From an uncultured Methanoregulaceae archaeon (lineage in GTDB: Archaea > Halobacteriota > Methanomicrobia > Methanomicrobiales > Methanospirillaceae): 64,000 nucleotides of DNA. Made by a program: the position numbers and the translations under genes. The stretch spans positions 1,184,001 to 1,248,000 of the forward strand of contig OY969564.1 in assembly GCA_963701095.1 (NCBI GenBank), given 5' to 3'. The notes under the pieces are model-generated. The model did not search any database and had not been told where the DNA came from. It was given only the letters and a program-made list of their open reading frames with translations. Positions within the stretch are counted from its first letter, which is position 1. Every line of letters starts with the position of its first letter. Of this stretch, positions 1 through 64,000 are shown piece by piece.

Positions 1-823
1 CAAGTATCGTAAACCTCAACGTGGTCGCTGCCATCATCATTCCATATATCGTCCTTGCAGCCCTTACCGGGGCCATCAGCTGGAACCTGATCACCTGGTT
101 CTTTGGTCTGCCCACATCATCATCCCATGCACTTATCGGGGGGCTTGCCGGGGCCGGTATTTCAGCAGCAGGAATAGCGGTTATAAAGTGGTCAACGCTT
201 GGGCAGGTCACGCTCTTTATGGTGCTCTCGCCGCTTATTGGCCTTACCTGCGGGTTCCTCTTCATGGCCGCGATCCTCTGGATTACCAGAAAATCCAACA
301 AACCCACAACTGAAGGACATTTCAAGCGGCTTCAGCTCTGTTCCGCGGCAGCTTACAGTTTCAGCCACGGTACAAACGACGCCCAGAAAACGATGGGGAT
401 CATCGTTCCCCTGCTCTTTTCCATCGGATATTACGGTGCGAGCGCGAATGCGAGCCACCTGTCGGTACCTTACTGGGTGATCATCATTTGTTATACGACA
501 ATTGCCCTTGGAACCCTTGCCGGTGGATGGCGGATTGTGAAGACCATGGGGTATAAGATTACCAACTCGGCCGGTTCGAAGGTTTTGCTGCCGAAACTGC
601 AGGGGCCGTAACGATTCTCAGCGCTTCAGCTGCAGGTATCCCGGTAAGCACGACCCATGTGATCTGCGCGTCTATCATGGGCGTAGGCGTGACCGGGGGA
701 TCGAGTACGGTCAAATGGGGCGTCGCACGAAGCATCATTATTGCGTGGATTCTGACAATTCCCATTAGTGCACTGATCGGGTTCGGAACATTCCAGGCAA
801 TCAGGATTATTGTCGGGTCCTGA
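1..823 (+). CDS. PiT family inorganic phosphate transporter (5' truncated by window; apparent 1-nt frameshift near 565)
   Basis: GLPTSSSHALIGG and HGTNDAQKTMG motifs; the shifted frame continues FEGFAAETAG...PVSTTHV to TGA at 821-823. Confidence 0.9.
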
Positions 824-851
824 AACACGAGAAAACAAAAATCAACCTTTT

Positions 852-1511
852 TTATTTATCTTTTTGCGTTGTCCGGTAAAACCGGCACAGCATTCGTATA
901 CCACACACCGGGCACTGTGGTTTTTTTGCCGTGCAGCAGGCCCGGCCGTGAGCGATGAAAACATCGGTGAGATCGCCCCACTCATTTGAAGGGAACAGAG
1001 TCATAAGATCATGTTCGATTACCTTGACATCATCAGTGTCCGAAAATCCGATTCTCTGTGCAAGCCGGCGCACATGCGTGTCCACGGCAATACCATGGTT
1101 CTTCCCGAAACCATGGTACAACACAATATTTGCCGTTTTTCTCCCGACGCCAGGTATAGAAAGCAGGTCTTCCATAGTATCCGGCACCTGCCCGCCAAAG
1201 TCCGTGATCAGGGTTTTTGCTGCAGCAATGATGTGACGCGCTTTTGCATGGTAGAACCCCAGTCTGTGAATGATAGGTTCTACATCAGCAATGTCAGCAC
1301 TGGCTAGGGCCTCCGGCGTAGGATAGGCAGAAAAAAGCGGTTTTTCTACCAGAAGAACGGCCTTGTCGGTTGTCTGTGCGGAGAGTATTGTTAAGATAAG
1401 CACGTGAAAAGGTGTCCCCCGGGCAACGGTCAAAGGAGACTCACGGGCATCAGGGTACTGCTTTAACAGAAGAGAATAGATCCGCCGGGCATCCTGTGTT
1501 TTCATAGTCAC
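852..1511 (-). CDS. nth: Endonuclease III (HhH-GPD glycosylase/AP lyase, 4Fe-4S)
   Basis: ILSAQTTD, IPGVGRKTAN, AVDTHV and C-x6-C-x2-C-x5-C motifs. Confidence 0.95.
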   Translation of the reverse strand: MTMKTQDARRIYSLLLKQYPDARESPLTVARGTPFHVLILTILSAQTTDKAVLLVEKPLFSAYPTPEALASADIADVEPIIHRLGFYHAKARHIIAAAKTLITDFGGQVPDTMEDLLSIPGVGRKTANIVLYHGFGKNHGIAVDTHVRRLAQRIGFSDTDDVKVIEHDLMTLFPSNEWGDLTDVFIAHGRACCTAKKPQCPVCGIRMLCRFYRTTQKDK

Positions 1512-1512
1512 A

Positions 1513-1587
1513 TGGGGTAGGGCGGATTCGAACCGCCGTCAAAGCGTCCCAAACGCTCTAGGATGGACCAGGCTACCCTACTACCCC
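1513..1587 (-). tRNA. tRNA-Pro(TGG)
   Basis: Reverse complement GGGGTAG...GAGCG-TT-TGG-GA-CGCTT...GGTTCGAATCC...CTACCCCA folds as a cloverleaf; no encoded CCA tail after the discriminator. Confidence 0.95.
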
Positions 1588-1645
1588 GCGTCCTACAATA
1601 TTGTCCCCAACGGCTAAAAATACCTGCCGTTTACCACTCACTAAA

Positions 1646-2349
1646 TCAGAGAGGGAGGATCTTTTTCTTCGTCTCACTCACAATGGATCCATCAAGATGC
1701 CCGGTGAGAAGAGCGTCAGAAAGGTTCTCCGGTCGTGTTCCATCAAGGACAACTAGAGGGATGTGGCTTCTTTCCACAACCCGGGCGGCGATGATATCGA
1801 GAACGTTATGGGATCCGGCTCCAAGACCACCACGACCGACGATCTCAATCAGCTGCTTTGGAGTTAGTGTCCGGTGATGTTTTGCACCGGGAAACTTTTT
1901 GGGATCTTTGTCGTAAATACCGTTAACTGACGTTACATTAACAAAAACGTCAGCATGAACCCGTTCTGCAAGGACGGCGGCGACCGCGTCGGTTGTTTGG
2001 CCCGGGTGATCCCGCCCATGACGACAATCTTTTTTGATTCGGCAAATTTTTTTGCCTCGGAATGGCTTTCGGCAACTTTGGGGTATGCAGAGTCACCTAA
2101 AGCTGCAATCAGGAGTGTGGCATTGAGCCGGGTCACGAGAATGCCAATCTCGTCTGCAGTCCCTTCATCTATGCCAAGGTCCCGGGCGACCCCGATATAA
2201 TCCCGGGCTCCGCCACCACCACCGACAACGACAAAGAGCCGGTGTTGTGCGGCAATCGTTTCAAGGACCGGGAGATAGGCCTGTATCCGGTTGTTGTTCA
2301 GTTCCGGGATCAGGATCGAACCACCGAGAGAGATAACGATTGTCTTCAT
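1646..2349 (-). CDS. pyrH: UMP kinase (apparent frameshift near 2005)
   Basis: VISLGGS, VVVGGGGGAR; adding one C restores GGITPGQTTDAV...VNGIYDKDP, ending KKILPL-stop at 1646. Confidence 0.92.
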
Positions 2350-2404
2350 GGACTAGTTTTTGTACAGGATGCTCATATAGAGTTGTTCTAAGCGAGAACC
2401 GACC

Positions 2405-2569
2405 ATGTTGTGCTGTCCTGTCTGTAAGAGCCGGGAGATTTTCCCGGTTGCCGGGGGGTATATGGGGCAGGTATACCTCTGCAAGAACTGCAAATACCGG
2501 GGATCGTTTGTCCTTGAAATAGATGATGATGAAGTAAAAAGTGATGAACCGGGAGAGCCGGTGAAATAA
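2405..2569 (+). CDS. 54-aa zinc-ribbon microprotein (not in ORF track)
   Basis: MLCCPVCKSREIFPVAGGYMGQVYLCKNCKYRGSFVLEIDDDEV...; two CxxC knuckles and an acidic tail. Confidence 0.8.
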   Translation: MLCCPVCKSREIFPVAGGYMGQVYLCKNCKYRGSFVLEIDDDEVKSDEPGEPVK

Positions 2570-2584
2570 CGAGAGGACTCAGGT

Positions 2585-3597
2585 ATGCATGAAGCACGCC
2601 AGTACGCAAAAAAAGAAAATAACATAGTACAATGCTCACTGTGTAGTCATCGCTGCACCATTGCCCATGGAAAACACGGAATATGTGGTGTACGAAAAAA
2701 TGAGGGCGGAGTATTGTATGCGACGACATATGGGCTCGTGAGCGCTGAAGCTGTCGATCCCATTGAGAAAAAACCTCTCTTTCATTACCTTCCCGGTACT
2801 CTGTCATATTCATTGGGTGGTGTCGGGTGCAACTTCCGGTGTGAACACTGCCAGAACTGGCATATTTCTCAGGCAGACCGGGACACAACCCGGCTTATAG
2901 GGATATCTCCCGGAGAAGGAGTGACGCGGGCTCTTGGAAGCGGCAGCGCAAGCATTTCCTGGACCTATAACGAGCCGACTATCTGGCACGAGTATACTCT
3001 TGATATGGGGACCCTTGCGCGGGCGCGGGGTCTGGGAACAATTTACGTCACGAACGGTTACATCACCGAGGAAGCCCTGACGGAACTTGCCCCTATGCTT
3101 GCCGCGTTCCGTGTTGATCTCAAGGCGTTTACCGATGATTTCTATAAGAAGATCTGTGGGGGGCATCTTCAGCCGGTACTGAACGCGACCGTACGTGCCC
3201 GTGAACTGGGGATGCATATCGAAACTGTGACGCTGGTCATCCCGGGACTCAATGATAGCATGGAAGAGCAGGAATCCCTGATCCGGTGGGTTATCGAGCA
3301 CCTCGGCCCGCAGACACCCATGCACTTTTCAGCATTCCACCCGGATTATCATATGACAAACCGTGAGGCGACTCCGGTTGCTCTTCTCGAAAAGATTTGT
3401 TCCCGGGCAAAAGAACTCGGCTCCGGTACCCCTATCTTGGAAATGTCCCGCACAGCAAATACGAAAACACCTATTGCCCGGCATGTGGCGCCATGCTCAT
3501 TGAACGCAGGGGATTTTCAAGCCGCATAACCGGCCTTGACGATAGGCAGTGCACATCCTGCGGCGAGACAATCGAGATTGTATGTCATGCCTCCTGA
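2585..3597 (+). CDS. AmmeMemoRadiSam-type radical SAM enzyme (PFL-activase related; frameshift near 3420)
   Basis: CSLCSHRC, AVDPIEKKPLFH, CNFRCEHCQN; C-terminal YLGNV..ENTYCPACG lies in the next frame. Confidence 0.9.
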
Positions 3598-4066
3598 AAC
3601 CCGTTTTGTCGCGGACCGGATGCTTGGAACACTCACCCGGTATCTCCGGTTTATGGGATATGACACGATCAGTGCAAACGGGTTCCGCTCTGGTGATGCC
3701 AACGAAGATACGCAGCTCCTTGCTCTTGCACTCCGCGAGCACCGGATACTCCTGACCCGGGATCACGAACTTGCCCGGCGAGGGCAGGACCAGGCGGTAC
3801 TGGTCATTGACGGCGATGTACTTGCTCAGGTTCAGCAGCTGGCTCATCTCGGTCTTATAGAACGTCGCCTCCCCATGAGCAGGTGTTCGATCTGTAACAC
3901 GGCACTCCGTGAGGCGACCGAAGACGAGATCCAGTCTGCAGGGTATGCACCGCGTGACCGGACCGGTTATTCCTTTTTCTGGTGTGTACACTGCGGAAAA
4001 CTGTACTGGAACGGTTCACATGGGAAGTGTCTCCAGGAAAGAATTGATGCCGGGTTCAGCATCTGA
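3587..4066 (+). CDS. Mut7-C RNase (PIN-like) domain protein
   Basis: RFVADRMLGTLTRYLRFMGYDT, RILLTRD, SRCSICN, CVHCGKLYWNGSH. Confidence 0.9.
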   Translation: MPPETRFVADRMLGTLTRYLRFMGYDTISANGFRSGDANEDTQLLALALREHRILLTRDHELARRGQDQAVLVIDGDVLAQVQQLAHLGLIERRLPMSRCSICNTALREATEDEIQSAGYAPRDRTGYSFFWCVHCGKLYWNGSHGKCLQERIDAGFSI

Positions 4067-4274
4067 TACTTTCATGGGGATCCCTTATTTTGCACAGAGG
4101 AAAAATCGCCTGTCCACGGCCGGTGTATCAGAACCAGTCTGTTCTCTCCAATACATATGAATATTGGGGAGAGAAAAACGGCAGATTTTTATCAACCACG
4201 AAACTTTCTTTAGATCAAAATTCAGGGGCAGTGGTCCGCCAGTTCAGTGGATCAGGTCGGAGCTTGATGTGATA

Positions 4275-4934
4275 ATGCCGGAACCAGAAAAAAAGAGGAA
4301 AATCACTGAGGAAATCGACCGGATGGAGATAATATTTGCAGTGATCCTCCTCATTGCAACGGTAACCTCCGCCCTCTGCGCCTATGAGGCGACCCTGTGG
4401 TCGGGGACCAAAAACTCGCTTACCGACATATCGGATAACATGAGAACCGACTCCATCCAGGCCAGCAACGATGCAAACCGGCAAATTCTCGTCGATGTCT
4501 CAGTTTTCCTCGCTTGGAGCGATGCAAAGAGTGCAAACGACACGGTCCGTGCAAGTGCTCTTGAGAACAGGTTCAATCCGGAGTTTAAACCTGCATTTGC
4601 GGCCTGGATTGCTGAAGTTCAGGGGCAGCCCCCTGGCACCATACCTCCCGGCACACCTTTTTCACTTCCCCAATATAACCTGAGCGCCCAGGTACAAAGC
4701 GAGGAACTGCAGGCAAACGCAACAGCAATCTATAACCAGGCGAAAGCGGCAGACGCAATAAGCGATCAATATCTCCTCAATGCTGTACTCTTTACTATCG
4801 TTCTCTTTCTCTGCGGTGTAGGCCAGCGGTGGAAGCACGACAAAATCCGGAGAATTATACTCGTGAGTGCTATACTGTTCTTTATCTTTGCGATCTCGGT
4901 GTTCCTCTGGCTTCCAAAGATATTCGGGTTCTAA
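4275..4934 (+). CDS. Hypothetical membrane protein (1 N-terminal and 2 C-terminal TM helices)
   Basis: Hydrophobic segments flanking a polar helical loop; start codon uncertain. Confidence 0.7.
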   Translation: MPEPEKKRKITEEIDRMEIIFAVILLIATVTSALCAYEATLWSGTKNSLTDISDNMRTDSIQASNDANRQILVDVSVFLAWSDAKSANDTVRASALENRFNPEFKPAFAAWIAEVQGQPPGTIPPGTPFSLPQYNLSAQVQSEELQANATAIYNQAKAADAISDQYLLNAVLFTIVLFLCGVGQRWKHDKIRRIILVSAILFFIFAISVFLWLPKIFGF

Positions 4935-5102
4935 TCTTTTGGAGTCTTCTCATCTCATTTTTTCTCGCACTCAATATCATGAACTTCTGAGTTAAGGATA
5001 TCCCCTTTTTTGTGCATAATTCACTGCCCTTGATGCGGTCAATATATCATCCCAGTTCTGCTGCATTACCTCCCTAGGGATCTGGTACCTGTACACGGCC
5101 GT

Positions 5103-5366
5103 ATGCTCGTACTGCTGCAGGATCGTGGTCAGTTACGTTGCAAACAGGTCCATCACCTTCCCGATGCAAACAGAAGAACTGCTGTTCAATTTGCAACTTT
5201 TTCTGCGATCTATATCTCATGCCTTATTGTCAATGTGGGGATTGTCTGGCTCACCGTTACCTACCTTTCACTTACTCCCATCACTGCAAAAATCATCGCA
5301 ATCTGCTGTACGTTTCTCTGGAATTGCCACGGGCAGAGCAGGTTCACATTCAGGGCACCGGTATAA
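5103..5366 (+). pseudogene. GtrA-like flippase fragment
   Basis: C-terminal QFATF...IVNVGIVW...AKIIAI..FLWN...RFTF fits GtrA; the N-terminal half (VSYVANRSITF) is in another frame and looks degraded. Confidence 0.55.
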
Positions 5367-5469
5367 ACAGGTGAATGTATACGGTTTTTGTGATCAAACA
5401 CGGTTATTGTGGTGTAGCGAGCGTGTAAAGCACTGATGGAACAAATTTCCCAAAAATGGAACTGATCTT

Positions 5470-7317
5470 TTATTTCCCGCCCAGAACTCTTTCAATCTCT
5501 TTCCTGAGCAGCTCGCTCACGACTTTCCCGTCCACGGACCCCCGGACTTCCTGCATCACAACGCCCATAAGAGGGCCAAGTGCTGCCCTCTGTTTCTGGG
5601 CAATAAAGTCCGCACGTTCAGCGATAATCTTTTTGATCACCGCTTCGAGTTCATCACGGGAAACGGTTGGGGCGAGTCTGGCCATTGCCTCCTCAGCAGT
5701 GCTACCCCCGGCAATCGCAGTGAGAATCTCGGGAATCGCTTCCTTTGCCACTGTACTCTTTTCAACTGCCTGAAGTACAGCAAGAATAGCGTTATCTGAG
5801 ATTCCATCGGTATTCACGCCATCACGACGGATCTCTTTGAGGGTTGCAAGAAGCGTTCGCGACGCAAGGTTTGCCTTAACTCCGTCTGCAAGAGCCCTTT
5901 CGAAAAGGGGACGGTATTCGGAGAATGCCATCTGCCGGGCAACGGCCGGGTCAAGACCGAGTTCCGAGGCGAACCGTTCGGCTTTGAGGGTGAGGAGCTC
6001 GGGAACGGTTACTGCATGCCACCGGCATTCATCAATCCGGACCGGAAGGACATCGGTTTCCGGGTACATCCGTTCTGCTCCGGGAAGGGGACGCATATAT
6101 GCAGTGCTGCCCTCTTCGAGCATTTTCCGGGTCTCTTCGGGAACAGGTTTATCCGAGAGCGCCATTTGAGCCCTGTTGTGGACCTGGCTCCACGCACAAC
6201 TTGCCTGTTTTGGGTTCGCCCCGGCAACAAGGATCACACAATCCTGTTCTTGTGCCCTTACAAAATTACGAAGTGCCGCAACTTCTACCGCTGTGACGCC
6301 ATATGCTGGGAGCTCGTCTGTATGGAAAATCCCGCCGACTCCACACTTTTTCGCATAATCCGACATTTCGCTTCCCAGGCGACGACCGGGCTGGATCTCG
6401 CGGCCCACTAATCCGGCGAAACCTGGCAAGACAAGGGCATAGATTTTCTTGGCTTTTTTGAGAATCGCGGATTTTGTTTCTTTGAAGAGATCCGTGATAT
6501 CTGTCTGCTCGGTCCCGACACTCGCGTGACGTTTTATGAGTTCCGCGTGAATTGAAAGGAGACTTTCCTGGCGCTGGACTTCCCGGCGGACAACTTCTGC
6601 AATAAGATCGAGATCCTGTACACCTTTGATCTCGACCCGTGCTCCGTCTTTAATGGAGATGTTGACATCCTGCCGGATTGTCCCAAGGCCCCGCTTTACC
6701 GCACCGGTTGAACGAAGCACCATGCCGATATATTCGGCGACCTGCTGGACATCCTCCGGGGTATGCATGCAGGGCGATGTCGTGATTTCAATAAGCGGGA
6801 TACCAAGACGGTCAAGCGAGAAAATATCGTCTTTGACCCGTTGTGCCGCCTCTTCTTCGATACAGATCGTCTCGATGATCCCGCCGTTCGGGAGGGCGCC
6901 ATTGATGGCCACAAGTGCCGAACGCTGGAACCCGCTTGTGTTGGAACCATCGATCACCAGTTTACGCATTACGTGGATCTGAGGGATCGGCGTCATACAA
7001 AAGGTCTTTGCAATGGTGAGACCGATCGTGAGTGCTTCATCGTTAAGAGGAGCGGGAGGCTCCTCATCATTCTCGACAAGACAGGTGGTCCTGTAGGTGT
7101 AATACTGGAACTTACGCACCTGTTTCATCTCTTCCTGAGCAGCCCGGTCAATTTCGCCCATCTCGCTTTCGGTCGCTCGCAGGAACCGGAAGAATTCACC
7201 GGTGTGTTGGGCATTATCAAGAAGCGTTGTCGGGCAGTGGCAGAACAGTTTCTCTTTGGTGTCGAGTTGCTGGTGGATCTCGATACCCGCGGTGAGCCCC
7301 AGGACCTTATAATCCAT
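5470..7317 (-). CDS. gatE: Glu-tRNA(Gln) amidotransferase subunit E
   Basis: GIEIHQQL, MRKLVIDGSNTSGFQR, GLGTIRQDVNISI, RPLPGAERMYPETD. Confidence 0.97.
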   Translation of the reverse strand: MDYKVLGLTAGIEIHQQLDTKEKLFCHCPTTLLDNAQHTGEFFRFLRATESEMGEIDRAAQEEMKQVRKFQYYTYRTTCLVENDEEPPAPLNDEALTIGLTIAKTFCMTPIPQIHVMRKLVIDGSNTSGFQRSALVAINGALPNGGIIETICIEEEAAQRVKDDIFSLDRLGIPLIEITTSPCMHTPEDVQQVAEYIGMVLRSTGAVKRGLGTIRQDVNISIKDGARVEIKGVQDLDLIAEVVRREVQRQESLLSIHAELIKRHASVGTEQTDITDLFKETKSAILKKAKKIYALVLPGFAGLVGREIQPGRRLGSEMSDYAKKCGVGGIFHTDELPAYGVTAVEVAALRNFVRAQEQDCVILVAGANPKQASCAWSQVHNRAQMALSDKPVPEETRKMLEEGSTAYMRPLPGAERMYPETDVLPVRIDECRWHAVTVPELLTLKAERFASELGLDPAVARQMAFSEYRPLFERALADGVKANLASRTLLATLKEIRRDGVNTDGISDNAILAVLQAVEKSTVAKEAIPEILTAIAGGSTAEEAMARLAPTVSRDELEAVIKKIIAERADFIAQKQRAALGPLMGVVMQEVRGSVDGKVVSELLRKEIERVLGGK

Positions 7318-8543
7318 GGGCACTCCTCCGCATACATTCACCTTTGAGATCCGTTTTCATCAGAGTTGCCGCCTTTTCCGGATCTTTTTCGTTTGCAAGC
7401 ACCCACATCTGTTTGACGAGAGCCACTTCAGGAAGCATATCGCCGCCTTCAATAACACCAGCGGCCAGGAGATCACGGCCCGTGTCATAAACACGGTCAC
7501 AGACCCGGCCGTTCATACACTGCGAAGTCATCACAACCTGTGCGCCATCGGCTATCAAGGCTTTTATATGCGGGATAAGGATCGTACTCACGTGCCCAGA
7601 CCGGTACCCGAGAGGATGAGCCCTTTGTACCCTTCATAACCCTTCAGGACATCCGAGGACATTCCCGGGTAGAACTGGATAAGACCGCAATGCGGTTCGA
7701 GATTGTTGTGCAGGACAAGTTTATGAGACCCCCTGCGAACCGCTTCTTCGGTTAAAGTAACGGTACGGGTAGTGTAGTCGACCGTACCGACGGGGGGAAT
7801 TCCGATACTTTTGAATGCATCCCGCCGGGACGTATGCATTTTTCGCACCCGGTACCCCGGTGGATAGCACAAAAATCATCATTTGTAGTTCCGTGCATGA
7901 CGATGGCAACTTCGCCGAGTTCGCTTTCTGCAGTACACGCCGCACATACTGCATTCATTGAATTGTCACTCGACGGCCGGTCAGCCGAACGTTGGGATCC
8001 AACAAAGACAACAGGTACAGGAGTATCAATCATGAAACTGACAGCAGCTGCACTATACGCCATCGTATCTGTCCCGTGTGTAACGATAACACCCGCAACA
8101 CCGAGTTTTATTTCATCATAAATCGCTTTCGCAAGCTCCTGCCATATCATCGGAGTCATGTTCTCCGAGAGGATGGTATAAAGTCGTTTTGTACGGTACC
8201 TGCCGATTTCGGCAAGAGCCGGGATTGCGGTCAGGATATCATCTGCATCGAACTGGCTGGTAACAGCCCCGGTCCGGTAATCAATCCTGCTTGCGATAGT
8301 GCCGCCAGTTGAGATGATAGCGAGCTCGGGAACGCGTGGATCCTGCTTTACCGGTGCTGGCCGGGCTGATGGGGTTTTGGCCGGGAAAACAAGACTGCAG
8401 CATGTTTTTTCGACACCGATATTATAACCGCTTGAAAGTTTTACGACAACCATTCCATCCCGGTCGGTGATATATGTCCCGGAAAGGGTCATGTTGCCAT
8501 AGGTGCAGGTGACAAGATCCCCAGCAGAAAACGAAGCGGTTAT
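7307..8543 (-). CDS. gatD: Glu-tRNA(Gln) amidotransferase subunit D (frameshifts near 7851 and 7596; possible ATA start)
   Basis: STGGTIASRIDY, HGTDTM, VGSQRSADRPSSD, RVRKMHTSRRDAF, GTGLG spread over three ORF pieces. Confidence 0.93.
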
Positions 8544-10021
8544 GCTACCATCCTCCGGGCATCGGCGATAAGGTCCTCTTTTGTTTTTAAAATCTTTGCA
8601 AGTTTTTCGTCGATGAACGTTGAGTTAGTATCAAGCTGTTTTTTCCTGTCTGCAATCGCTATCTTGGTTGCGAATGGTGCTGGTCCGCCGGTCGCTTTCC
8701 TGATACTGACCGAGTTATTCACATCAAGTGCAACATCTATCTGGTCCTGGGTAAGTCCCTTACTGGAAAGCGAGATCCCCAGATCAAGTTCCTTTATCGA
8801 AGATTCAAGGTTTTCAAGGGTAAGGTTTCCTTTCTGGACAGCTCTGCCGACAATGTTATGGGCCATGCGGAAGGGAAGGCCGTAATCCCGTACAAGAGTA
8901 TCAGCAAGATCTGTTGCTGTCGAGAAACCCTTGCCAGCCTCCTCTTTCATACGCGCCGTATCAAAAGTGGCACTTGAGAGCATATCGATGAGGAGACGCA
9001 GGCTTTCCTTTGCGTCCCGCATACCCCGCCAGATGTTGGGGGTAAGCTCCTGGAGGTCACGGTTATAGCTCATTGGCAGACCTTTTATGGTCATGAGTGC
9101 CCCTGTATAAGCACCAAAGACCGATCCCGTTTTTGCCCGCATAATTTCCGCAGTATCAGGATTCTTTTTCTGTGGCATGATAGATGATGTAGAGCAGAAC
9201 GCATCATCAAGGGAAACAAACTGCACAAAGGAGGTGCTCCATATGACCAGTTCCTCGCAGAGCCGGCTCACGTTCGCCATAAGAATGGAAAGGGCGCCTA
9301 ATGTTTCAAGGGCAAAATCCCGAGTTGCTACAGCGTCCATGGTGTTAACGATAAGACCTTCGAATCCGAGGAGTTTTGCAGTAAACTCACGATCGATGGG
9401 ATACCCGGTAGATGCAAACGCGGCAGCACCAAGGGGGCATAGGTTGACCCTGGAATATGCGTCCCGCAGCCGGTCAAAATCGCGGGAGAACTGCTGCTCA
9501 TAGGAGAGGAGGTGATGGGCAAGGGTTGTGGGTTGGGCATGCTGGAGATGGGTAAAGCCGGGCATAACCGACTCACGATGCTGCTCGGCAAGTGCGACCA
9601 GCACTTCGCGGACTTTTAATAGTGCTGCCATCTGTTTGAGCAGATCTTCACGGAGTTTGAGCCGGATACAGGTAGCCACTTCATCGTTGCGTGACCGTCC
9701 CATGTGCATACGGCCACCAACGTCGACACCTACAGCTTCGATGAGGAGCGACTCAATCCCAGCATGGACATCCTCGAACCGGTCATCGAAGACCTCTTCA
9801 GGTACACCTTCGCTGTTGAGCTCAAGAAGCGCCGGCAGGAGCTGCTTCGCGATATCCGTGCCGATAATCTTCTGCCGTTCAAGCATCAGCACATGGGCAA
9901 TATCAACCAACACATCGGCATCGGCAATGCAGCGGTCGGATCGCATTGATGAGAGAAAACGCATCATTTCTCCCGTCCTTTCTCCTGAAAGGCGTCCCAG
10001 TCTTACAACATCGGTCCGCAT
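8540..10021 (-). CDS. argH: Argininosuccinate lyase
   Basis: GRSRNDEV, MPGFTHLQHAQP, STSSIMPQKKNPD, YNRDLQE. Confidence 0.97.
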   Translation of the reverse strand: MRTDVVRLGRLSGERTGEMMRFLSSMRSDRCIADADVLVDIAHVLMLERQKIIGTDIAKQLLPALLELNSEGVPEEVFDDRFEDVHAGIESLLIEAVGVDVGGRMHMGRSRNDEVATCIRLKLREDLLKQMAALLKVREVLVALAEQHRESVMPGFTHLQHAQPTTLAHHLLSYEQQFSRDFDRLRDAYSRVNLCPLGAAAFASTGYPIDREFTAKLLGFEGLIVNTMDAVATRDFALETLGALSILMANVSRLCEELVIWSTSFVQFVSLDDAFCSTSSIMPQKKNPDTAEIMRAKTGSVFGAYTGALMTIKGLPMSYNRDLQELTPNIWRGMRDAKESLRLLIDMLSSATFDTARMKEEAGKGFSTATDLADTLVRDYGLPFRMAHNIVGRAVQKGNLTLENLESSIKELDLGISLSSKGLTQDQIDVALDVNNSVSIRKATGGPAPFATKIAIADRKKQLDTNSTFIDEKLAKILKTKEDLIADARRMVA

Positions 10022-10071
10022 CAGTTTTCCCTCGCCATAATAATCTACATTTATGTGTACGCGCGGATCGA

Positions 10072-10605
10072 TTAAATCCACGCCTTCCGGGCTGCAAGTT
10101 CTATTGCCTGCTGAACAGATTCACGAGGGATGATTGTTGCTACCGGTACGTGAACCAGCTGCTCGATGATACTTGAGACAATCGGGGCGCAGACGATCGC
10201 AATCGCACCTTCCCGTTCGGCACGGACCGCAGCGACAATGGCATCTTCCATGGTATGGACTGGGTATTCACGGACCCGCATGCGATGGCCGTCGACTTCA
10301 GCGAGACGTTCCTCCACGCTCTCAAGTACCGGCCGGGCAGCAATGAGACCGATGAAATTCTCATCGCCGGTATGGTAAAACTGGCGCAGGGCCCGTACAA
10401 TTTCCCTTAAAGTCGAGAGGTTTGGCGAACGTTTACCGTGGAGGATTTTATACAACGAACTCTGGGCGATCCCACAGTGATCGGAAAGATCCCGGACGCT
10501 GATGCGCAGATCATTTTTCAAAAGATCATTTAAGGTTGTCACAAATACTTCATCAGAAATAAGAGCAGCGCGCAAAAGCCGGTCAACCGGGTCCATAGAG
10601 AGCAT
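10072..10605 (-). CDS. XRE-type HTH transcriptional regulator with a C-terminal sensory-like domain
   Basis: SVRDLSDHCGIAQSSLYKILHGKRSPNLSTLREI HTH; divergent from the ABC operon. Confidence 0.85.
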   Translation of the reverse strand: MLSMDPVDRLLRAALISDEVFVTTLNDLLKNDLRISVRDLSDHCGIAQSSLYKILHGKRSPNLSTLREIVRALRQFYHTGDENFIGLIAARPVLESVEERLAEVDGHRMRVREYPVHTMEDAIVAAVRAEREGAIAIVCAPIVSSIIEQLVHVPVATIIPRESVQQAIELAARKAWI

Positions 10606-10708
10606 AATAAACCCACAATTGGGTCAAAATGAAATAAATATTTCCACTGTTGTCTCATATAGTGAATAAAGAACTTCATCGAACATGTGGACGAATCGGG
10701 TACAAAAA

Positions 10709-10761
10709 TTATCTAATTGTAGAGAATTTATTTTTATTTTACCTAATTGGATAAAATTTAT
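10709..10761. promoter_or_regulatory. Tandem imperfect palindromic operator-like repeats
   Basis: TTATCTAATTGTAGAGAATTTAT (10709-10731) and TTACCTAATTGGATAAAATTTAT (10739-10761), 30 bp apart. Confidence 0.5.
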
Positions 10762-10802
10762 ACCCGGATGGACACTTTATTATTATCGTTCGGATAACCC
10801 GT

Positions 10803-12056
10803 ATGCGTATGAAAGCCATAAAAATCACGTCAACTGCATTCCTTGTAGTTGCCCTTGTCCTTGTACTGATCGTCGCCGGATGCACACAGTCTCCCGGTAC
10901 ATCAAGCAATGCCACTGCACCATCTGCCTCGGCACCAAACGGTTCGGTCGGCATCTTGGAAACAGCAGGTGTGGGCCCGATGCCACCTCTCCTTGCCACT
11001 AACCAGGTTGATGGCTATATTGCCTGGCAGCCTGTCGCTGAGGCCGGTGTGGAAAGCAACATCGGCCAAATTGCGGTCTATTCAAAGGATTTACCACCGG
11101 CTGGTGAGTGGAGTAACCACCCGCAGAATGTCTTTGTCGTCAGAAAAGACTTCTATGCACAAAACCCTGATTTTGTCAACGATTTCTCTGCACTCAATCT
11201 CGCAGCTACCCAGTATATCAATGACCACCCCCAAGAAGCAGCCGGGATTGCCGCGGACTGGCTTGCCGGTAAACAGAACTTCACGTACGGAAACGTAAGT
11301 GTTTCTTCAGTAACCGTCGTCAGCAATGCTTTACCCACCATTAAATTCACTAACGATCCTTCTGACTCGTGGAAGGCAAGCACTGCGGATTTCGTGCAGG
11401 CTCTTGAGGGTATCGGAACCGTGAATGGTTTTGTCAAGAACAGCTCTGAACCTGATGCCGTTCTCTATAACTTCCAGCCGTACCAGACTGCACAGGCTAT
11501 TATTACAGCAAAGAATGTTACCACCCCGGCACCTTTGAAGAACACCGTGAGTGTCGGGTACCTAATGGCACTGGATCATTCCGCATTGTTTGTCGCCGTT
11601 AAAGACTGGCAGTACTTTAACGATACATACGGTATTGCCCTTAAGCCCGAGGACCTGACAGCTGCTAAACCGACCGTTGCTGACTTCCTCGTAAACGGCC
11701 AGAAAGTGGCAACCGTCAACCTGGTCCCGGCGAATGCAGGGCCGAACCTTATGCAACTAGCTGCCACAAATTCAATCCAGATGTCCTATGTGGGTGTCCC
11801 ACCAGCGATCAGTGCTATTGACATCGGTACACCGATCACCATTGCGTATCCGATTGATAACCTTGGAACCGGCCTTGTGGTAACAAAGGGAGCTCCAGTT
11901 ACAGACTGGCAAAGTTTCGCCGTATGGGCAAAACAGCGGTCCGATGAAGGTAAACCACTGGTTATTGCAGCCCCGGGAAAAGGCTCCATCCAGGATGTTA
12001 TGCTCCGGTATGCCCTCCAGAACAGCGGGTTTGCAGTCACTAATGTAAAGGTTTGA
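10803..12056 (+). CDS. NitT/TauT family ABC transporter substrate-binding lipoprotein
   Basis: Lipobox VAGC; VDGYIAWQP, VGYL..DHSALFVA and PGKGSIQDVMLR motifs. Confidence 0.9.
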   Translation: MRMKAIKITSTAFLVVALVLVLIVAGCTQSPGTSSNATAPSASAPNGSVGILETAGVGPMPPLLATNQVDGYIAWQPVAEAGVESNIGQIAVYSKDLPPAGEWSNHPQNVFVVRKDFYAQNPDFVNDFSALNLAATQYINDHPQEAAGIAADWLAGKQNFTYGNVSVSSVTVVSNALPTIKFTNDPSDSWKASTADFVQALEGIGTVNGFVKNSSEPDAVLYNFQPYQTAQAIITAKNVTTPAPLKNTVSVGYLMALDHSALFVAVKDWQYFNDTYGIALKPEDLTAAKPTVADFLVNGQKVATVNLVPANAGPNLMQLAATNSIQMSYVGVPPAISAIDIGTPITIAYPIDNLGTGLVVTKGAPVTDWQSFAVWAKQRSDEGKPLVIAAPGKGSIQDVMLRYALQNSGFAVTNVKV

Positions 12057-12087
12057 TTAGTTTCGCGGGTCATAATTACCGGGAACA

Positions 12088-12849
12088 ATGACACGGCGTC
12101 TTGGACTGGTATTGCCCATCCTCCTTTTCATCGCATGGGAGATTGCGGCAATTATCGTCAACAACCCTTTTTTTCTTCCAAAACCCGAGGCAGTCATTCC
12201 GGTACTGCTCAGCCCGTTTTCAGATATTCTTGGAACAGGAAGCCTTGTGGATAATGCCTTTGTCAGTATTGAACGCGTAATTCTTGGCTTTGGCATTGCT
12301 GCTGCTGTTGCCATCCCTCTTGGGATAGGTATGGGACGGTTTGCTGTACTCAACGATTTTTTTGATATCACTCTTGAGCTCCTGCGCCCGATACCTCCCC
12401 TTGCCTGGGTACCGCTTGCCCTTGCATGGTTCAAAATCGGGATCGTCTCTATCGTCTTTGTAATTTTTATCGGGGCTGTTTTCCCGATCCTGCTCAATAC
12501 GGTGGATGGAGTACGGGGCGTCAAGAATACCTGGGTTGAAGTAGGTACGACACTCGGTGCAAATGAACGCCAGATCCTTACTAAAGTAATCCTCCCCGGT
12601 GCCGCTCCCACAATCTGGACTGGCCTCAGGGTAGGGTTCGGAATCGCATGGATGTGCGTTGTTGCCGCCGAGATACTGCCCGGCCCCACATCAGGTCTAG
12701 GTTACCTTATTATGTATGCCTACAATCTCGGGCAGATCAACGTTATCATTGCCGGCATCATTGTAATTGGCCTGATCGGCCTTACGATTGATCAGGGATT
12801 CAAGGCAGTGGAAAAGCGGTGGTTCGGATGGAGGAGGCTTGAGCGATGA
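12088..12849 (+). CDS. NitT/TauT ABC transporter permease
   Basis: LRPIPPLAWVPL, EAA-like loop, WMCVVAAE. Confidence 0.93.
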   Translation: MTRRLGLVLPILLFIAWEIAAIIVNNPFFLPKPEAVIPVLLSPFSDILGTGSLVDNAFVSIERVILGFGIAAAVAIPLGIGMGRFAVLNDFFDITLELLRPIPPLAWVPLALAWFKIGIVSIVFVIFIGAVFPILLNTVDGVRGVKNTWVEVGTTLGANERQILTKVILPGAAPTIWTGLRVGFGIAWMCVVAAEILPGPTSGLGYLIMYAYNLGQINVIIAGIIVIGLIGLTIDQGFKAVEKRWFGWRRLER

Positions 12850-13607
12850 CCCTTGTCGTCAGGAATGTTTCGAGAACATTTTCTTCAGATAACGGGGAAT
12901 TGGTGGAAGCACTTGCCCATATTTCGTTTTCTGTGAGTGATAAGGAATTTATCTGCATCCTTGGACCCTCAGGATGTGGTAAGACTACCGTACTTCGCAT
13001 CGTAGCCGGACTCGAGTCAGCATCTTCAGGAACGGTTTCTGTCGACGGTGTCACAATCACCAGTCCAAGCCCGAAAATGGCAATGATCTTCCAGGAATAT
13101 TCCCTTTTCCCGTGGAGAACGGTGGAAGAGAACATTTCTTTCGGACTTGAATTAAGAGGAATAAAAAAGCCTGATCGCACAGAAATTAAAGAAAAATATC
13201 TCGATCTTGTAGGCCTCAAAGGTTTCGAACACAGGTTTCCCTACGAACTCTCCGGAGGAATGCGACAGCGGGTGGCTGTGGCACGGGCACTCGCCATTGA
13301 GCCATCTATCCTTCTTATGGATGAACCGTTCGGTGCACTCGATGCCCAGACCCGCAACCGGATGCAGCACGAGCTCCTCCAGATATGGGAAAAGACCAAA
13401 AAAACGATCCTGTTTGTCACCCACAGCGTAGACGAAGCCGTATTCCTTGCGGATCGTATTATCGTCCTTACGCACCGACCCGGAATGATTAAAGAGATTG
13501 TTACTATTCCGGGAACCCGGCCCCGTGATCGTACAGGTGAAGAATTCGGCCAGATCCGGCGACACCTGCTAGAAATGATCCGGGAAGAGTCAGATCCCGT
13601 CCAGTAA
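12846..13607 (+). CDS. NitT/TauT ABC transporter ATPase
   Basis: GPSGCGKT, LSGGMRQR, LLMDEPFGALD. Confidence 0.95.
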   Translation: MTLVVRNVSRTFSSDNGELVEALAHISFSVSDKEFICILGPSGCGKTTVLRIVAGLESASSGTVSVDGVTITSPSPKMAMIFQEYSLFPWRTVEENISFGLELRGIKKPDRTEIKEKYLDLVGLKGFEHRFPYELSGGMRQRVAVARALAIEPSILLMDEPFGALDAQTRNRMQHELLQIWEKTKKTILFVTHSVDEAVFLADRIIVLTHRPGMIKEIVTIPGTRPRDRTGEEFGQIRRHLLEMIREESDPVQ

Positions 13608-13730
13608 GGTTTAATACGCTCAATCTCTATTTTATAAAAGCAGTTTGTGAAGTGTGCTGGCACGACAGCCATACAATATCTTGAGTTTTCGTGCCTGCTT
13701 TTACGATTCATACACTAGGAGTAGGACGCG

Positions 13731-14513
13731 ATGGTAAGAAAACCGGGGAAGATGTACAGGAACCTCGCAAAGAAAGCCTATACACGACGTGAGTATATGG
13801 GCGGGGTTCCCGGAAACAAGATTGTTCAGTTTGAGATGGGAAACCTTTCTCAGGAATTTCCGACAGAGATCGATCTGATCGTAGAGGAGACCTGTCAGAT
13901 ACGGCACAGTGCTCTCGAGGCATCCCGTATCTCTATCAACAGGAAGCTGCTCAAGGATGTCGGTAGGACCAACTTCCACTTCAAGGTCCGTGTCTTCCCT
14001 CACCATGTTCTCCGTGAGAACAAGCAGGCAACCGGCGCCGGTGCAGACCGTGTATCGGAAGGGATGCGCCTTGCATTTGGAAAGGCTGTCGGAACTGCGG
14101 CCAGGGTTGAATCCGGCCAGATTATTTTTACAGTCTATTCTACAGCCCAGTACCTGGATAAGATAAAGGCAGCAATGAGAAACGGCGCACACAAACTTCC
14201 GACTCCATCCCATCTTAAGGTACACACCATCAAGGTCAGCGGCAGGGTTGTCGCAGCACCAAAGATTGCAGGCGATAAAATCGCAGCGCCGGTTAAGGTT
14301 GAAGCCGAAGTAGCTGTAGCAGAACCGGCAGCAAAAGGAGCTGAGGCCGGTAAAGGTGGCGACCACAAGGGTGCACACAAGGGTGCTGAGCCTGCTAAGG
14401 CAGAGTCCGCAGCAAAGGGTGGTGCAAAACCAGCAGCAAAAGGTGCCGAACCGGCAAAGGGCGCTGATGCAAAAGGTGGAAAATCTGCCCCGGCAAAGGG
14501 TGGCAAGAAATAA
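13731..14513 (+). CDS. rpl10e: Ribosomal protein uL16 (L10e) with an Ala/Lys/Gly-rich C-terminal extension
   Basis: [35 protein letters not shown]. Confidence 0.97.
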
Positions 14514-14523
14514 GTATCTTCCC

Positions 14524-14541
14524 TTTTTTCTTTCTTTTTTT
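14524..14541 (+). terminator. Oligo-T archaeal terminator after rpl10e
   Basis: T-rich tract 11 nt after the stop codon. Confidence 0.55.
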
Positions 14542-14628
14542 AAAAGCCATTACAAATTCTGGTATTGCATGGTTCGGCCACCCCCAGTCGCACAGTATAT
14601 AATCTCCCTGTCGCCTAACTATGGATAA

Positions 14629-15465
14629 ATGCTGCGAAGAGGACCGGAGGATCTCTACAAGGCGGTCGCGACTGCGACATGCAGGGCAATGCAGGAAGCG
14701 GTCATATACCTGCCAGCTGATGTAAAACGGGTTATTGCAAATGCTGCGACAGTAGAAAACAACTCAGTGGCAGCCGGAGAATATGAAAATATAATGAAGA
14801 ATATTGTTGCCGCCGAGCATTTGGGTGTTCCACTCTGCCAGGATACCGGGGTCCCTATTGTCTACCTTACTCTTCCCCCGGATGCACCTTTCTCACCGGT
14901 CCTCTTTGATGCTGTCGCAGAAGGTATCAGGCAGGCGACGATCCGGGTCCCGTTGCGTCCTAACGTCGTCGATCCCCTTACCCGGCACAATTCGGGAGAC
15001 AATACCGGCACCGGAATGCCTGCAGTTCATGTTCGACCCGGCGAACGATTTCAGGTAACCGTACTGCCCAAAGGTGCCGGTGCTGAGAATGTTTCCCGGG
15101 TTGTGATGCTCCTTCCGACGCAGGCAGAAAAGATCGAAGAGGTCGTGGTACAGACGATGCTCATCGCTGAAGGTCGTCCATGCCCCCCGGTAATCTTGGG
15201 TGTCGGCATCGGCGGGACCTTCGACAGTGCCCCGGCGCTTGCAAAGGAAGCATTGCTCCTGCCAGTCGATGAGATGAATGAGTTTGAACAGAAACTCTGC
15301 GATGCAGTCAATCAGCTCGGTATTGGTCCGATGGGACTCGGCGGAGTGACCACCGCCCTTGCCGTCAAAGTAAAGACTGCAGCATGCCATACGGCGTCGC
15401 TCCCTGTTGCCGTGAACGTGCAGTGCTGGGCGAACCGCCACGCAACCGTAGAGGTGGACTGGTGA
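14629..15465 (+). CDS. Fe-S fumarate/tartrate hydratase alpha subunit
   Basis: PLCQDTG, PKGAGAEN, PCPP, CHTASLPVAVNVQCWA. Confidence 0.93.
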   Translation: MLRRGPEDLYKAVATATCRAMQEAVIYLPADVKRVIANAATVENNSVAAGEYENIMKNIVAAEHLGVPLCQDTGVPIVYLTLPPDAPFSPVLFDAVAEGIRQATIRVPLRPNVVDPLTRHNSGDNTGTGMPAVHVRPGERFQVTVLPKGAGAENVSRVVMLLPTQAEKIEEVVVQTMLIAEGRPCPPVILGVGIGGTFDSAPALAKEALLLPVDEMNEFEQKLCDAVNQLGIGPMGLGGVTTALAVKVKTAACHTASLPVAVNVQCWANRHATVEVDW

Positions 15466-16016
15466 AAACGACGGCAATCCAGCTCACGACACCACTGGGC
15501 AAAGAAATACTTAATCTTCGCGCGGGCGACCGGGTTGAGATTTCCGGGATTATCTATACAGCACGCGATGAGGCTCACCAGCGAATGAAAAATGATGGTA
15601 TACCCTTTGACCCGGAAGGAGCAGTAATCTACCATTGCGGACCGGTGATTAAAGACAACAAGATCCTGGCGGCAGGGCCAACGACTTCATCACGGATGAA
15701 CCATTTCACCGGTTTTCTCCTTGATCACGGAGTCCGGGGCCTGATAGGGAAAGGGGGGATGAATCGTACAATCCGCGAACAGCTGCGGGGAAAGGCGGTA
15801 TATTTTGCTTTTACCGGGGGCTGTGCGGCTCTTGCTGCATCCCATATGACACTCAAGGGAGTGCGCTATCCGGATCTCGGTATGGCAGAAGCAATCTGGG
15901 TCATTGAGCTTAACCGGCTACCACTCGTGGTGGGAATTGATGCGCACGGAAAGGATCTCTTCGAGAACGTCATGAAGAATGCATCCCGCATGGCACAGAA
16001 ACCGGAATGCCCTTAA
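15462..16016 (+). CDS. Fe-S fumarate/tartrate hydratase beta subunit
   Basis: YTARDEAH, YHCGP, GPTTSSRM, IGKGG, DLGMAEAIW. Confidence 0.93.
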   Translation: MKTTAIQLTTPLGKEILNLRAGDRVEISGIIYTARDEAHQRMKNDGIPFDPEGAVIYHCGPVIKDNKILAAGPTTSSRMNHFTGFLLDHGVRGLIGKGGMNRTIREQLRGKAVYFAFTGGCAALAASHMTLKGVRYPDLGMAEAIWVIELNRLPLVVGIDAHGKDLFENVMKNASRMAQKPECP

Positions 16017-16064
16017 TAAATAGATTTTTTTCTCCTCAACGGCTACATAGATAGGAAAGATCCC

Positions 16065-16337
16065 ATGAAACTCGCCATCGACGAGACCCGGTGCAAGGGC
16101 TGCAATCTCTGTTTAAAGATCTGCCCGTACCGCATTTTTCAAGAGGGAAAAACTCCTAACCGGCGGGGGATCGTGGTGCCGGAACTTGACCGGCCGGAAC
16201 GCTGCACCAACTGCCGCTTACGTCATCTCTATGGCCGGCAGCTCTGTGGGGTCTGCCAGCTTACGTGTCCTGACCAGGCGATTCACTGGGTGGAAGAGGA
16301 GCCGTACGAACTGCATAAGGTGGCGATTGAATATTGA
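16065..16337 (+). CDS. korD: 2-oxoacid:ferredoxin oxidoreductase delta subunit (4Fe-4S dicluster)
   Basis: CKGCNLCLKICP and CTNC...CGVCQLTCP; first gene of the kor cluster. Confidence 0.85.
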   Translation: MKLAIDETRCKGCNLCLKICPYRIFQEGKTPNRRGIVVPELDRPERCTNCRLRHLYGRQLCGVCQLTCPDQAIHWVEEEPYELHKVAIEY

Positions 16338-17434
16338 CCAGGACTGAATTCTGGCAGGGTAACATCGCTTCTGCTGAAGGAGCCCTTGCGGCCGGCTGCC
16401 GTTTCTTTGGAGGGTATCCCATTACCCCTTCAACTGAGGTCGCCGAGCATATGGCAGCGAAGCTCCCGAAAAAAGGTGGGGTCTTCATCCAGATGGAGGA
16501 TGAGCTGGCAAGTATTGCTTCAGTCATTGGCGCATCGTGGACTGGTGCACGGGCGATGACGGCAACGAGCGGCCCGGGCTTTTCCCTGATGATGGAAAAT
16601 ATCGGGTACGCGGCGATGACCGAAACGCCCTGTGTTATTGTGAACGTGCAGCGGGGAGGGCCTTCAACCGGCCAGCCTACGATGGCTGCACAAGGGGATA
16701 TGATGCAGTGCCGGTTCGGTTCTCATGGGGACTATGCAATCATCGCCCTGTGCCCTGCAAGCGTCCAGGAGATGTTCGATCTCACGGTAAAGGCGTTCAA
16801 CCTCGCTGATATGTACCGGGTACCGGTATTTTTAATGGCTGACGAAGTAATCGGGCACATGCGGGAACGTATCCTCGTGCCGGAAACCGTGGAGCATACC
16901 GGTCGACCGGCCTTTGTCCCCGGCATTCCGCCATTTAAGCCGGGCCCGGGCCATATACCCGGCTTTCCTGAATTCGGGAAAGGGTACGGGACACACGTGA
17001 CCGGCCTCACCCACGATGAGCGGGGATATCCCTGTGCAACGAATCCCGGCCTCCATGCGACGCTCATAAAAAGGCTCGTCGACAAGATAGAATCGGCGAC
17101 AGAAGAACTCGCGGATTTTGACGTGATCAATCCCGACGCAGAGCAGGTCTTTATCGCATACGGCGCGCCCGTGCGTACTGTTCAACAGGTACTTCAGGAT
17201 CACCCGGCTGCAAAGATCGGCTTTTTGCGGATCCGTACGGTCTGGCCTTTCCCGAGCCACGCACTTGCACTGTTCGGGAATGCCCGGCGCTTTATCGTGC
17301 CGGAAATGAATCTCGGCCAGATTGCACGAGAGATTGAGCGACATACTAACGTGCCAGTGATGTCCGTCCCGAAGATTGGCGGTGACCTGCATACGCCGGC
17401 AGAACTTGAAGGTATACTGGAGGCAGGATCATGA
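16334..17434 (+). CDS. korA: 2-oxoglutarate:ferredoxin oxidoreductase alpha subunit
   Basis: GYPITPSTE, QMEDE, ATSGPGFSLM, QRGGPSTG. Confidence 0.92.
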   Translation: MTRTEFWQGNIASAEGALAAGCRFFGGYPITPSTEVAEHMAAKLPKKGGVFIQMEDELASIASVIGASWTGARAMTATSGPGFSLMMENIGYAAMTETPCVIVNVQRGGPSTGQPTMAAQGDMMQCRFGSHGDYAIIALCPASVQEMFDLTVKAFNLADMYRVPVFLMADEVIGHMRERILVPETVEHTGRPAFVPGIPPFKPGPGHIPGFPEFGKGYGTHVTGLTHDERGYPCATNPGLHATLIKRLVDKIESATEELADFDVINPDAEQVFIAYGAPVRTVQQVLQDHPAAKIGFLRIRTVWPFPSHALALFGNARRFIVPEMNLGQIAREIERHTNVPVMSVPKIGGDLHTPAELEGILEAGS

Positions 17435-18235
17435 GCTGACGAGGAATGGTTCCGTCAGGACCGTCTCCCCCATATCTACTGCGCTGGCTGCGGGAATGGT
17501 ACCATCATCAATTGTACCCTATCTGCCGTTGATTCCATAGACTGGAAAAAAGAAGACACGGTCTTTGTCTCCGGGATTGGATGTTCATCACGCGCACCGG
17601 GGTATATTGTTACCGATTCTCTCCATACGACCCATGGTCGGGCACTCGCTTTTGCAACCGGCGTAAAGATGGCAAATCCCAACCTTCATGTTATTGTCTT
17701 TACGGGTGACGGAGATCTCGCTGCCATCGGAGGCAATCACTTCATCCACGCCTGCCGCCGGAACATTGATCTTACGGTGGTCTGCATGAATAACCAGATC
17801 TATGGAATGACCGGAGGGCAGGGGAGCCCGACTACCCCAAGGGGCTGCCTTTCGACAACGACTCCTTACGGATGCACTGAGCCTGCTTTTGATCTCTCGG
17901 AACTCGCGATTGCTGCAGGGGCAAACTATGTGTCACGCTGGACATCGTATCATGTCAAGGAACTTGAACGGGCCGTGAAAGTCGGTCTTGAAACACCCGG
18001 GTTCTCCTTTATCGAAGCTTTAACCCAGTGCCCTACGAACTTCGGACGCCGGAACAAGTTCCGGCAGGTCTCAGACCAGATCGAATACCTCAAAGCGCAC
18101 TCGCTGTTGAAAGTAAAAAGGGACCGGATGCTTGAACAAGGTGAGAACATTCCTGAAGATATGTACGTGGTCGGGGAATTGATGCGACGCAACCGGCCTG
18201 CGATGGGGCTCCCAAACACGGAGGCAAAACCGTGA
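17431..18235 (+). CDS. korB: 2-oxoglutarate:ferredoxin oxidoreductase beta subunit (1-nt indel just after the ATG)
   Basis: HIYCAGCGNG, SGIGCSSR, HTTHGR, GDGD, NNQIYGMTGGQ in frame from 17438; the ATG at 17431 is out of frame by one base. Confidence 0.9.
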
Positions 18236-18771
18236 GACGTGAAGTGAGGTTCTCCGGGTTTGGCGGCCAGGGAATTATCCTTTCAGCGGTCATCCTCGGG
18301 CGTGCGGCCGTGATGTACGATCACAAATTTGCGGTGCAGACCCAAGTCTACGGGCCTGAAGCCCGGGGCGGGGCGTCCATGAGCGCAGTCATCATTGACG
18401 ATGCGGAAATACTGTATCCCAAGGTCGCAGATCCTGATATTTTTGTTATTATGTCACAGGAGGGATTTGAGAAGTATGGCGCATCTGCCAGATCTGATGC
18501 AGTCATGATCCTTGATTCCACGCTGGTTCACTCGCGGCCCGGGTGTACCTTTCACGAGATCCCGGCAACGGCGGAGGCACGGAAAACACTCGGCCGGGAT
18601 ATAGTCGCAAATATCGTGATGCTGGGTGCTCTTGTAGGCTATACCCATGTGGTCAGTGAAGAGTCGCTCAAAAAAGCCATCCTTGATTCGGTACCAAAAG
18701 GTACGGAAGCGCTTAATACCAGAGCCATGGAGCTCGGTGGTACCCTGGCTGGAGGGAAGAATCAATCATGA
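18232..18771 (+). CDS. korC: 2-oxoglutarate:ferredoxin oxidoreductase gamma subunit
   Basis: SGFGGQG, YGPEARGG, NIVMLGAL. Confidence 0.92.
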   Translation: MRREVRFSGFGGQGIILSAVILGRAAVMYDHKFAVQTQVYGPEARGGASMSAVIIDDAEILYPKVADPDIFVIMSQEGFEKYGASARSDAVMILDSTLVHSRPGCTFHEIPATAEARKTLGRDIVANIVMLGALVGYTHVVSEESLKKAILDSVPKGTEALNTRAMELGGTLAGGKNQS

Positions 18772-19853
18772 AACTGCTGGAATATGAGGCGAAACAGCTT
18801 TTTGCCCAGGAAGGAATCAGGGTACCAAAAGGGATCCTGATAGAGAAATGTGAGGAGATTCCCCCCCGTAGAAATGAGATCTCCGGAAAAGTTGTCATAA
18901 AGGCCCAGGTAGATGTCGGAGGCAGAGGAAAGGCCGGTGGTGTCCTGATGGCTGATCAGGATACTGTCATTGAGACGACACGCCAGCTCTTTAATACGAG
19001 GATCAAGGACATCGCAGTCCAGCGGATCCTCATTGAGGAGCGCCTCGATATCCAGCATGAATATTTCGTAAGCATCACGATTGACCGGACAAAAAAACAA
19101 CCCGTGATCCTTTTTGCCGAGACCGGGGGCGTCGATATCGAGGAGACCGCACAGAAAAAGAAAGATGCGATTCGATCGGTCAGTTTCTCACCCCTTCTTT
19201 CAGACGTGCCACCGTTCCTGTTGCGGGAACTGTGCGGTGACGCTCCGGCTGATATCCTGAAAACGGTGAATAAGCTGTATCATGTGTTCTGCCATAAGGA
19301 TGCCCTGCTTGCTGAGATCAACCCTCTGGTTACCACACCAAACGGTGTCTATGCAGCCGATGCAAAACTCATTGTCGATGATAACAGCCTTGCCCGCCAG
19401 GGTATCGCCATCAACCGGGACCTGACCGAGCGGGAACGGGAAGCGGAGAAACACGGCTTTTCGTTCGTCGAGTTGGATGGCACCATTGGAGTCATCGGGA
19501 ACGGTGCTGGTCTTACGATGTCAACACTGGATCTCATTGAATATTACGGCGGAAAAGCTTCCGATTTCCTTGATGTTGGCGGTGGTGCGGACAGCGAGCG
19601 GGTGATGCATGCCGTACGTCTCGTCTCAGGTGTTCCATCTGTCAGGGTTATTGTTGTCAACCTGCTCGGCGGTATTACCCGGTGTGACGAGGTGGCAAAG
19701 GGCATCATTGCCTCTGGTGTTTCCGTACCGGTGATTGTGCGGATAGCCGGAACGAATGCAGAAGAAGGACAGAGACTTCTTGCTGAAAAAGGGTACGAGA
19801 TGCTAGATACCATGGATCACGTTGTCAAAAAAGCCGTAGAGGTGGCAGGATGA
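18768..19853 (+). CDS. sucC: Succinyl-CoA synthetase beta subunit
   Basis: LLEYEAK, KAQVDVGGRGKAGGV, EINPL, GNGAGL, GGITRCD. Confidence 0.95.
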   Translation: MKLLEYEAKQLFAQEGIRVPKGILIEKCEEIPPRRNEISGKVVIKAQVDVGGRGKAGGVLMADQDTVIETTRQLFNTRIKDIAVQRILIEERLDIQHEYFVSITIDRTKKQPVILFAETGGVDIEETAQKKKDAIRSVSFSPLLSDVPPFLLRELCGDAPADILKTVNKLYHVFCHKDALLAEINPLVTTPNGVYAADAKLIVDDNSLARQGIAINRDLTEREREAEKHGFSFVELDGTIGVIGNGAGLTMSTLDLIEYYGGKASDFLDVGGGADSERVMHAVRLVSGVPSVRVIVVNLLGGITRCDEVAKGIIASGVSVPVIVRIAGTNAEEGQRLLAEKGYEMLDTMDHVVKKAVEVAG

Positions 19854-20727
19854 TCTACGGGGATAAAAAGACCGGCATTATCGTGACTGGTGCGACCGGC
19901 CGGCAAGGAGAATACCATATCGGCTTAATGAACGAGTATGCTCGTCAGGTTGGTGGCAGAGGTGTTGTAGCGGGAGTCACACCAAAAAAGGGAGGCCAGA
20001 CGGTCCATGGTGTCCCGGTGTATAATACCGTAAAAGAAGCACTCCGGGAGCAGGACGCAACAGCGGCTGTTGTTTTTGTGCCAGGAGGGGCCGCGGCAGA
20101 TTCCATTATGGAAGCAGCAGAAGCTGGTCTCGAACTTATTGTGGCAATCACCGAACATGTTCCGGTGCATGATACTATGAAAGCGATTGCCTACGCAGAG
20201 ATGAAAGGGTGTGCGGTTATCGGGCCTAACTGCCCCGGCCTTCTCTCACCCGGTGAAGTAAAGATGGGGATCATGCCTTCAGGCCTCTTTTCACGGGGCA
20301 ATGTTGGCGTGGTCTCAAGAAGCGGTACGCTTACCTATGAAGTTGTCGATGAACTCACAAGGGCAGGGATTGGCCAGAGTACAGTAATTGGGATTGGTGG
20401 CGATCCGGTGATCGGCCAGACCTTCAGCGATGTGCTGGAACGGTTCGCGGAGGATCCCGGAACCAAGGCTGTTGTCCTCATCGGTGAAGTTGGGGGGAAT
20501 CTTGAGGCAGAAGGAGCCCGGCACACGGATGTACCCCTTGTTGCTTATATTGCCGGGTATCAGCACCACCGGATAAACGGATGGGCCATGCCGGCGCAAT
20601 CGTAGAAGGCGGGGAGAGCGATGCACGATCCAAGATTGCAAAACTCAAAGAAATGGGTGTCCCGGTCGCATCACGACCTTCGGAAATCCCGGATCTTATC
20701 CGGGACCTGTTCCGCTGCCACTGCTAA
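19850..20727 (+). CDS. sucD: Succinyl-CoA synthetase alpha subunit (frameshift near 20556)
   Basis: [30 protein letters not shown] with the catalytic His is in the shifted frame. Confidence 0.93.
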
Positions 20728-20774
20728 AATCAGGGAATTCCAGCAATTGTCTTTTTTGATCGTCTGCTTTTTTT

Positions 20775-21596
20775 TCACCGTACAACTGCCGAAGCGTGCG
20801 CATCGAATGGATTTGTTCGCATGGCAAGGGAGAACAGGTACGGATAGTGCGTCTTTAGGTGACGCATATATGTAAGCCAATCCGTAATCAAGAGGCCATA
20901 AACCCGGTTAAGGTCACCGGACAGATGAGCATAATCAGATGCTGGCAGATCGGTAAGATTATCGCGGGCTGCCAGTTCTTCAGCAAGATGAAAAACTGCC
21001 TGGAGAAGCGGGGTGAAATCTTCGTGTTCAATTATCTGCGGATTCTCATAGAGAGAAAGAAGGAAACTTTTACGCTCCTGTAGGAATCTGTTGAGATTGG
21101 TGAGGTCAAGCGTTTTACTGTCCAGTGAAGGTTTATGCTTCTTCAAAGAGGCAAATGCACGGGAAAAATCCTCATCAGACCATTTGTCTGAAACCAACAA
21201 CGCAGTTCGTACCTGGTCAACGGTAGGATCATTCCTGGAAAAGACCCTGAGTAAATTGGTTCCTACTTCAGAAAAAAAGACCCCGATAATCATATTGAGA
21301 TTTCTGAGCCTTATTGCCCGTTCACGATTTTCAATCATCAAATCAAGGGTAGTGGCAGCAAGACCTACGAAACAGCCGACACCGACAAGAATTATAACGA
21401 TTGTGAGCAGTTTTCCTGCTTCCGTCACCGGATGGATATCCCCATAACCCACCGTTGAAATGGTCACAACGACAAAATAGAACGCATCAAGCGGGGTGCG
21501 GTTTTCAAACACCATCATTCCCAGGATTCCCACGAGAATCACGACAATGAGAATGGAGATGTAAACTCGCAACCGCACGTAAATTGAATTTGTCAC
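20775..21596 (-). CDS. Two-TM potassium channel family protein
   Basis: TISTVGYGD selectivity filter. Confidence 0.9.
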   Translation of the reverse strand: MTNSIYVRLRVYISILIVVILVGILGMMVFENRTPLDAFYFVVVTISTVGYGDIHPVTEAGKLLTIVIILVGVGCFVGLAATTLDLMIENRERAIRLRNLNMIIGVFFSEVGTNLLRVFSRNDPTVDQVRTALLVSDKWSDEDFSRAFASLKKHKPSLDSKTLDLTNLNRFLQERKSFLLSLYENPQIIEHEDFTPLLQAVFHLAEELAARDNLTDLPASDYAHLSGDLNRVYGLLITDWLTYMRHLKTHYPYLFSLAMRTNPFDAHASAVVR

Positions 21597-21652
21597 AATC
21601 CGAAATACGAGCGCTCGATATAAAAATGAATTCCTCTTTTAAGAGAGCGCAA

Positions 21653-21725
21653 TACCCCCGACCAGATTCGAACTGGTGTCGCCGGATCCAAAGTCCTGCA
21701 TGATTGACCGCTACACTACGGGGGT
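21653..21725 (-). tRNA. tRNA-Gln(TTG)
   Basis: ACCCCCG...CAGGA-CT-TTG-GA-TCCGG...GTTCGAATC...CGGGGGTA; has the A1-U72 pair typical of archaeal tRNA-Gln. Confidence 0.95.
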
Positions 21726-22168
21726 TCATGGCATTTATCTCACTATCCAATAGTTACATGGAGTGGTGAGTGTGCCCTGTTATATCGTTTTCCAAACTCA
21801 AAAAAGCATTGATAATTATAACTTGGAAATGAAAAGCCAAGATTCCAGAAACAAAGGAATCATTGGTAATGTTTAGAGAGACAATTGGGATCCGTGTGAT
21901 ATTCAATCTCATTTTGAATAAATGGAAAATTTTGGAAATAAAAATTTATCATACGACGTATATATACCCCACAATTTTGGAAAAAATGGAAAATTCCGGA
22001 TTTTTCTAGTACAAAAAAGTGATTTTAGGACTTTCCAAAAACACGAAAAACATATATTTTCTTTTGTGGTTTTCGATCCCGATATCGAAAGATCCCTGCT
22101 AACGCGTCCAGATTATCCAAGAAAAGGTCAAATATTCGGCAAATGGAAGAGTAAAATGAAGGAAATTA

Positions 22169-22191
22169 GTATATAGCATAATACGGTTTAT
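22169..22191 (-). repeat. 23-bp motif, copy 1 (ATAAACCGTATTATGCTATATAC on the minus strand)
   Basis: Matches the copies at 25108 and 25974. Confidence 0.8.
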
Positions 22192-22368
22192 AGAAGTTTT
22201 CAACATTTCTTATAGATAAACGAAAAATCCACAATTTGAGACTAAAATCAAGAAAAAGGAGAAATTTAAGGATTTTTAAAAATTCTATAAATCGAAACGG
22301 TTTTAATTAGATATCCAAAAAGGTGGTTTTGGACCAAAAAAAACTACAAGGTGAATTTTTTATAATAT

Positions 22369-23289
22369 TCACGAATTGTCATTATCACTGGAAAGAGGGA
22401 AAAACTGCTGGTATACCTGGCGCCGTTCATCGATGTCAGTATGGAGATAAATTTCCGTTGTCTTTATGGAGGTATGACCCAAGTTCTCCTGGACCACACG
22501 GAGGTTCTTTGATCTCTTATACAATTCACTTGCATAACTGTGGCGGATTTTATGAGGGGTGATACCGGGAGGAGCATAATGCTTGAAAATGTGCTGAATC
22601 GCCCTCGGCGAGATATGCTTACCCTGCTGGCCGATAAACAAAGGACCTTCTATCTGGTTTCCTATAAAAGTCCGGATTCCGGCAAGGGTATCATCATCGA
22701 CGAAAACAATCCGCATCTTGTCACCTTTTCCCCGGATACGGATAGTATGTTCATCAAAATCGATATCCTCGACATTCATATTACAAAGCTCAGATACCCG
22801 CACTCCAGTGGAATAAATGGTTCTTACAATGAGTTTATCTCGAGGATCCTCAATCGAATCTATGAGACGGAGAACCTGACTATGTTTAAGATATCGTATC
22901 TCCTGCTGCTTGATACGGGGACGTTCAATGCCACTCAGGGGGTTTGCCAATACAGCTCCCTGGGTAGACAGGAAGCGGTAAAATGAGCTCAGAGTCGAGA
23001 TAATACGGTGAAACGTTTTGGGTTTGTAGGTCTTCATAGTCGAGACAAATGAGAGAAAATCGGTTATCATTGACGGTTGTACATCCACATTTGTATCTAA
23101 CCTGGCATTCTCGAAATCCTTCCAGAAGAAAACAAGTTTGGTAACTTCAGTATGCCGGCGGAGCCAGACATAATAGCCGAAATGTTTGATCACTTGTTCA
23201 TAGCTGTCAAGTGTCCGGGAAGAATAGTTGCGCATCCGCAGGTAATTTCGGTAACTTTTCAGCCAATCCGAAAAATACCCGCTATCCAT
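22369..23289 (-). CDS. xerA: XerA/XerC-like tyrosine recombinase
   Basis: N-terminal SAM-like domain; intact catalytic set TGVRVSE, GKGDK, HKIRH, LGH, TEIY. Confidence 0.92.
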   Translation of the reverse strand: MDSGYFSDWLKSYRNYLRMRNYSSRTLDSYEQVIKHFGYYVWLRRHTEVTKLVFFWKDFENARLDTNVDVQPSMITDFLSFVSTMKTYKPKTFHRIISTLSSFYRFLSTQGAVLANPLSGIERPRIKQQEIRYLKHSQVLRLIDSIEDPRDKLIVRTIYSTGVRVSELCNMNVEDIDFDEHTIRIRGKGDKMRIVFVDDDTLAGIRTFIGNQIEGPLFIGQQGKHISPRAIQHIFKHYAPPGITPHKIRHSYASELYKRSKNLRVVQENLGHTSIKTTEIYLHTDIDERRQVYQQFFPLSSDNDNS

Positions 23290-23322
23290 GCTCTAATCTT
23301 ATTTATCTCAAATTAATTAAGG

Positions 23323-23350
23323 TTTGCGCAGAATATATATTAGACATAAA
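23323..23350. other. dif-like site (11-6-11) upstream of xerA
   Basis: TTTGCGCAGAA-TATATA-TTAGACATAAA; geometry and left arm resemble bacterial dif. Confidence 0.55.
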
Positions 23351-23464
23351 CTAAAAAGAAACCATGATTAAAGCATAGAAAGTATGGAAAAATCTCAATT
23401 TTTTTCAATGGAAATGATGGTGAAATCTCGAAATTTCACGTCTAGAATGCGATTTTACGTCTGT

Positions 23465-23492
23465 ACTTCGTAGAATACCTGTTCTGCGACAA
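23465..23492. other. Second dif-like site (11-6-11)
   Basis: ACTTCGTAGAA-TACCTG-TTCTGCGACAA; the arms are imperfect inverted repeats (TCGTAGAA/TCGCAGAA). Confidence 0.55.
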
Positions 23493-24640
23493 ATCCGGTA
23501 TTACATCAAAATACACATCAATTATTTTTGCGTAGATCATTTACAAGTATTTTGGAAATGATCATCGATTTATTCAACTTTTGATAAAGGTAATTAACGA
23601 AATTCAGATTAATCTTTCGCCTTTTTGCCCCCAAATGGACTGAAAGTGAAATGTCAATGTCGGAAAATGGAAAATAAGATTTATCGACGGTACCAAAATA
23701 TTTCTTTAGATCCTCCCAAAAGTGGCTTTTTTTCAATCACAGTATGCTTTTCCCCATATTATACTGAGATTCGCCAACAAAACGAAGATATGAAGGCCTC
23801 CGTTAAACATAAGGATTGCCAGAAAACGATCCGTTCATTATGTCAGAGAAGGATTGGAAATTCTTTGAGAATGGTTGCAGAGATTATGTACAGAGATGGA
23901 GATCTATTCATTGAGGGGGCCCTCTTTGGATGTTGCCTCAATCTCAAAGGGATATGACCTCGTCATTACCTTATCCTAATTGCGGTGATTTGTAGTGATA
24001 TTTATCTTAATATCATCGTGCCAATTAAACTGCAATAAAAAAGCATTAACCATTTTTTACTATCTTTTGGCGATTGCTCGACGAGAAATGAATGTCCGCG
24101 ATCGCGGTTCTTCGCGAGATCCTGTCAGTCGCTGCAGTCTTGCCAGCGGTCACGTCTAAAAGTTTCGGAAATTTTGGAGAAGTTCCATAAGAAATCCCAC
24201 GTTAAAAATGAGATTTTCCTTATGACGAAATCTGAACTCTCATTCCCTGTGCAATATAATTAGACTAGATAAAATTGGGCCATGTTTCGAGGACAAAACA
24301 TGCCCTGAATTCCAGAGAATATCAAAGTGCAAATCCTGGCATTATGACAATTATCAAACCAGATCAAATCGATAGGTTCCTGCATATTCATCTTCTTTCT
24401 CTTTGGGGGATCGGACCACTGGACCCCAGCTGCCCGAACCAGACCCACTTCAAACCCTGCTGAAGCTGTATATCGGGATCGTTTATCACATCGAGGATGA
24501 ACTACTCGAGATTTAAAAAATGTTACTTCAGTGTGCCCCAGCTGAATAGAACTCTCCAGATTCGAACTATGTCAAGAATTTCGAAATAATTCGGAAATTT
24601 TTGGAAAAATTCCACAGAATATACGGTTTTGGAAATTTGT

Positions 24641-24930
24641 ATAATTTTACTTGCAAATAAAGATTTTCAATATTCGAGTCTTGGGTAAAATGGATTCTTC
24701 CAGATTTTATTACGTCTGAAAATTTTGGAAAATCTGGAAATTTTAGAGAAATTTCGAAAGAGTTACTGCTTTGGAATCAGGATAATTTTTACTTGAGCAT
24801 AAAGATTTTTGATATTCGAGCCTTAGGTAAAATGGATTCTTCCAGATTTTATTACGTCTGAAAGTTTTCGGGAAATTTAGAAATTTTAGAGAAAAGACCA
24901 CAGGAAGTTCTGCTTTAAAAAAATTTTCAT
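24641..24930 (+). repeat. ~142-bp imperfect tandem repeat (two good copies plus a degenerate upstream copy)
   Basis: Identical 38-mer GGTAAAATGGATTCTTCCAGATTTTATTACGTCTGAAA at 24684-24721 and 24826-24863; the flanks also align. Confidence 0.9.
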
Positions 24931-25107
24931 ATAATTTTTTCTCTTTTTATGTTTATCTCAAATCCTTCTCAAGTTTTGAAGAAACTGAATCAGATATTTA
25001 AGAAAGATCACATTAATATCAAAATCTCTCATTTTGTCGTTATTTTTTAAAATAAAGTGAATGTATCTAATTTTACCAACTTTAAATTGATAGAAGACCT
25101 CATTCAT

Positions 25108-25130
25108 ATAAACCATATATTGCTATACAC
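25108..25130 (+). repeat. 23-bp motif, copy 2 (ATAAACCATATATTGCTATACAC)
   Basis: Matches the copies at 22169 (minus) and 25974. Confidence 0.8.
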
Positions 25131-25346
25131 TAAAAGTAATAATACATATACAAAAGGGGAATTAATAGGAAGAGAAAGGTAGTTATAGAATACCCAGACT
25201 GCTCGCATAAAATTTGAAGATTTGCAGGAGAGAGATTTTAGAATGATTCAGAAAGAGGAATCTTCCTAAAGATATCATTGGGAGATTGAAGAAATTATAT
25301 AGCCAAACAAATATTAGGTTAGTAAAGGGAACCATTGGGAATAAAT

Positions 25347-25661
25347 ATGGCAGCTGACATGCAATTTCTGAATACAAAAGAGGTAGCCGAGATTCTGGGG
25401 GTCCACCAGAAAACAGTTCATAACTGGCTGAGGGCCGGAAAACTTGCAGGTACGAAAATCTCCTATCGTGCCTGGCGCATTCCACGTTCAGCATTGGAAG
25501 AATTTGTGGTAAGCAACAGTAACTTCCGTTCAAATGCCTCCGGCAGAGACATTAATAATTCTGGCACGAAGATCGACGCCATTCCTGAAGCGGGAATGAA
25601 AAATTTCATTCGGGACATAATGGGAGAAGACGGTAACGAGAAGCAAACGAATAAGAAATAA
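25347..25661 (+). CDS. Excisionase-family (HTH_17-like) DNA-binding protein
   Basis: FLNTKEVAEILGVHQKTVHNWLRAGKLAGTKISYRAWRIPRSALEEF. Confidence 0.88.
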   Translation: MAADMQFLNTKEVAEILGVHQKTVHNWLRAGKLAGTKISYRAWRIPRSALEEFVVSNSNFRSNASGRDINNSGTKIDAIPEAGMKNFIRDIMGEDGNEKQTNKK

Positions 25662-25973
25662 AGAACTCATTGGTAATACATTTTAGATATTGATTCAATG
25701 AGAGACTAAGATTGAATATCTCCGTATTACATTATATCCATTAATCATAATAGAGAAATAAGATCAATAACCGACATTGATCCTTTTCCATTTTAATAAG
25801 GAATTATAGAGTTCCCCGGTTATTGACTTATATTTTTCAAGGATCACTTTTTCAGCAGGTCATTAAAAATCCTTTCCTAAATAATTTTAATGCCGAAAAT
25901 AAAGTGATAACATATGAATAGATCAACCGAATCGTCCTTAATTCTTTAAAAAACAACGACTATCTTTTTAATC

Positions 25974-25996
25974 ATAAACCGTATACTGCTATATAC
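25974..25996 (+). repeat. 23-bp motif, copy 3 (ATAAACCGTATACTGCTATATAC)
   Basis: Matches the copies at 22169 (minus) and 25108. Confidence 0.8.
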
Positions 25997-26067
25997 AAAA
26001 GAGCCAGATTTGACCAGATTTGGTCTTATTCAATTATTTAGATGATAAACAAAACAGGAAGATTTTC

Positions 26068-26817
26068 ATGGATAAAAACGGCCAGAATGAAATTAACAAA
26101 TATAAAAAATTTAAAAAGGTCGATGGCGCCACTTATCGAAAAGTCAACCAATTCCTACGTAAACGCACGTATATCACAGCAAGGGAATGGGCGCTTGCAC
26201 GATTATGCACAGATTTCCGGACGTCCGGTGGTGCTGAAATGACCTTTATTGGAAAAAACCTTCCAGAACTTGTTCCTTTCATGGAGGACACATACTCCCC
26301 CCAAGCAGTAAATCAGGCTCGTAATTCGTTTAAGAAAAAGGTTCGAAAAGCAAGTGCAACTTTTTTCTATGGAGCGATGTGTGGATTTTTTACAACTGAT
26401 GAGCTTGACGACCTTCTTTTTGAAGCTAGTGAAGTGTCACGCTTTCTATTGGAAGTGGAAGGAACAACCATCGATATAGACGAAGAAATAGATATCGAGG
26501 ACCGGATCACCCGGGTAATGCGGAGCGTGGGTGAGACTGCAAAGACCATTCTTACCACAAGAACAGACAACAAGCTCACCGAGGACACAAATCCCTCCTT
26601 TCAACCAGAGAAAGAAAATAATAACCCTATTCCTCATTCAAATAACGAAATATCAGTTTTATCAGAATCGACCCGAACAGAAATGACAGATGCTAATCCC
26701 AATATTGAGGGAATCAAAACTTTTGAACCTTCAGATGAAAATGGGAAAAAAGAGACGGGCGATCAAACAGTAGATCCGGAAAAACCTCATCTGACACTCC
26801 ACAAAGAGGACATATAA
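26068..26817 (+). CDS. DUF5806-like conserved euryarchaeal protein with a disordered acidic tail
   Basis: FLRKRTYITAREWALARLC.DFR...LPELVPFM.DTYSPQAVNQAR; family recalled from memory. Confidence 0.7.
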   Translation: MDKNGQNEINKYKKFKKVDGATYRKVNQFLRKRTYITAREWALARLCTDFRTSGGAEMTFIGKNLPELVPFMEDTYSPQAVNQARNSFKKKVRKASATFFYGAMCGFFTTDELDDLLFEASEVSRFLLEVEGTTIDIDEEIDIEDRITRVMRSVGETAKTILTTRTDNKLTEDTNPSFQPEKENNNPIPHSNNEISVLSESTRTEMTDANPNIEGIKTFEPSDENGKKETGDQTVDPEKPHLTLHKEDI

Positions 26818-26820
26818 AAT

Positions 26821-27231
26821 ATGAAAATCATCCATGTGGCCGGACTTGCGAACACAGGGAAAACTACTTTTATCAAAAACCTTATTCCCTCACTTAAATC
26901 CCGAGGTCGCGTTGGCATCATAAAACATTTGAGGGATCATGACTATGTTCAGGAACCGGGAAAAGATACAACCATATTTTTCGAAAATGGTGCCGATATC
27001 TCAGCAGGGATTGATGCGGCTAAATCGGTCATCACGCTACGTACAACAGATCTCGATGAAATGCTTCTTCTTTACAAACAGGCCGGGATACAATTTGCAG
27101 TGATTGAAGGGTTCAAAATGTGCGATTTCCCAAAGATCGTAATTGGAGACTTAGTTATTGACAATTGTCTCTTGCGTAATCCAACGGTCGATCAGGTCAT
27201 TTCTCTGCTCTCTCAATTCGAAGACTATTAA
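26821..27231 (+). CDS. mobB: Molybdopterin-guanine dinucleotide biosynthesis protein B
   Basis: GLANTGKTT, IIKH, GKDT, VIEGFK. Confidence 0.85.
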   Translation: MKIIHVAGLANTGKTTFIKNLIPSLKSRGRVGIIKHLRDHDYVQEPGKDTTIFFENGADISAGIDAAKSVITLRTTDLDEMLLLYKQAGIQFAVIEGFKMCDFPKIVIGDLVIDNCLLRNPTVDQVISLLSQFEDY

Positions 27232-27261
27232 AATAAAAAAACCCGATGAGTCTTAACGAAA

Positions 27262-28642
27262 ATGGCAATTAAAATGGTTCAAAAACGGTTGTTTGGGACA
27301 AACGGTGTTCGAGGGATAGCAGGAAAAGAAATGACACCGGAGCTTACCCTCAAAATAGGTAAGGCCCTTGGCACAATGAGACCAGGAAAAATTGCAGTTG
27401 GACGGGATACCCGTACCTCCGGTCCGGTTCTCATTAATGCACTCAAAGCCGGACTCCTTGCAACAGGATGTGACGTTGTTGATTGTGGGATCCTCCCGAC
27501 ACCAGCTCTTCAGTATATCGTAAAGGAACATTATGAAGGTGGAGCGATGATCACAGCGTCCCACAACCCCCCGGAGTATAATGGCGTAAAAATTATTGAA
27601 CCAGATGGAACCGAGATGGGTGACGAAGAAACTATTTGTCTCGAAGAATTGCTTTTCGATAAATCGGCACCGTTCAAACAGTGGGATGAGGTCGGAACTG
27701 AGGTGAATGCACTCCATCTGGTTGATGAATATATACATGCCATTACCAAGCAGTTTCCTGAAAAACCAGGGAAAGGCATGACTGTGGTAGTTGATCCCGG
27801 ATCTGGTCCAGCCTGCCACACAACCCCCGCGATCCTGCAGGCGCTTGGATGCAAGGTTCTCACCATCAATGGTGTGATGGACGGGACATTTCCAGGACGC
27901 ATGCCGGAACCATCTCCGGAAGGTCTCAAAGGGCTTGCGGCATTAGTGTTGGCAAATAACGCTGCTTTTGGTGTGGCTCATGACGGTGATGCTGATCGGT
28001 CTGTTTTTGTTGATGATAAAGGCTTTTTCGTGGAAGAAAACCAGGAGTTCGCCCTTTTTGTACAGCATGTCTGTCAAAACGAGAGAGGGGCCATTGTCAC
28101 ACCGGTCAGCACATCCTTTTTGATCGAAATGATAGCCAAAAAAGCGGGATGCACGGTAAGGTACACCCAGGTCGGAAGTATCTATGTTGCCCGTACCATG
28201 CGGGAGCTTATTGAAACAGGAAATAAGGTGATATTTGGTGGAGAGGGAAACGGAGGTCTTATTTTCCCGGATCACCAGTTCTGTCGCGATGGGGGAATGA
28301 CAGACTGCCACCATGGTTTCACTTCTTGCGAGGTCTAAGAGGAGTTTGTCATCCCTTATCAGCGAATTACCACAACGACGGATGATAAAAGAAAAGATCA
28401 AAACACCATATGGTTCACAACTTATTGAACAGCTTAACCAAAAATATGCACGGGAATCGCTCGATCATACAGATGGCCTCAAAATAAAAAAAGAAAGAAC
28501 ATGGGCATTAATCCGGGCTTCAGGAACAGAACCACTTGTCCGCATAATGGTTGATGCTGACGATTGTAAAACAGGTTTGGCACTGTTTGAAGAAATAGAG
28601 ACCTCGGTTTCTGAAATTCTTAAAAAAATGTCCAATAGGTAA
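27262..28642 (+). CDS. glmM: Phosphoglucosamine mutase / phosphomannomutase (frameshift near 28304)
   Basis: LFGTNGVRG, TASHNP, HDGDADR, GGEGNGG, RASGTEP. Confidence 0.88.
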
Positions 28643-28830
28643 ATTTTTGATTTAAAATATATGTTTTTTAATTTATAAGCATTTAAATAGAGTTTGAATG
28701 TTAAGCGAACAACCATTTTTAAAAGGAGATTTCGAAATATTTTCCAATTAAATCCAAAAACAGAAACAAATTAAGATTTTTTAAAAACAAAAAAAATAAA
28801 TACTATTTGAGTTAATGAGAGTTTATTTCA

Positions 28831-31800
28831 ATGATATCCGTTCCAATTACTGAAAAAATACAACATGCATTGATAATGAAGAACTGGGAGGAGATAGATT
28901 CAATTCTCATAGACTCCTCGCGATTTAAGGAGAAAAAGGATCGGGCGCTGATGCAACGGACCGTAAATTCGGTCATATTGGAATACTCATTTCGTGAAGA
29001 TTCGCCAGAATTACTTTTAGCCATTCGGACAATTCCTCATGAAGGTGCTGAAGATCTTTTCTCTCTTATTTTAAAACATTATATTGAGACAGGAAATAAA
29101 AAATGGTTTGATATTCTCTTTTCCGTATCAGAAAATCTGGGAAAAAAAAGTTCGCAATCAAAGATTGTGGCTTTTATTGTCCAAGAACTTATTTCATCCG
29201 GTATTGCTGAGTCGAAACCTGCCTATATCGAACTTGGTTTATCTGTTTTGAATAAAATCACCTTCAGAAAGTACCGATCAGATTGTATTATTGAATCTGC
29301 TTTCAGGATCACAAAATGGACTGTCATTAGTGGTAATATTATCCTTCTTTATCAGATCCGAGACCTTATATCAGGAATTAACGATATATCAAAACGAGCA
29401 GCGCTCCACACTGAAATAGCAAAGGCCCTTGCAATCATTGCAATTAAAAAAGGAGATTTCGAGATTTTTCTCGAAAGCATTCAATTTACAACTGAAATTC
29501 ACCAGAAACTCCGTAGAAGAGAATGCATTAAACAAATAATAATAATGGGCGTCAGGTCATCATTTGGAAAAGACCTATTGGATATTCGTGCCTTAATCTC
29601 ACATTTTGAAGGACTCCCAAAAGAGATTCAGGGAGAATTGATCTATACCCTGACGGAACAATTTCTTGATCGTGTAAAAAATAAAAATCAAATTAGGGAG
29701 AATTTTAATTATCTTGGAAAAAAATTTCCTTTCGCATGTAAACTTCTTATACAGAATCTTCTAAAAAAAGCAGAACGATCTGGAGAATTATGGTACCTCA
29801 CAACAGCCATTGGATTCCTTGATGAATTCCACATAAAAGAACAATACTCGGTCCGGGATATTGTTCGGGCGGGTATTGCCGTAGCCGGACACACCGGCTC
29901 AGCTCAGGGTACTCATTAATTTGATTCAGTTCATACAAAACTCATGCGATAATAATGAGTCTACAGCTATCTTTTTACAATTTTCTCAAATTATGCTGAC
30001 ATTAGGAGATTTTGAACGTGCCACCCAATTATTTTCACAAATTATACCACCAGCAGATAATGCGTCCCAGTATTGTGCCTGCCTTGCAAAATTAATAGAA
30101 GAAGGAATATTACACGATCAAAATTCTTTAAAATTCAAAGAAATTCTCGGAAAAAACGAACCCAATATGACTACAAATGCAATAAATCTTGCATTTCGTC
30201 AAATAGGACATATAGAACCGTTTGAAAGAATTGTGAAACATAGTAATTCCTTAAAACACATCCTGACCCTCCAAACCGGGAATGACACTATTATTTTGGA
30301 TTTTATTATTACTCTCACAAATCGGGGATTTCTCGATTTCTGCGATTCCGTATTTCTTGTGGATTTCGCAAAATTGATTCAGGTCCCGGCCTTTAGGGAG
30401 CAGGCAATTTCAACTGTAGTAATGAAACTTGCTGAAATAGGGGTGAAAACCGGGAACCGCGATTATCTTCAGCAAGCGGTAGGTACTACATGTCTGATTG
30501 CGGGACAGGAAATACGATCTTCGACACTGAGCAGTATTATTGACGATGCGGCCCTTCTTGCCGCAACCCAGGGTGACTTGGATCTCCTTTTGCGCATGCG
30601 AATTTGGAGCAGTTCATTTTTGGACCCGGATCTCATTGCATATGCAATTAAAAATATAATAGAGGGTGTAATAAAATATGCTTCTAGTAAACGGGATCCT
30701 GATGCCCTTGATGAGGCTTATCGAATCGCTCAAGATATAGAAGATCCCTCTTTAAGATTGCAGGTATGTGAGCGGATTGCGGAATCATTTGTCCGGATAG
30801 GTTGTGATCTCATACAGGAATCCAATTCGGCACAAAAAGGCCCCGTTAATCTAAACGTTTTATTAAAACCTTTTGAAAAAAGTCTGAGTTTACTAAGAGA
30901 TGAAGTCAAAAAACCCCAGATTTCTCTTAAAATTGCCGGAATGATTGATATCATCCTTTTTTCCTCAAAAAAGAGCCACGGAACGGATTACGTCCTTCCC
31001 TTAGCATTGTATTCTATTGAGATAGAAGATCCTTTGGAACGAAATGCAATGATGTTGAGGATCGTTGCCAAACTTAATGAAGAAATCATTTATCCGGACT
31101 CGGCTGATCCTTATGAAGTTCTTGCTTACATTTTGCAGAATCATTATCATATGCAATCAACTCCCGAAATAATCGATCTAATCCATCATCTCCTCGATCT
31201 GACACACGATCCTTTTATCCGGCTCAGAGGGTTATGTTCGCTGGCAGATGCAGCCGTTAATATAAGCGATGAAAACCTTGCCAGAAAAATTCTTGACGAA
31301 GTTCATCTGTTGGTACCAAATCTGCCGGCAGAATACCAGAAAATTCTGATCTTGGCGGATTTGACATCAGGGTACAGTAATATTGATCCGGAAAAAGCAA
31401 GACTCTGTTTAAATGAGGGATTAAATAAACTGCAATTTGTTGAGCCTGATCAGAATACAGTTGTTCGTCGTCAGATCGTATCAGTTGTTGTTAGGATGAC
31501 CACGCTTCTTCCTGAGAAAATAAGAATGGATCTGATATTAGAAGTGATATCAAACGTATCCGATCCTATTGAATATGTCAATGCACTTATTTCAGCATAC
31601 AGCCTTGAACATGGAACCGGAGATAAAAATACTATCCGCCATATCTCAGAAGCGATCGAGAAAATTCAGCTCACCCTATGATAAGTCAAGGCTTATTTTA
31701 AAAATAGTGCCCATGGCATTTCAGAATGGAGAGGAAGAATTTGCACTTGAATTGTTGGGAAAAGCAGAGAAACTGGCAAAGGCCATAAATATCCAGCATA

Positions 31801-32393
31801 TTGCGGACTCCGTACATGACGAAATTGCAAGAATTTTGGCAGATTTCTCTAAGCGACAGGGAGATCCGCAATACATGAAAAAATCAGCAAATATTCTTGC
31901 ACATATTGAAGATGACAATTTGCGTCAGTATCGTTTATCCCAGATAGGTTACGAGGATGTACCCGAAAAAAGCATACCTTATACGAAAATTATGACATCG
32001 TTGGCGCGAATTATAGATGAAAAATCTCCCCCTAGCCAGATTACTGGGCTTGAACAAACTGTCCGCTCCATAACTGACAGGGGAAAACGGGCCCTTGTAT
32101 ATTGCAGGTTATGCATTCTTTCTCGCGACAGGTCGGATATGAAAACGGCCAAAAGAATGCTCAATAATGCAATAAAAGAGTCGGATATAATCAGACCCCT
32201 TTCAAAAAGAGCCTATATACGTTGCGATATAGCAATAAAGCTGTATACTGCGGGGTATGAGAGTGTTGCGCAGGATATCCTGGACAATGCCATCGATGCT
32301 GCAACAAATATTAGGCAGTCAATTCTTCGGGATGAAGTATTCAATGAATTAGGACTTGTTATCAGGATATTACAAGAGGGTGCACCTGAATGA
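28831..32393 (+). CDS. Large (~1190 aa) predicted all-alpha hypothetical protein, split into three ORFs by indels near 29908 and 31669
   Basis: Three abutting same-strand ORFs, each joinable by removing one base; Leu/Ile/Ala helical-repeat-like patterns (e.g. AYRIAQDIEDPSLR, AIDAATNIRQSILRD). Confidence 0.75.
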
Positions 32394-32683
32394 AAACTCT
32401 TGAGATTATGATTACAGGAAGAGTGCAGAAGGTGGGATTCCGCGCCTGTGTAAGAAAATTTGCCTTGGATCTTAAAGTGACAGGTACTGTTATGAATCTT
32501 GATGACGGAAAAGTCCAGATCTTTGCGACAGCAGAACCTATAATTCTTGAAAAATTTATTTCGATGATTTATAGTTGTCCCCGGGCTGTAATAAGAGATA
32601 TCCAGACTACAGAAATGTTAACCCGGACATATTCTGAATTCTCTATCATCAAGAATAATGGAAGAATTAGTACATTATTGTAA
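32390..32683 (+). CDS. acyP: Acylphosphatase
   Basis: ITGRVQKVGFR, GTVMNLDDGKV. Confidence 0.9.
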   Translation: MKTLEIMITGRVQKVGFRACVRKFALDLKVTGTVMNLDDGKVQIFATAEPIILEKFISMIYSCPRAVIRDIQTTEMLTRTYSEFSIIKNNGRISTLL

Positions 32684-33611
32684 ATTTTTCTTCTTTCTGA
32701 ATCGCTTTCAGATAATTATTAACCTGATGATCAAGTTTTTGATTGTCAATGGATTCTTTAAAATCTGAGATCAGCTTCTTGATTAAAGCGTCTGAAAGCA
32801 TGCATCGCGTCGAAGTTTGTTCATAATCCCCGGGTTTCAGAACATTCCGGGCTATATTACATACAATACGGTCGATCATCCCTGCCTTAAAAGGTCCGAT
32901 AAAATCCCGGATAAGTGAACCAGGACCTTCATGCAAAAGCCCGAGATCAGGATCAAGACGGGCACCTATGACAGAAACACAGCAATTTCCAAAAAGCATT
33001 GCATAACCGAAAGAAAAGATTGCATTTATCGGATCACATTGGGGCCTCACGGTTCGTCTCCTGAAATCAAAACATTTCGGTATATCTCTTGAAAGTATTT
33101 CATAATACATATTCATCGTCAGATCGGACAACCGACGGATCTCTTCCATTTTCACCAGATACTCGAGATTGTTGAGAGCATTATGCAGAATCTGCAGTTC
33201 CCCTTCGTATAAGATATAGGATCCACGCTCTTCCTGAAGTCTTTCAATTGCAATAAGCCGGGATTTTAGGGAAGCTTGTGCAATTGCAGTTGAGTAACGG
33301 TGTCGAGGTGAATCTTCCTGAAGACGGCGAATTTCTTTATCAGAGGAATTGCCAAAAGGCTGCAGTATTCCCACCGGTGTCCCGTCAGGTTCAAAAAATG
33401 ACACATAAGAACCATTTTTCAAAAGGTGCGAAATTGTAGTGGAGTTTATGTTATGGCCACCCACAATAAGCAGGTTTTTTATTTCATCAAAAGGGTATTC
33501 TTCAATGGTTCCTTTATTAAGGATAATTAATTTCTTCTGTGTTGACTTGATATGAGCGCCAAAACCATACACTGCCAACCAGGGAATCGCTCGTGTCATA
33601 GAAGTCTGCAT
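32667..33611 (-). CDS. cas1: Stand-alone Cas1 homolog (Cas1-solo), likely catalytically degenerate
   Basis: Cas1 motifs FDFRRRTVRPQCDPINAIFSFGYAML, LDPDLGLLH, SLIRDF; no cas2 or array nearby. Confidence 0.88.
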   Translation of the reverse strand: MQTSMTRAIPWLAVYGFGAHIKSTQKKLIILNKGTIEEYPFDEIKNLLIVGGHNINSTTISHLLKNGSYVSFFEPDGTPVGILQPFGNSSDKEIRRLQEDSPRHRYSTAIAQASLKSRLIAIERLQEERGSYILYEGELQILHNALNNLEYLVKMEEIRRLSDLTMNMYYEILSRDIPKCFDFRRRTVRPQCDPINAIFSFGYAMLFGNCCVSVIGARLDPDLGLLHEGPGSLIRDFIGPFKAGMIDRIVCNIARNVLKPGDYEQTSTRCMLSDALIKKLISDFKESIDNQKLDHQVNNYLKAIQKEEKFTIMY

Positions 33612-33765
33612 GAAAAGCTTGATTTATTCTACAGATTAAAGCATCGTTTTTGTCGTTGATTTCTCAATAGTGTGCCAGGTATTCCTTTTCAGGAAATGAA
33701 TTATGGCATTGAATAACGAAACATAAAGGATATAAGATTCTATAGGTCATGCAATAGCATAACAG

Positions 33766-35063
33766 GTGAAGGGATTGTTCTGGGATAAGAAGGTAGAAAC
33801 ACTTAAACCTGCCGACCTTAAGGTCCTTCAGTTGAAACGGTTAAAAAAAACCCTCCAAGCAACACAACATGTTGAATTTTATCAAAAACAGTTCAAAGCT
33901 GCCGGAATATCCGCAGCTAGTATAAAAACTCTTGATGATGTCCAAAAATTACCCTTCACAAAAAAACAGGATCTCCGCGACGGATATCCTTTTGGATTTT
34001 TTGCGGTTCCAATGCAAAAGATTGTGCGTATTCATACAACATCCGGGACTACCGGAAAACCCACCGTAGTTGGGTATACCCGACGGGATCTTGATACTTG
34101 GGCGAATCTTATCGCCCGCAACATGACTATGATTGGCATCGGAAAGGACGATGTCTTTCAGAATATGGTCAATTATGGAATGTTCACCGGAGGATTAGGA
34201 TTCCATTACGGGGCAGAGCTGATAGGAATGACCGTGATCCCGAGTGCGACAGGAAATACCCGGCGGCAGATAGAAATGATCCGGGATTTTGGTGTTACCG
34301 CCATTCACTGCACGCCTAGTTATGCCATGCATCTTTCTGAGGTCGCTGAAGAAATGGGGGAAACGCTCGAAAGCCTGAAAAAGGGTATATTCGGGGCTGA
34401 GCCATGGTCTGATACCATGAGAAATACGCTCGAAAATCGCCTTGGTCTTACAGCGTACGATTCGTATGGGATGAGTGAGCTCTTTGGGCCGGGGTAGCAT
34501 TTGAATGTCTTGAACGTGATGGCCTGCACATCTGGCATGATAGTTATCTTGTTGAAATCATCGATCCAAAAACGGGTGAATGCCTTGCCGATGGTGAAAG
34601 GGGAGAAATGGTGATAACGCCCTTAGTGAAAGAGGCCATGCCGCTCGTACGTTACCGCACGGGTGATGTCACTATGCTTATGAAAGATGGATGCCTCTGC
34701 AAGAGAGGAAACAAAATCGCACGGATCAGTGGAAGAAGCGACGATATGCTGATTATCAGAGGTATCAACGTTTTCCCATCCCAGATAGAACATGTTCTGC
34801 TACGGATTCCAGAAGTTGGCAATCAGTTTATGGTGTATGTGGACAGGATCAATCATCTGGATGAGATGACCGTGGAAGTCGAGATCAACAGAAGCCATTT
34901 CAGCGGAGAATTGGCAGATCTGGCCAGGATTCAGAAAAAAGTGGTTAAAGAATTGCACGATACACTTGAACTGCGTACAACGGTAAAATTGATGGAACCC
35001 GGTTCCCTGCCAAGATTTGAAGGGAAAGCAAAACGCGTAATCGACAGAAGAGGTGACATCTGA
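33766..35063 (+). CDS. paaK: Phenylacetate-CoA ligase family protein (frameshift near 34494)
   Basis: TTSGTTGKP, YGMSE, RYRTGD, GRSDDMLIIRGINVFPSQIE. Confidence 0.9.
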
Positions 35064-36365
35064 TGCAGTACTGGGATCCAAGAATAGAAGAGATGCCGGA
35101 AGAGGAACTTCAGAAGGTCCAATACAAATTATTAAAAAGTCTTGTATGCCGACTTTATAGTTTTTCCCCCTTTTATCATGATCGAATGAAAGAGCTGAAA
35201 TGTCCATCCGGACAATATCAAGGCCTTATCAGATATCAAAAAACTTCCCTTTATGTTCAAACGGGATCTTCGGGATAGTTATCCTAACAGGATTTTTACT
35301 GCTGCCCAAGATGAGCTTGTACGATACCACGTTTCTTCCGGAACAACAGGAAAACCCACTGTTGTCGGTTATACCCAGAAAGATCTCGACATCTGGACTT
35401 CTTCTCTTGCCAGGGGACTTACAGCCATAGGACTCGGGAGGGGTGACGTCATTCAAGTCAGTTACGGGTATGGTCTATTTACCGGAGGACTCGGTATGCA
35501 TTACGGGGCAGAACGAATCGGTGCAACTGTACTTCCTACGAGCGTCGGAAACACCGAGCGCCAGATCGAATTAATGCAGGATCTCGGTGTGACGGCAATA
35601 GCCTGCACACCTTCCTATCTCCTTCATATGGGTGAGGTCGCAGAAAAAATGGGGGTCCATATTAAAAAAGATACATGCCTTAAAGCAGGAATCCTTGGTG
35701 CTGAGCCTTGGACTGAAGGAATGCGCACGAGGATTGAAAACTGGCTCGGCATCAAAGCTTTCGATATTTATGGAACAAGTGAGCTTTCGGGACCAATGTT
35801 TACCGAATGCGCCGAACAGAACGGTTTTCATGTCTGGTCGGATATCGCCTATGTGGAAGTAATCGATCCAAAGAGCGGTGAGCAACTCGAACCAGGAGAA
35901 AAAGGCGAATTAACGATCACGATGCTCCAGAAGGAAGCACTTCCCATGATCCGTTACCGTATTGGGGATATTTCATCCGTTGAGGTGGATACATGCCCGT
36001 GCGGCAGGACAAGCCCGCGAATCAAGCGGATTCAGGGAAGGGTAGATGATATGCTGATTATCCGAGGCATCAATGTATTCCCGTCGCAGGTAGAATACAC
36101 ACTGATGTCAATTCCTGAAGTCGGTCAGCATTTCCAGATTGTTGTGGAGCGTTCAGGCGCACTCGATGACATGCTTGTGAGAGTCGAATTGACTAAAGCG
36201 TCTTTCAGCGACAAGATTACAGATCTTATGCAGATTCGACAGAACGTAGAACACCGGCTCAGAAATGCACTGAATGTTGCAGTCAATGTTGAGTGAGTTG
36301 AGCCGGGATCATTACCGCGGTTTGAAGGTAAATCAAAAAAAGTGATCGATAAGAGGGTGTTATGA
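35063..36365 (+). CDS. paaK: Second phenylacetate-CoA ligase family protein (indel near 35199; internal TGA at 36294)
   Basis: SSGTTGKP, YGTSE, RYRIGD; VEPGSLPRFEGKSKKVIDKR continues in frame past the TGA. Confidence 0.88.
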
Positions 36366-36366
36366 A

Positions 36367-36801
36367 ATGGATGCGAAAAAGTATGTGATCAAACAGATCT
36401 CGATATTTTCGGAAAATCGCCCGGGCAGACTGGCGTCGGTCGCTCAAGCTCTTGGGGAGGAGAACATCAATATTCTTGCATTTAGTATTGCAGAAGCAAA
36501 TGGTTTTGGCGTTATCCGGGCGCTTGTGGATAAGCCTGAAAAGGCTTATGAAAAACTGTCATCGCTTGGATTTAACGTCGCATTCACCGATGTAATCGCG
36601 GTCCAGATGAAGGATCAACCTGGAGGTCTTTTTGAGATTGCAAAAGTTCTTGGTGATTCCGGGATAAATATCGAGTATTCCTATGCTTATTCAGGTAAAA
36701 AAGCGGCGGTATTGATCCTTCGTGTTGATCTTGTAGATGACGCAATCGAAAAAATTCTCTCCTCCGGTGCGACGCTCCTGGAATATTCTGTCTTTCACTA
36801 G
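36367..36801 (+). CDS. Double ACT domain protein
   Basis: QISIFSENRPGRL, DQPGGL, NIEYSY. Confidence 0.9.
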   Translation: MDAKKYVIKQISIFSENRPGRLASVAQALGEENINILAFSIAEANGFGVIRALVDKPEKAYEKLSSLGFNVAFTDVIAVQMKDQPGGLFEIAKVLGDSGINIEYSYAYSGKKAAVLILRVDLVDDAIEKILSSGATLLEYSVFH

Positions 36802-36808
36802 TCCATTC

Positions 36809-38095
36809 TCATTTCTTTTCCCATTTTACTAGTTCCGACACTACAGAAAGGGTACTCCCACGGCGGATCTCTTCACGAATCCTTGATTCCGTTTTTTTTA
36901 CTTCAAGAGCTCTGCGAGCAATTTCGTAGGCCCGTTCCGCGGGAATTACAACAACGCCGCTTTCGTCACCGGCTATCCAGTCACCCGGGCGAATGTTCTG
37001 GCTACAACACTGTATCTCTGCATTAATTTCACCGAATCCCTTGGGCTCACCGGCGTTGGGTACTATGGCTCTGGCGAACACGGGAAACTTCATGTCTCTG
37101 ATGTCATCGATATCACGGACTGCTCCATCTATTACGACACCTGCTATGCCTTTTTGGATACAGCTTAACGTAGCAAGTTCGCCCCACGGAGCGACGTGGA
37201 CCCCACCATCGTTATTGATCACGATAACACTACCCGGATCGGCAATATCAATTGCTTCAACAGGTTTTGCCCAATCTCCCGCCGCCGTTCGTACTGTTAC
37301 AGCCTTTCCTGCCACTTTTACCTTTCCACAGAGAGAGATCAGTCCCGGTAGTGCACCTTTCCTGTGCATCGCGTCACTGATGTTTGGGGTCGAGACCTGA
37401 ATGAGCAGAGAATGAATTTCTTCTTCAGGATTCTTTTTTTCTAAAACCCCGGCAGATGGACTATCAATAGATTGACGGATCAAACGAGTCGAACTCGTGA
37501 CATCAGCGGAACGGGCAATCCACCCACCGATAATAACGATATCTGCACCCTGTTTCACCGCCTCACCAGCAGTAGCGGCGTCAAGCCCGCCTGCGACAGC
37601 AATCGGGAGATGGATTTCTCCCCGAAGTGCAATGAGAAGGTCCAGCGAAGTCTTTCCAATCATCTGCTGATCGATACCAACATGGGCGGCGATAATATCC
37701 ACACCAAGGGATTCAAGTTCACGTGCTCGTGCCACAGGATCCCGGACATTGATTAGATCTGCCATCAGTCGGGTTCCGTATAACCGGCTTGCCCGGATCG
37801 CTTCCGATATGACTGCATCATCAGCATCGGCAAGAATGCAGACTATACTTGCCCCGGCTTTTGCGGCCATTTCGACTTCCATAGTGCCTGTATCAGCAAT
37901 CTTCATATCCGCCACAATCACTGCATCTGGGAATTGCTGACGCAATAAGCGGATAGCCTGCATGCCTTCGCTCTTAATAAGTGGTGTACCGGCTTCAATC
38001 CAGTCCGCCCCACCAGCGAGCGCTTCTTTTGCTATGTGCACAGCCCGATTAAGTTCGAGAAGGTCCAGTGCAACCTGCAGGACTACCTTTTTCAT
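36809..38095 (-). CDS. hxlA: 3-hexulose-6-phosphate synthase fused to an RraA/MenG-like domain
   Basis: [23 protein letters not shown]-terminal [26 protein letters not shown]. Confidence 0.88.
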
Positions 38096-38191
38096 GAGCT
38101 ATGATGGGTTGTATGGGATTTTTAAGTATTGTGAGATGGATCCTCGAATTCTACTATGAAAAAAAGAAGAATGCATATTTTTGGAAGATTA

Positions 38192-38695
38192 TCATTTCTT
38201 AAAGACATCAGAAAAAACTAAATTTTTTATTTCCTTTTTAGGGGCCGGGTTAATTTCCGAGGGTAATCCTGCAGGCACCAGTGCCACCAGGGTAAACTTT
38301 TCCGGAACATTCAACAATTTTCGCAGATCTTCGGCATATTCCTTTTTATCGCCGGCAACCCAACACGATCCTACGCCATAAGCCTGCAAGCCAAGGATAA
38401 GATTTTCTGTCGCGGCACAGCAATCTTCCAGGTAGTATTTTGCATTCCGTTCACCGAAAATCGCAAAGCACAGAGGTGCATCGGCAATAAATTTTCCATG
38501 GTCTGTAAAAGCTGCTATTTTTTCAAGCAATTCTTTTGAGCGAATGGTACCGATCAGCCATGGTTGCTGATTCATGGCCGTAGGGGCATGAAATGCACAT
38601 TCGATGGCATCGTGAATGAAGGATTCATCAATTGAATCGGGCTTGAATTTCCGAACACTATGCCGACCCTTGATGACTGCTGTTATAACATTCAT
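38192..38695 (-). CDS. Nitroreductase family protein
   Basis: RHSVRKF, APTAMNQQPW, GVGSCWV. Confidence 0.92.
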   Translation of the reverse strand: MNVITAVIKGRHSVRKFKPDSIDESFIHDAIECAFHAPTAMNQQPWLIGTIRSKELLEKIAAFTDHGKFIADAPLCFAIFGERNAKYYLEDCCAATENLILGLQAYGVGSCWVAGDKKEYAEDLRKLLNVPEKFTLVALVPAGLPSEINPAPKKEIKNLVFSDVFKK

Positions 38696-38741
38696 ACAAC
38701 GGATATGGAGAGGTGGCGGATAAAAATGTTATGGATATGGA

Positions 38742-39785
38742 TTAAGGCTGTTTTTTCAGGATAATTACTACCATTGAAAATACCGAAATCACGGCGAGGA
38801 TTAAACCAAAACCGGAAGCTTTTGTCGGCGCTGTTTCCACCGGTATAGATTGGGCAACGGTTGTAGGTTCAGATTGTGAGGTTGTTGTTACGGTGAGCGA
38901 AGGAGTAGTATACTGTATTGATGGCGTTGTTGCGGGGGTTGAAGTGATTACTGTCGTCGGTGTGAATGTTGTTGGTTGCACCGCTTGACTGTTCGTCGTT
39001 GACACTGTTGAAGGTACGTTAACTGAGATCAATGGATTCTGCTCCTGATCAAGAACCGTAGTCTGCTGACTTATCGTTTTACCGGGAATTCCATAATTAT
39101 CATACATACCGTTTATGTCGCATTTTGCCCAGATGAGATACGTTCCTGTTGTATACTGTGAATTTCCTGTATCCCAGCTCCATGGTAGCTGGTAAGAAGG
39201 ACTTGAAAGTACAAGATTTTCAAGGGAGTGTAACCCTCCTGAACTATCGAAAAGCGAAGAATATTGACCACCACTGGGTGCTTGTATATAAAGGGTAATA
39301 CCTTCTGTTGACGAACTCCCTCGTGAAAATATCTGGTTCAAGTTAGAATCTATTTCGAAGGTTGCCTGATCCCCGCGCGGGATCCATTTGTTTGTAACAT
39401 CCAGATTTATCGACGAATCTATTACCCTGATCGAAAGCGAAGGATCGTCAACGGTAAAAGCTATACCATCCTCTTTTCCCTGTGAATTAATCCGGTACCA
39501 GGTTCCTGTGTACTGCTCGAATGGCGAAGGGGATACATAAAAATTCGACGACGAAGAGACAGGGTACGTATAATCCGGGGAACTTGTCGCGATAGCTGCA
39601 CCGGATGCCCACCAACCTATAGAAGTATCAGTTCCCACTGCGGCTGCAACATTAAGACCCTGTTCACCAATGTAAACCGTACCACCCTGCTGGACAGTTG
39701 TGTACGCACCCGCCATTACCGGGACAGCAAGAAGAGACATGCATATAAAAACCATCCCGAGCCGCATCCTTGTGTCGGATAACAT
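38742..39785 (-). CDS. DUF3821-like cell-surface protein with Thr-rich linker and a PGF-CTERM-like tail
   Basis: Signal peptide, GGTVYIGEQGL, Thr-rich linker, ASGFG followed by a TM helix and KK. Confidence 0.8.
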   Translation of the reverse strand: MLSDTRMRLGMVFICMSLLAVPVMAGAYTTVQQGGTVYIGEQGLNVAAAVGTDTSIGWWASGAAIATSSPDYTYPVSSSSNFYVSPSPFEQYTGTWYRINSQGKEDGIAFTVDDPSLSIRVIDSSINLDVTNKWIPRGDQATFEIDSNLNQIFSRGSSSTEGITLYIQAPSGGQYSSLFDSSGGLHSLENLVLSSPSYQLPWSWDTGNSQYTTGTYLIWAKCDINGMYDNYGIPGKTISQQTTVLDQEQNPLISVNVPSTVSTTNSQAVQPTTFTPTTVITSTPATTPSIQYTTPSLTVTTTSQSEPTTVAQSIPVETAPTKASGFGLILAVISVFSMVVIILKKQP

Positions 39786-39903
39786 ATCTTGAATTCTGTT
39801 TTGCTCTTAAAATAAGTGACGATCCACCCTGTTCAGTTACTACATTTTCTTTAATATGAGATGCTCTGGGGCCAGAAATCTCGTAAAATGCAAAAAGACA
39901 GTA

Positions 39904-40458
39904 TTAGTCCGAACAGATCGAATCAAAATTCTGATAAACCCTTTTTCCATCAACGGTGTGACTTACTTCCGGATGCCATTGAAGCCCGTAAATCTTTTTC
40001 TTCGGATACGCTATAGCCTCAACATCACAAATACCGGAACTGGCAAGAAGGGTAAATTTTTCCGGTACCCTGCAGACTTCATCTGCGTGTGAGGCCCAGA
40101 CCGGAATTTTTTCCGGGTATCCCAAAAGGATATCATCATGATCACAAATAGAGATTTCAACCGATCCATATCCGCCAGATTTTCCCTCGTGAACCTCTCC
40201 GCCAAATTTTTTTGCAACAATATGAAGTCCCAGGCAGATCCCTAGGACAGGAAGTCCAAGATCCAAATACTCAGCGCACCTCCCGGCACGCTCGATTGCC
40301 GGGCCTCCTCCTAGAATAATTCCGCGGAATTTTGAACCTACCTCCTCTTTGGGGGTAGTATTGGGAATTAACGCAACCTCAATATCGAGATCTCTCAAGG
40401 CGCGATGTATCAAATGATTGAACTGCCCGTAGTTGTTGACCACGCAGATGGGAAGCAT
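39904..40458 (-). CDS. guaAA: GMP synthase glutaminase subunit A
   Basis: GQFNHLI, GICLG, SHADEV, QWHPEV. Confidence 0.95.
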   Translation of the reverse strand: MLPICVVNNYGQFNHLIHRALRDLDIEVALIPNTTPKEEVGSKFRGIILGGGPAIERAGRCAEYLDLGLPVLGICLGLHIVAKKFGGEVHEGKSGGYGSVEISICDHDDILLGYPEKIPVWASHADEVCRVPEKFTLLASSGICDVEAIAYPKKKIYGLQWHPEVSHTVDGKRVYQNFDSICSD

Positions 40459-40498
40459 TGTTACCAGATCCTTATGACAAATTGGTTATTAAGACTGT

Positions 40499-41509
40499 TC
40501 AGCTGTAAACCTGAACAATCTCAAAAATTTTCCTTTGAATCTGTTCAGGCGTAAAACCCATAACAGAGGCCATAAGCATTGCTCCTCCGGCACCAGTTCC
40601 TTCCTTAACCTCGCCTTTACAGTAACGGGCAAGCCCGTCATGACCAAGGTTATCAAAGCCCGGATCGACATAATACATCGGAACCCCTATCATCGCTGCA
40701 AGTTCCTGTACATTTGCTGTTCGGTCATCTCGGACAAATACCGTGGTTACTACTGCAGGGACAGGCCCATTCATCGCTTTAATAAGACCGCATACAGCCA
40801 GCATCTGGGTTCCTCCTGCTAGAACCACAGTTCCCGAGAACATATGTGCAATGCCTGCTGCAACAGGGATCATTGGATCTCCGGCATACCTTATTATCTC
40901 AAGAGGGTCCTGCATCGCATCCGGAGGGATGCCATGTAACACCTGCATGCAGATCGCCTCTTTCTGATCTACTGGATTTTTGACAAAACTGCTGCTGACC
41001 GTAGCAGGATATCCAAGAGCACGGAGTACGCAGAGAGCACTTGTTGTTCCTCCGGGAACACATTCTCCAAGGATTAGCAAATCTCCAGATCCTGACAGGA
41101 TTTTTCCGATTTCCTGGCCACGGGTAAAAAGTTTTTTTGCCAAGGGAACCGCCGCACTAAACCGCGGATCACTCCCAACCTGCCCAAAAGCATCCAGAGA
41201 AGAAACCGTCAGAGGATATTTCAGCCCGGCATTAATAAACAGAGGAGAAACACCGGTGAGCTCGATCATGGCACGTGTGATGGAAGCTGGCGTGGGGCAT
41301 CCGGTTGGTGTGTTTGGCATGACGGACTGGCTGGTTATCCGACCGGTTGTAACCAGTTCGGCATCAAGATTTGGTGTAAGGAGCGTTTGTTCAGGTGTCG
41401 GGCCTGCGCCAGAGATGCCGGGTATTGTAGAAATATATGTATTTCCGAGTATTACACAAAAAACAGGATTGTTTCCATGGATTTGGGGTGTACCGGTAAG
41501 GAATGCCAT
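40499..41509 (-). CDS. cobT: Archaeal nicotinate-mononucleotide-dependent phosphoribosyltransferase
   Basis: IPGISGAG, PTPASIT, GECVPGGTT, LAGGTQM, VKEGTGAGG. Confidence 0.88.
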   Translation of the reverse strand: MAFLTGTPQIHGNNPVFCVILGNTYISTIPGISGAGPTPEQTLLTPNLDAELVTTGRITSQSVMPNTPTGCPTPASITRAMIELTGVSPLFINAGLKYPLTVSSLDAFGQVGSDPRFSAAVPLAKKLFTRGQEIGKILSGSGDLLILGECVPGGTTSALCVLRALGYPATVSSSFVKNPVDQKEAICMQVLHGIPPDAMQDPLEIIRYAGDPMIPVAAGIAHMFSGTVVLAGGTQMLAVCGLIKAMNGPVPAVVTTVFVRDDRTANVQELAAMIGVPMYYVDPGFDNLGHDGLARYCKGEVKEGTGAGGAMLMASVMGFTPEQIQRKIFEIVQVYS

Positions 41510-41609
41510 ATAACTCAGGTTATATTCATCTTTTTTCCATTCTGTTTGAAGATATCGACATCTCGTGTCATAACCATATAATAGGAGAGTATCCCATTAA
41601 ATTTCTAAA

Positions 41610-42044
41610 ATGTTTGAGATCGAAGATCGGCTGGAGAAAAAGGGGATAACCATTGATGCCATGGTCGATGCTGCCATGGGCCTATATGTGTCCCACGGGA
41701 TCCCTGAAGAGCAAGCTTCTAAAAATATCAAAGAAAAAATGCTGAAATACCTTAAGGACCCGAATGTATCTTCGCTATTGCTTGGAGCGGTGCTGCTTGA
41801 GGAAGAGCTTTTCGAAAAGCGTAAAAATTCAGAGATTGCTGACGACCCTGTATTTTTATTAAGCGATGAGATCATTGGGATGGCTATCGCCGAATGCATC
41901 GGTGGAACGTATGCGAGATTCGAATTTACCCGGTATGATCAGAAAAAACCGGGTATCCTCGCCACTCTTGGCCCTTTTCTGGATGACGCTGTGGCCGGTC
42001 TTATAGCGGGGTGTACGTCTCGTTTGTACAGTGAATGCGTATGA
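41610..42044 (+). CDS. cobZ: Alpha-ribazole phosphatase (PgpA-like)
   Basis: DPNV, DDPVFLLSDEIIG, RYDQKKPGIL..LGPFLDD; lies next to cobS. Confidence 0.85.
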   Translation: MFEIEDRLEKKGITIDAMVDAAMGLYVSHGIPEEQASKNIKEKMLKYLKDPNVSSLLLGAVLLEEELFEKRKNSEIADDPVFLLSDEIIGMAIAECIGGTYARFEFTRYDQKKPGILATLGPFLDDAVAGLIAGCTSRLYSECV

Positions 42045-42751
42045 AACCAATCCTTTCACTTTTGCAATTCACTACCATAATACCTTTGGGAAAGCAGCAG
42101 GATTTTGATCATTTTGCCCGGCATTCCTGGCTTTTCCCGTTATCTGGATATGTTATCGCATTTCTGATCGCTATCCCGGTATTTTTCATTACGGACAGGA
42201 CACTTGCAGCAGCTGTAGCGGTAGCGGGAGTAATCTTCCTTTCGGGAGCGCATCATTTCGATGGACTGCTGGATTTTGGCGATGGTTTGATGGCACAGGG
42301 AGATAAAGAAAAAAGGACACGCGCCCTCACAGACAGGTACGTGGGGGCTGGGGGAGTGGCAGCTGGACTCATCGTCACTCTCCTGCTTTTTGCTGGGCTC
42401 ATTAATGCTCCATCCGTTATCCCTTCGCTGATTATTGGAGAAGTTTGTGCAAAATTTTCCATGGCCTTCCTCACAGCATATGGGACACCTTTCAAAAACG
42501 GTATGCACAGTTACCTCCACCAGTTTGCGAAACCATATTTCCCCTTCCTTTCGCTCCTGCTTTGCATCCCTCTCGTTTTCCTTCCGGTATCACGTTACCA
42601 GCTGGCAATCTCGGCGATAATCATGATATTGTGTCCTCTCGTGCTCAATGTAACTTCTGAAAAACTTTTTGGGGGGATCAATGGTGATGTTGTGGGAGCT
42701 GCAAATGAAATAACCCGTGCACTTGTTATTGTTGCATTGGCGCTGGCATAA
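42041..42751 (+). CDS. cobS: Adenosylcobinamide-GDP ribazoletransferase
   Basis: FTTIIP, HHFDGLLDFGDG, GGINGDVVGA. Confidence 0.92.
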   Translation: MKPILSLLQFTTIIPLGKQQDFDHFARHSWLFPLSGYVIAFLIAIPVFFITDRTLAAAVAVAGVIFLSGAHHFDGLLDFGDGLMAQGDKEKRTRALTDRYVGAGGVAAGLIVTLLLFAGLINAPSVIPSLIIGEVCAKFSMAFLTAYGTPFKNGMHSYLHQFAKPYFPFLSLLLCIPLVFLPVSRYQLAISAIIMILCPLVLNVTSEKLFGGINGDVVGAANEITRALVIVALALA

Positions 42752-42869
42752 ATTCCACACATTTTATTCCAAATGCTGGGAGAGGAATCCTATCCAACCG
42801 TTCTTCCAATTGAACCAATTTCAGATGATTCAAAAAACTATTTTCCTCCCGCCTTCATCCGAAGATATC

Positions 42870-43166
42870 TTAATACAATTTTCGAAACCCTTCATTTTTA
42901 TCGTCATCACATTCTATTGCAGATCCATCCCGAACCAACGCATTGAACATCAATGCAGCATTCATAAGTGTTTCATCGGCAACGCCCAGATGACGTACAT
43001 CTTCGAGAGCTTTTATCTGAGGGGACGGAGCCAAGCGTGTTCCTACTCTGACTCCCTGACAGTGCCTGCAATATGCGCAGTTGCTGTAAACAGATACGGC
43101 ACCGGTTGCGCATTCTACAGTGACCCGGTTTTTTGAGACGTCTCGTTGGAAAGATAGTGTTTTCAT
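42870..43166 (-). CDS. Small Cys-rich hypothetical protein
   Basis: VEC...NCAYCRHC...IECDD. Confidence 0.7.
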   Translation of the reverse strand: MKTLSFQRDVSKNRVTVECATGAVSVYSNCAYCRHCQGVRVGTRLAPSPQIKALEDVRHLGVADETLMNAALMFNALVRDGSAIECDDDKNEGFRKLY

Positions 43167-43324
43167 GAAAGAGAATAATCAAACGAAGATATGAGAATAT
43201 CGAAATGAATTCTCACCTGAAAAATGTGATGGGAATCAAAATACTTTAAATAGATGCGTCTCATATATGTAATACTCGCATAGATAGACGGTATGCGGAT
43301 AAGCCCATTTTGGGAGGAAACATT

Positions 43325-44602
43325 ATGGCATCTGATAAGCCCCATTTAAATCTGGCTGTCATCGGACACATCGATCACGGAAAGTCAACCACCGTAGGTC
43401 GGATGATGTTCGAGACGGGTGCAGTACCTGCACATATTATTGAAGCCTACCGCAAGGAGGCTGAATCGAAGGGTAAGGCGACTTTCGAATTTGCTTGGGT
43501 CATGGATAACCTCAAGGAAGAGCGTGAAAGAGGTATCACGATCGATATTGCACACAAGCGGTTCGACACCCCCAAGTTTTACTTCACAGTTGTCGACTGT
43601 CCAGGACACAGAGACTTCGTGAAGAACATGATCACCGGTGCATCACAGGCAGATGCCGCAATCCTTGTCGTGGCAGCTCCAGACGGTGTTATGGAACAGA
43701 CCAAGGAACACGTATTCCTTGCACGAACCCTTGGTATTACGCAGATCATCATTGCCATCAACAAAATGGATGCAGTAAAATACGATGAAAAGCGCTATAA
43801 CGAAGTCAAGAAGGATCTTTCCGATCTTATCAAAATGGTCGGATACAAACCTGAAGAAACTCTTTTCATCCCGATCAGTTCCCTTCAAGGCGTCAACATC
43901 AAGGTAAACAGCCCGGAAACCCCGTGGTATAAGGGCCTGCCATTAATTACTGCACTTGATACCTTCAAGGAACCTTCAAAACCAACCGACAAACCACTCC
44001 GGCTACCAATTCAGGATGTGTACAGCATCAGTGGTATCGGAACCGTACCGGTCGGCCGTGTTGAAACCGGAATTATGAAGAAAGGTATGAAAGTCAGCTT
44101 TATGCCCGCGAATAAGGATGGAGAAATCAAGTCCCTCGAAATGCACCACGAGGAAATCCCGCAGGCAGTACCCGGTGACAATATCGGGTTCAACGTCCGT
44201 GGAATTGCAAAGGGCGACATCCGCCGCGGAGATGTTTGCGGTCCTGCTGATCAGCCACCGACAGTCGCCGAAGAATTTACTGCACAGGTCGTAGTTCTTC
44301 AGCACCCAAGCGCAATCACCGTCGGTTATACACCAGTCTTCCACTGCCACACAACTCAGACTGCATGCACATTTATGGAACTCAAGAAGAAACTTGACCC
44401 GCGCTCTGGTCAGACCAAGGAAGAGAATCCGACATTCTTAAAAACCGGTGATGCGGCGATTGTCGTGATCAAGCCGACAAAACCCATGGTCATTGAGAAT
44501 GTCAAGGAACTTCCGCAGCTGGGCAGGTTTGCCGTCCGTGATATGGGAGCAACGATCGCTGCCGGTATGTGCATCGCGATTCAACCGAAACAGATGAGAT
44601 AA
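43325..44602 (+). CDS. tuf: Elongation factor 1-alpha
   Basis: [27 protein letters not shown]. Confidence 0.98.
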
Positions 44603-44619
44603 TATTTTTGGTGATCGAA

Positions 44620-44928
44620 ATGCAAAAAGCCAGAATTCGCCTGACAGGAACAGATTTCAATAAAGTAGAGACGGTCTGTGACAGGATCCGCGAGATAGCC
44701 GAACGCACAGGAGTAAATCTGGCTGGACCCATCCCGCTTCCGACAAAGAGGCTCGTTGTGCCAATCCGTAAAAGTCCTGACGGAGAAGGCACAGCAACTT
44801 TTGATCGCTGGCAGATGAGAGTGCATAAAAGACTCATTGATATTGATGCAGATGAGCGGGCACTCCGCCAGCTGATGCGAATTCAGGTGCCAAAAGATAT
44901 CGGAATTGAAATTGTATTAGAAAGTTAA
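44620..44928 (+). CDS. rps10: Ribosomal protein uS10
   Basis: [24 protein letters not shown]. Confidence 0.97.
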
Positions 44929-44939
44929 AGGTGCGGCCC

Positions 44940-46569
44940 ATGGAAAAAGCCGCTTTTTTTTCCAGCAAACTAAAACAAATTTTCACTTTTGAAAGAGTAT
45001 TTCTTTTAATTTTCCTGCTTGCTATTATTCTGCGATTCTGGCATCCGGATCTTAAATTATTCCATCATGACGAAGCCATACATTCATGGTTTTCTTTTAA
45101 CCTTCTGACAAAAGGATCATGGATTTACGATCCCAGTTATCATGGCCCCTTCCTCTACTACGTCACTGCCGGGATGTTTTCGCTCTTTGGTGCCTCCGAT
45201 CTTGTTGCGAGGTTACTTCCGGCATTATTCGGCACGTTACTCGTACCTCTGGTTTATTTTATATACCGGCTTGGGTACATCACAAGGGCACAGACCCTGA
45301 TCATTGCCCTTTTCCTCACAATTTCCCCGGATATGGTATATTTCTCCCGTTTTCTTCGTCATGATATCTTTATGCTTTTTTTCACGATGCTTCTTCTAGT
45401 GGCTCTGCTTTATTATTTTGAAAGGGGGCAATTACGATACGCAATTATTGCGGCTATTGCAGCAGGGGGAGCATTGTGCTGTAAGGAAGAGATGCCGTTT
45501 ATATTGTTGATTTTTATTACTTTTTTTGGGTACGCAATATGGAAAAAACGCATCAATCTACCCCCACAATGGAAAAATGACCTTATTATAGGATTATTAA
45601 TAATATTCGGCATTCTTGTTGCCCTGTATTCAGCATTCGGAATGCATCCGGAAACCCTTGTGGGACAAAATTTCCAGATAAATTCGACAGGATGGTATCA
45701 GGCAGTTGATCACTGGGTATCTATGTCTAATGAACAGAGACTTGGCGGTCCGTTTTATTTCTATATTCCCTTGTACCTGTTGTATGAAGTTCCGATCTTC
45801 CTTCTTGCAATACTTGGAACATTGCAATTTATGTTCGAAGATTTCAACCTGATCCTGGCCGGGAAACGTCTGAAAAACTGGCTGTTTAAACGTCGTTTCG
45901 AACTTTCAATCAACGATCTGGCTCTGACAAGTCAGGCCCAACTCAGAAATCCTAAAATTATCAATCATAAGTCGGATCTCTTCTTCCACTTTGTATTTAC
46001 TGGATGATCCTGACCATGGCATTTTATGCATATGTCGGTGAAAAAGTGCCATGGCTCATCATACACCAGCTGCTCCCGATGTCTTTTGTAGCCGTCTACA
46101 AACTAAACTGGCAGAAAGCTGCTTTTGCCCTGATAGGTTGCCTGTTTTTGATACTGATAACCTGGCACGTCGCTTTTATTCCTGCAGACATCAATGAGCC
46201 CATTGTTCAGGTCCAGAATTCAGAGGACCTCCGGCAAGTCATGAGCATAATGGATAATTCGAGTCAAGTTGTTCTGGCATCAGAAGATTACTGGCCATTA
46301 CCCTGGTATTACCGGGGTGATCGATGGGATAAGATCACATTCTACGGCCAAAAACAGGAAATTGACCTTCTCACAAAGAATAGTCCGGGCGTCATCATCC
46401 TCCATGATACGGAGAGTTATAACACAATACCGGGCTATAATAAAACGACCTATAAACTGGATTACTGGTTCTCGGTACTATGACAACCAGAACAGGCTGT
46501 TAGATTATTATTTCCACCGGGATGGAACAATGGGAAGTATTAATCTCGATGTTTTCACGAAGCAGTATT
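44940..46569 (+). CDS. GT-C-like membrane protein, Agl23/TIGR03663-like (frameshifts near 45991 and 46474)
   Basis: FHHDEAIH, YDPSYHGP, SRFLRHD, CKE, EKVPWL, YWPLPWY. Confidence 0.8.
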
Positions 46570-46795
46570 AACATTTTTTATTCTGTTAAAAACCGGTTTC
46601 AATAAGAGAGATACTTTAATCGGTTCAACATTATCCAAAACAACCGAGCGCCAATGCATTTCACCACAACCTTTTTCGGGGGAGGAATCATCTGACAATA
46701 GCTAATTGCAGGAAAATAGTAAATCTGTTTGATTCAGATTTAATTTCACGTTATTTTTCCCCGACAGAATTTTGCGAAGGAAAAAATGGATTTCC

Positions 46796-47932
46796 TCATC
46801 CCAGCTCATCCCATCGGGAACGTTTGCGGTAAATTATAATACCAACAACAATTAGCACAACGGCAACGACACCAACGCCAATCAACAGAACACTGGAACT
46901 GAAGATCGAGCCAATATCCCCAAGGGCCCCAAAGGGATTCCATGTGGTTGTGACCTGGATATAGAACGCCTCTGCATCGTTATAGGATTGATTTCCTTCG
47001 GTATATGCCTGTTCGGCTTTTGAACGTGCCGAGGCAAAGTTGCCGCTGGTAACGAAATCATTTGCTGCTGATATATAACTCACGGCAATTTCCCGTTCAT
47101 TTATAATCGTTGATAATTTGGGATCGTTTGCGGTACTTTGGTTACCTTGGAAAAATGCAATTAACGTATCCACATTGTTTACTGGTCCTTGAGCAGTCGA
47201 GATCTCCGCTTCTGCCCAGGATTTGTCAAGGAGAGACTCTCCATTAGAAATATCTGATGTCGCGGTGGTGATATCGTTTAATGCGGTGGTATATTGAGTT
47301 GCAGGTAGAGCCTGAGCCTGGGTGATCTGGCTTTGGGCTGCATTATATTGGGCTTCGGCTGCTGAAGTATCAACCCCGAGTGCTGTTTTTTCGTCAATAT
47401 CGGTTTTTAGCTGGCTAAGCTGGGCATTTGCATTGGCAATTGCAGTAGACACATCAGCGGGATTAACCACCATTGCAGTCGCAATATAGGGAGTCCCAAT
47501 CTGATTGCCATTTGTATCTTCTTCATAAATCTGGACTAATGTCTGGTTCGAAGTCTGCGTTACGGTAGGTGTAGTACCTGCCAGTGTAACACCTACTGAA
47601 ACGTCATCACTCGACTTGTATGTCAGTAAAAAACTGCTTATATCAAGAGTTTCCTGTGCGCTTTGAGTGGGTGCTGTCGGGTTTCCGTTTACATAAATAA
47701 TGTACGACCATTGAGGGGAAGTAAGTGCAGTTGACATTACCAGATCGTTTAATGTCGATGACCCGCTGGGCTCCTGGACCGTAAAAGAAAGATCTACGGT
47801 TGTTCCTGGAGTTAATGCCCCGCTGCTGGGGTTTATTGTCATGGAGTTCACTGAAAATGCATATGAAACTGCTGGCACAAGAATTGCTAACAGGGCCAAA
47901 ATTAAAATTAACCGTTTTAATCCCATCATCAT
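46796..47932 (-). CDS. Single-pass membrane protein (signal peptide, beta-rich domain, helical stalk, TM, RKRSRWDELG tail)
   Basis: Domain layout read from the translation; starts right after the cetZ stop. Confidence 0.8.
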   Translation of the reverse strand: MMMGLKRLILILALLAILVPAVSYAFSVNSMTINPSSGALTPGTTVDLSFTVQEPSGSSTLNDLVMSTALTSPQWSYIIYVNGNPTAPTQSAQETLDISSFLLTYKSSDDVSVGVTLAGTTPTVTQTSNQTLVQIYEEDTNGNQIGTPYIATAMVVNPADVSTAIANANAQLSQLKTDIDEKTALGVDTSAAEAQYNAAQSQITQAQALPATQYTTALNDITTATSDISNGESLLDKSWAEAEISTAQGPVNNVDTLIAFFQGNQSTANDPKLSTIINEREIAVSYISAANDFVTSGNFASARSKAEQAYTEGNQSYNDAEAFYIQVTTTWNPFGALGDIGSIFSSSVLLIGVGVVAVVLIVVGIIIYRKRSRWDELG

Positions 47933-47937
47933 TAACC

Positions 47938-49128
47938 TCATTCGAACAACGGTTCGATACCTTCTTCAAACATATTCGATTTCTTCTCCTTGGATTTTAT
48001 AACCTCTTCTTTTGTTTCCTTTGCAATATCAAGAAGTTCTTTTATACGGGGGGCGTTGCCTACAGTCGCGAGCATAACGACTGCTGCGACATATTCACTG
48101 TTTACCGGATAATCCCCTCCCCTCACTTCAACGCCAGCTATATTCTCTTCGACCCAGCTTTTGGCTTTTTCCACACCCTTCCGATCCATCTCATCCGGGG
48201 GTCCGGCGATTAGAACCAGTGCCCGTTCAGCCGTTGAATAATCACAGGGAAGCGTAAGGCGGCCAAGCATCGCACGCCGTACAAGACCGACTATTTTTGC
48301 CGAGCGGTCCTCACCCATGAGTACCTGTTCATTTGCCTCTTTCTTCCCACCGAAGGTATCCTTGATATTCTCCCGGATGCCCCCGAATATCCCCCGCTGA
48401 TGTTTGGTATGGGAACTGATAACGTCGCTGACAGCGTAACCTACAGAGGTGATACCGCCTCCGCGGAGAGTGTTGATAATCTCACTTGAGTCAACAACCA
48501 TCTCACCAACACCCGCTTTACCCACTTCACCTGCGCGAAAAAGAATGGCAAATCTCCGCACGACCTCATTATTGAGCCTGTGGAAAGCACTTTTTACACT
48601 TTCCCCTTCATTCTTCCACGCACTGTTATCAAAAATGAAGGTATTGTCTGCTTCGTTCACCAACGTTGTCAAACTGCGTGCGGCATTATAGGAATAAAGC
48701 CTCCCCTCTTCCGGTGCTGGAATAATACCCAGTGCATAGACCGGCTCCCGGTAGATTCGCTTGAGATGGCGTGCCAAGACCGGAGAGCCGCCGGAACCGG
48801 TTCCTCCACCCAATCCCGCTACGATAACAAAAGCATCAATGTCGTGTGTTCCCCGGGAATCTACAGCATTAATGATACTGTCGATCTCATCAGCGGTAAC
48901 TCTCGCCCCGGTCACGTTATCCGTTCCTACCCCGTGACCCTTCACCAGTGTCTGGCCGATGAGAATTCGATCTTTCAATTCAATGTGTTTGAGACCCATC
49001 AGATCGGTCCTAGCGGTATTGACGGCAATACCACGGAAACTGTTGGTTCCGAGCTTCTTGTCCTGTTCAATGAACATGTCGACAATTTTGCCCCCGGCCT
49101 GACCAAAACCAATGAAAAATACCCGCAT
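47938..49128 (-). CDS. cetZ: CetZ-type tubulin/FtsZ family GTPase
   Basis: IGFGQAGGKIVD, GHGVG, GLGGGTGSG, FDN, VVDSSEIINTL. Confidence 0.9.
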   Translation of the reverse strand: MRVFFIGFGQAGGKIVDMFIEQDKKLGTNSFRGIAVNTARTDLMGLKHIELKDRILIGQTLVKGHGVGTDNVTGARVTADEIDSIINAVDSRGTHDIDAFVIVAGLGGGTGSGGSPVLARHLKRIYREPVYALGIIPAPEEGRLYSYNAARSLTTLVNEADNTFIFDNSAWKNEGESVKSAFHRLNNEVVRRFAILFRAGEVGKAGVGEMVVDSSEIINTLRGGGITSVGYAVSDVISSHTKHQRGIFGGIRENIKDTFGGKKEANEQVLMGEDRSAKIVGLVRRAMLGRLTLPCDYSTAERALVLIAGPPDEMDRKGVEKAKSWVEENIAGVEVRGGDYPVNSEYVAAVVMLATVGNAPRIKELLDIAKETKEEVIKSKEKKSNMFEEGIEPLFE

Positions 49129-49321
49129 CTGGTTACACCATCCAATGGGCTGACGGATAGATATTCTCTTTTAATTCTTTTAAGTTCTTTGTTTTAAGAA
49201 CTTTAATTTCTGCAATACAAAAACTTTCTTACAAAATACCGTCACATTTCGTCGCATCTTTTCTTGACAGTTACAAAGCCTTTTTCATTGTATGCCTGAC
49301 AAATAATATTAGTAACACACC

Positions 49322-50548
49322 ATGAAAATAGGGATACTCGGGGGAGGCATGTGCGGGCTCGTCGCCGCCAATGCCTTAGCCGGAGAGCATGATGTGGTAA
49401 TGTTCGAGAAAATGCCCTTCTTAGGAGGGTGCCTTGCATCGTATCACATCGATGATTATTGGATCGAACGATATTACCATCATTGCTTCTCTGGCGATGA
49501 ACAACTTTTTACCCTTATCCGGGAACTCGGGTTATGGGATAAACTTGAGTGGAGAGAAGGTAGCACCGGCTACTTTTCCGGCGGTACACTTTATCCGCTT
49601 ACAACACCACTGCAGATCCTGCGGTGGCCGGAACTATCGTTCATCGATAAAGTAAAACTTGTCTCGCTGACGTTTCGCGCCAAAAAGACGGATCTTCTTT
49701 CTTTGGATGACATCCCGGCCGAAACATATATTCTTGAACACCTCGGTCCTCGCATATATTCTTCATTCTTTGAACCCCTGCTAAGAAGCAAATTCGGAAA
49801 AAACCGGAGCAAAGTATCAGCGGCGTGGCTTATCAGCCGCATCGCCATCAGATCAAACAGAGGCGTTTCCGGAGAACACTTGGGGTACCTAAACGGTGGT
49901 TTTCACCAGATTATTGACAAACTTGAAAAATCAATAATTAACAAAGGAGGCATTATTCATCAGCAGACGCCGGTCACCTCACTTTCAAGAAATGACGCCC
50001 ATTGGGAGATCAACGGTGAAAGAGTGGATGTTGTTTTATCCACGATTCCACCGACAGAGCTCGCTACTTTAGCAGGAATTACAATGCCCGATATCCCTTA
50101 CCAAGGAGCAGCCTGCATGACCATGGGGATTGAACGCGACGTCTGCAAAGGTGTTTATTGGATCAATATGAAAGATGAAGGGCCGTACGGTGCGGTTGTG
50201 GCACATACAAATTTCGTCCCAAAAGAACGATATGGGGAACATATTGTCTATTTAGCTTCGTACTTCAGTGGTTCTGTCCCTGTAAGGCTTGACCAGAAAA
50301 TGAGAGATGATTTCTGTTCGCGCTTCAGTCTGCAGGAAAAGGATATTCATTGGAGCAGGATGGCTATCGACCCTTGGGCAGGTCCTATTTACACAACCGG
50401 ATATCGTTCTCTCATCCCCGCTTATGAAAAACATGGTATTTATCTGGCCGGCATGTTTTCTGAAGAAAATTACCCTGAAAGGAGTATGGAGGGATCAATC
50501 AGGGCAGGTACCCACATCGCTCAACGCATCCGGGAGAAAGTACATTGA
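49322..50548 (+). CDS. FAD-dependent oxidoreductase (protoporphyrinogen oxidase-like)
   Basis: IGILGGGMCGL, ERYYHH, YPERSMEGS. Confidence 0.85.
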   Translation: MKIGILGGGMCGLVAANALAGEHDVVMFEKMPFLGGCLASYHIDDYWIERYYHHCFSGDEQLFTLIRELGLWDKLEWREGSTGYFSGGTLYPLTTPLQILRWPELSFIDKVKLVSLTFRAKKTDLLSLDDIPAETYILEHLGPRIYSSFFEPLLRSKFGKNRSKVSAAWLISRIAIRSNRGVSGEHLGYLNGGFHQIIDKLEKSIINKGGIIHQQTPVTSLSRNDAHWEINGERVDVVLSTIPPTELATLAGITMPDIPYQGAACMTMGIERDVCKGVYWINMKDEGPYGAVVAHTNFVPKERYGEHIVYLASYFSGSVPVRLDQKMRDDFCSRFSLQEKDIHWSRMAIDPWAGPIYTTGYRSLIPAYEKHGIYLAGMFSEENYPERSMEGSIRAGTHIAQRIREKVH

Positions 50549-51264
50549 TGGCAAAACCCGAAGTGACTGCGATTATTCCGGTATTTAATGACCGGCCCGC
50601 ACTCGAACACGCAATTCCCGAATCTCTCAAAGCGCTTGCCGCGATTACAGAAAATTTCGAGATCATAATCGCTGAAGATGGAAGTACAGACGGGAGTGCA
50701 GAGTTCGTCCAGGCGTGCGAACTACAATCAGACCGGGTGAAGTTATTGCATTGCAATACACGTCAGGGTCGGGGAAAGGCCCTCAACAGGGCAATAAGAA
50801 AAGCACAGGGCTCAATTGTCTGCTACTATGATGTTGATCTGGCAACAGATATGCAGCACCTCCACCACCTTATAGATGCAATCCGGCAGGGAGGGGATAT
50901 TTCCACGGGATCACGCCTCCTCCCGATGAGCGACATCCAGCGGACCGAAAGCAGGGAAATTGCAAGCCGCTCCTACAATTTTCTTGTAAGGTTTATCCTT
51001 AGAAGCAGAATCTTCGATCACCAATGCGGGTTCAAGGCTTTTAACAAGGAAAAAATACTTCCTGTCCTTCCCAGTATCCGGTCAAATCACTGGTTCTGGG
51101 ACACTGAATTGCTTGTCAGGGCACAAAGAAAAGGATACAGGGTCACAGAATTTCCTGTCAGGTGGCGGGCAGGTAAAGGAACAACAGTCAGGGTAGAGGA
51201 TGTATTTGAGATGGGATCCTCTATCCTACGTCTCTGGTGGCAGATCCATGTATCGAAAAATTAG
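50548..51264 (+). CDS. GT2 dolichyl-phosphate glycosyltransferase
   Basis: IIPVFN, AEDGSTD, YDVDLATD, DHQCGFK, FWDTELL. Confidence 0.9.
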   Translation: MAKPEVTAIIPVFNDRPALEHAIPESLKALAAITENFEIIIAEDGSTDGSAEFVQACELQSDRVKLLHCNTRQGRGKALNRAIRKAQGSIVCYYDVDLATDMQHLHHLIDAIRQGGDISTGSRLLPMSDIQRTESREIASRSYNFLVRFILRSRIFDHQCGFKAFNKEKILPVLPSIRSNHWFWDTELLVRAQRKGYRVTEFPVRWRAGKGTTVRVEDVFEMGSSILRLWWQIHVSKN

Positions 51265-52228
51265 TGCAATCCTTATCCCGAGCCTGATCGCTATCGGAAT
51301 CATTGTTTATATGCTCTATCGTGTATGGGGCGATCTCCTTACTGCACTTCAGCACATTGTTCCCGTTTATCTGGGAGCGGCAATTATTATCTGCCTTTCC
51401 GCATGGTGGTTAAGGGGGTGGCGATACCACCGGATCCTTCTTGGCCTTAATTACCAGATCGGTGTTATCTTCTCGACGGCATGCGTTTTTGTAAGCCAGA
51501 CGGTCAACCTCATTGTCCCTGCAAGGCTTGGAGATTTTGTGAGGATCTTCATCCTGAAGCACGATTATAAAACAACATACTCCGAAGGAATATCTTCGAT
51601 TGTCGTGGAGCGAATCTTTGATATTATCGCTATTGCCCTACTGGGAGCTGCATCCCTCTTTTTTATCCCGAACCTTCCCGGATGGATCAATGTTTACATC
51701 TTCATAATGATTGCAATCCTGGCGGTATCATTTGCGTTCTTCATCCTCCTCATATTTGTAGGAAAACTGACGACGACCAACAAGTATGTCAAATTCATCC
51801 TGACAATGCTTGAGGAAATCAGAAGGGCTTCGTTATCATTTCGCGCGATTCTTATTCTTGGAGCATCATCCATTGTGATCTGGATGCTTGATACCCTTGT
51901 CTGCTATTCTGTAGCTACGATGTTTGAACAACAGATTCCTTTTGCAGTAATTATTCTAGCAATTGTACTCGGGAACCTTGTAAAAGCTGTACCAATTACC
52001 CCGGGAGGTATCGGGACCTACGAACTCGTTGTATCGGCGACATTTGCTATTACGGGTGTTGCACCAGCAGTGGCCTTTCTGATAGCGGTTATCGATGATC
52101 TCATCAAAAACCTGGTCACCCTGGCCGGAGGTATAGTTTCGATTTACTATCTTGGTGATTGGGTTATTCCCACTATTAAGTCGGCCCTCTCTTCAAAACT
52201 GGACGGAGGGAAAAATCCTGACTCCTGA
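51248..52228 (+). CDS. LPG-synthase-TM / flippase-like membrane protein
   Basis: NLIVPARLGD, ERIFD, PITPGGIGTYE. Confidence 0.88.
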   Translation: MYRKISAILIPSLIAIGIIVYMLYRVWGDLLTALQHIVPVYLGAAIIICLSAWWLRGWRYHRILLGLNYQIGVIFSTACVFVSQTVNLIVPARLGDFVRIFILKHDYKTTYSEGISSIVVERIFDIIAIALLGAASLFFIPNLPGWINVYIFIMIAILAVSFAFFILLIFVGKLTTTNKYVKFILTMLEEIRRASLSFRAILILGASSIVIWMLDTLVCYSVATMFEQQIPFAVIILAIVLGNLVKAVPITPGGIGTYELVVSATFAITGVAPAVAFLIAVIDDLIKNLVTLAGGIVSIYYLGDWVIPTIKSALSSKLDGGKNPDS

Positions 52229-54218
52229 ATTCCAGATCCTTTCCGTTGCAAGTTGGCTTGTCGTGGTGACATTTTTACAGCTTTCGCTCTTTCCGTCCCT
52301 GAAAAAATGCCTGGGTCAATACGCTTTCCCTGCCTCCTTTGCGGCGTCGCTCCTTATCTTTACCCTCCTGACCTGGTATTGTGGTCTTGTTCAAATTCCC
52401 ATCCAGATCGCGCTTGTTCCTTTCATCCTGCTCTTTGGGTACCACATCTACCACCGCAATTACGCATGGAACGAGCTGAGAAAAGAGTGGAAATGGGAGC
52501 TCATTTTCCTGATATTCTTTTTTTTGATGCTCACGGTCAGGTTTGTAAACCCGACGATATCCTATGCTGAGAAATTCATGGACCACGGGTTTCTTGCATC
52601 AATAATGCGAAGCCCGATCGTACTCCCTCTTGATCCCTGGTTTGCCGGAGGCTCTATGGACGTCTACTATTACTTAGGCTACTGGATTTTTGGCTGCCTC
52701 GGTATTATCAGTGGAGTTCCGTCAAACATTGCATTCAACCTTTCGCTTCCGACAGTCCTTGGTATCGCGGCAGTCATGGTTTATGCAATTGGCTCCATGC
52801 TTCTCGAACGGTTTCGCTGGCTGCCTCTGCTCCTCTTCTTTCTCCCTAACCCCTCGCTAATCTACCAGATTATACTCGGTAACCCACTCAGCACGGCACT
52901 TTGGAACAGTTCGCGCACGATCACCAACACCATTAACGAATATCCCCTGTTCTCATTTACCTGGGGGGATCTTCATGCCCATGTCATTTCGATATTTAAC
53001 CAGGTATTCTTCATTTTTCTGCTTATTTATCTGTACAAGTACTGGGAGTCTCTTGAGGCGAGAAGTAAATGGCTCATATGTGGTCTTGCTGCACTTAGCC
53101 TCGGCTCAATGCCTCTGATCAATACCTGGGATGTCCTGATATTCGCCCCGATTACCATCATCATAGCAGCGTTGATCATATTTCGGGGATGGAAGAAAGG
53201 ACTCGACTATTCATCGTGGGTCCAGCTTGTTTTGATCCCCCCCCTTTCAGTCCTTATCTACCTTCCCTTTTACATAGTGCTCAAAACCAGTACCGGGGGT
53301 ATAGGGATCGTAAAGATACCTTCTGATCCGATCCAGTTCCTGCTGGTCAATGGCTGGTTTATTTCCATTTTTCTGCTTTTTCTCATAAAAGATATTCGGG
53401 AACGGCCGTATCTTTTGATAATAGTAGTCCCGTTTATTCTTACGGGCTACTTTGCCGCTGCAATCGCTGCCATTCCACTCATTTATTTTATTGCAAAAAA
53501 GGAGCGTAGCGTCCCCGATATTCTTGCCATCTTCGGGCTCTTGATCCTTATCCTTGTGGAACTGTTCTACCTTAAGGACAATATGGGAGACACTTATTTC
53601 CGGATGAACACGGTTTTTAAATGTTACGTCCCCGCATGGATCATCCTCAGCATCAGCGCATTTTCTATGATAGGGATTTGGTTTGCAAAGCCGGGGCGTA
53701 TCCCGGTTCTTCCCGCCAAAAAAAGTGCAGCCCTTGCGGTGCTTGTTATAGGCGTCCTCTTTGTCATTCCTTTTTTTGTCCCCCTTAATCTCAACTACGG
53801 TGGTTGGACACTCGATGGGCTGAGCTATCTCGATACTACCCATCCCGGCGACGCCGGGGGGGTTGCATATCTGCGGAACCTGACCGGTGATGAACGCATT
53901 GTCGAAGCCGTTGGTGGAGACTATACCTATTATTCCCGGATCTCGTCGTTCACCGGTATCCCGGCAATACTCGGTGAACCTTTCCACGAGTTTATGTGGC
54001 GTGGAGATACCACCGGCTGGTATAGTGCCCGACCTGCAGATATCAGGTCTATTTATGAAAACCCCGATCAGACAATTTCTCTCATGAAAAAATACAACGC
54101 GACCCTTCTTTATGTCGGAGATTTAGAGAGCCAGACCTATAATGTAAGTCTGCCGGCAACCGGGCTGGAGCAGGTGTATTCAGGCCAGGGTACCACTATT
54201 TACCGCATTGCCGGGTGA
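52218..54218 (+). CDS. DUF2298 / YYY-motif GT-C-like membrane protein (start uncertain, possibly CTG)
   Basis: EKFMD, DPWFAG, YYYLGY, INEYP, GDLHAH, NTWD, RMNTVFK. Confidence 0.88.
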   Translation: MTPEFQILSVASWLVVVTFLQLSLFPSLKKCLGQYAFPASFAASLLIFTLLTWYCGLVQIPIQIALVPFILLFGYHIYHRNYAWNELRKEWKWELIFLIFFFLMLTVRFVNPTISYAEKFMDHGFLASIMRSPIVLPLDPWFAGGSMDVYYYLGYWIFGCLGIISGVPSNIAFNLSLPTVLGIAAVMVYAIGSMLLERFRWLPLLLFFLPNPSLIYQIILGNPLSTALWNSSRTITNTINEYPLFSFTWGDLHAHVISIFNQVFFIFLLIYLYKYWESLEARSKWLICGLAALSLGSMPLINTWDVLIFAPITIIIAALIIFRGWKKGLDYSSWVQLVLIPPLSVLIYLPFYIVLKTSTGGIGIVKIPSDPIQFLLVNGWFISIFLLFLIKDIRERPYLLIIVVPFILTGYFAAAIAAIPLIYFIAKKERSVPDILAIFGLLILILVELFYLKDNMGDTYFRMNTVFKCYVPAWIILSISAFSMIGIWFAKPGRIPVLPAKKSAALAVLVIGVLFVIPFFVPLNLNYGGWTLDGLSYLDTTHPGDAGGVAYLRNLTGDERIVEAVGGDYTYYSRISSFTGIPAILGEPFHEFMWRGDTTGWYSARPADIRSIYENPDQTISLMKKYNATLLYVGDLESQTYNVSLPATGLEQVYSGQGTTIYRIAG

Positions 54219-54294
54219 ACCCGCACAGTTAAACATTTTGTGAGATACCGGACAAAAGATATCCGTACCGCTCGCAAACCTTTATTTCTGCTCC

Positions 54295-54359
54295 TGATGA
54301 AATGATATGGCTGCATCACTGCTGACTGATGAGTAATGAAGGGGCAAACTGGCTCCTGA
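54295..54359 (+). ncRNA. Candidate box C/D or kink-turn element in the rpl7ae leader
   Basis: TGATGA 54295, CTGA 54322, TGATGA 54327, CTGA 54356, then SD GAGGTGA. Confidence 0.55.
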
Positions 54360-54371
54360 ATGAGGTGAGTT

Positions 54372-54740
54372 ATGGCAAAAGGATACGTAAAAACCGAGGC
54401 TCCTGAAGAGCTCCAGAACAAGGCGCTTGAAGCCCTTGAAGTTGCAAGAGACACCGGGAAGATCAAGAAAGGTTCCAACGAGGCAACAAAAGCCATTGAA
54501 CGCAGCGCTGCACTGCTTGTTTTAATCGGCGCTGATGTCGAACCAGCAGAAATTGTTATGCATTTCACTCCCCTGTGCGATGAGAAAAAGATTCCTTATA
54601 TCTTCATAAACAAACAAAACGACATCGGTGCCGCCAGTGGCCTTGACGTAGGTTCTGCCGCTGCAGCGATCGTTAAGCCCGGCAAGGCAAAAGAAGTGAT
54701 TGAGGATCTCGCAAAACAGCTGGTTGCCTTAAAGGCATAA
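54372..54740 (+). CDS. rpl7ae: Ribosomal protein L7Ae (eL8)
   Basis: [24 protein letters not shown]. Confidence 0.97.
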
Positions 54741-54749
54741 GGTGAAATC

Positions 54750-54959
54750 ATGGCTGACGACGCAACGCCCGCAGAAGTCATCGAGGTAGTCGGTTCCACC
54801 GGAATGCATGGGGAAGCGATGCAGGTCAAGTGCCGGATCCTTGATGGCAATAATAAGGGGCGCATTATCACCCGCAACACGGTGGGCCCTATCCGGGAAG
54901 GAGATATCATTATGCTCCTTGAGACCGAACGCGAGGCAAAGAAACTATCGAGGCGGTGA
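54750..54959 (+). CDS. rps28e: Ribosomal protein eS28
   Basis: [25 protein letters not shown]. Confidence 0.97.
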
Positions 54960-54964
54960 ACCGG

Positions 54965-55156
54965 ATGGTCGAACAACATATCTGCAGTTTCTGTGGAGTA
55001 CAGCTCGAACCGGGCACCGGCAAGATGTTCATTAAAAAAGACGGCACGATATTTTATTTCTGCAGCACAAAGTGCCAGAACAACCACAAACTGGGCAGGG
55101 TTCCCCGCCGGGTTGAGTGGACTTCTGCCGGGCAGAAAAGTACCAAGAAGGAGTGA
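54965..55156 (+). CDS. rpl24e: Ribosomal protein eL24
   Basis: [26 protein letters not shown]. Confidence 0.97.
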
Positions 55157-55164
55157 TCCTTGTT

Positions 55165-55617
55165 ATGGATCGCACCTTCGTTATGGTCAAGCCTGATGGC
55201 GTCCAGCGTGGACTTGTCGGAGAAATTGTCTCAAGGCTCGAGAAAAAAGGACTTAAACTCGTGGCAGCCCGTTTCGAGGTACTGCCCGAGGCAAGAGTTA
55301 CCGAACAATACCGAGAGCATCTTTCCAAAGCATTCTTCCCATCCCTTAAAACATATATCATGGGAGGTCCTTGTTTCCTGATGATCTGGGAGGGAAGGAA
55401 CGTTGTCGCAATTGTCCGTAAGATAATCGGCGCGACAAATCCGCAGGAAGCGGCTCCAGGCACCATCCGGGGCGATTTTGGTATTGACATTGGCAGGAAT
55501 GTAATTCATGCTTCCGATTCACCCGAGAGTGCCGCACGGGAGATTGAAATCCACTTTAAACATTCAGAACAATTCGGATACACCCGGATCGATGAATCCG
55601 TGTTATACGAATACTGA
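55165..55617 (+). CDS. ndk: Nucleoside diphosphate kinase
   Basis: [25 protein letters not shown]. Confidence 0.97.
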
Positions 55618-55663
55618 ACTTTTTTCCGTAACCTCTATTATCCATGAGAACGGTCTTATCTTC

Positions 55664-56314
55664 ATGGCCGGCGACCTTTTAAGTTTCTCCCTGCTGTGTC
55701 TTTCTTCCATTATCATTATCGTAAATCCCCTGGGAGCAACGCTGACCTATATATCCCTGACAGAGAACCTTGAAAAGCCTCTCAAAGAACAGATTATAAG
55801 AGACGCATGTACTATCGCACTTATAATCCTTGTCGTTGTTGGTATCGCCGGGACCATAATCCTTCAGGTTCTTGGGATCTCTCTTGAGGCGTTTCGGATC
55901 GCTGGAGGAATCTTGCTTTTTGGCATCGGTATGGAAATGGTATATGCAAAGACTTCGCGCACCAAACTTACAGCAACCGAAAAATATGAATCCCGGGATA
56001 ATGAAGATGTCGCGGCGATGCCACTTGCCATCCCAATGATAGCCGGTCCTGGAGCAATCACTACCACAATCGTACTCACCAACGAAGCTACAGGCATGTC
56101 CATGGTTGCATGGCTTGTGATCTTTGCATCGATTGGCATTGCAATCGCAATCACCTATTTTATGATGAAATACGCAGACTATATCATAAGGAAGATTGGC
56201 CAGCGGCAGTATCGTGTCATCAACCGGCTGATGGGGATTCTGCTTATTGCTATATCAGTCCAGTTTGTAATTACCGGACTAATGGTCGCGTTTCCGGTAT
56301 TAGGGGGATCATAA
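55664..56314 (+). CDS. MarC family membrane protein
   Basis: VNPLG, AFRIAGG, PLAIPMIAGPGAI. Confidence 0.92.
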   Translation: MAGDLLSFSLLCLSSIIIIVNPLGATLTYISLTENLEKPLKEQIIRDACTIALIILVVVGIAGTIILQVLGISLEAFRIAGGILLFGIGMEMVYAKTSRTKLTATEKYESRDNEDVAAMPLAIPMIAGPGAITTTIVLTNEATGMSMVAWLVIFASIGIAIAITYFMMKYADYIIRKIGQRQYRVINRLMGILLIAISVQFVITGLMVAFPVLGGS

Positions 56315-56520
56315 TGTCTGAATGGGATATAACAACAGTAGGTCTGATACTAGTCGGTTGCAGTATTATCGCGGCAGGTCTTATCCTGGCTGCAATCCTT
56401 CTTGGATTCCTCCATTCAATGGCTCGGTTCCTTTTACTTACCACAATTATTCTTGTGGTAATGGGAGCGGTAGTTATCCTGTACGTTGACCGGAAAAACG
56501 GGCAGAATACCAAATCTTGA
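56314..56520 (+). CDS. Small two-TM hypothetical protein
   Basis: TAATG coupling to marC; two hydrophobic helices. Confidence 0.6.
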   Translation: MSEWDITTVGLILVGCSIIAAGLILAAILLGFLHSMARFLLLTTIILVVMGAVVILYVDRKNGQNTKS

Positions 56521-56539
56521 TTTTTCAGGAGATGGAGCG

Positions 56540-57338
56540 ATGCTATGCTGCAGCGCCCAGATATGTGGTGTTTGGGAATCACCCAAAAAAACGCTTGAAG
56601 CGGCAGAGGATATTTTTGATAATGCTTCCAAATGCGGTGCTGCCCTTATCTCGTTTCCCGAGCAGTTTGCTACCTGCTGGGACCCGGTTTCGACAAAAAA
56701 TATCGAAGATATCACGGGTCCAACGGTAACCGGGCTTTGCAGAATGGCAAAAAAGTTACTCTGTCGGCGTCGTCGGATCGTTCCGCGAAACCTGCATTCC
56801 CAAACCAAAGAATACTGCGATTGCAATAGATCGTAACGGTGAGATTCTCGCGAAATACTCAAAAATCCACCTCTTCACGCCCGGACACGAAGATTATGCT
56901 TTTACACCGGGCACCGGGCTTGCACCTTTCACCTTTGAAGGTGTCCGTTTTGGCCTTGCAATCTGTTACGATCTTCGTTTCCCGGAGATTTTCCGGTTAT
57001 ACCGGCGGGAAGGCGTCGATGCCATTATTGTTCCTGCAGCATGGCCAGAAAGCCGGCTGCACCATTGGGAACTCTTTATCCGCGCCCGGGCGGCGGAAAA
57101 TCAGATGTATATTGTGGGCGTAGATGCAACGGGGAATACTCCCGTAGATAGTTATGCAGGTATGTCAATAACAGCTGATCCCTATGGGACGATCATTGCA
57201 AGAGCTGGTAAAGAAAACGAACTTTTGTACTATGAAATCGATCCCTGTATCGTTGAAAATGCCCGCAGGGACTTTCCTGTGCATAACGACAACAAAGAAG
57301 CATTGTATGCCTCCCTTCATCGAAAGGATACTAGATAG
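56540..57338 (+). CDS. Carbon-nitrogen hydrolase (nitrilase family; frameshift near 56752)
   Basis: FPE, YSKIHLF and ICYDLRFPE triad motifs across two frames. Confidence 0.88.
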
Positions 57339-57390
57339 TTTACTTCCTTTAACGCTTGTCTATATGTAGCCGGAAAACCAATAGATAGCC

Positions 57391-58597
57391 ATGTACCATC
57401 TCGTATGCGTTAACTGCGGCACGACGTATCCCGCTGACGAGATCCTCTATAACTGTAAAAAATGCGGCCATCTTCTTGCGGTGGAATATCCTCTCGATAC
57501 AATCACCGTACTTCGTTCAACCTGGAATTCACGACCTCTCTCGGTTTGGCGATATAAGGAACTATTGCCGGTAACCATCGAGCCTGTCTCTCTTTTTGAA
57601 GGAGGCACGCCACTATACCATTTAAAACGCCTCGGGGACGAGATGGGCCTAAAACACCTCTATGCCAAGCACGAAGGCATGAATCCATCGGGCTCTTTTA
57701 AAGACCGGGGGATGACGGTGGGAGTTTCGATGGCACTCCAGCTCAATAAAAAAAGTGTTGCTTGTGCAAGCACGGGAAATACCTCGGCGAGCCTGGCAGT
57801 ATATGCAGCAAAAGCGGGCATTCCTGCAATTGTACTGCTTCCGGCCGGGTATGTCAGCTGTAGGCAAGGTGGCCCAGGCATTAATGCATGGCGCTAAGGT
57901 TATTTCTATCCGGGGAAACTTCGATCGCGCACTCGAAATGGTTCATGACCTTTGCCTTACGCATGGTTTATACCTCCTGAACTCAATCAACCCTTATCGC
58001 CTGGAAGGCCAGAAAACAATAGGATTTGAGGCGATCGATCAGCTGGGAAGCGTTCCCGATCGGTTTGTCCTGCCGGTAGGAAATGCTGGAAACATCTCTG
58101 CAGTATATAAAGGGCTGCTGGAACTCGAAGCACTCGACTTTATCGACCGGCTTCCAAAAATGACCGGCATCCAGGCCGCAGGAGCAAGCCCCATAGTAAG
58201 GGCGGTAAAAGAGAACCTGACTTCCGTAATAACCGAAACGCATCCAGAAACCATTGCCTCTGCAATCCGGATTGGTGCCCCGGTCAATGCCGAAAAGGCT
58301 CTGGTGGCGATTCGTAAAACCGGCGGAACGGCAGAATCGGTAACTGATGAAGAGATTCTTGCTATGCAACGTGATCTTGCACGAAAAGAGGGAATTGGCG
58401 TGGAGCCGGCATCTGCGGCGTCTGTAGCCGGTATTCGCAAGCTCTGCGAGGCGGGCGCAATAGACCGTGATGAGAGAATTGTGTGTGTAGTTACCGGTCA
58501 TCTTTTAAAAGACCCGGATACGGTGATCAAGCAATGCGAACCACCTCTGGAGATCGACGCAGACCTGCCATCGCTACTCTCTGCGCTGCGCTTATAA
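57391..58597 (+). CDS. thrC: Threonine synthase (frameshift near 57856)
   Basis: NPSGSFKDRG, ASTGNTS, PVGNAGNI, EPASA, TGHLLKD. Confidence 0.93.
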
Positions 58598-59166
58598 TTT
58601 TTGTCATAGCACCCGCCGGGGCACTTAACGCCACCTACGAAGTGCTTCCCAACGCTACTTCGTATGCCGCTCATGTGGAAATTAACGATACCTCAACGTA
58701 CCAGTTTGCAAACGCGGATTTACTCGGGGAAAATATCCCAATCAATGTCACGAATGTCTCCCTGGTTGCAGATAATGGCACTCTTGTGGATTTTAACGGC
58801 AGTACCGATTGGTACTCTCCGTCGGTTATCACATTCCCAAAAGGCAACTATACTATTTCCTACGTGACTTCCCTTCAGGATAACCAGATGCAGGGATCAT
58901 TTCTCTTACCTTATAACGTAAGCGTGTACCTTCCCGGGCAGTATGATGTACGTAATCCGTTCCTGGCAACTTTGAGTCCCGGGGCAAATGTGACTCGGTT
59001 TCCGGATAATACTACAGCAATAACGTGGAATGATACAACGTCTTTCAACCTCCGGTTCTATGATCAGGCCCGGGAAAACCTACTCTACGTGTTCGGGGAA
59101 TTCATGATAATTCTGGCAATTATCCTGCTCACACCGTTTTTATTGATGAGAAAACCGCCTGAATAA
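58534..59166 (+). CDS. DUF5803-like secreted/membrane-anchored protein
   Basis: Signal-like N-terminus, many NxT/S sequons, DVRNPFL..LSPGA, RFYD, C-terminal TM. Confidence 0.7.
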   Translation: MRTTSGDRRRPAIATLCAALIIFVIAPAGALNATYEVLPNATSYAAHVEINDTSTYQFANADLLGENIPINVTNVSLVADNGTLVDFNGSTDWYSPSVITFPKGNYTISYVTSLQDNQMQGSFLLPYNVSVYLPGQYDVRNPFLATLSPGANVTRFPDNTTAITWNDTTSFNLRFYDQARENLLYVFGEFMIILAIILLTPFLLMRKPPE

Positions 59167-59259
59167 ATTCAATCATTCCAGCTATTTTTAGAATTAAACT
59201 GACCTGAATCCGATTCAAAACGGCAAGACTTTTACCGATATCTACCCAGCTCAGGAATA

Positions 59260-59535
59260 ATGATACGGGTCACTGCTACAGCAAACGGGAGGGTCCAAGG
59301 CGTAGGGTACCGGCAATATGTGTCAGAATGCGCTCACCAGCTTGGTCTGCACGGATCTGTGCAGAACATGCATGATGGTTCCGTATACATAATTGCAGAA
59401 GGGCCCCCTGCAGCCCTTGATGACTTTATTCGTCTTGTGCGAGCCCGTAATGATCCGGTAATCCGAGTCGAAGATCTGCAGGTAACAGAATGCCAGGCTA
59501 CCGGAGAATTCAAAGGTTTCTGGGTTAAGTGGTGA
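59260..59535 (+). CDS. acyP: Acylphosphatase (second copy)
   Basis: GRVQGVGYR, GSVQNMHDGSV. Confidence 0.92.
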   Translation: MIRVTATANGRVQGVGYRQYVSECAHQLGLHGSVQNMHDGSVYIIAEGPPAALDDFIRLVRARNDPVIRVEDLQVTECQATGEFKGFWVKW

Positions 59536-59606
59536 AAACCGATTAAACCACAATCTGCCGTAAAAATAATCTGTCTTTTTTAGAGCGGGATAAAAAAAGG
59601 TAAAAA

Positions 59607-60551
59607 TTACTGGAGCCCGAATGACTTCAGGGTCACATCGGTGTTAACCGCACCAACGTGATAAACGCTGCCGTCCGAAAGCTCGTTGATAATAACTTCT
59701 GCCGGAGAGAAAAGGGATGTATCGATCTTGTAAAAATCATATCCCGCTTCTTTGAAGATATCATTGAACGGTTTACCATAGCCCTTGGACTTACTGCTGG
59801 GGATTTTTTCGAGATAATCCTTAATTTCCGGCGCATTCATCGTCAGCTGGATCTGACCGTGATATATGGTCGCATCGTTTGTAACCCCCATCGCCCGCTT
59901 CGCTCCCCGCACTGGGGGGATTGGGGCCGTTCCGATCGCAGATGAAATTTTCCTTGTGTCAAAACCAAGCTCATTTAACTTGTAGATCGCGGTCTCCACG
60001 CACCGCCCGGAAACCTGGATAGACCCGACAATAGAAGAGGTAGGCGCAACCACAGCGCATGCATTTGCCACATCAACATGGCATTCCTCGGCAATCTTCT
60101 CCATGACCTCGCCGTTTGGCAGGTGATCGGATTCCAGGCAGATCACTGCACAATCGTAATCATCTTCGTAATCGATCACTTCAAACGTATGCTTGGGTTT
60201 AAGAGAAAGCGCCCGAGCAGGACCGCTTCCCATGGCAAAGTAGTTACCAACCTTCACAGTCCAGCCAGCCTTTTGCGCGCCGAGACAGGCAATCGAGGGA
60301 AAATCTGTATTCACGTCGATGAATGGCTGGGGGAATTCTTTTATCTGCCCCATCCTGAAGTTGACCTCCCCCAGACCGCCCATGCAGATCTCGGTAAATG
60401 CCCGCCCTGCTGCATACCCGCCCCGTGTACTTACTCCACAATCTACAATGCGTGCGCCATTGTCCAGTTCATGGTATGCTGCATTGAATTCCTCGGCCAG
60501 ATCGGCGAGGTTGTCGAATATTTCAAGTGCCAGTTCGTTAACACTTAACAT
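59607..60551 (-). CDS. mch: Methenyltetrahydromethanopterin cyclohydrolase
   Basis: SVNE, CLGAQKAGW, MGSGPARAL, GSIQVSGRCVET, FYKID. Confidence 0.96.
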   Translation of the reverse strand: MLSVNELALEIFDNLADLAEEFNAAYHELDNGARIVDCGVSTRGGYAAGRAFTEICMGGLGEVNFRMGQIKEFPQPFIDVNTDFPSIACLGAQKAGWTVKVGNYFAMGSGPARALSLKPKHTFEVIDYEDDYDCAVICLESDHLPNGEVMEKIAEECHVDVANACAVVAPTSSIVGSIQVSGRCVETAIYKLNELGFDTRKISSAIGTAPIPPVRGAKRAMGVTNDATIYHGQIQLTMNAPEIKDYLEKIPSSKSKGYGKPFNDIFKEAGYDFYKIDTSLFSPAEVIINELSDGSVYHVGAVNTDVTLKSFGLQ

Positions 60552-60620
60552 AGAAAAACCCCTGTCTCATAAGATGAGGGTTCTCAAATAGATAAGATTT
60601 TTGAAAATATTCCGACGACT

Positions 60621-61745
60621 TTATAAAAGGTAGGCAAGGACCTTGGCCGGCTCATACCGGAGCGTAATGACCCGGGTCCTTCCCTTTCCGCTACGGTACT
60701 GGAGATTGACAAGCCTCATTGCATCCATCTTCTTGATAATCTCGTAGAATCGAGTATACCCTATAGGCACCTGCTCTTTTATGGATTTGTAGACGTCCCC
60801 GGCATTCATTTCGGAACCTGACACACTTTTTGTCGCAAGTTCCCTGAGAATCCTGCGCTCTTCATCCTTAAGTGTCCTCAACGTATATTCGAGATGGAGA
60901 TACTTAGACACGGCATATGCGCCACAGATATCCCCGCGTTCAATACTGCGGCGTGCATCCCTCTCTGCGTTGAGCGCTGCTCTTTTCAGGAGATCGATGC
61001 CGACCCGCAAATCGCCGCTCTTTTGGGTCTGCTCCACGACAAGGTCGAGCATCTCTTCGCTTAACACACCGGTAAAAAAACCCTGCATTGCCCGGGCTCT
61101 CATGATATCTTCAACTTCGGCATTTCCGTAAGGTGGGAAATAGATCTCAGTAGGCCGGAAAACCGAAGCGACCCTGGCATCCACTGCCCGGGAAAGATCA
61201 ACATCCGGGTCACTGATAATTACAATCACACCGATCCGGACGCCCTCGTATGATTCATGGGCCCGCAGTAGCGTATAAAGAACTTTGTTGAGTTCATTTT
61301 CGTAGAGAAGGTAATTGGCGTCGTCAAGTGCCACTAGCAACACATATTCCTCTTTCTGGAGGATTCGGGCAACAGCATCAAAGACCTGTTTGAAAGAGGT
61401 TCCCGAAGACGGAGGGAGATGACCGGATAGTTTCCTGTATATCTGGGAAAGAATTGCAAACTTCGTGTTATCAATTTGGCAGTTGACCAGAACCGGCACC
61501 AGTTTCTTTGTTGTCTCTTCGATCTCCTGGAAAAGTTTCCTGATACTCGTGGTCTTACCAGAACCGGGTAAACCTTTGCAGATCGTATTGAGGGGGCGTG
61601 CACCCCGGAGGCCGGGCCGGATCTGGAACGCTAGTTCGCGCATCTGCGTGTCACGGAACTCGAACTGTTCGGGAACATAATCAATCTCGAAAACATCAGG
61701 GTCCCGGAACAATGACTCGTCCCACATCAGCAGGTTCTTTTTCAT
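60621..61745 (-). CDS. cdc6: Orc1/Cdc6 replication initiator
   Basis: DYVP, GLPGSGKT, VALDD, FPPY, GDLRVGIDLL and a C-terminal winged helix. Confidence 0.95.
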   Translation of the reverse strand: MKKNLLMWDESLFRDPDVFEIDYVPEQFEFRDTQMRELAFQIRPGLRGARPLNTICKGLPGSGKTTSIRKLFQEIEETTKKLVPVLVNCQIDNTKFAILSQIYRKLSGHLPPSSGTSFKQVFDAVARILQKEEYVLLVALDDANYLLYENELNKVLYTLLRAHESYEGVRIGVIVIISDPDVDLSRAVDARVASVFRPTEIYFPPYGNAEVEDIMRARAMQGFFTGVLSEEMLDLVVEQTQKSGDLRVGIDLLKRAALNAERDARRSIERGDICGAYAVSKYLHLEYTLRTLKDEERRILRELATKSVSGSEMNAGDVYKSIKEQVPIGYTRFYEIIKKMDAMRLVNLQYRSGKGRTRVITLRYEPAKVLAYLL

Positions 61746-61795
61746 CGTTAGTACACCATCTACGTTGTCAATGATAACAGCTCTGGTTTCTGATG

Positions 61796-61862
61796 CGAAA
61801 TCGCAACCGCATCTAAAAGCCAATCGAAGAGTATTCTATATAAATAAAAACGAAATCGCAAC
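61796..61862. promoter_or_regulatory. Two 12-bp direct repeats flanking the likely cdc6 TATA box
   Basis: CGAAATCGCAAC at 61796-61807 and 61851-61862, with TTTATATA on the minus strand between them. Confidence 0.55.
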
Positions 61863-61998
61863 ACGAGACCGGCCAGATTGGAGACCTATATTGCATGAAA
61901 ATCATACAGGGAGTTGGTATCGAACAGAAGAGAAGGGAAAACCAGGAGAGCCTTGTGACACTCCCCCATTATAAGTTTTGGATAAATGCTGTTTCTGA

Positions 61999-62195
61999 CT
62001 ATTGGCGAGTATACGGCGTCAGAACGGTCAGGCGTGTCTTGCAGTGCCGGCAGGAAACCACCGGGTATTCCGGAAATGATCTTGCGGCATTTTGTTAACA
62101 ATTATGCTTTCAGCTGCGCAGGAAGGACAGGTGAACCGGATTACGTAACCGGCCCTTGTGCCCTTAATCTCGGGATAGGATTTTTGTGCGGACAT
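61999..62195 (-). CDS. Small zinc-finger protein (frameshift near 62061)
   Basis: MSAQK...FTCPSC...; adding one G gives VVSCRHCKTRLTVLTPYTRQ-stop. Confidence 0.65.
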
Positions 62196-62522
62196 TATCA
62201 GGATAATTCTTGTTGTTCGTTTAACCGGCATCTCCTTTCTCGAGGAAGTCCGGACTGTGATCCAAAAAAAGTCTTGCGTGTTGCCGGGCCAAGGACATAA
62301 ATTCACGGCCGCATTTAAAGAGCAAAACCTTTGATGATTACAGTACCTTTAGCGGCAGAGCACATAGCATTATGGTAATAAACCATATCCGAATCCTGTT
62401 TTCGTACACGCTACGATTGAGAAAAACCTCGTTTTCGTCTTGGATCTATCCAGATTTTCTTCCGGGATACATATCTTCAACATGTCACACACCCTTGAAT
62501 CCTACAACACGTTGTTGATTGA

Positions 62523-62861
62523 ATGGCCGATTTTCGTAAAAAAAATGCTCAAGAAGTGAACCTGAACGCGACTAATCCTGACGGCACCCCTGTTGTCCGC
62601 GTCCGGTTACCCAAAAAATGGAATAATGAACAGTTTGCCATTGCCCAGACCATGCATGGGGCAAACCATATTTCTGTCCGAAGCCTTGACGGTGTAACGC
62701 TCATGGGCAGGATTAAAGGAAAGATAAAAAAACGAGTCTGGATCCGGGAAGGCGACACCATCATTATTGTTCCCTGGAGTTTCCAGGAGGGAAAATGCGA
62801 TATCATCTACCGGTATCTCAAACCCCAGACGGACTGGCTGAGGAAAAACCGGTATATCTGA
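62523..62861 (+). CDS. eif1a: Translation initiation factor aIF-1A
   Basis: RVRLP, GRIKGKIKKRVWIREGD, DIIYRY. Confidence 0.95.
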   Translation: MADFRKKNAQEVNLNATNPDGTPVVRVRLPKKWNNEQFAIAQTMHGANHISVRSLDGVTLMGRIKGKIKKRVWIREGDTIIIVPWSFQEGKCDIIYRYLKPQTDWLRKNRYI

Positions 62862-62974
62862 TTATGAAACGGTCAGGATACCGATTATCTCGAATCTTTT
62901 TCCCAAAAACATCTGATATTTTTACTAACTTCATTTTTTAAATAAACCACTCGTGGTTCTTAAAGGAAAGAGGG

Positions 62975-63253
62975 TTAACTGGTTGTATTAGGCTGGAGGA
63001 GGAGACGGCCACGGGAGGTAAGCCGGAGAAGAATCTCGCTGCTGGATTTTCCGCCATCCAGATAACGTTTGGAAAGAAGGATACGGACACCAGACCGGAC
63101 ACTGCTTTCGCTCCGGGCGGGATGCAAAACGTTCACGACATGATTTATATGACAGCCTTGTTTATTGGCTACGGCCTGGAGTATGTCAATCTGGACATCA
63201 GTAGGTACAAAGATCTCGGGAGTTTCAAAGGAGATTTTTTCCATAGTTTCCAT
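62975..63253 (-). CDS. Small winged-helix-like hypothetical protein
   Basis: TDVQIDILQAV...SESSVRSGVRILLSKRYL...LRLTSRG. Confidence 0.7.
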   Translation of the reverse strand: METMEKISFETPEIFVPTDVQIDILQAVANKQGCHINHVVNVLHPARSESSVRSGVRILLSKRYLDGGKSSSEILLRLTSRGRLLLQPNTTS

Positions 63254-63447
63254 AGTAGGTCCTGGTGATTTTTTTTAAAACGCGAGATGGGTGATGATTT
63301 TTGATCCGCCCGGCGAATCACCATATTATTATTGGACTTATGAGATGATGTAACCATGCATGGCATGACCGGTATATACACAATAATCAGGGAACTGAAA
63401 GAGCATATCCGGGCACGATTATCTGGGTGCGTAGCATAACGTAATTA

Positions 63448-64000
63448 ATGACACAAGGCCGTACTCCTCATGCATTCGCGTCCCTATGCGATGCCGCACG
63501 CTCGCTTGGTGCAACCAACGTAAAAGTTATCTCCGTATCGGACATTGTCGTCGAGAACCGCGTGACGCTCAAGTGCAGGGCAGGTTGTATAGGATACGGG
63601 AAGAAACTGACCTGCCCACCCTTTGTCCCGACACCGGATGAGTTCCGGAAGATTCTTACTGAATACAAGTATGCTCTGCTGGTAAAGTTCATCTCCCCGG
63701 CCAATGCCGAAGCTGATGTAATCTGCTCCATCTACAGGTACTGGCTTGACCCGGATGCACCTCCCGATAAAAAGGGAGCGGCTACCCGATTCTGGAAAGA
63801 CCATTTCAACGGCACTGGTGCGTTTGCCCCTATGATGCTCGAACTTGAACGGACTGCATTCAACGCGGGGAACCCCTTTGCCCTTGCTTTTGTCAACGGC
63901 TCTTGCCGGCTCTGTGAAATTTGCAACGTGAAGGGAGGTATCTGTATCCATCCAGCGCAGGCTCGGATACCTGAGCACGCCGTTGGTGTCAACATGGTAA
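63448..64000 (+). CDS. DUF2284 metal-binding protein (runs off the window; not in ORF track)
   Basis: RVTLKCRAGCIGYGKKLTCPP, GSCRLCEIC...CIHP..ARIPEHAVGVN. Confidence 0.85.
   Translation, partial: MTQGRTPHAFASLCDAARSLGATNVKVISVSDIVVENRVTLKCRAGCIGYGKKLTCPPFVPTPDEFRKILTEYKYALLVKFISPANAEADVICSIYRYWLDPDAPPDKKGAATRFWKDHFNGTGAFAPMMLELERTAFNAGNPFALAFVNGSCRLCEICNVKGGICIHPAQARIPEHAVGVNMV

What the first reader, a model, noticed from the sequence alone, without database searches (positions are those of the whole stretch)
21726..26817. xerA locus embedded in ~3 kb of patterned non-coding DNA with an excisionase-like gene and DUF5806: a candidate archaeal chromosome-resolution or recombination control module
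Seen: an intact tyrosine recombinase flanked by ~640 bp and ~2050 bp of AT-rich DNA with no convincing ORFs, in an otherwise gene-dense genome. This DNA holds dif-like sites, a thrice-repeated 23-mer and 142-bp repeats. An excisionase-type HTH gene and a DUF5806-like gene are transcribed divergently from xerA. Known: archaeal XerA resolves chromosome dimers at dif, and HTH_17/Xis proteins act as recombination directionality factors. Inference: XerA, a Xis-like partner, DUF5806 and accessory DNA sites may form a resolution or segregation system (archaea lack FtsK, so accessory control would be needed), or a domesticated integrative element.
Basis: partly seen in the sequence, partly recalled or inferred. 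Interest (0 to 1): 0.85.

Follow-up and report, generated by a model that had tools for sequence, protein, structure and literature searches.

The report
Paired dif-like sites bracketing xerA
The gene for the enzyme that separates joined chromosome copies in this methane-producing archaeon lies between mirror-image copies of a short DNA motif that nearly all its relatives also keep, and that motif is probably the enzyme's own, so far undescribed, target site.

Summary
An intact xerA (22369-23289, -) lies between 643 and 2045 bp of low-GC DNA with no supported genes. The "thrice-repeated 23-mer" occurs three times in this locus and nowhere else in the 2.63-Mb genome. It is the key feature.

The motif (ATAAACCrTAT-raTGCT-ATAy...) occurs in 118 of 121 genomes of the order. 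It nearly always forms a divergent inverted pair 1.5-3.5 kb apart. One copy abuts xerA and the other lies upstream of DUF5806-MobB-GlmM.

Related motifs sit beside XerA-like or other tyrosine recombinase genes in GC-rich relatives of the phylum. They also occur on all three Haloferax volcanii megaplasmids searched.

The xerA segment between the sites has been flipped at least three times in evolution.

Best reading (about 0.62): these are XerA's dif-type sites, forming a two-site xerA/dif module. The low-GC spacer is a fast-evolving plasticity zone. The HTH_17 gene is a one-gene cassette between two direct copies of the site.

The idea that the HTH_17 and DUF5806 proteins partner XerA is not supported. 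HTH_17 was found only in this genus. DUF5806 is unlinked to xerA in the five GC-rich genomes searched. Binding of XerA to the motif is untested.

Verdict: a new variant of a known kind.

The parts
21653..21725 (-). tRNA-Gln(UUG). It is a conserved left neighbour, not an att site.
   Evidence: ARAGORN and Rfam 55 bits. It is present on the xerA side in 13 of 17 related loci. No repeat of it lies nearby.
21975..22006 (+). Element TTTTGGAAAAAATGGAAAATTCCGGATTTTTC. It is one of seven TTTTGGAAA words in the locus.
   Evidence: 7 of the genome's 78 TTTTGGAAA copies lie in 21600-26100, the only cluster of 3 or more in the genome. Similar elements occur in L015 and L037.
22164..22191 (-). Site S1, ATAAACCGTAT-TATGCT-ATATACTAATT. 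It lies 178 bp 3' of xerA, co-oriented with xerA, with its strong arm facing inward.
22369..23289 (-). xerA, an intact Xer-family tyrosine recombinase of 306 aa.
   Evidence: Pfam. PDB 4a8e E 1.6e-31 and 5hxy E 7.6e-26. Residues R164, K188, H246, R249, H272 and Y281 are invariant in 26 of 26 orthologues. Orthologues share 55-92% identity across the order.
23311..23346 (-). xerA promoter region. It holds a TATA-like TTAATTAATT and the proximal half ATTCTGCG of a palindromic operator conserved across the order. The distal half is degenerate here.
   Evidence: The alignment of 35 xerA upstream regions shows CGCAGAAT-N4-ATTCTGCG followed by AAAccTTTAaTTA about 30 nt before the ATG. The blastn match runs to 23341.
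23470..23497 (+). Second copy of the operator-like palindrome (CGTAGAAT-ACCT-GTTCTGCG-ACAAATCC), pointing away from xerA.
   Evidence: and the sequence.
23290..25107 (.). Low-GC, gene-poor spacer inside the inverted pair. It is fast-evolving.
24588..24868 (+). Tandem duplication of 142 bp, two copies at 78-82% identity.
   Evidence: No copy exists elsewhere in the genome.
25108..25135 (+). Site S3, ATAAACCATAT-ATTGCT-ATACACTAAAA. It is inverted relative to S1 and direct with S2.
25347..25661 (+). HTH_17 (excisionase-family) gene between the direct sites S3 and S2. It has an N-terminal HTH, a variable linker and a conserved C-terminal KMKHYIRDIMGED motif.
   Evidence: Pfam, PHROGs excisionase and DNA-binding families, alignment. 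234 homologues were found, and all those a source names are Methanoregula.
25974..26001 (+). Site S2, ATAAACCGTAT-ACTGCT-ATATACAAAAG. It lies 67 nt upstream of the DUF5806 ATG.
26068..26817 (+). DUF5806 gene, first gene of the conserved DUF5806-MobB-GlmM block. Its function is unknown.
   Evidence: Pfam E 1.9e-70. It is linked to the site in 46 of 51 loci of the order and unlinked in 5 of 5 GC-rich relatives.

Best explanation
The locus is this organism's xerA/dif module in a two-site form.

The 23-mer is the core of a roughly 26-28-bp recombinase site. It has a near-invariant arm ATAAACCrTAT, a central raTGCT, and a weaker arm ATAyrnwAa. XerA most likely binds it as its own target (inferred, not shown).

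S1 and S3/S2 are in divergent inverted orientation with their strong arms facing inward. They bracket xerA and a fast-evolving, low-GC spacer. Sister copies of a site would be recombined to resolve chromosome dimers.

Recombination between the two inverted copies is rare. When it happens it flips the xerA segment. This is seen between lineages only.

Extra direct copies box in variable genes. In this genus the boxed gene is a single excisionase-family HTH gene (S3-HTH_17-S2, 894 bp).

The spacer itself is best read as a plasticity zone. It carries the xerA promoter and operator, a duplicated operator copy, a tandem duplication and TTTTGGAAA-type words. It is not a set of decayed genes.
For: 1. 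Uniqueness. There are three copies in 3.8 kb and no other copy with 5 or fewer mismatches in 2.63 Mb.

2. Conservation. The pattern TAAACYNTATNNTGCTATA (1 mismatch allowed) occurs in 118 of 121 genomes of the order, and in 104 of 104 high-quality ones. There are 273 matches against 16 for the reversed-pattern control. In the family it occurs in 30 of 31 genomes, with 1-7 copies. Meanwhile the surrounding spacers do not align even within the genus.

3. Layout. All 53 same-contig pairs listed are divergent ('-' copy at the lower coordinate, '+' at the higher).

4. Position relative to xerA. Of 51 xerA loci:
- 31 have the form <S <XerA ... S>.
- 12 have xerA flipped inside the pair.
- 7 have xerA just outside the pair.
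- 1 has a single site.
In the 31 loci of the first form, the site lies 7-1341 bp from the 3' end of xerA.

5. Inversions end at the sites. In one genus the flanks are colinear and xerA is reversed between 5 and 9 species. Each state forms one clade. Independent flips occur in family f4 (L021, L022) and in L041.

6. Association with other tyrosine recombinases:
- GC-rich relatives have the same pair around a DUF5805 + XerA-like operon (L048, L052, L054, L061; in L063 a TrmB-like gene replaces DUF5805).
- Small replicons have the site within about 250 bp of other integrase genes (L055, L056, L064, L065).
- A viral contig has Int> S> with a 19-bp gap (L094).
- On pHV4 the site lies 49 bp after a tyrosine recombinase gene.
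DUF5805 was not found in 5 of 5 genomes of the order. The recombinase is therefore the only constant neighbour.

7. Replicon-maintenance context. 3 of 3 H. volcanii megaplasmids carry sites, with 0 control hits. The single pHV3 pair lies 2.6-3 kb from a published candidate near an Smc-dependent boundary. On pHV4 and pHV1 a site follows the parA operon (PMC11840125, passages).

8. Form. The conserved block runs from -1 to about +24, with a sharp edge 11 nt before a 6-nt centre. Its arms are more symmetric than background: 5.4 of 11 against 2.8 +/- 1.5. Solved archaeal dif sites are also 11-6-11. P. abyssi dif is ATTGGATATAA-TCGGCC-TTATATCTAAA, and T. kodakarensis dif is TTTTGATATAA-TGTACC-TTATATGACAA.
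Against: - No binding or recombination was tested.
- The motif lacks the TAA-N6-8-TTA feature that PMC11840125 calls the most conserved trait of archaeal dif. It has TAT-N6-ATA instead.
- The strongest dyad axis is not the 11-6-11 one. It is centred on the A of TAT (6.4 of 11), which gives a 21-bp palindrome of the kind a dimeric regulator would bind.
- Every genome has two or more copies, not one.
- The position relative to the main cdc6 gene varies: 72 degrees in this genome and 92, 114, 156, 164 and 170 degrees in five complete relatives (my arithmetic).
- Sites are usually co-oriented with, and 30-100 nt upstream of, a downstream gene, as a promoter element would be.
- About half of the sites fetched from GC-rich relatives (9 of 18 loci) have no recombinase gene nearby.
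- The two sites of a genome show no homogenisation: 147 matches observed against 147.6 expected.
- Within one genus a single flip explains both orientations, so exchange between the pair is very rare.
Confidence: 0.62

Rival explanations
1. The motif is a palindromic operator or promoter element for a transcription factor. That factor would control the outward-facing genes (the DUF5806 operon, HTH_17, and the gene 3' of xerA). Its closeness to xerA would be a regulatory link only.
For: - The best dyad is a 21-bp palindrome, ATAAACCAT-ATG-ATGCTATAT, with 6.4 of 11 symmetric positions.
- Sites are co-oriented with the downstream genes and lie about 20-100 nt before the DUF5806 start in most loci.
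- GCTATATA is TATA-like.
- Several pairs in GC-rich relatives flank non-recombinase genes such as Rio2.
Against: - The distance to the downstream start ranges from about 20 nt to 2.3 kb.
- S1-type sites often overlap or directly follow the xerA stop (L043, L044).
- Inversion end points coincide with the sites.
- Sites sit next to tyrosine recombinases of several subfamilies and on plasmids and one viral contig.
- No regulator gene is consistently adjacent. DUF5805 was absent in 5 of 5 genomes of the order, and DUF5806 is unlinked in haloarchaeal-type genomes.
Confidence: 0.15
2. The sites are replicon-maintenance sites of another kind. They could be centromere-like partition sites, or roadblock and boundary elements for Smc, that happen to be linked to xerA.
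For: - On pHV4 and pHV1 a site lies 255 and 397 bp after a parA operon.
- The pHV3 pair lies within 3 kb of sequences that PMC11840125 examined beside an Smc-dependent boundary.
- T. kodakarensis dif lies in a 1.9-kb intergenic boundary region.
Against: - No parA-type gene lies at the locus in the order. MobB is a different P-loop protein.
- Centromeres are usually arrays, not single 26-bp sites.
- This reading does not explain the flips ending at the sites, or the adjacency to recombinase genes.
Confidence: 0.1
3. The locus is an integrated mobile element at tRNA-Gln, carrying an integrase (xerA) and an excisionase (HTH_17). It is either decaying or domesticated.
For: - A tRNA gene lies 447 bp from S1.
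- The element would carry a tyrosine recombinase plus an excisionase-family HTH (PHROGs).
- The DNA is low in GC.
- Neighbouring species have IS elements, a serine recombinase and HicB in the same zone.
Against: - No repeat of the tRNA was found.
- xerA gave a single full-length match of 55-90% identity in 19 of 30 relatives and a match in pieces in 4 more. It keeps the same neighbours across the order.
- 11 other integrase-family hits in the genome lie elsewhere.
Confidence: 0.03
4. The locus is a replication origin, with inverted ORB-like boxes flanking an AT-rich unwinding region.
For: - Inverted repeats flank AT-rich DNA.
- A weak Cdc6_C hit lies 37 kb away in the window.
Against: - The inverted copies are 1.5-11 kb apart and enclose a gene.
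- The motif does not look like the ORB boxes I recall (recalled, not tested).
- The strong Cdc6 gene is at 1.728 Mb, near the minimum of the cumulative GC skew at 1.76 Mb.
Confidence: 0.02

Closest known systems
Archaeal XerA/dif (Pyrococcus abyssi, Thermococcus kodakarensis, Thermoplasma acidophilum, Sulfolobus)
   Same: - A single Xer-family recombinase, whose best solved relatives are 4a8e and 5hxy.
- A short AT-rich site with inverted arms around a 6-bp centre.
- In Sulfolobales the predicted dif lies close to xerA, with two copies in S. solfataricus (PMC2958812, passages).
- T. acidophilum has two XerA-binding sites (PMC11840125, passages).
   Different: - The sequence differs: TAT-N6-ATA instead of TAA-N6-TTA.
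- The arms are strongly asymmetric.
- A conserved divergent pair encloses or abuts xerA.
- There are 2-7 copies per genome.
- It is not consistently opposite the cdc6 gene.
XerS/difSL and XerH/difH modules of bacteria
   Same: The recombinase gene is encoded directly beside its own asymmetric site, as one inherited module (PMC5357621, abstract and search listing only; details recalled).
   Different: Those modules have one site. Here there are two inverted sites plus extra direct copies.
dif-surrounding boundary region of T. kodakarensis (PMC11840125)
   Same: dif lies in an unusually long (about 1.9 kb) intergenic region. Here a 1.8-2.8-kb low-GC, gene-poor spacer adjoins the sites in 7 of 7 loci of the genus.
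   Different: There are no data on Smc, TrmBL2 or boundaries for this organism. The spacer sequence is not conserved.
pdif modules of Acinetobacter plasmids and IMEX elements
   Same: Genes are boxed in by Xer sites, and the cargo between sites varies among relatives.
   Different: These sites are chromosomal and ancient, and the recombinase gene itself lies inside the module. Mobility of the boxed genes is not shown. (10.1101/2024.04.09.588662 and PMC9765430 were seen as search listings and abstracts only.)
XafT, the Xer activation factor of TLC-phi (PMC9226527, abstract only)
   Same: A small protein encoded by DNA bounded by dif sites that could act on a Xer recombinase.
   Different: No homology was tested, and the co-fold gave no answer. 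This is an analogy only.

Membership tests
Xer/dif chromosome-dimer resolution system | Chromosomal Xer-family tyrosine recombinase with an intact catalytic set | tested here: met
   Pfam E 7e-35. XerA structures are the best PDB matches. R164, K188, H246, R249, H272 and Y281 are invariant in 26 of 26 orthologues. Assigning these residues to the R-K-H-R-H-Y set is from recall.
Xer/dif chromosome-dimer resolution system | Site of two inverted 11-bp arms around a 6-bp centre | tested here: inconclusive
   The conserved block fits 11-6-11 with a sharp left edge. Arm symmetry is only 5.4 of 11 (background 2.8), and another dyad axis scores 6.4.
Xer/dif chromosome-dimer resolution system | One site per replicon, near the replication terminus | tested here: not met
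   There are 2-7 copies per genome. The angle to the best cdc6 gene ranges from 72 to 170 degrees in 6 genomes.
Xer/dif chromosome-dimer resolution system | The recombinase binds and recombines the site | not testable with these tools
   Needs EMSA, ChIP or a plasmid recombination assay.
Recombinase-plus-adjacent-site module (XerS/difSL type) | The site lies directly beside the recombinase gene and is inherited with it | tested here: met
   A site lies within 7-1821 bp of xerA in 51 of 51 loci (832 bp in the single-site locus L020). The same holds for XerA-like genes in GC-rich relatives.
Invertible DNA switch | Both orientations coexist within a population | tested here: inconclusive
   Both orientations exist between species. 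Assembled contigs of four runs were colinear with the window, but contigs drop rare variants.
Integrated element with Int/Xis at a tRNA gene | att direct repeats that include part of the tRNA, and patchy presence among relatives | tested here: not met
   No tRNA repeat was found. xerA and its neighbours are conserved across the order.
IMEX or dif-bounded cassettes | Genes bounded by direct Xer sites, differing between relatives, with evidence of movement | tested here: inconclusive
   S3-HTH_17-S2 is found in 5 of 7 loci of the genus; the other two have a different filling. Other genera hold a response-regulator gene between direct sites. No empty or filled pair at high identity was found.
Archaeal replication origin | ORB boxes beside orc1/cdc6, closely flanking a short unwinding element | tested here: not met
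   The nearest Cdc6_C hit is 37 kb away and weak. The inverted copies are kilobases apart around a gene.

The most novel reading that the evidence does not exclude
The divergent pair is a conserved two-site Xer platform of the Halobacteriota. XerA is encoded inside an invertible module bounded by its own sites. Additional direct copies capture single genes, as in a chromosomal integron. The Methanoregula HTH_17 protein (DNA-binding head, flexible linker, conserved C-terminal peptide) would be a XafT-like factor that switches XerA on or sets its direction, standing in for the missing FtsK. If so, the haloarchaeal dif candidates in print would be the wrong sequences.
Probability: 0.12. Interest if true: 0.85.

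Novelty: new variant of a known kind. Interest (0 to 1): 0.6.

Why it matters
No paper in the searched library holds both "XerA" and "Methanomicrobiales". A 2026 study of haloarchaeal plasmids states that known Xer sites could not be found there and that their XerA may recognise an uncharacterised motif (PMC13532300, passages).

A motif with three properties gives a concrete, testable candidate for that missing site:
- It is unique to the xerA locus in 118 of 121 genomes of an order.
- It recurs beside tyrosine recombinase genes in related classes.
- It is present on all three H. volcanii megaplasmids searched.

The conserved inverted-pair layout also gives a handle on how archaeal Xer recombination is kept in check without FtsK. 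H. volcanii has genetics, ChIP and Hi-C already in place, so the test is within reach.

Tried and rejected
- **Reads.** Contigs of four public runs were laid on 20500-27500. All pieces across S1, S3 and S2 were colinear, and no strand-changing joint appeared at the sites. These were contigs only, so a rare inverted form cannot be excluded.
- **Co-fold of XerA with HTH_17.** No answer; this is not evidence either way.
- **DUF5806 structure.** AlphaFold2 on 21 orthologues gave mean pLDDT 52, all helical and unusable. A PDB profile search found nothing. The ESM Atlas returned only DUF5806 clusters and sub-threshold folds. Its function stays unknown.
- **Pseudogene search in the spacers.** ORFs of 35 related loci gave only short matches. 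The best, E 6e-6 over 17 aa, lies in the conserved xerA leader.
- **Homologues of ORF 23625-23957.** None found.
- **Viral contigs.** There were 79 exact pattern matches. Most lie inside ORFs or belong to repeated phage gene families. Two sites on one contig turned out to be part of a 4-kb duplication. Only L094 (Int> S>) fits the pattern.
- **Homogenisation of paired sites.** None seen.
- **GC skew of the genome.** Too weak to place a terminus.
- **Published alignment of archaeal dif sites.** In PMC11840125 it is a picture, so the authors' H. volcanii and H. salinarum sequences could not be compared with this motif.

Full report
**What is in the window**

From left to right the stretch holds:
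- a K+ channel gene
- tRNA-Gln (21653-21725, -)
- 643 bp of low-GC DNA
- xerA (22369-23289, -)
- 2045 bp of low-GC DNA
- an HTH_17 gene (25347-25661, +)
- 406 bp of spacer
- DUF5806 (26068-26817, +), MobB and GlmM

GC falls to 0.25-0.42 in the spacers, against 0.43-0.57 in the genes. The five spacer ORFs tried have no Pfam family. Rfam finds only the tRNA. ORFs from 35 related loci leave no convincing protein trace in the spacers. The longest spacer ORF has no homologue candidate.

With a crude ORF mask, 88% of the genome is covered and only 20 gaps reach 1 kb. The 142-bp tandem duplication and the thrice-repeated 23-mer are both real.

**The 23-mer is the key feature**

Its three copies are S1 at 22169-22191 (-), S3 at 25108-25130 (+) and S2 at 25974-25996 (+). 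They are the only matches with 5 or fewer mismatches in 2,625,686 bp.

The spacers do not align between species of the same genus. Even so, the motif is present in all 17 xerA loci first fetched from the order. As the pattern TAAACYNTATNNTGCTATA with at most one mismatch, it occurs as follows:
- in 118 of 121 genomes of the order, and 104 of 104 high-quality ones
- 273 matches, against 16 for the reversed control
- in 30 of 31 genomes of the family, with 1-7 copies each

A logo of 86 sites shows a conserved block from -1 to about +24: A|TAAACCrTAT|raTGCT|ATAyrnwAa. Its 5' edge is sharp.

**Layout**

All 53 same-contig pairs listed are divergent. I mapped sites, xerA, DUF5806 and tRNA-Gln on 51 xerA loci:
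- 31 have the form <S <XerA ... S> DUF5806> MobB> GlmM>. The window is of this form, with an extra direct site.
- 12 have xerA flipped inside the pair.
- 7 have xerA just outside the pair.
- 1 has a single site.

The near-invariant arm of each site faces inward.

The distance from xerA to the inner site ranges from about 0.5 to 10 kb. The content of that stretch varies widely. It includes IS transposases, a serine recombinase, HicB, response regulators, ordinary metabolic genes, ORFans (one with a terminase-like hit), or nothing recognisable.

In the window's genus this spacer is always 1.8-2.8 kb and 4-11 GC points below the locus mean.

**Evidence that the sites are recombination sites**

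1. *Flips end at the sites.* In one genus of 14 species the outer flanks are colinear, while xerA aligns in reverse between 5 species of one form and 9 of the other. On a tree of the flanking operon each form is a single clade, so one flip suffices. Separate flips are seen in family f4 and in L041. The exchange is therefore real but rare.

2. *The only constant neighbour is a tyrosine recombinase.*
   - GC-rich relatives in the phylum have the same pair around a DUF5805 + XerA-like operon.
   - DUF5805 was not found in 5 of 5 genomes of the order.
   - DUF5806 is far from the pair in 5 of 5 GC-rich genomes.
   - On small replicons the site lies next to other integrase genes.
   - On one viral contig it lies 19 bp after an integrase gene.

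3. *The sites occur on named replicons.* Sites are present on 3 of 3 H. volcanii megaplasmids searched, with no control hits.
   - pHV3 has exactly one divergent pair, at 294,449 and 294,843.
   - That pair is 2.6-3 kb from a sequence that PMC11840125 reports beside its putative pHV3 dif, near an Smc-dependent boundary.
   - A chance placement within +/-4 kb on a 438-kb replicon is about 2% (my estimate).
   - pHV4 has a site 49 bp after a tyrosine recombinase gene and another after a parA operon.
   - pHV1 has one after a parA operon.

**What weighs against this reading**

- Nothing here shows binding.
- The motif has TAT-N6-ATA where published archaeal dif sites have TAA-N6-TTA.
- The 11-6-11 reading gives only 5.4 of 11 symmetric positions, against a background of 2.8 +/- 1.5. 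A dyad centred three bases to the left gives 6.4, which is a 21-bp palindrome of the kind a dimeric regulator might use.
- Sites tend to be co-oriented with, and shortly upstream of, a gene.
- There are always two or more copies.
- The locus lies 72 degrees from the strong cdc6 gene in this genome, and 92-170 degrees in five complete relatives.
- The two sites of a genome are no more alike than sites of different genomes.
- Half of the loci fetched from GC-rich relatives (9 of 18) have no recombinase gene nearby.

I therefore hold the Xer-site reading at about 0.62. A regulator or promoter element stands at 0.15, another maintenance role (partition or boundary) at 0.10, and the integrated-element and origin ideas at a few per cent each.

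**The two proposed partner proteins**

*HTH_17.* This protein has an excisionase-type head, a variable linker and a conserved C-terminal peptide, KMKHYIRDIMGED. It has 234 homologues, and all those that a source names are Methanoregula. Orthologues sit between the two direct sites in 5 of 7 loci of the genus. They were not found in the other two or in other genera. It is best described as a genus-specific one-gene box between direct copies of the site. A role in controlling XerA is possible but has no support here.

*DUF5806.* This is a conserved neighbour within the order only. It remains of unknown function.

**Other patterned DNA in the spacer**

- *xerA operator.* Upstream of xerA, a palindrome CGCAGAAT-N4-ATTCTGCG abuts a BRE/TATA-like AAAccTTTAaTTA about 30 nt before the ATG. 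It is conserved across the order. In the window its distal half is degenerate, and a second copy points the other way at 23470-23497.
- *TTTTGGAAA words.* This word occurs 7 times in the locus out of 78 in the genome. One longer element (21975-22006) recurs in two relatives.

These look like protein-binding sites, but I could not assign them.

**Comparison with what is known**

The locus works most like a single-recombinase Xer module with the site beside the gene (XerS/difSL, XerH/difH, Sulfolobus xer/dif). It is also reminiscent of the long dif-bearing intergenic boundary of T. kodakarensis. It differs in three ways:
- the sequence of the site
- the conserved divergent pair that encloses the recombinase gene
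- the extra direct copies that box in variable genes

Earlier notes of this scan describe similar inverted sites around xerA in DPANN archaea. Those notes are unchecked and concern other DNA, but they suggest the layout is widespread.

I found no paper linking XerA to this order. One recent paper states that the XerA site of haloarchaeal plasmids is unknown.

**Verdict**

This is a new variant of a known kind, of moderate to high interest because it gives a precise and testable candidate site.

Noticed in passing
window 28295-28340: GlmM reads in two frames, with residues 3-346 in one frame and 348-453 in the next. The junction is at a run of five G. This is either a real frameshift or a homopolymer error of the assembly.
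   Followed up: partly
window 23311-23346 and 23470-23497: A palindromic operator (CGCAGAAT-N4-ATTCTGCG) abuts the xerA TATA box and is conserved across the order. The window has a half-degenerate copy at the promoter and a second, divergent copy 140 bp further on. The binding factor is unknown. The best other genome match has 1 mismatch and lies at genome position 2,541,611.
   Followed up: partly
window 21600-26100: The word TTTTGGAAA occurs 7 times here out of 78 in the whole genome. This is the only cluster of 3 or more copies within 4.5 kb.
   Followed up: partly
window about 60636-60794 (genome 1244636-1244794, -): A weak Cdc6_C match (25 bits) in a 404-aa frame lies 37 kb from xerA. Divergent cdc6-like genes also lie 94-153 kb from xerA in G025 and G030.
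   Followed up: no
G063 and G081: The two sites are 1.13 Mb apart in G063 and on different contigs in G081. This suggests a large rearrangement with one end between the sites.
   Followed up: no
L058 and L063: In two GC-rich relatives a divergent pair of sites brackets a Rio2 kinase gene. In L063 this pair lies directly beside the XerA-like operon.
   Followed up: no
NC_013964 (pHV3) 294044-295154: The only site pair of pHV3 lies in a 1.1-kb gap between a molybdenum cofactor guanylyltransferase gene and an SDR gene. It is 2.6-3 kb from the published candidate sequences near 297.4 kb.
   Followed up: partly
L032, L035, L036, L038, L030+31, L033+34: In several genera of the family the whole DUF5806-MobB-GlmM block lies between two direct copies of the site. 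The distal copy often carries TGCG or TGCA instead of TGCT.
   Followed up: partly
window 28831-31681: Two large ORFs (362 and 586 aa) follow GlmM and are syntenic across the order at 25-47% identity. The 362-aa ORF has no Pfam family; the 586-aa ORF was not scanned.
   Followed up: no

Follow-up and report, generated by a model that had tools for sequence, protein, structure and literature searches.

The window analysed was a 64,000-nucleotide stretch of the genome of an uncultured Methanoregulaceae archaeon, and the locus of interest within it is built around xerA (22369..23289, minus strand), which encodes a 306-aa tyrosine recombinase of the archaeal Xer type and lies between the first and second of three copies of a 23-bp motif. 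The product was matched to the XerA equivalog model (NCBIfam NF040815) at 288.8 bits, with a cut-off of 220, and to Pfam Phage_integrase with an E-value of 7e-35, ranking at the top of 12 Phage_integrase matches in the genome and being the sole one of about 306 aa. In a 15-sequence XerA alignment, R163, K187/K190, H245, R248, H271 and Y280 were invariant, and these are candidates for the R, K, H-x-x-R, H/W and Y with which tyrosine recombinases catalyse strand exchange. Between xerA and the second site, positions 23290..25107 form an AT-rich stretch without a convincing gene, carrying recurring GGAAATTTTGGA-like words and, at 24588-24726 and 24730-24868, a tandem duplication of 139-142 bp; the ORF at 23625-23957 gave no Pfam or NCBIfam match, and Rfam gave no match in this stretch, tRNA-Gln being the sole Rfam match. 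A sigma-70 promoter and terminator scan, using models that are not relevant to archaea, produced nothing above shuffled sequences.

The second and third sites are direct copies that enclose a cassette containing a small gene for a DNA-binding protein of the excisionase family (25335..25661, plus strand), matched to Pfam HTH_17 with an E-value of 4e-16 and to TIGR01764 ('excise') at 41.4 bits, with a cut-off of 28.8. This HTH gene occupies the same interval in 14/46 Methanoregula loci, and the other 32 have no conserved ORF there. On the outer side follows the DUF5806 gene (26068..26817, plus strand), the first of a DUF5806-MobB-phosphoglucomutase group; its place outside the site is conserved in Methanomicrobiales. 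On the opposite flank, Methanoregula loci keep tRNA-Gln (21653..21725, minus strand) as their neighbour, at 130-3500 bp from the site on that side. Integration of an element at tRNA-Gln was considered and rejected, because flanks and order were constant in 63/63 informative loci and no direct tRNA repeat was seen; the AT-rich, gene-poor stretch by xerA is an old fixed locus rather than a recent tRNA-Gln integrant.

The three copies of the motif were recovered, with exact letters, where an earlier note on this DNA had placed them, at 22169-22191 on the minus strand and at 25108-25130 and 25974-25996 on the plus strand. Site 1 (D class) lies beyond the xerA stop, with its core TATAGCATAATACGGTTTAT (plus-strand reading, 22172-22191) 181 bp past the 3' end of the gene. 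Site 2 (U1 class; core TATAGCAATATATGGTTTAT in minus-strand reading) has the opposite orientation to site 1 and precedes the xerA start by 1.8 kb. Site 3 (U2 class; core TATAGCAGTATACGGTTTAT, likewise read on the minus strand) repeats site 2 in the same direction, 866 bp farther out, and is followed after 72 bp by the DUF5806 ATG. The outer pair was stretched by a repeat finder to 26-nt arms (22166-22191 and 25974-25999) that are 88% complementary. With up to 3 mismatches, the window gave these three matches, and 0/100 dinucleotide-preserving shuffles of the window gave any; across the genome's single contig of 2,625,686 bases, the same three were the sole matches at up to 4 mismatches, and loosening the scan to 5 mismatches added 9 matches, all unrelated. 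Because the 2.63-Mb genome holds no more than these three copies (up to 4 mismatches allowed), the motif is not a general promoter consensus, and the promoter hypothesis in the earlier note is refuted in its broad form.

The 20-bp core has the consensus TATAGCAnCATAyGGTTTAT and forms a dyad of inverted 8-bp half-sites, ATA[T/A]A[G/C]C[A/G], around a 5-bp centre, with 6/8 positions symmetric. Variation falls mostly in positions 8-14, TATAGCA and GTTTAT being almost invariant, and the flank carries a conserved 5' TTTnGTr and a phased A-tract. Positions 7 and 13 change as a pair (A7/T13 in Methanomicrobiales, G7/C13 in Halobacteria), so that the symmetry of the half-sites is kept. The 11-6-11 Xer geometry in which the motif had been read is retained as one possible register only, with 16/28 matches to Thermococcus kodakarensis dif and with a right arm that is weakly conserved past TTTAT. 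The TAA-N6-8-TTA hallmark is absent from most copies; site 1 of this genome has it. In its left arm, aTTtGaTATAG, the haloarchaeal site is similar to T. kodakarensis dif (left arm TTTTGATATAA), which is described as bound by XerA in ChIP-seq (PMC11840125).

The site classes differ in their centres. U1 is the best conserved class, with the central 7-mer TCATATG in 31/44 loci, and in the U2 class core position 9 is nearly always T, not C. In the genome studied here, the central 7 bases of the three copies are mutually different. The outer copies do share the 6-bp spacer TACGGT, as had been noticed, but this is not a conserved feature: sharing of such a hexamer between the outer two site classes was found in 9/44 three-site Methanoregula loci, versus 8.3 expected when genomes were shuffled.

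The core was found in 60/60 Methanomicrobiales genomes from 6 families (completeness at least 90%), in a scan for which the reversed-pattern control gave almost no matches. Among relatives, it was present in 38/41 and lay beside xerA in 29/30 loci, and in 8 single-contig genomes (G000, G020, G026, G027, G028, G031, G032 and G036) every core match was at the xerA locus. Each Methanomicrobiales genome carries 2-3 copies in one module, and the layout is nearly always a convergent inverted pair around xerA. The D-class copy was found in 68/72 Methanoregula-group loci, and outside this group it sits against the xerA stop codon or overlaps it (overlap in f2 and f3); the pairs of many families span 1.5-2 kb with xerA alone and no AT-rich tract. 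Viral contigs gave 66 single site matches, none with a xer gene, and 4 of the viral-contig matches fall within giant-virus MutS genes. DUF5806 was considered as the site-binding protein and set aside, being linked to the site in 0/80 loci of Halobacteria; its sequence had no PDB match, an Atlas search returned its own family alone, and its AlphaFold model (mean pLDDT 54.6) was too poor for a structure search.

A variant of the core brackets an Xer-like gene in Halobacteria. Among 80 such loci, a site lay about 10-750 bp past the Xer-like stop in 73 and an inverted upstream copy was present in 50, downstream and upstream copies occurring together in 47. The site tracks the Xer gene, and not other neighbours, across two archaeal classes. 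Halobacteria carry 3-5 convergent pairs per genome, and some of these bracket rio2, recJ, parA-like or glycine-cleavage genes and no recombinase; such pairs look more like a regulatory or architectural element, which counts against reading the site as dif. At one Halorussus locus the xer gene is duplicated in inverse orientation, and the duplicate has its own site. A search of the Methanomicrobiales loci for the haloarchaeal RHH/DUF5805 partner found no homologue, with one weak match (E-value 0.006). For Haloferax volcanii, a putative dif upstream of the same operon appears in the published record, identified by a TAA-N6-8-TTA rule; most copies of the present site do not follow that rule, which also counts against the dif reading.

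Comparison of orientations gave evidence of inversion in relatives. In Methanomicrobiaceae, xerA occurs in either orientation between the same flanks (MutS side and DUF5806 side), and state changes on the XerA tree correspond to at least 2 flips of the segment relative to both flanks. Among the 80 haloarchaeal loci, the 71 that share flanks split 44/27 in orientation, with 1 inconsistent edge of 1155 and at least 6 orientation changes of the segment, and at an inversion junction between two Halorubrum species the flank homology runs through the site and ends 7 bp inside in both. In Methanoregula, 0/63 informative loci were inverted, although D and U1 have the same centre in 14/44 genomes, which counts against the dif reading, as does the lack of significant concerted evolution of centres within a genome (14 observed versus 11.5 expected, p about 0.1).

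Across all three sites, metagenome contigs from 4 runs of 1 study (X1-X4) were continuous and had the reference form, and no strand-changing joint was seen in them, contigs being able to hide rare forms. These contigs likewise held no sign of excision between sites 2 and 3, apart from one out-of-register 916-bp skip in one Logan contig (25134 to 26051, side 27); run X4 also contained a loose end at 25102. Tyrosine recombinases run invertible DNA in fim-type switches and in the invertons of Bacteroides. Those systems resemble the present locus in that a tyrosine recombinase gene adjoins or lies within a segment flanked by inverted repeats, and in that both orientations occur among related genomes, but here no mixed orientation was seen within a population (4 runs) or within a genus. 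The flanking inverted repeats of an inverton are present, both orientations in one population or among close strains were not found, and no promoter or coding end that a flip would connect or disconnect was identified. The proposal that the xerA segment is invertible therefore stands in kind, given an Xer-tied dyad site in two classes and the repeated flips in relatives, and does not stand as an active switch here, given the uniformly oriented Methanoregula loci, the reference form in all 4 runs and the differing centres. On the best reading of these sequences, the sites would be able to invert rarely in evolution and would form no active switch in this organism.

The favoured interpretation, held at a rough probability of 0.55, is that the copies are XerA's own putative dif-type sites, capable of rare inversion and not an active switch here. 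The short site found as mirror-image copies on both sides of xerA in many methanogens and halophilic archaea is probably the recombinase's own target, and the three copies would be the Methanoregula versions of an ancient conserved recognition site for the Xer recombinase encoded between them. XerA dimers would bind each core; identical copies on both halves of a chromosome dimer would recombine, resolving the dimer, and recombination in cis of the two inverted copies would flip the xerA segment, an event that has recurred in evolution, yet rarely. Tyrosine recombinases usually follow a homology rule for the central bases of recombining sites, and by this rule the differing centres of the three copies should block their mutual recombination, with recombination between sister copies still possible. 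Site 3 is an extra direct copy typical of Methanoregulaceae, enclosing a small variable cassette (here with the excisionase-like HTH gene).

Other placements of a dif or an origin were examined. A canonical palindromic dif elsewhere in the genome was sought among 5 candidate 11-6-11 palindromes with TAA-N6-TTA and was rejected: the best, at genome position 413834, has 10/11 arm matches and lies roughly opposite cdc6, and it was not found in 24/24 same-genus genomes. The lack of a conserved canonical alternative counts in favour of the dif reading. In six single-contig genomes, the xerA-flanking site lay 72, 98, 114, 156, 164 and 170 degrees from the main cdc6, and this spread of 72-170 degrees was counted as a point against the dif reading; GC skew was weak. 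The possibility that the copies are replication-origin repeats was also rejected, because the pairs of many families enclose xerA alone and the main cdc6 is 0.5 Mb away.

Known Xer systems offer partial parallels. Archaeal dif has been described as a single-copy site of 11-6-11 geometry (PMC8371274), and a single copy per chromosome was not found, there being 3 copies here, 2-3 in Methanomicrobiales and several pairs in Halobacteria; copy number and geometry both count against the dif reading. Some archaea are described as having xerA/dif modules, with two copies in Sulfolobus solfataricus and dif1 and dif2 in Thermoplasma acidophilum (PMC2958812, PMC5357621, PMC11840125). The present locus resembles the XerA/dif systems of Pyrococcus abyssi, T. 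kodakarensis, T. acidophilum and Sulfolobus in its single XerA-equivalog recombinase, in a genome-unique site that forms a conserved but imperfect inverted repeat, in the adjacency of gene and site, as in Sulfolobus and the 'xerA/dif modules' (PMC2958812, PMC5357621), and in the presence of two or more XerA sites at the same location, as reported for S. solfataricus and T. acidophilum; it differs from them in the convergent inverted pair around the gene and the third direct copy, in the 8-5-8 dyad or weak 11-6-11 geometry of the candidate site, and in the lack of TAA-N6-8-TTA from most copies. XerS/difSL of streptococci and lactococci likewise combines one recombinase gene with an adjacent asymmetric site, inherited as a module (PMC5357621), but is bacterial and is described with a single 31-bp site, an 11-bp centre and no inverted partner. 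Plasmid dif modules of Acinetobacter are segments of variable cargo between inversely oriented Xer sites, described as accessory, several per plasmid and in varied contexts, with XerC/XerD encoded elsewhere (PMC6449649), whereas the module here holds the recombinase gene, is chromosomal, is single in Methanomicrobiales and stays put. Neither the varied contexts nor the integration at dif between direct repeats that mark dif modules and IMEX were found, the flanks being fixed.

A local role in transcription was weighed against recognition by XerA. In this case a transcription factor, or a dedicated TBP/TFB pair, would bind the dyad as an operator or bidirectional promoter and control the genes by each copy, namely DUF5806 and the HTH gene here and xerA, mutS, rio2 and recJ elsewhere. 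The T/A-rich site, with TATA-like halves facing both directions and a phased A-tract, suits such a role, as do its distances to reading frames: tightly 67-86 bp before the DUF5806 ATG in most Methanoregulaceae loci, which counts against the dif reading, with the same orientation in 106/107 (the locus sets overlap), about 10 bp before the MutS frame for a third copy in Methanomicrobiaceae, and 50-60 bp ahead of the rio2 and recJ starts in Halobacteria. A local promoter role nevertheless fits poorly, because one copy always lies at the 3' end of the Xer gene, overlapping the stop in f2 and f3, which is not a promoter position, and because in Halobacteria the site follows the Xer gene and not DUF5806, found at none of the 80 loci. 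The distance to DUF5806 also spans 54-550 bp across the order, just 2-3 copies occur per Methanomicrobiales genome, and the convergent pairing and site-bounded, repeated inversions would be left unexplained; local control was accordingly judged unlikely. In a structural alternative, XerA without strand exchange, or another protein, would join the convergent sites, forming a small loop or a domain boundary that encloses xerA and, for the haloarchaeal pairs, other chromosome-maintenance genes as well; the inversions would then be an occasional by-product. This alternative agrees with the conservation of the convergent pair, rather than the single site, as a unit across two classes, with orientations that are stable inside genera, and with the AT-rich 1.8-kb non-coding stretch inside this genome's pair, dif or dif-like sites having been described at SMC-dependent boundaries in large AT-rich intergenic regions of T. 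kodakarensis, T. acidophilum and haloarchaea (PMC11840125). However, the same paper describes the T. kodakarensis boundary as independent of XerA and dif (PMC11840125), and the pairs of many families span 1.5-2 kb without an AT-rich tract; an architectural pair appears distinctly improbable.

The inverted copies might also be terminal repeats of an old xerA element or of a cassette resembling a dif module, now fixed. They enclose a recombinase and variable cargo (IS elements, TnpB, resolvase, HicB, methyltransferase) over 1.5 to 13 kb, inversely oriented Xer sites are likewise described as bounding Acinetobacter dif modules (PMC6449649), and the inverted Halorussus duplicate with its own site points the same way. 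Such an origin is very unlikely in view of the flanks, which are the same in 63/63 informative Methanoregula loci and common to 71/80 haloarchaeal loci, of the single module per Methanomicrobiales genome, of a recombinase that is the housekeeping XerA equivalog, and of the 66 viral-contig matches without xerA. A bolder idea, which was regarded as doubtful, takes the convergent pair itself as the working unit: XerA, or in haloarchaea the Xer-like protein together with its RHH/DUF5805 partner, would synapse the inverted sites in cis and serve as a recombinase-based insulator. If this were true, the loop around its own gene would limit expression of that gene or mark a chromosome-domain anchor, Halobacteria would reuse the convergent pair around rio2, recJ and the parA-like gene, inversion would be a rare leak of the synapse, and the insulator would be older than the split between Methanomicrobiales and Halobacteria.

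To our knowledge, archaea are without FtsK, and the question therefore arises of what keeps XerA from fusing chromosomes as often as resolving them. One review states that no FtsK-equivalent control has been identified in archaea (PMC8371274). In the literature searched on archaeal XerA/dif and methanogen xerA inversions, no Methanomicrobiales dif site was found. The sites discussed here, which are probably the target of XerA, provide two large archaeal classes with a concrete candidate, which in Methanomicrobiales is both conserved and genome-unique, in an unexpected layout of mirror-image copies around the recombinase gene itself that has been flipped repeatedly in evolution. If this assignment is true, the textbook statement that dif is a single-copy site would change.

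The three 23-bp copies described in the earlier note were confirmed letter for letter, with site 1 at 22169-22191 on the minus strand, and site 2 at 25108-25130 and site 3 at 25974-25996, both on the plus strand. In 100 shuffles of the window no match to the motif arose, and across the whole genome (2,625,686 bases, single contig, GC 0.48) the sole matches at up to 4 mismatches were these three, with 9 unrelated matches added when the limit was raised to 5 mismatches. With three copies genome-wide at that limit, the motif is no general promoter consensus; being one was the refuting condition given in the earlier note. The suggestion that it is a shared non-standard promoter is refuted in its general form. 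The central 7-mers of the three copies are TAATACG, ATATATG and GTATACG, no two of them equal.

The sites lie in an AT-rich stretch (21750-26000, GC 0.26-0.45). The xerA gene (22369-23289, minus strand), which scores 288.8 bits on the NCBI XerA equivalog model (cut-off 220) and tops the 12 Phage_integrase matches across the genome, is located between sites 1 and 2, and a small gene for an HTH_17, excisionase-family protein between sites 2 and 3. Beyond site 3 are the DUF5806, MobB and phosphoglucomutase genes, and beyond site 1 are tRNA-Gln and a potassium-channel gene. From xerA to site 2 (23290-25107, ~1.8 kb, GC 0.26-0.41), no convincing gene was found; within it lie two tandem copies of a segment (24588-24726 and 24730-24868, 78% alike), together with recurring GGAAATTTTGGA-like words. 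A comparable setting is known from Thermococcus kodakarensis, in which dif sits in a large AT-rich intergenic region that forms an SMC/TrmBL2 domain boundary (PMC11840125). The phosphoglucomutase gene (27262-28642) is broken into frames of 358 and 109 aa overlapping at 28313-28338, and is a single gene of 450-462 aa in relatives; either a frameshift or a fault of the assembly accounts for the split, and breaks of this kind may be frequent, since the genome scores only 86% complete though it is one contig. At 60636-60794 (genome 1244636-1244794), 38 kb from the xerA locus, there is a second, weak Cdc6_C-like match, and a complete congener has a similar one at a distance of 41 kb from its xerA locus.

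Among relatives in the Methanomicrobiales, a 20-bp core, TATAGCAnCATAyGGTTTAT, was found beside xerA in 29 of 30 loci. A whole-genome pattern scan allowing up to 2 mismatches detected the core in 38 of 41 relatives, with 3 matches in total for the same pattern read backwards as a control, and a second sample, limited to genomes of at least 90% completeness, had it in 60/60 Methanomicrobiales genomes from six families. All core matches in the single-contig genomes (n = 8) were at the xerA locus; some fragmented assemblies (eight) had core matches on other contigs. The typical layout consists of a forward and a reverse copy 1.5-7 kb apart with their TATAGCA ends outward, so that the pair is convergent and inverted. 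xerA is usually inside the pair, with one copy directly past its stop codon, overlapping the stop in families f2 and f3. In family f6, xerA is located immediately outside the pair, at 170-230 bp from one of the two sites, and IS and TnpB genes are inside. The Methanoregula group (72 loci, this one included) has a fixed order of phosphoglucomutase, MobB, DUF5806, site, [HTH], site, spacer, xerA, inverted site and tRNA-Gln, and a third, direct copy is present in 46 of these loci. Further copies were seen in two other groups. Methanomicrobiaceae have a more diverged third copy ~10 bp ahead of the MutS reading frame (L104 8528-8547, L109 8659-8678, L117 8277-8296), head to head with the nearer copy of the pair at 92-102 bp. 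In eleven Methanolinea-like Methanoregulaceae loci, an extra direct copy lies past DUF5806-MobB-phosphoglucomutase, so that this gene group is flanked by direct copies.

Copies were aligned by position class (68, 46 and 46 copies). TATAGCA and GTTTAT were near-invariant, with variation falling in core positions 8-14. Read as a dyad, the core comprises half-sites ATATAGCA and ATAAACCA, alike at 6 of 8 positions, around a 5-bp centre; in Halobacteria their places are taken by ATATAGCG and ATAAATCG. The substitution at position 7 between Halobacteria and Methanomicrobiales is mirrored at position 13, so symmetry is kept, which fits a protein binding as a dimer. The TATAGCA side also keeps a flank (TTTnGTr) and an A-tract at a set distance, and the opposite flank is weakly conserved in Methanoregula. 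Position 9 is T, not C, in nearly all copies of the outermost class, to which site 3 belongs, and their central 7-mer was identical to the one in the adjacent direct copy in 0/44 genomes.

A phylum-wide scan placed a site variant ending GATTTAT in further families, those of the Halobacteria. In 73 of 80 loci the site lies shortly past the stop of a 335-345-aa Xer-like gene; an inverted upstream copy is present in 50/80 and both copies in 47/80. At 111-119 bits, this gene falls short of the cut-off of the XerA model, and five haloarchaeal genomes gave no match that exceeds it. The gene is preceded by a small RHH/DUF5805 gene in all 80 loci, and DUF5806 was found within 8 kb of none of them (0/80), so that the only partner that the site keeps in both classes is the Xer gene. 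Inside the pair of a Halorussus ruber locus, a second, inverted xer copy with its own adjacent site was observed (L276 5808-7096), and such a duplicate is a possible route to the origin of the inverted pair. Exact matches to the 20-bp pattern also occur inside MutS-like genes on four giant-virus contigs, where they are most likely a coding-sequence coincidence.

The bracketed segment has changed orientation repeatedly. In Methanomicrobiaceae, the xerA segment occurs in either orientation between the same flanks (MutS side and DUF5806 side); for L117 vs L120, xerA aligns direct and both flanks align inverted. On a maximum-likelihood XerA tree (35 rows; 24 in one orientation, state A, and 8 in the other, state B), two orientation changes are required, forced by well-supported branches. 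In Halobacteria, 71 of 80 loci had common flank homology and split cleanly by orientation into 44 vs 27, with 1 of 1155 pairwise relations inconsistent, and at least 6 changes are required on the Xer tree, which is a gene tree rather than a species tree. Breakpoints were mostly placed only to windows of 0.2-3 kb, which contain sites; in one Halorubrum comparison (L329 vs L339), the homology of the flank continues into the site and breaks off 7 bp inside it in each genome. On the other side, loci of one genus share a single orientation, as seen in Halorubrum (28 loci) and Haloferax (6 loci).

The proposal that these are recombination sites which could invert the 3.8-kb xerA-HTH segment is partly supported, by the type of site and by the relatives, in which inversion is seen; at this locus none was seen. 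None of 63 informative Methanoregula-group loci was inverted (41 judged on both flanks, 22 on one), and contigs of four metagenome runs from one study span all three sites in the reference arrangement with no inverted form, although contigs could hide a rare isoform. In one run (X4), 916 bp (25134-26051), from just past site 2 to 55 bp past site 3, are missing from one contig, a skip that does not fit the 866-bp spacing of the repeats, and another contig leaves the window sequence at 25102, 6 bp inside site 2; both may be strain variants of the cassette.

Letter comparison with archaeal dif rests on one site, TTTTGATATAATGTACCTTATATGACAA of T. kodakarensis, at which ChIP-seq detected XerA binding (PMC11840125). 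In the 11-6-11 register of the earlier note, 16 of 28 positions agree between this site and the Methanoregula consensus. The haloarchaeal left flank and half-site, aTTtGaTATAG, resembles the left arm of the T. kodakarensis site, and in 58 of 130 haloarchaeal sites, in GC-rich genomes, at least 4 of the six flank letters agree with TTTTGA. The TAA-N6-8-TTA hallmark of archaeal dif sites (PMC11840125) is present in site 1 here but absent from the order-wide consensus. Scanning the genome for 11-6-11 palindromes bearing the hallmark returned 5 candidates. The best candidate for a canonical dif, at genome 413834-413861 (GAAATTCATAA ATACAT TTATGATTTTC), is a near-perfect palindrome roughly opposite the main cdc6 gene, and was rejected, being not found in 24/24 congeners. 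dif has been described as single-copy (PMC8371274); xerA/dif modules, two copies in Sulfolobus solfataricus and two XerA-binding sites in Thermoplasma acidophilum have also been reported (PMC2958812, PMC5357621, PMC11840125). A partial survey of papers on Xer/dif in archaea, and on XerA and inversion in methanogens, gave no account of paired inverted Xer sites around xerA.

The chief support for readings other than recombination comes from several site pairs around housekeeping genes in Halobacteria and from the tight site-to-DUF5806 spacing within Methanoregulaceae. Five haloarchaeal genomes carry 3-5 convergent pairs each, and some of these surround rio2 (three genomes), recJ (one locus), parA-like genes (two loci) and the glycine-cleavage genes gcvT/gcvP (one locus); they are not readily explained by recombination. 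A local operator or bidirectional promoter, which is what remains of the promoter proposal, would be compatible with such positions, and is an unlikely alternative given sites that follow Xer genes into Halobacteria without DUF5806. That the copies form an architectural pair without recombination is improbable, and that they are the ends of a relic mobile module is more doubtful still.

Unique in this genome, conserved, dyadic, linked to an Xer gene and bracketing a segment that has inverted repeatedly in relatives, the three copies are best read, with a probability of roughly 0.55, as cognate sites of XerA in a gene-plus-sites module that could recombine in cis on rare occasions but would not act as a switch in Methanoregula. 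XerA would bind and cut the sites, and the differing centres of the three copies here would block events in cis. Sister copies would recombine with each other, and the module may thereby serve in dimer resolution.
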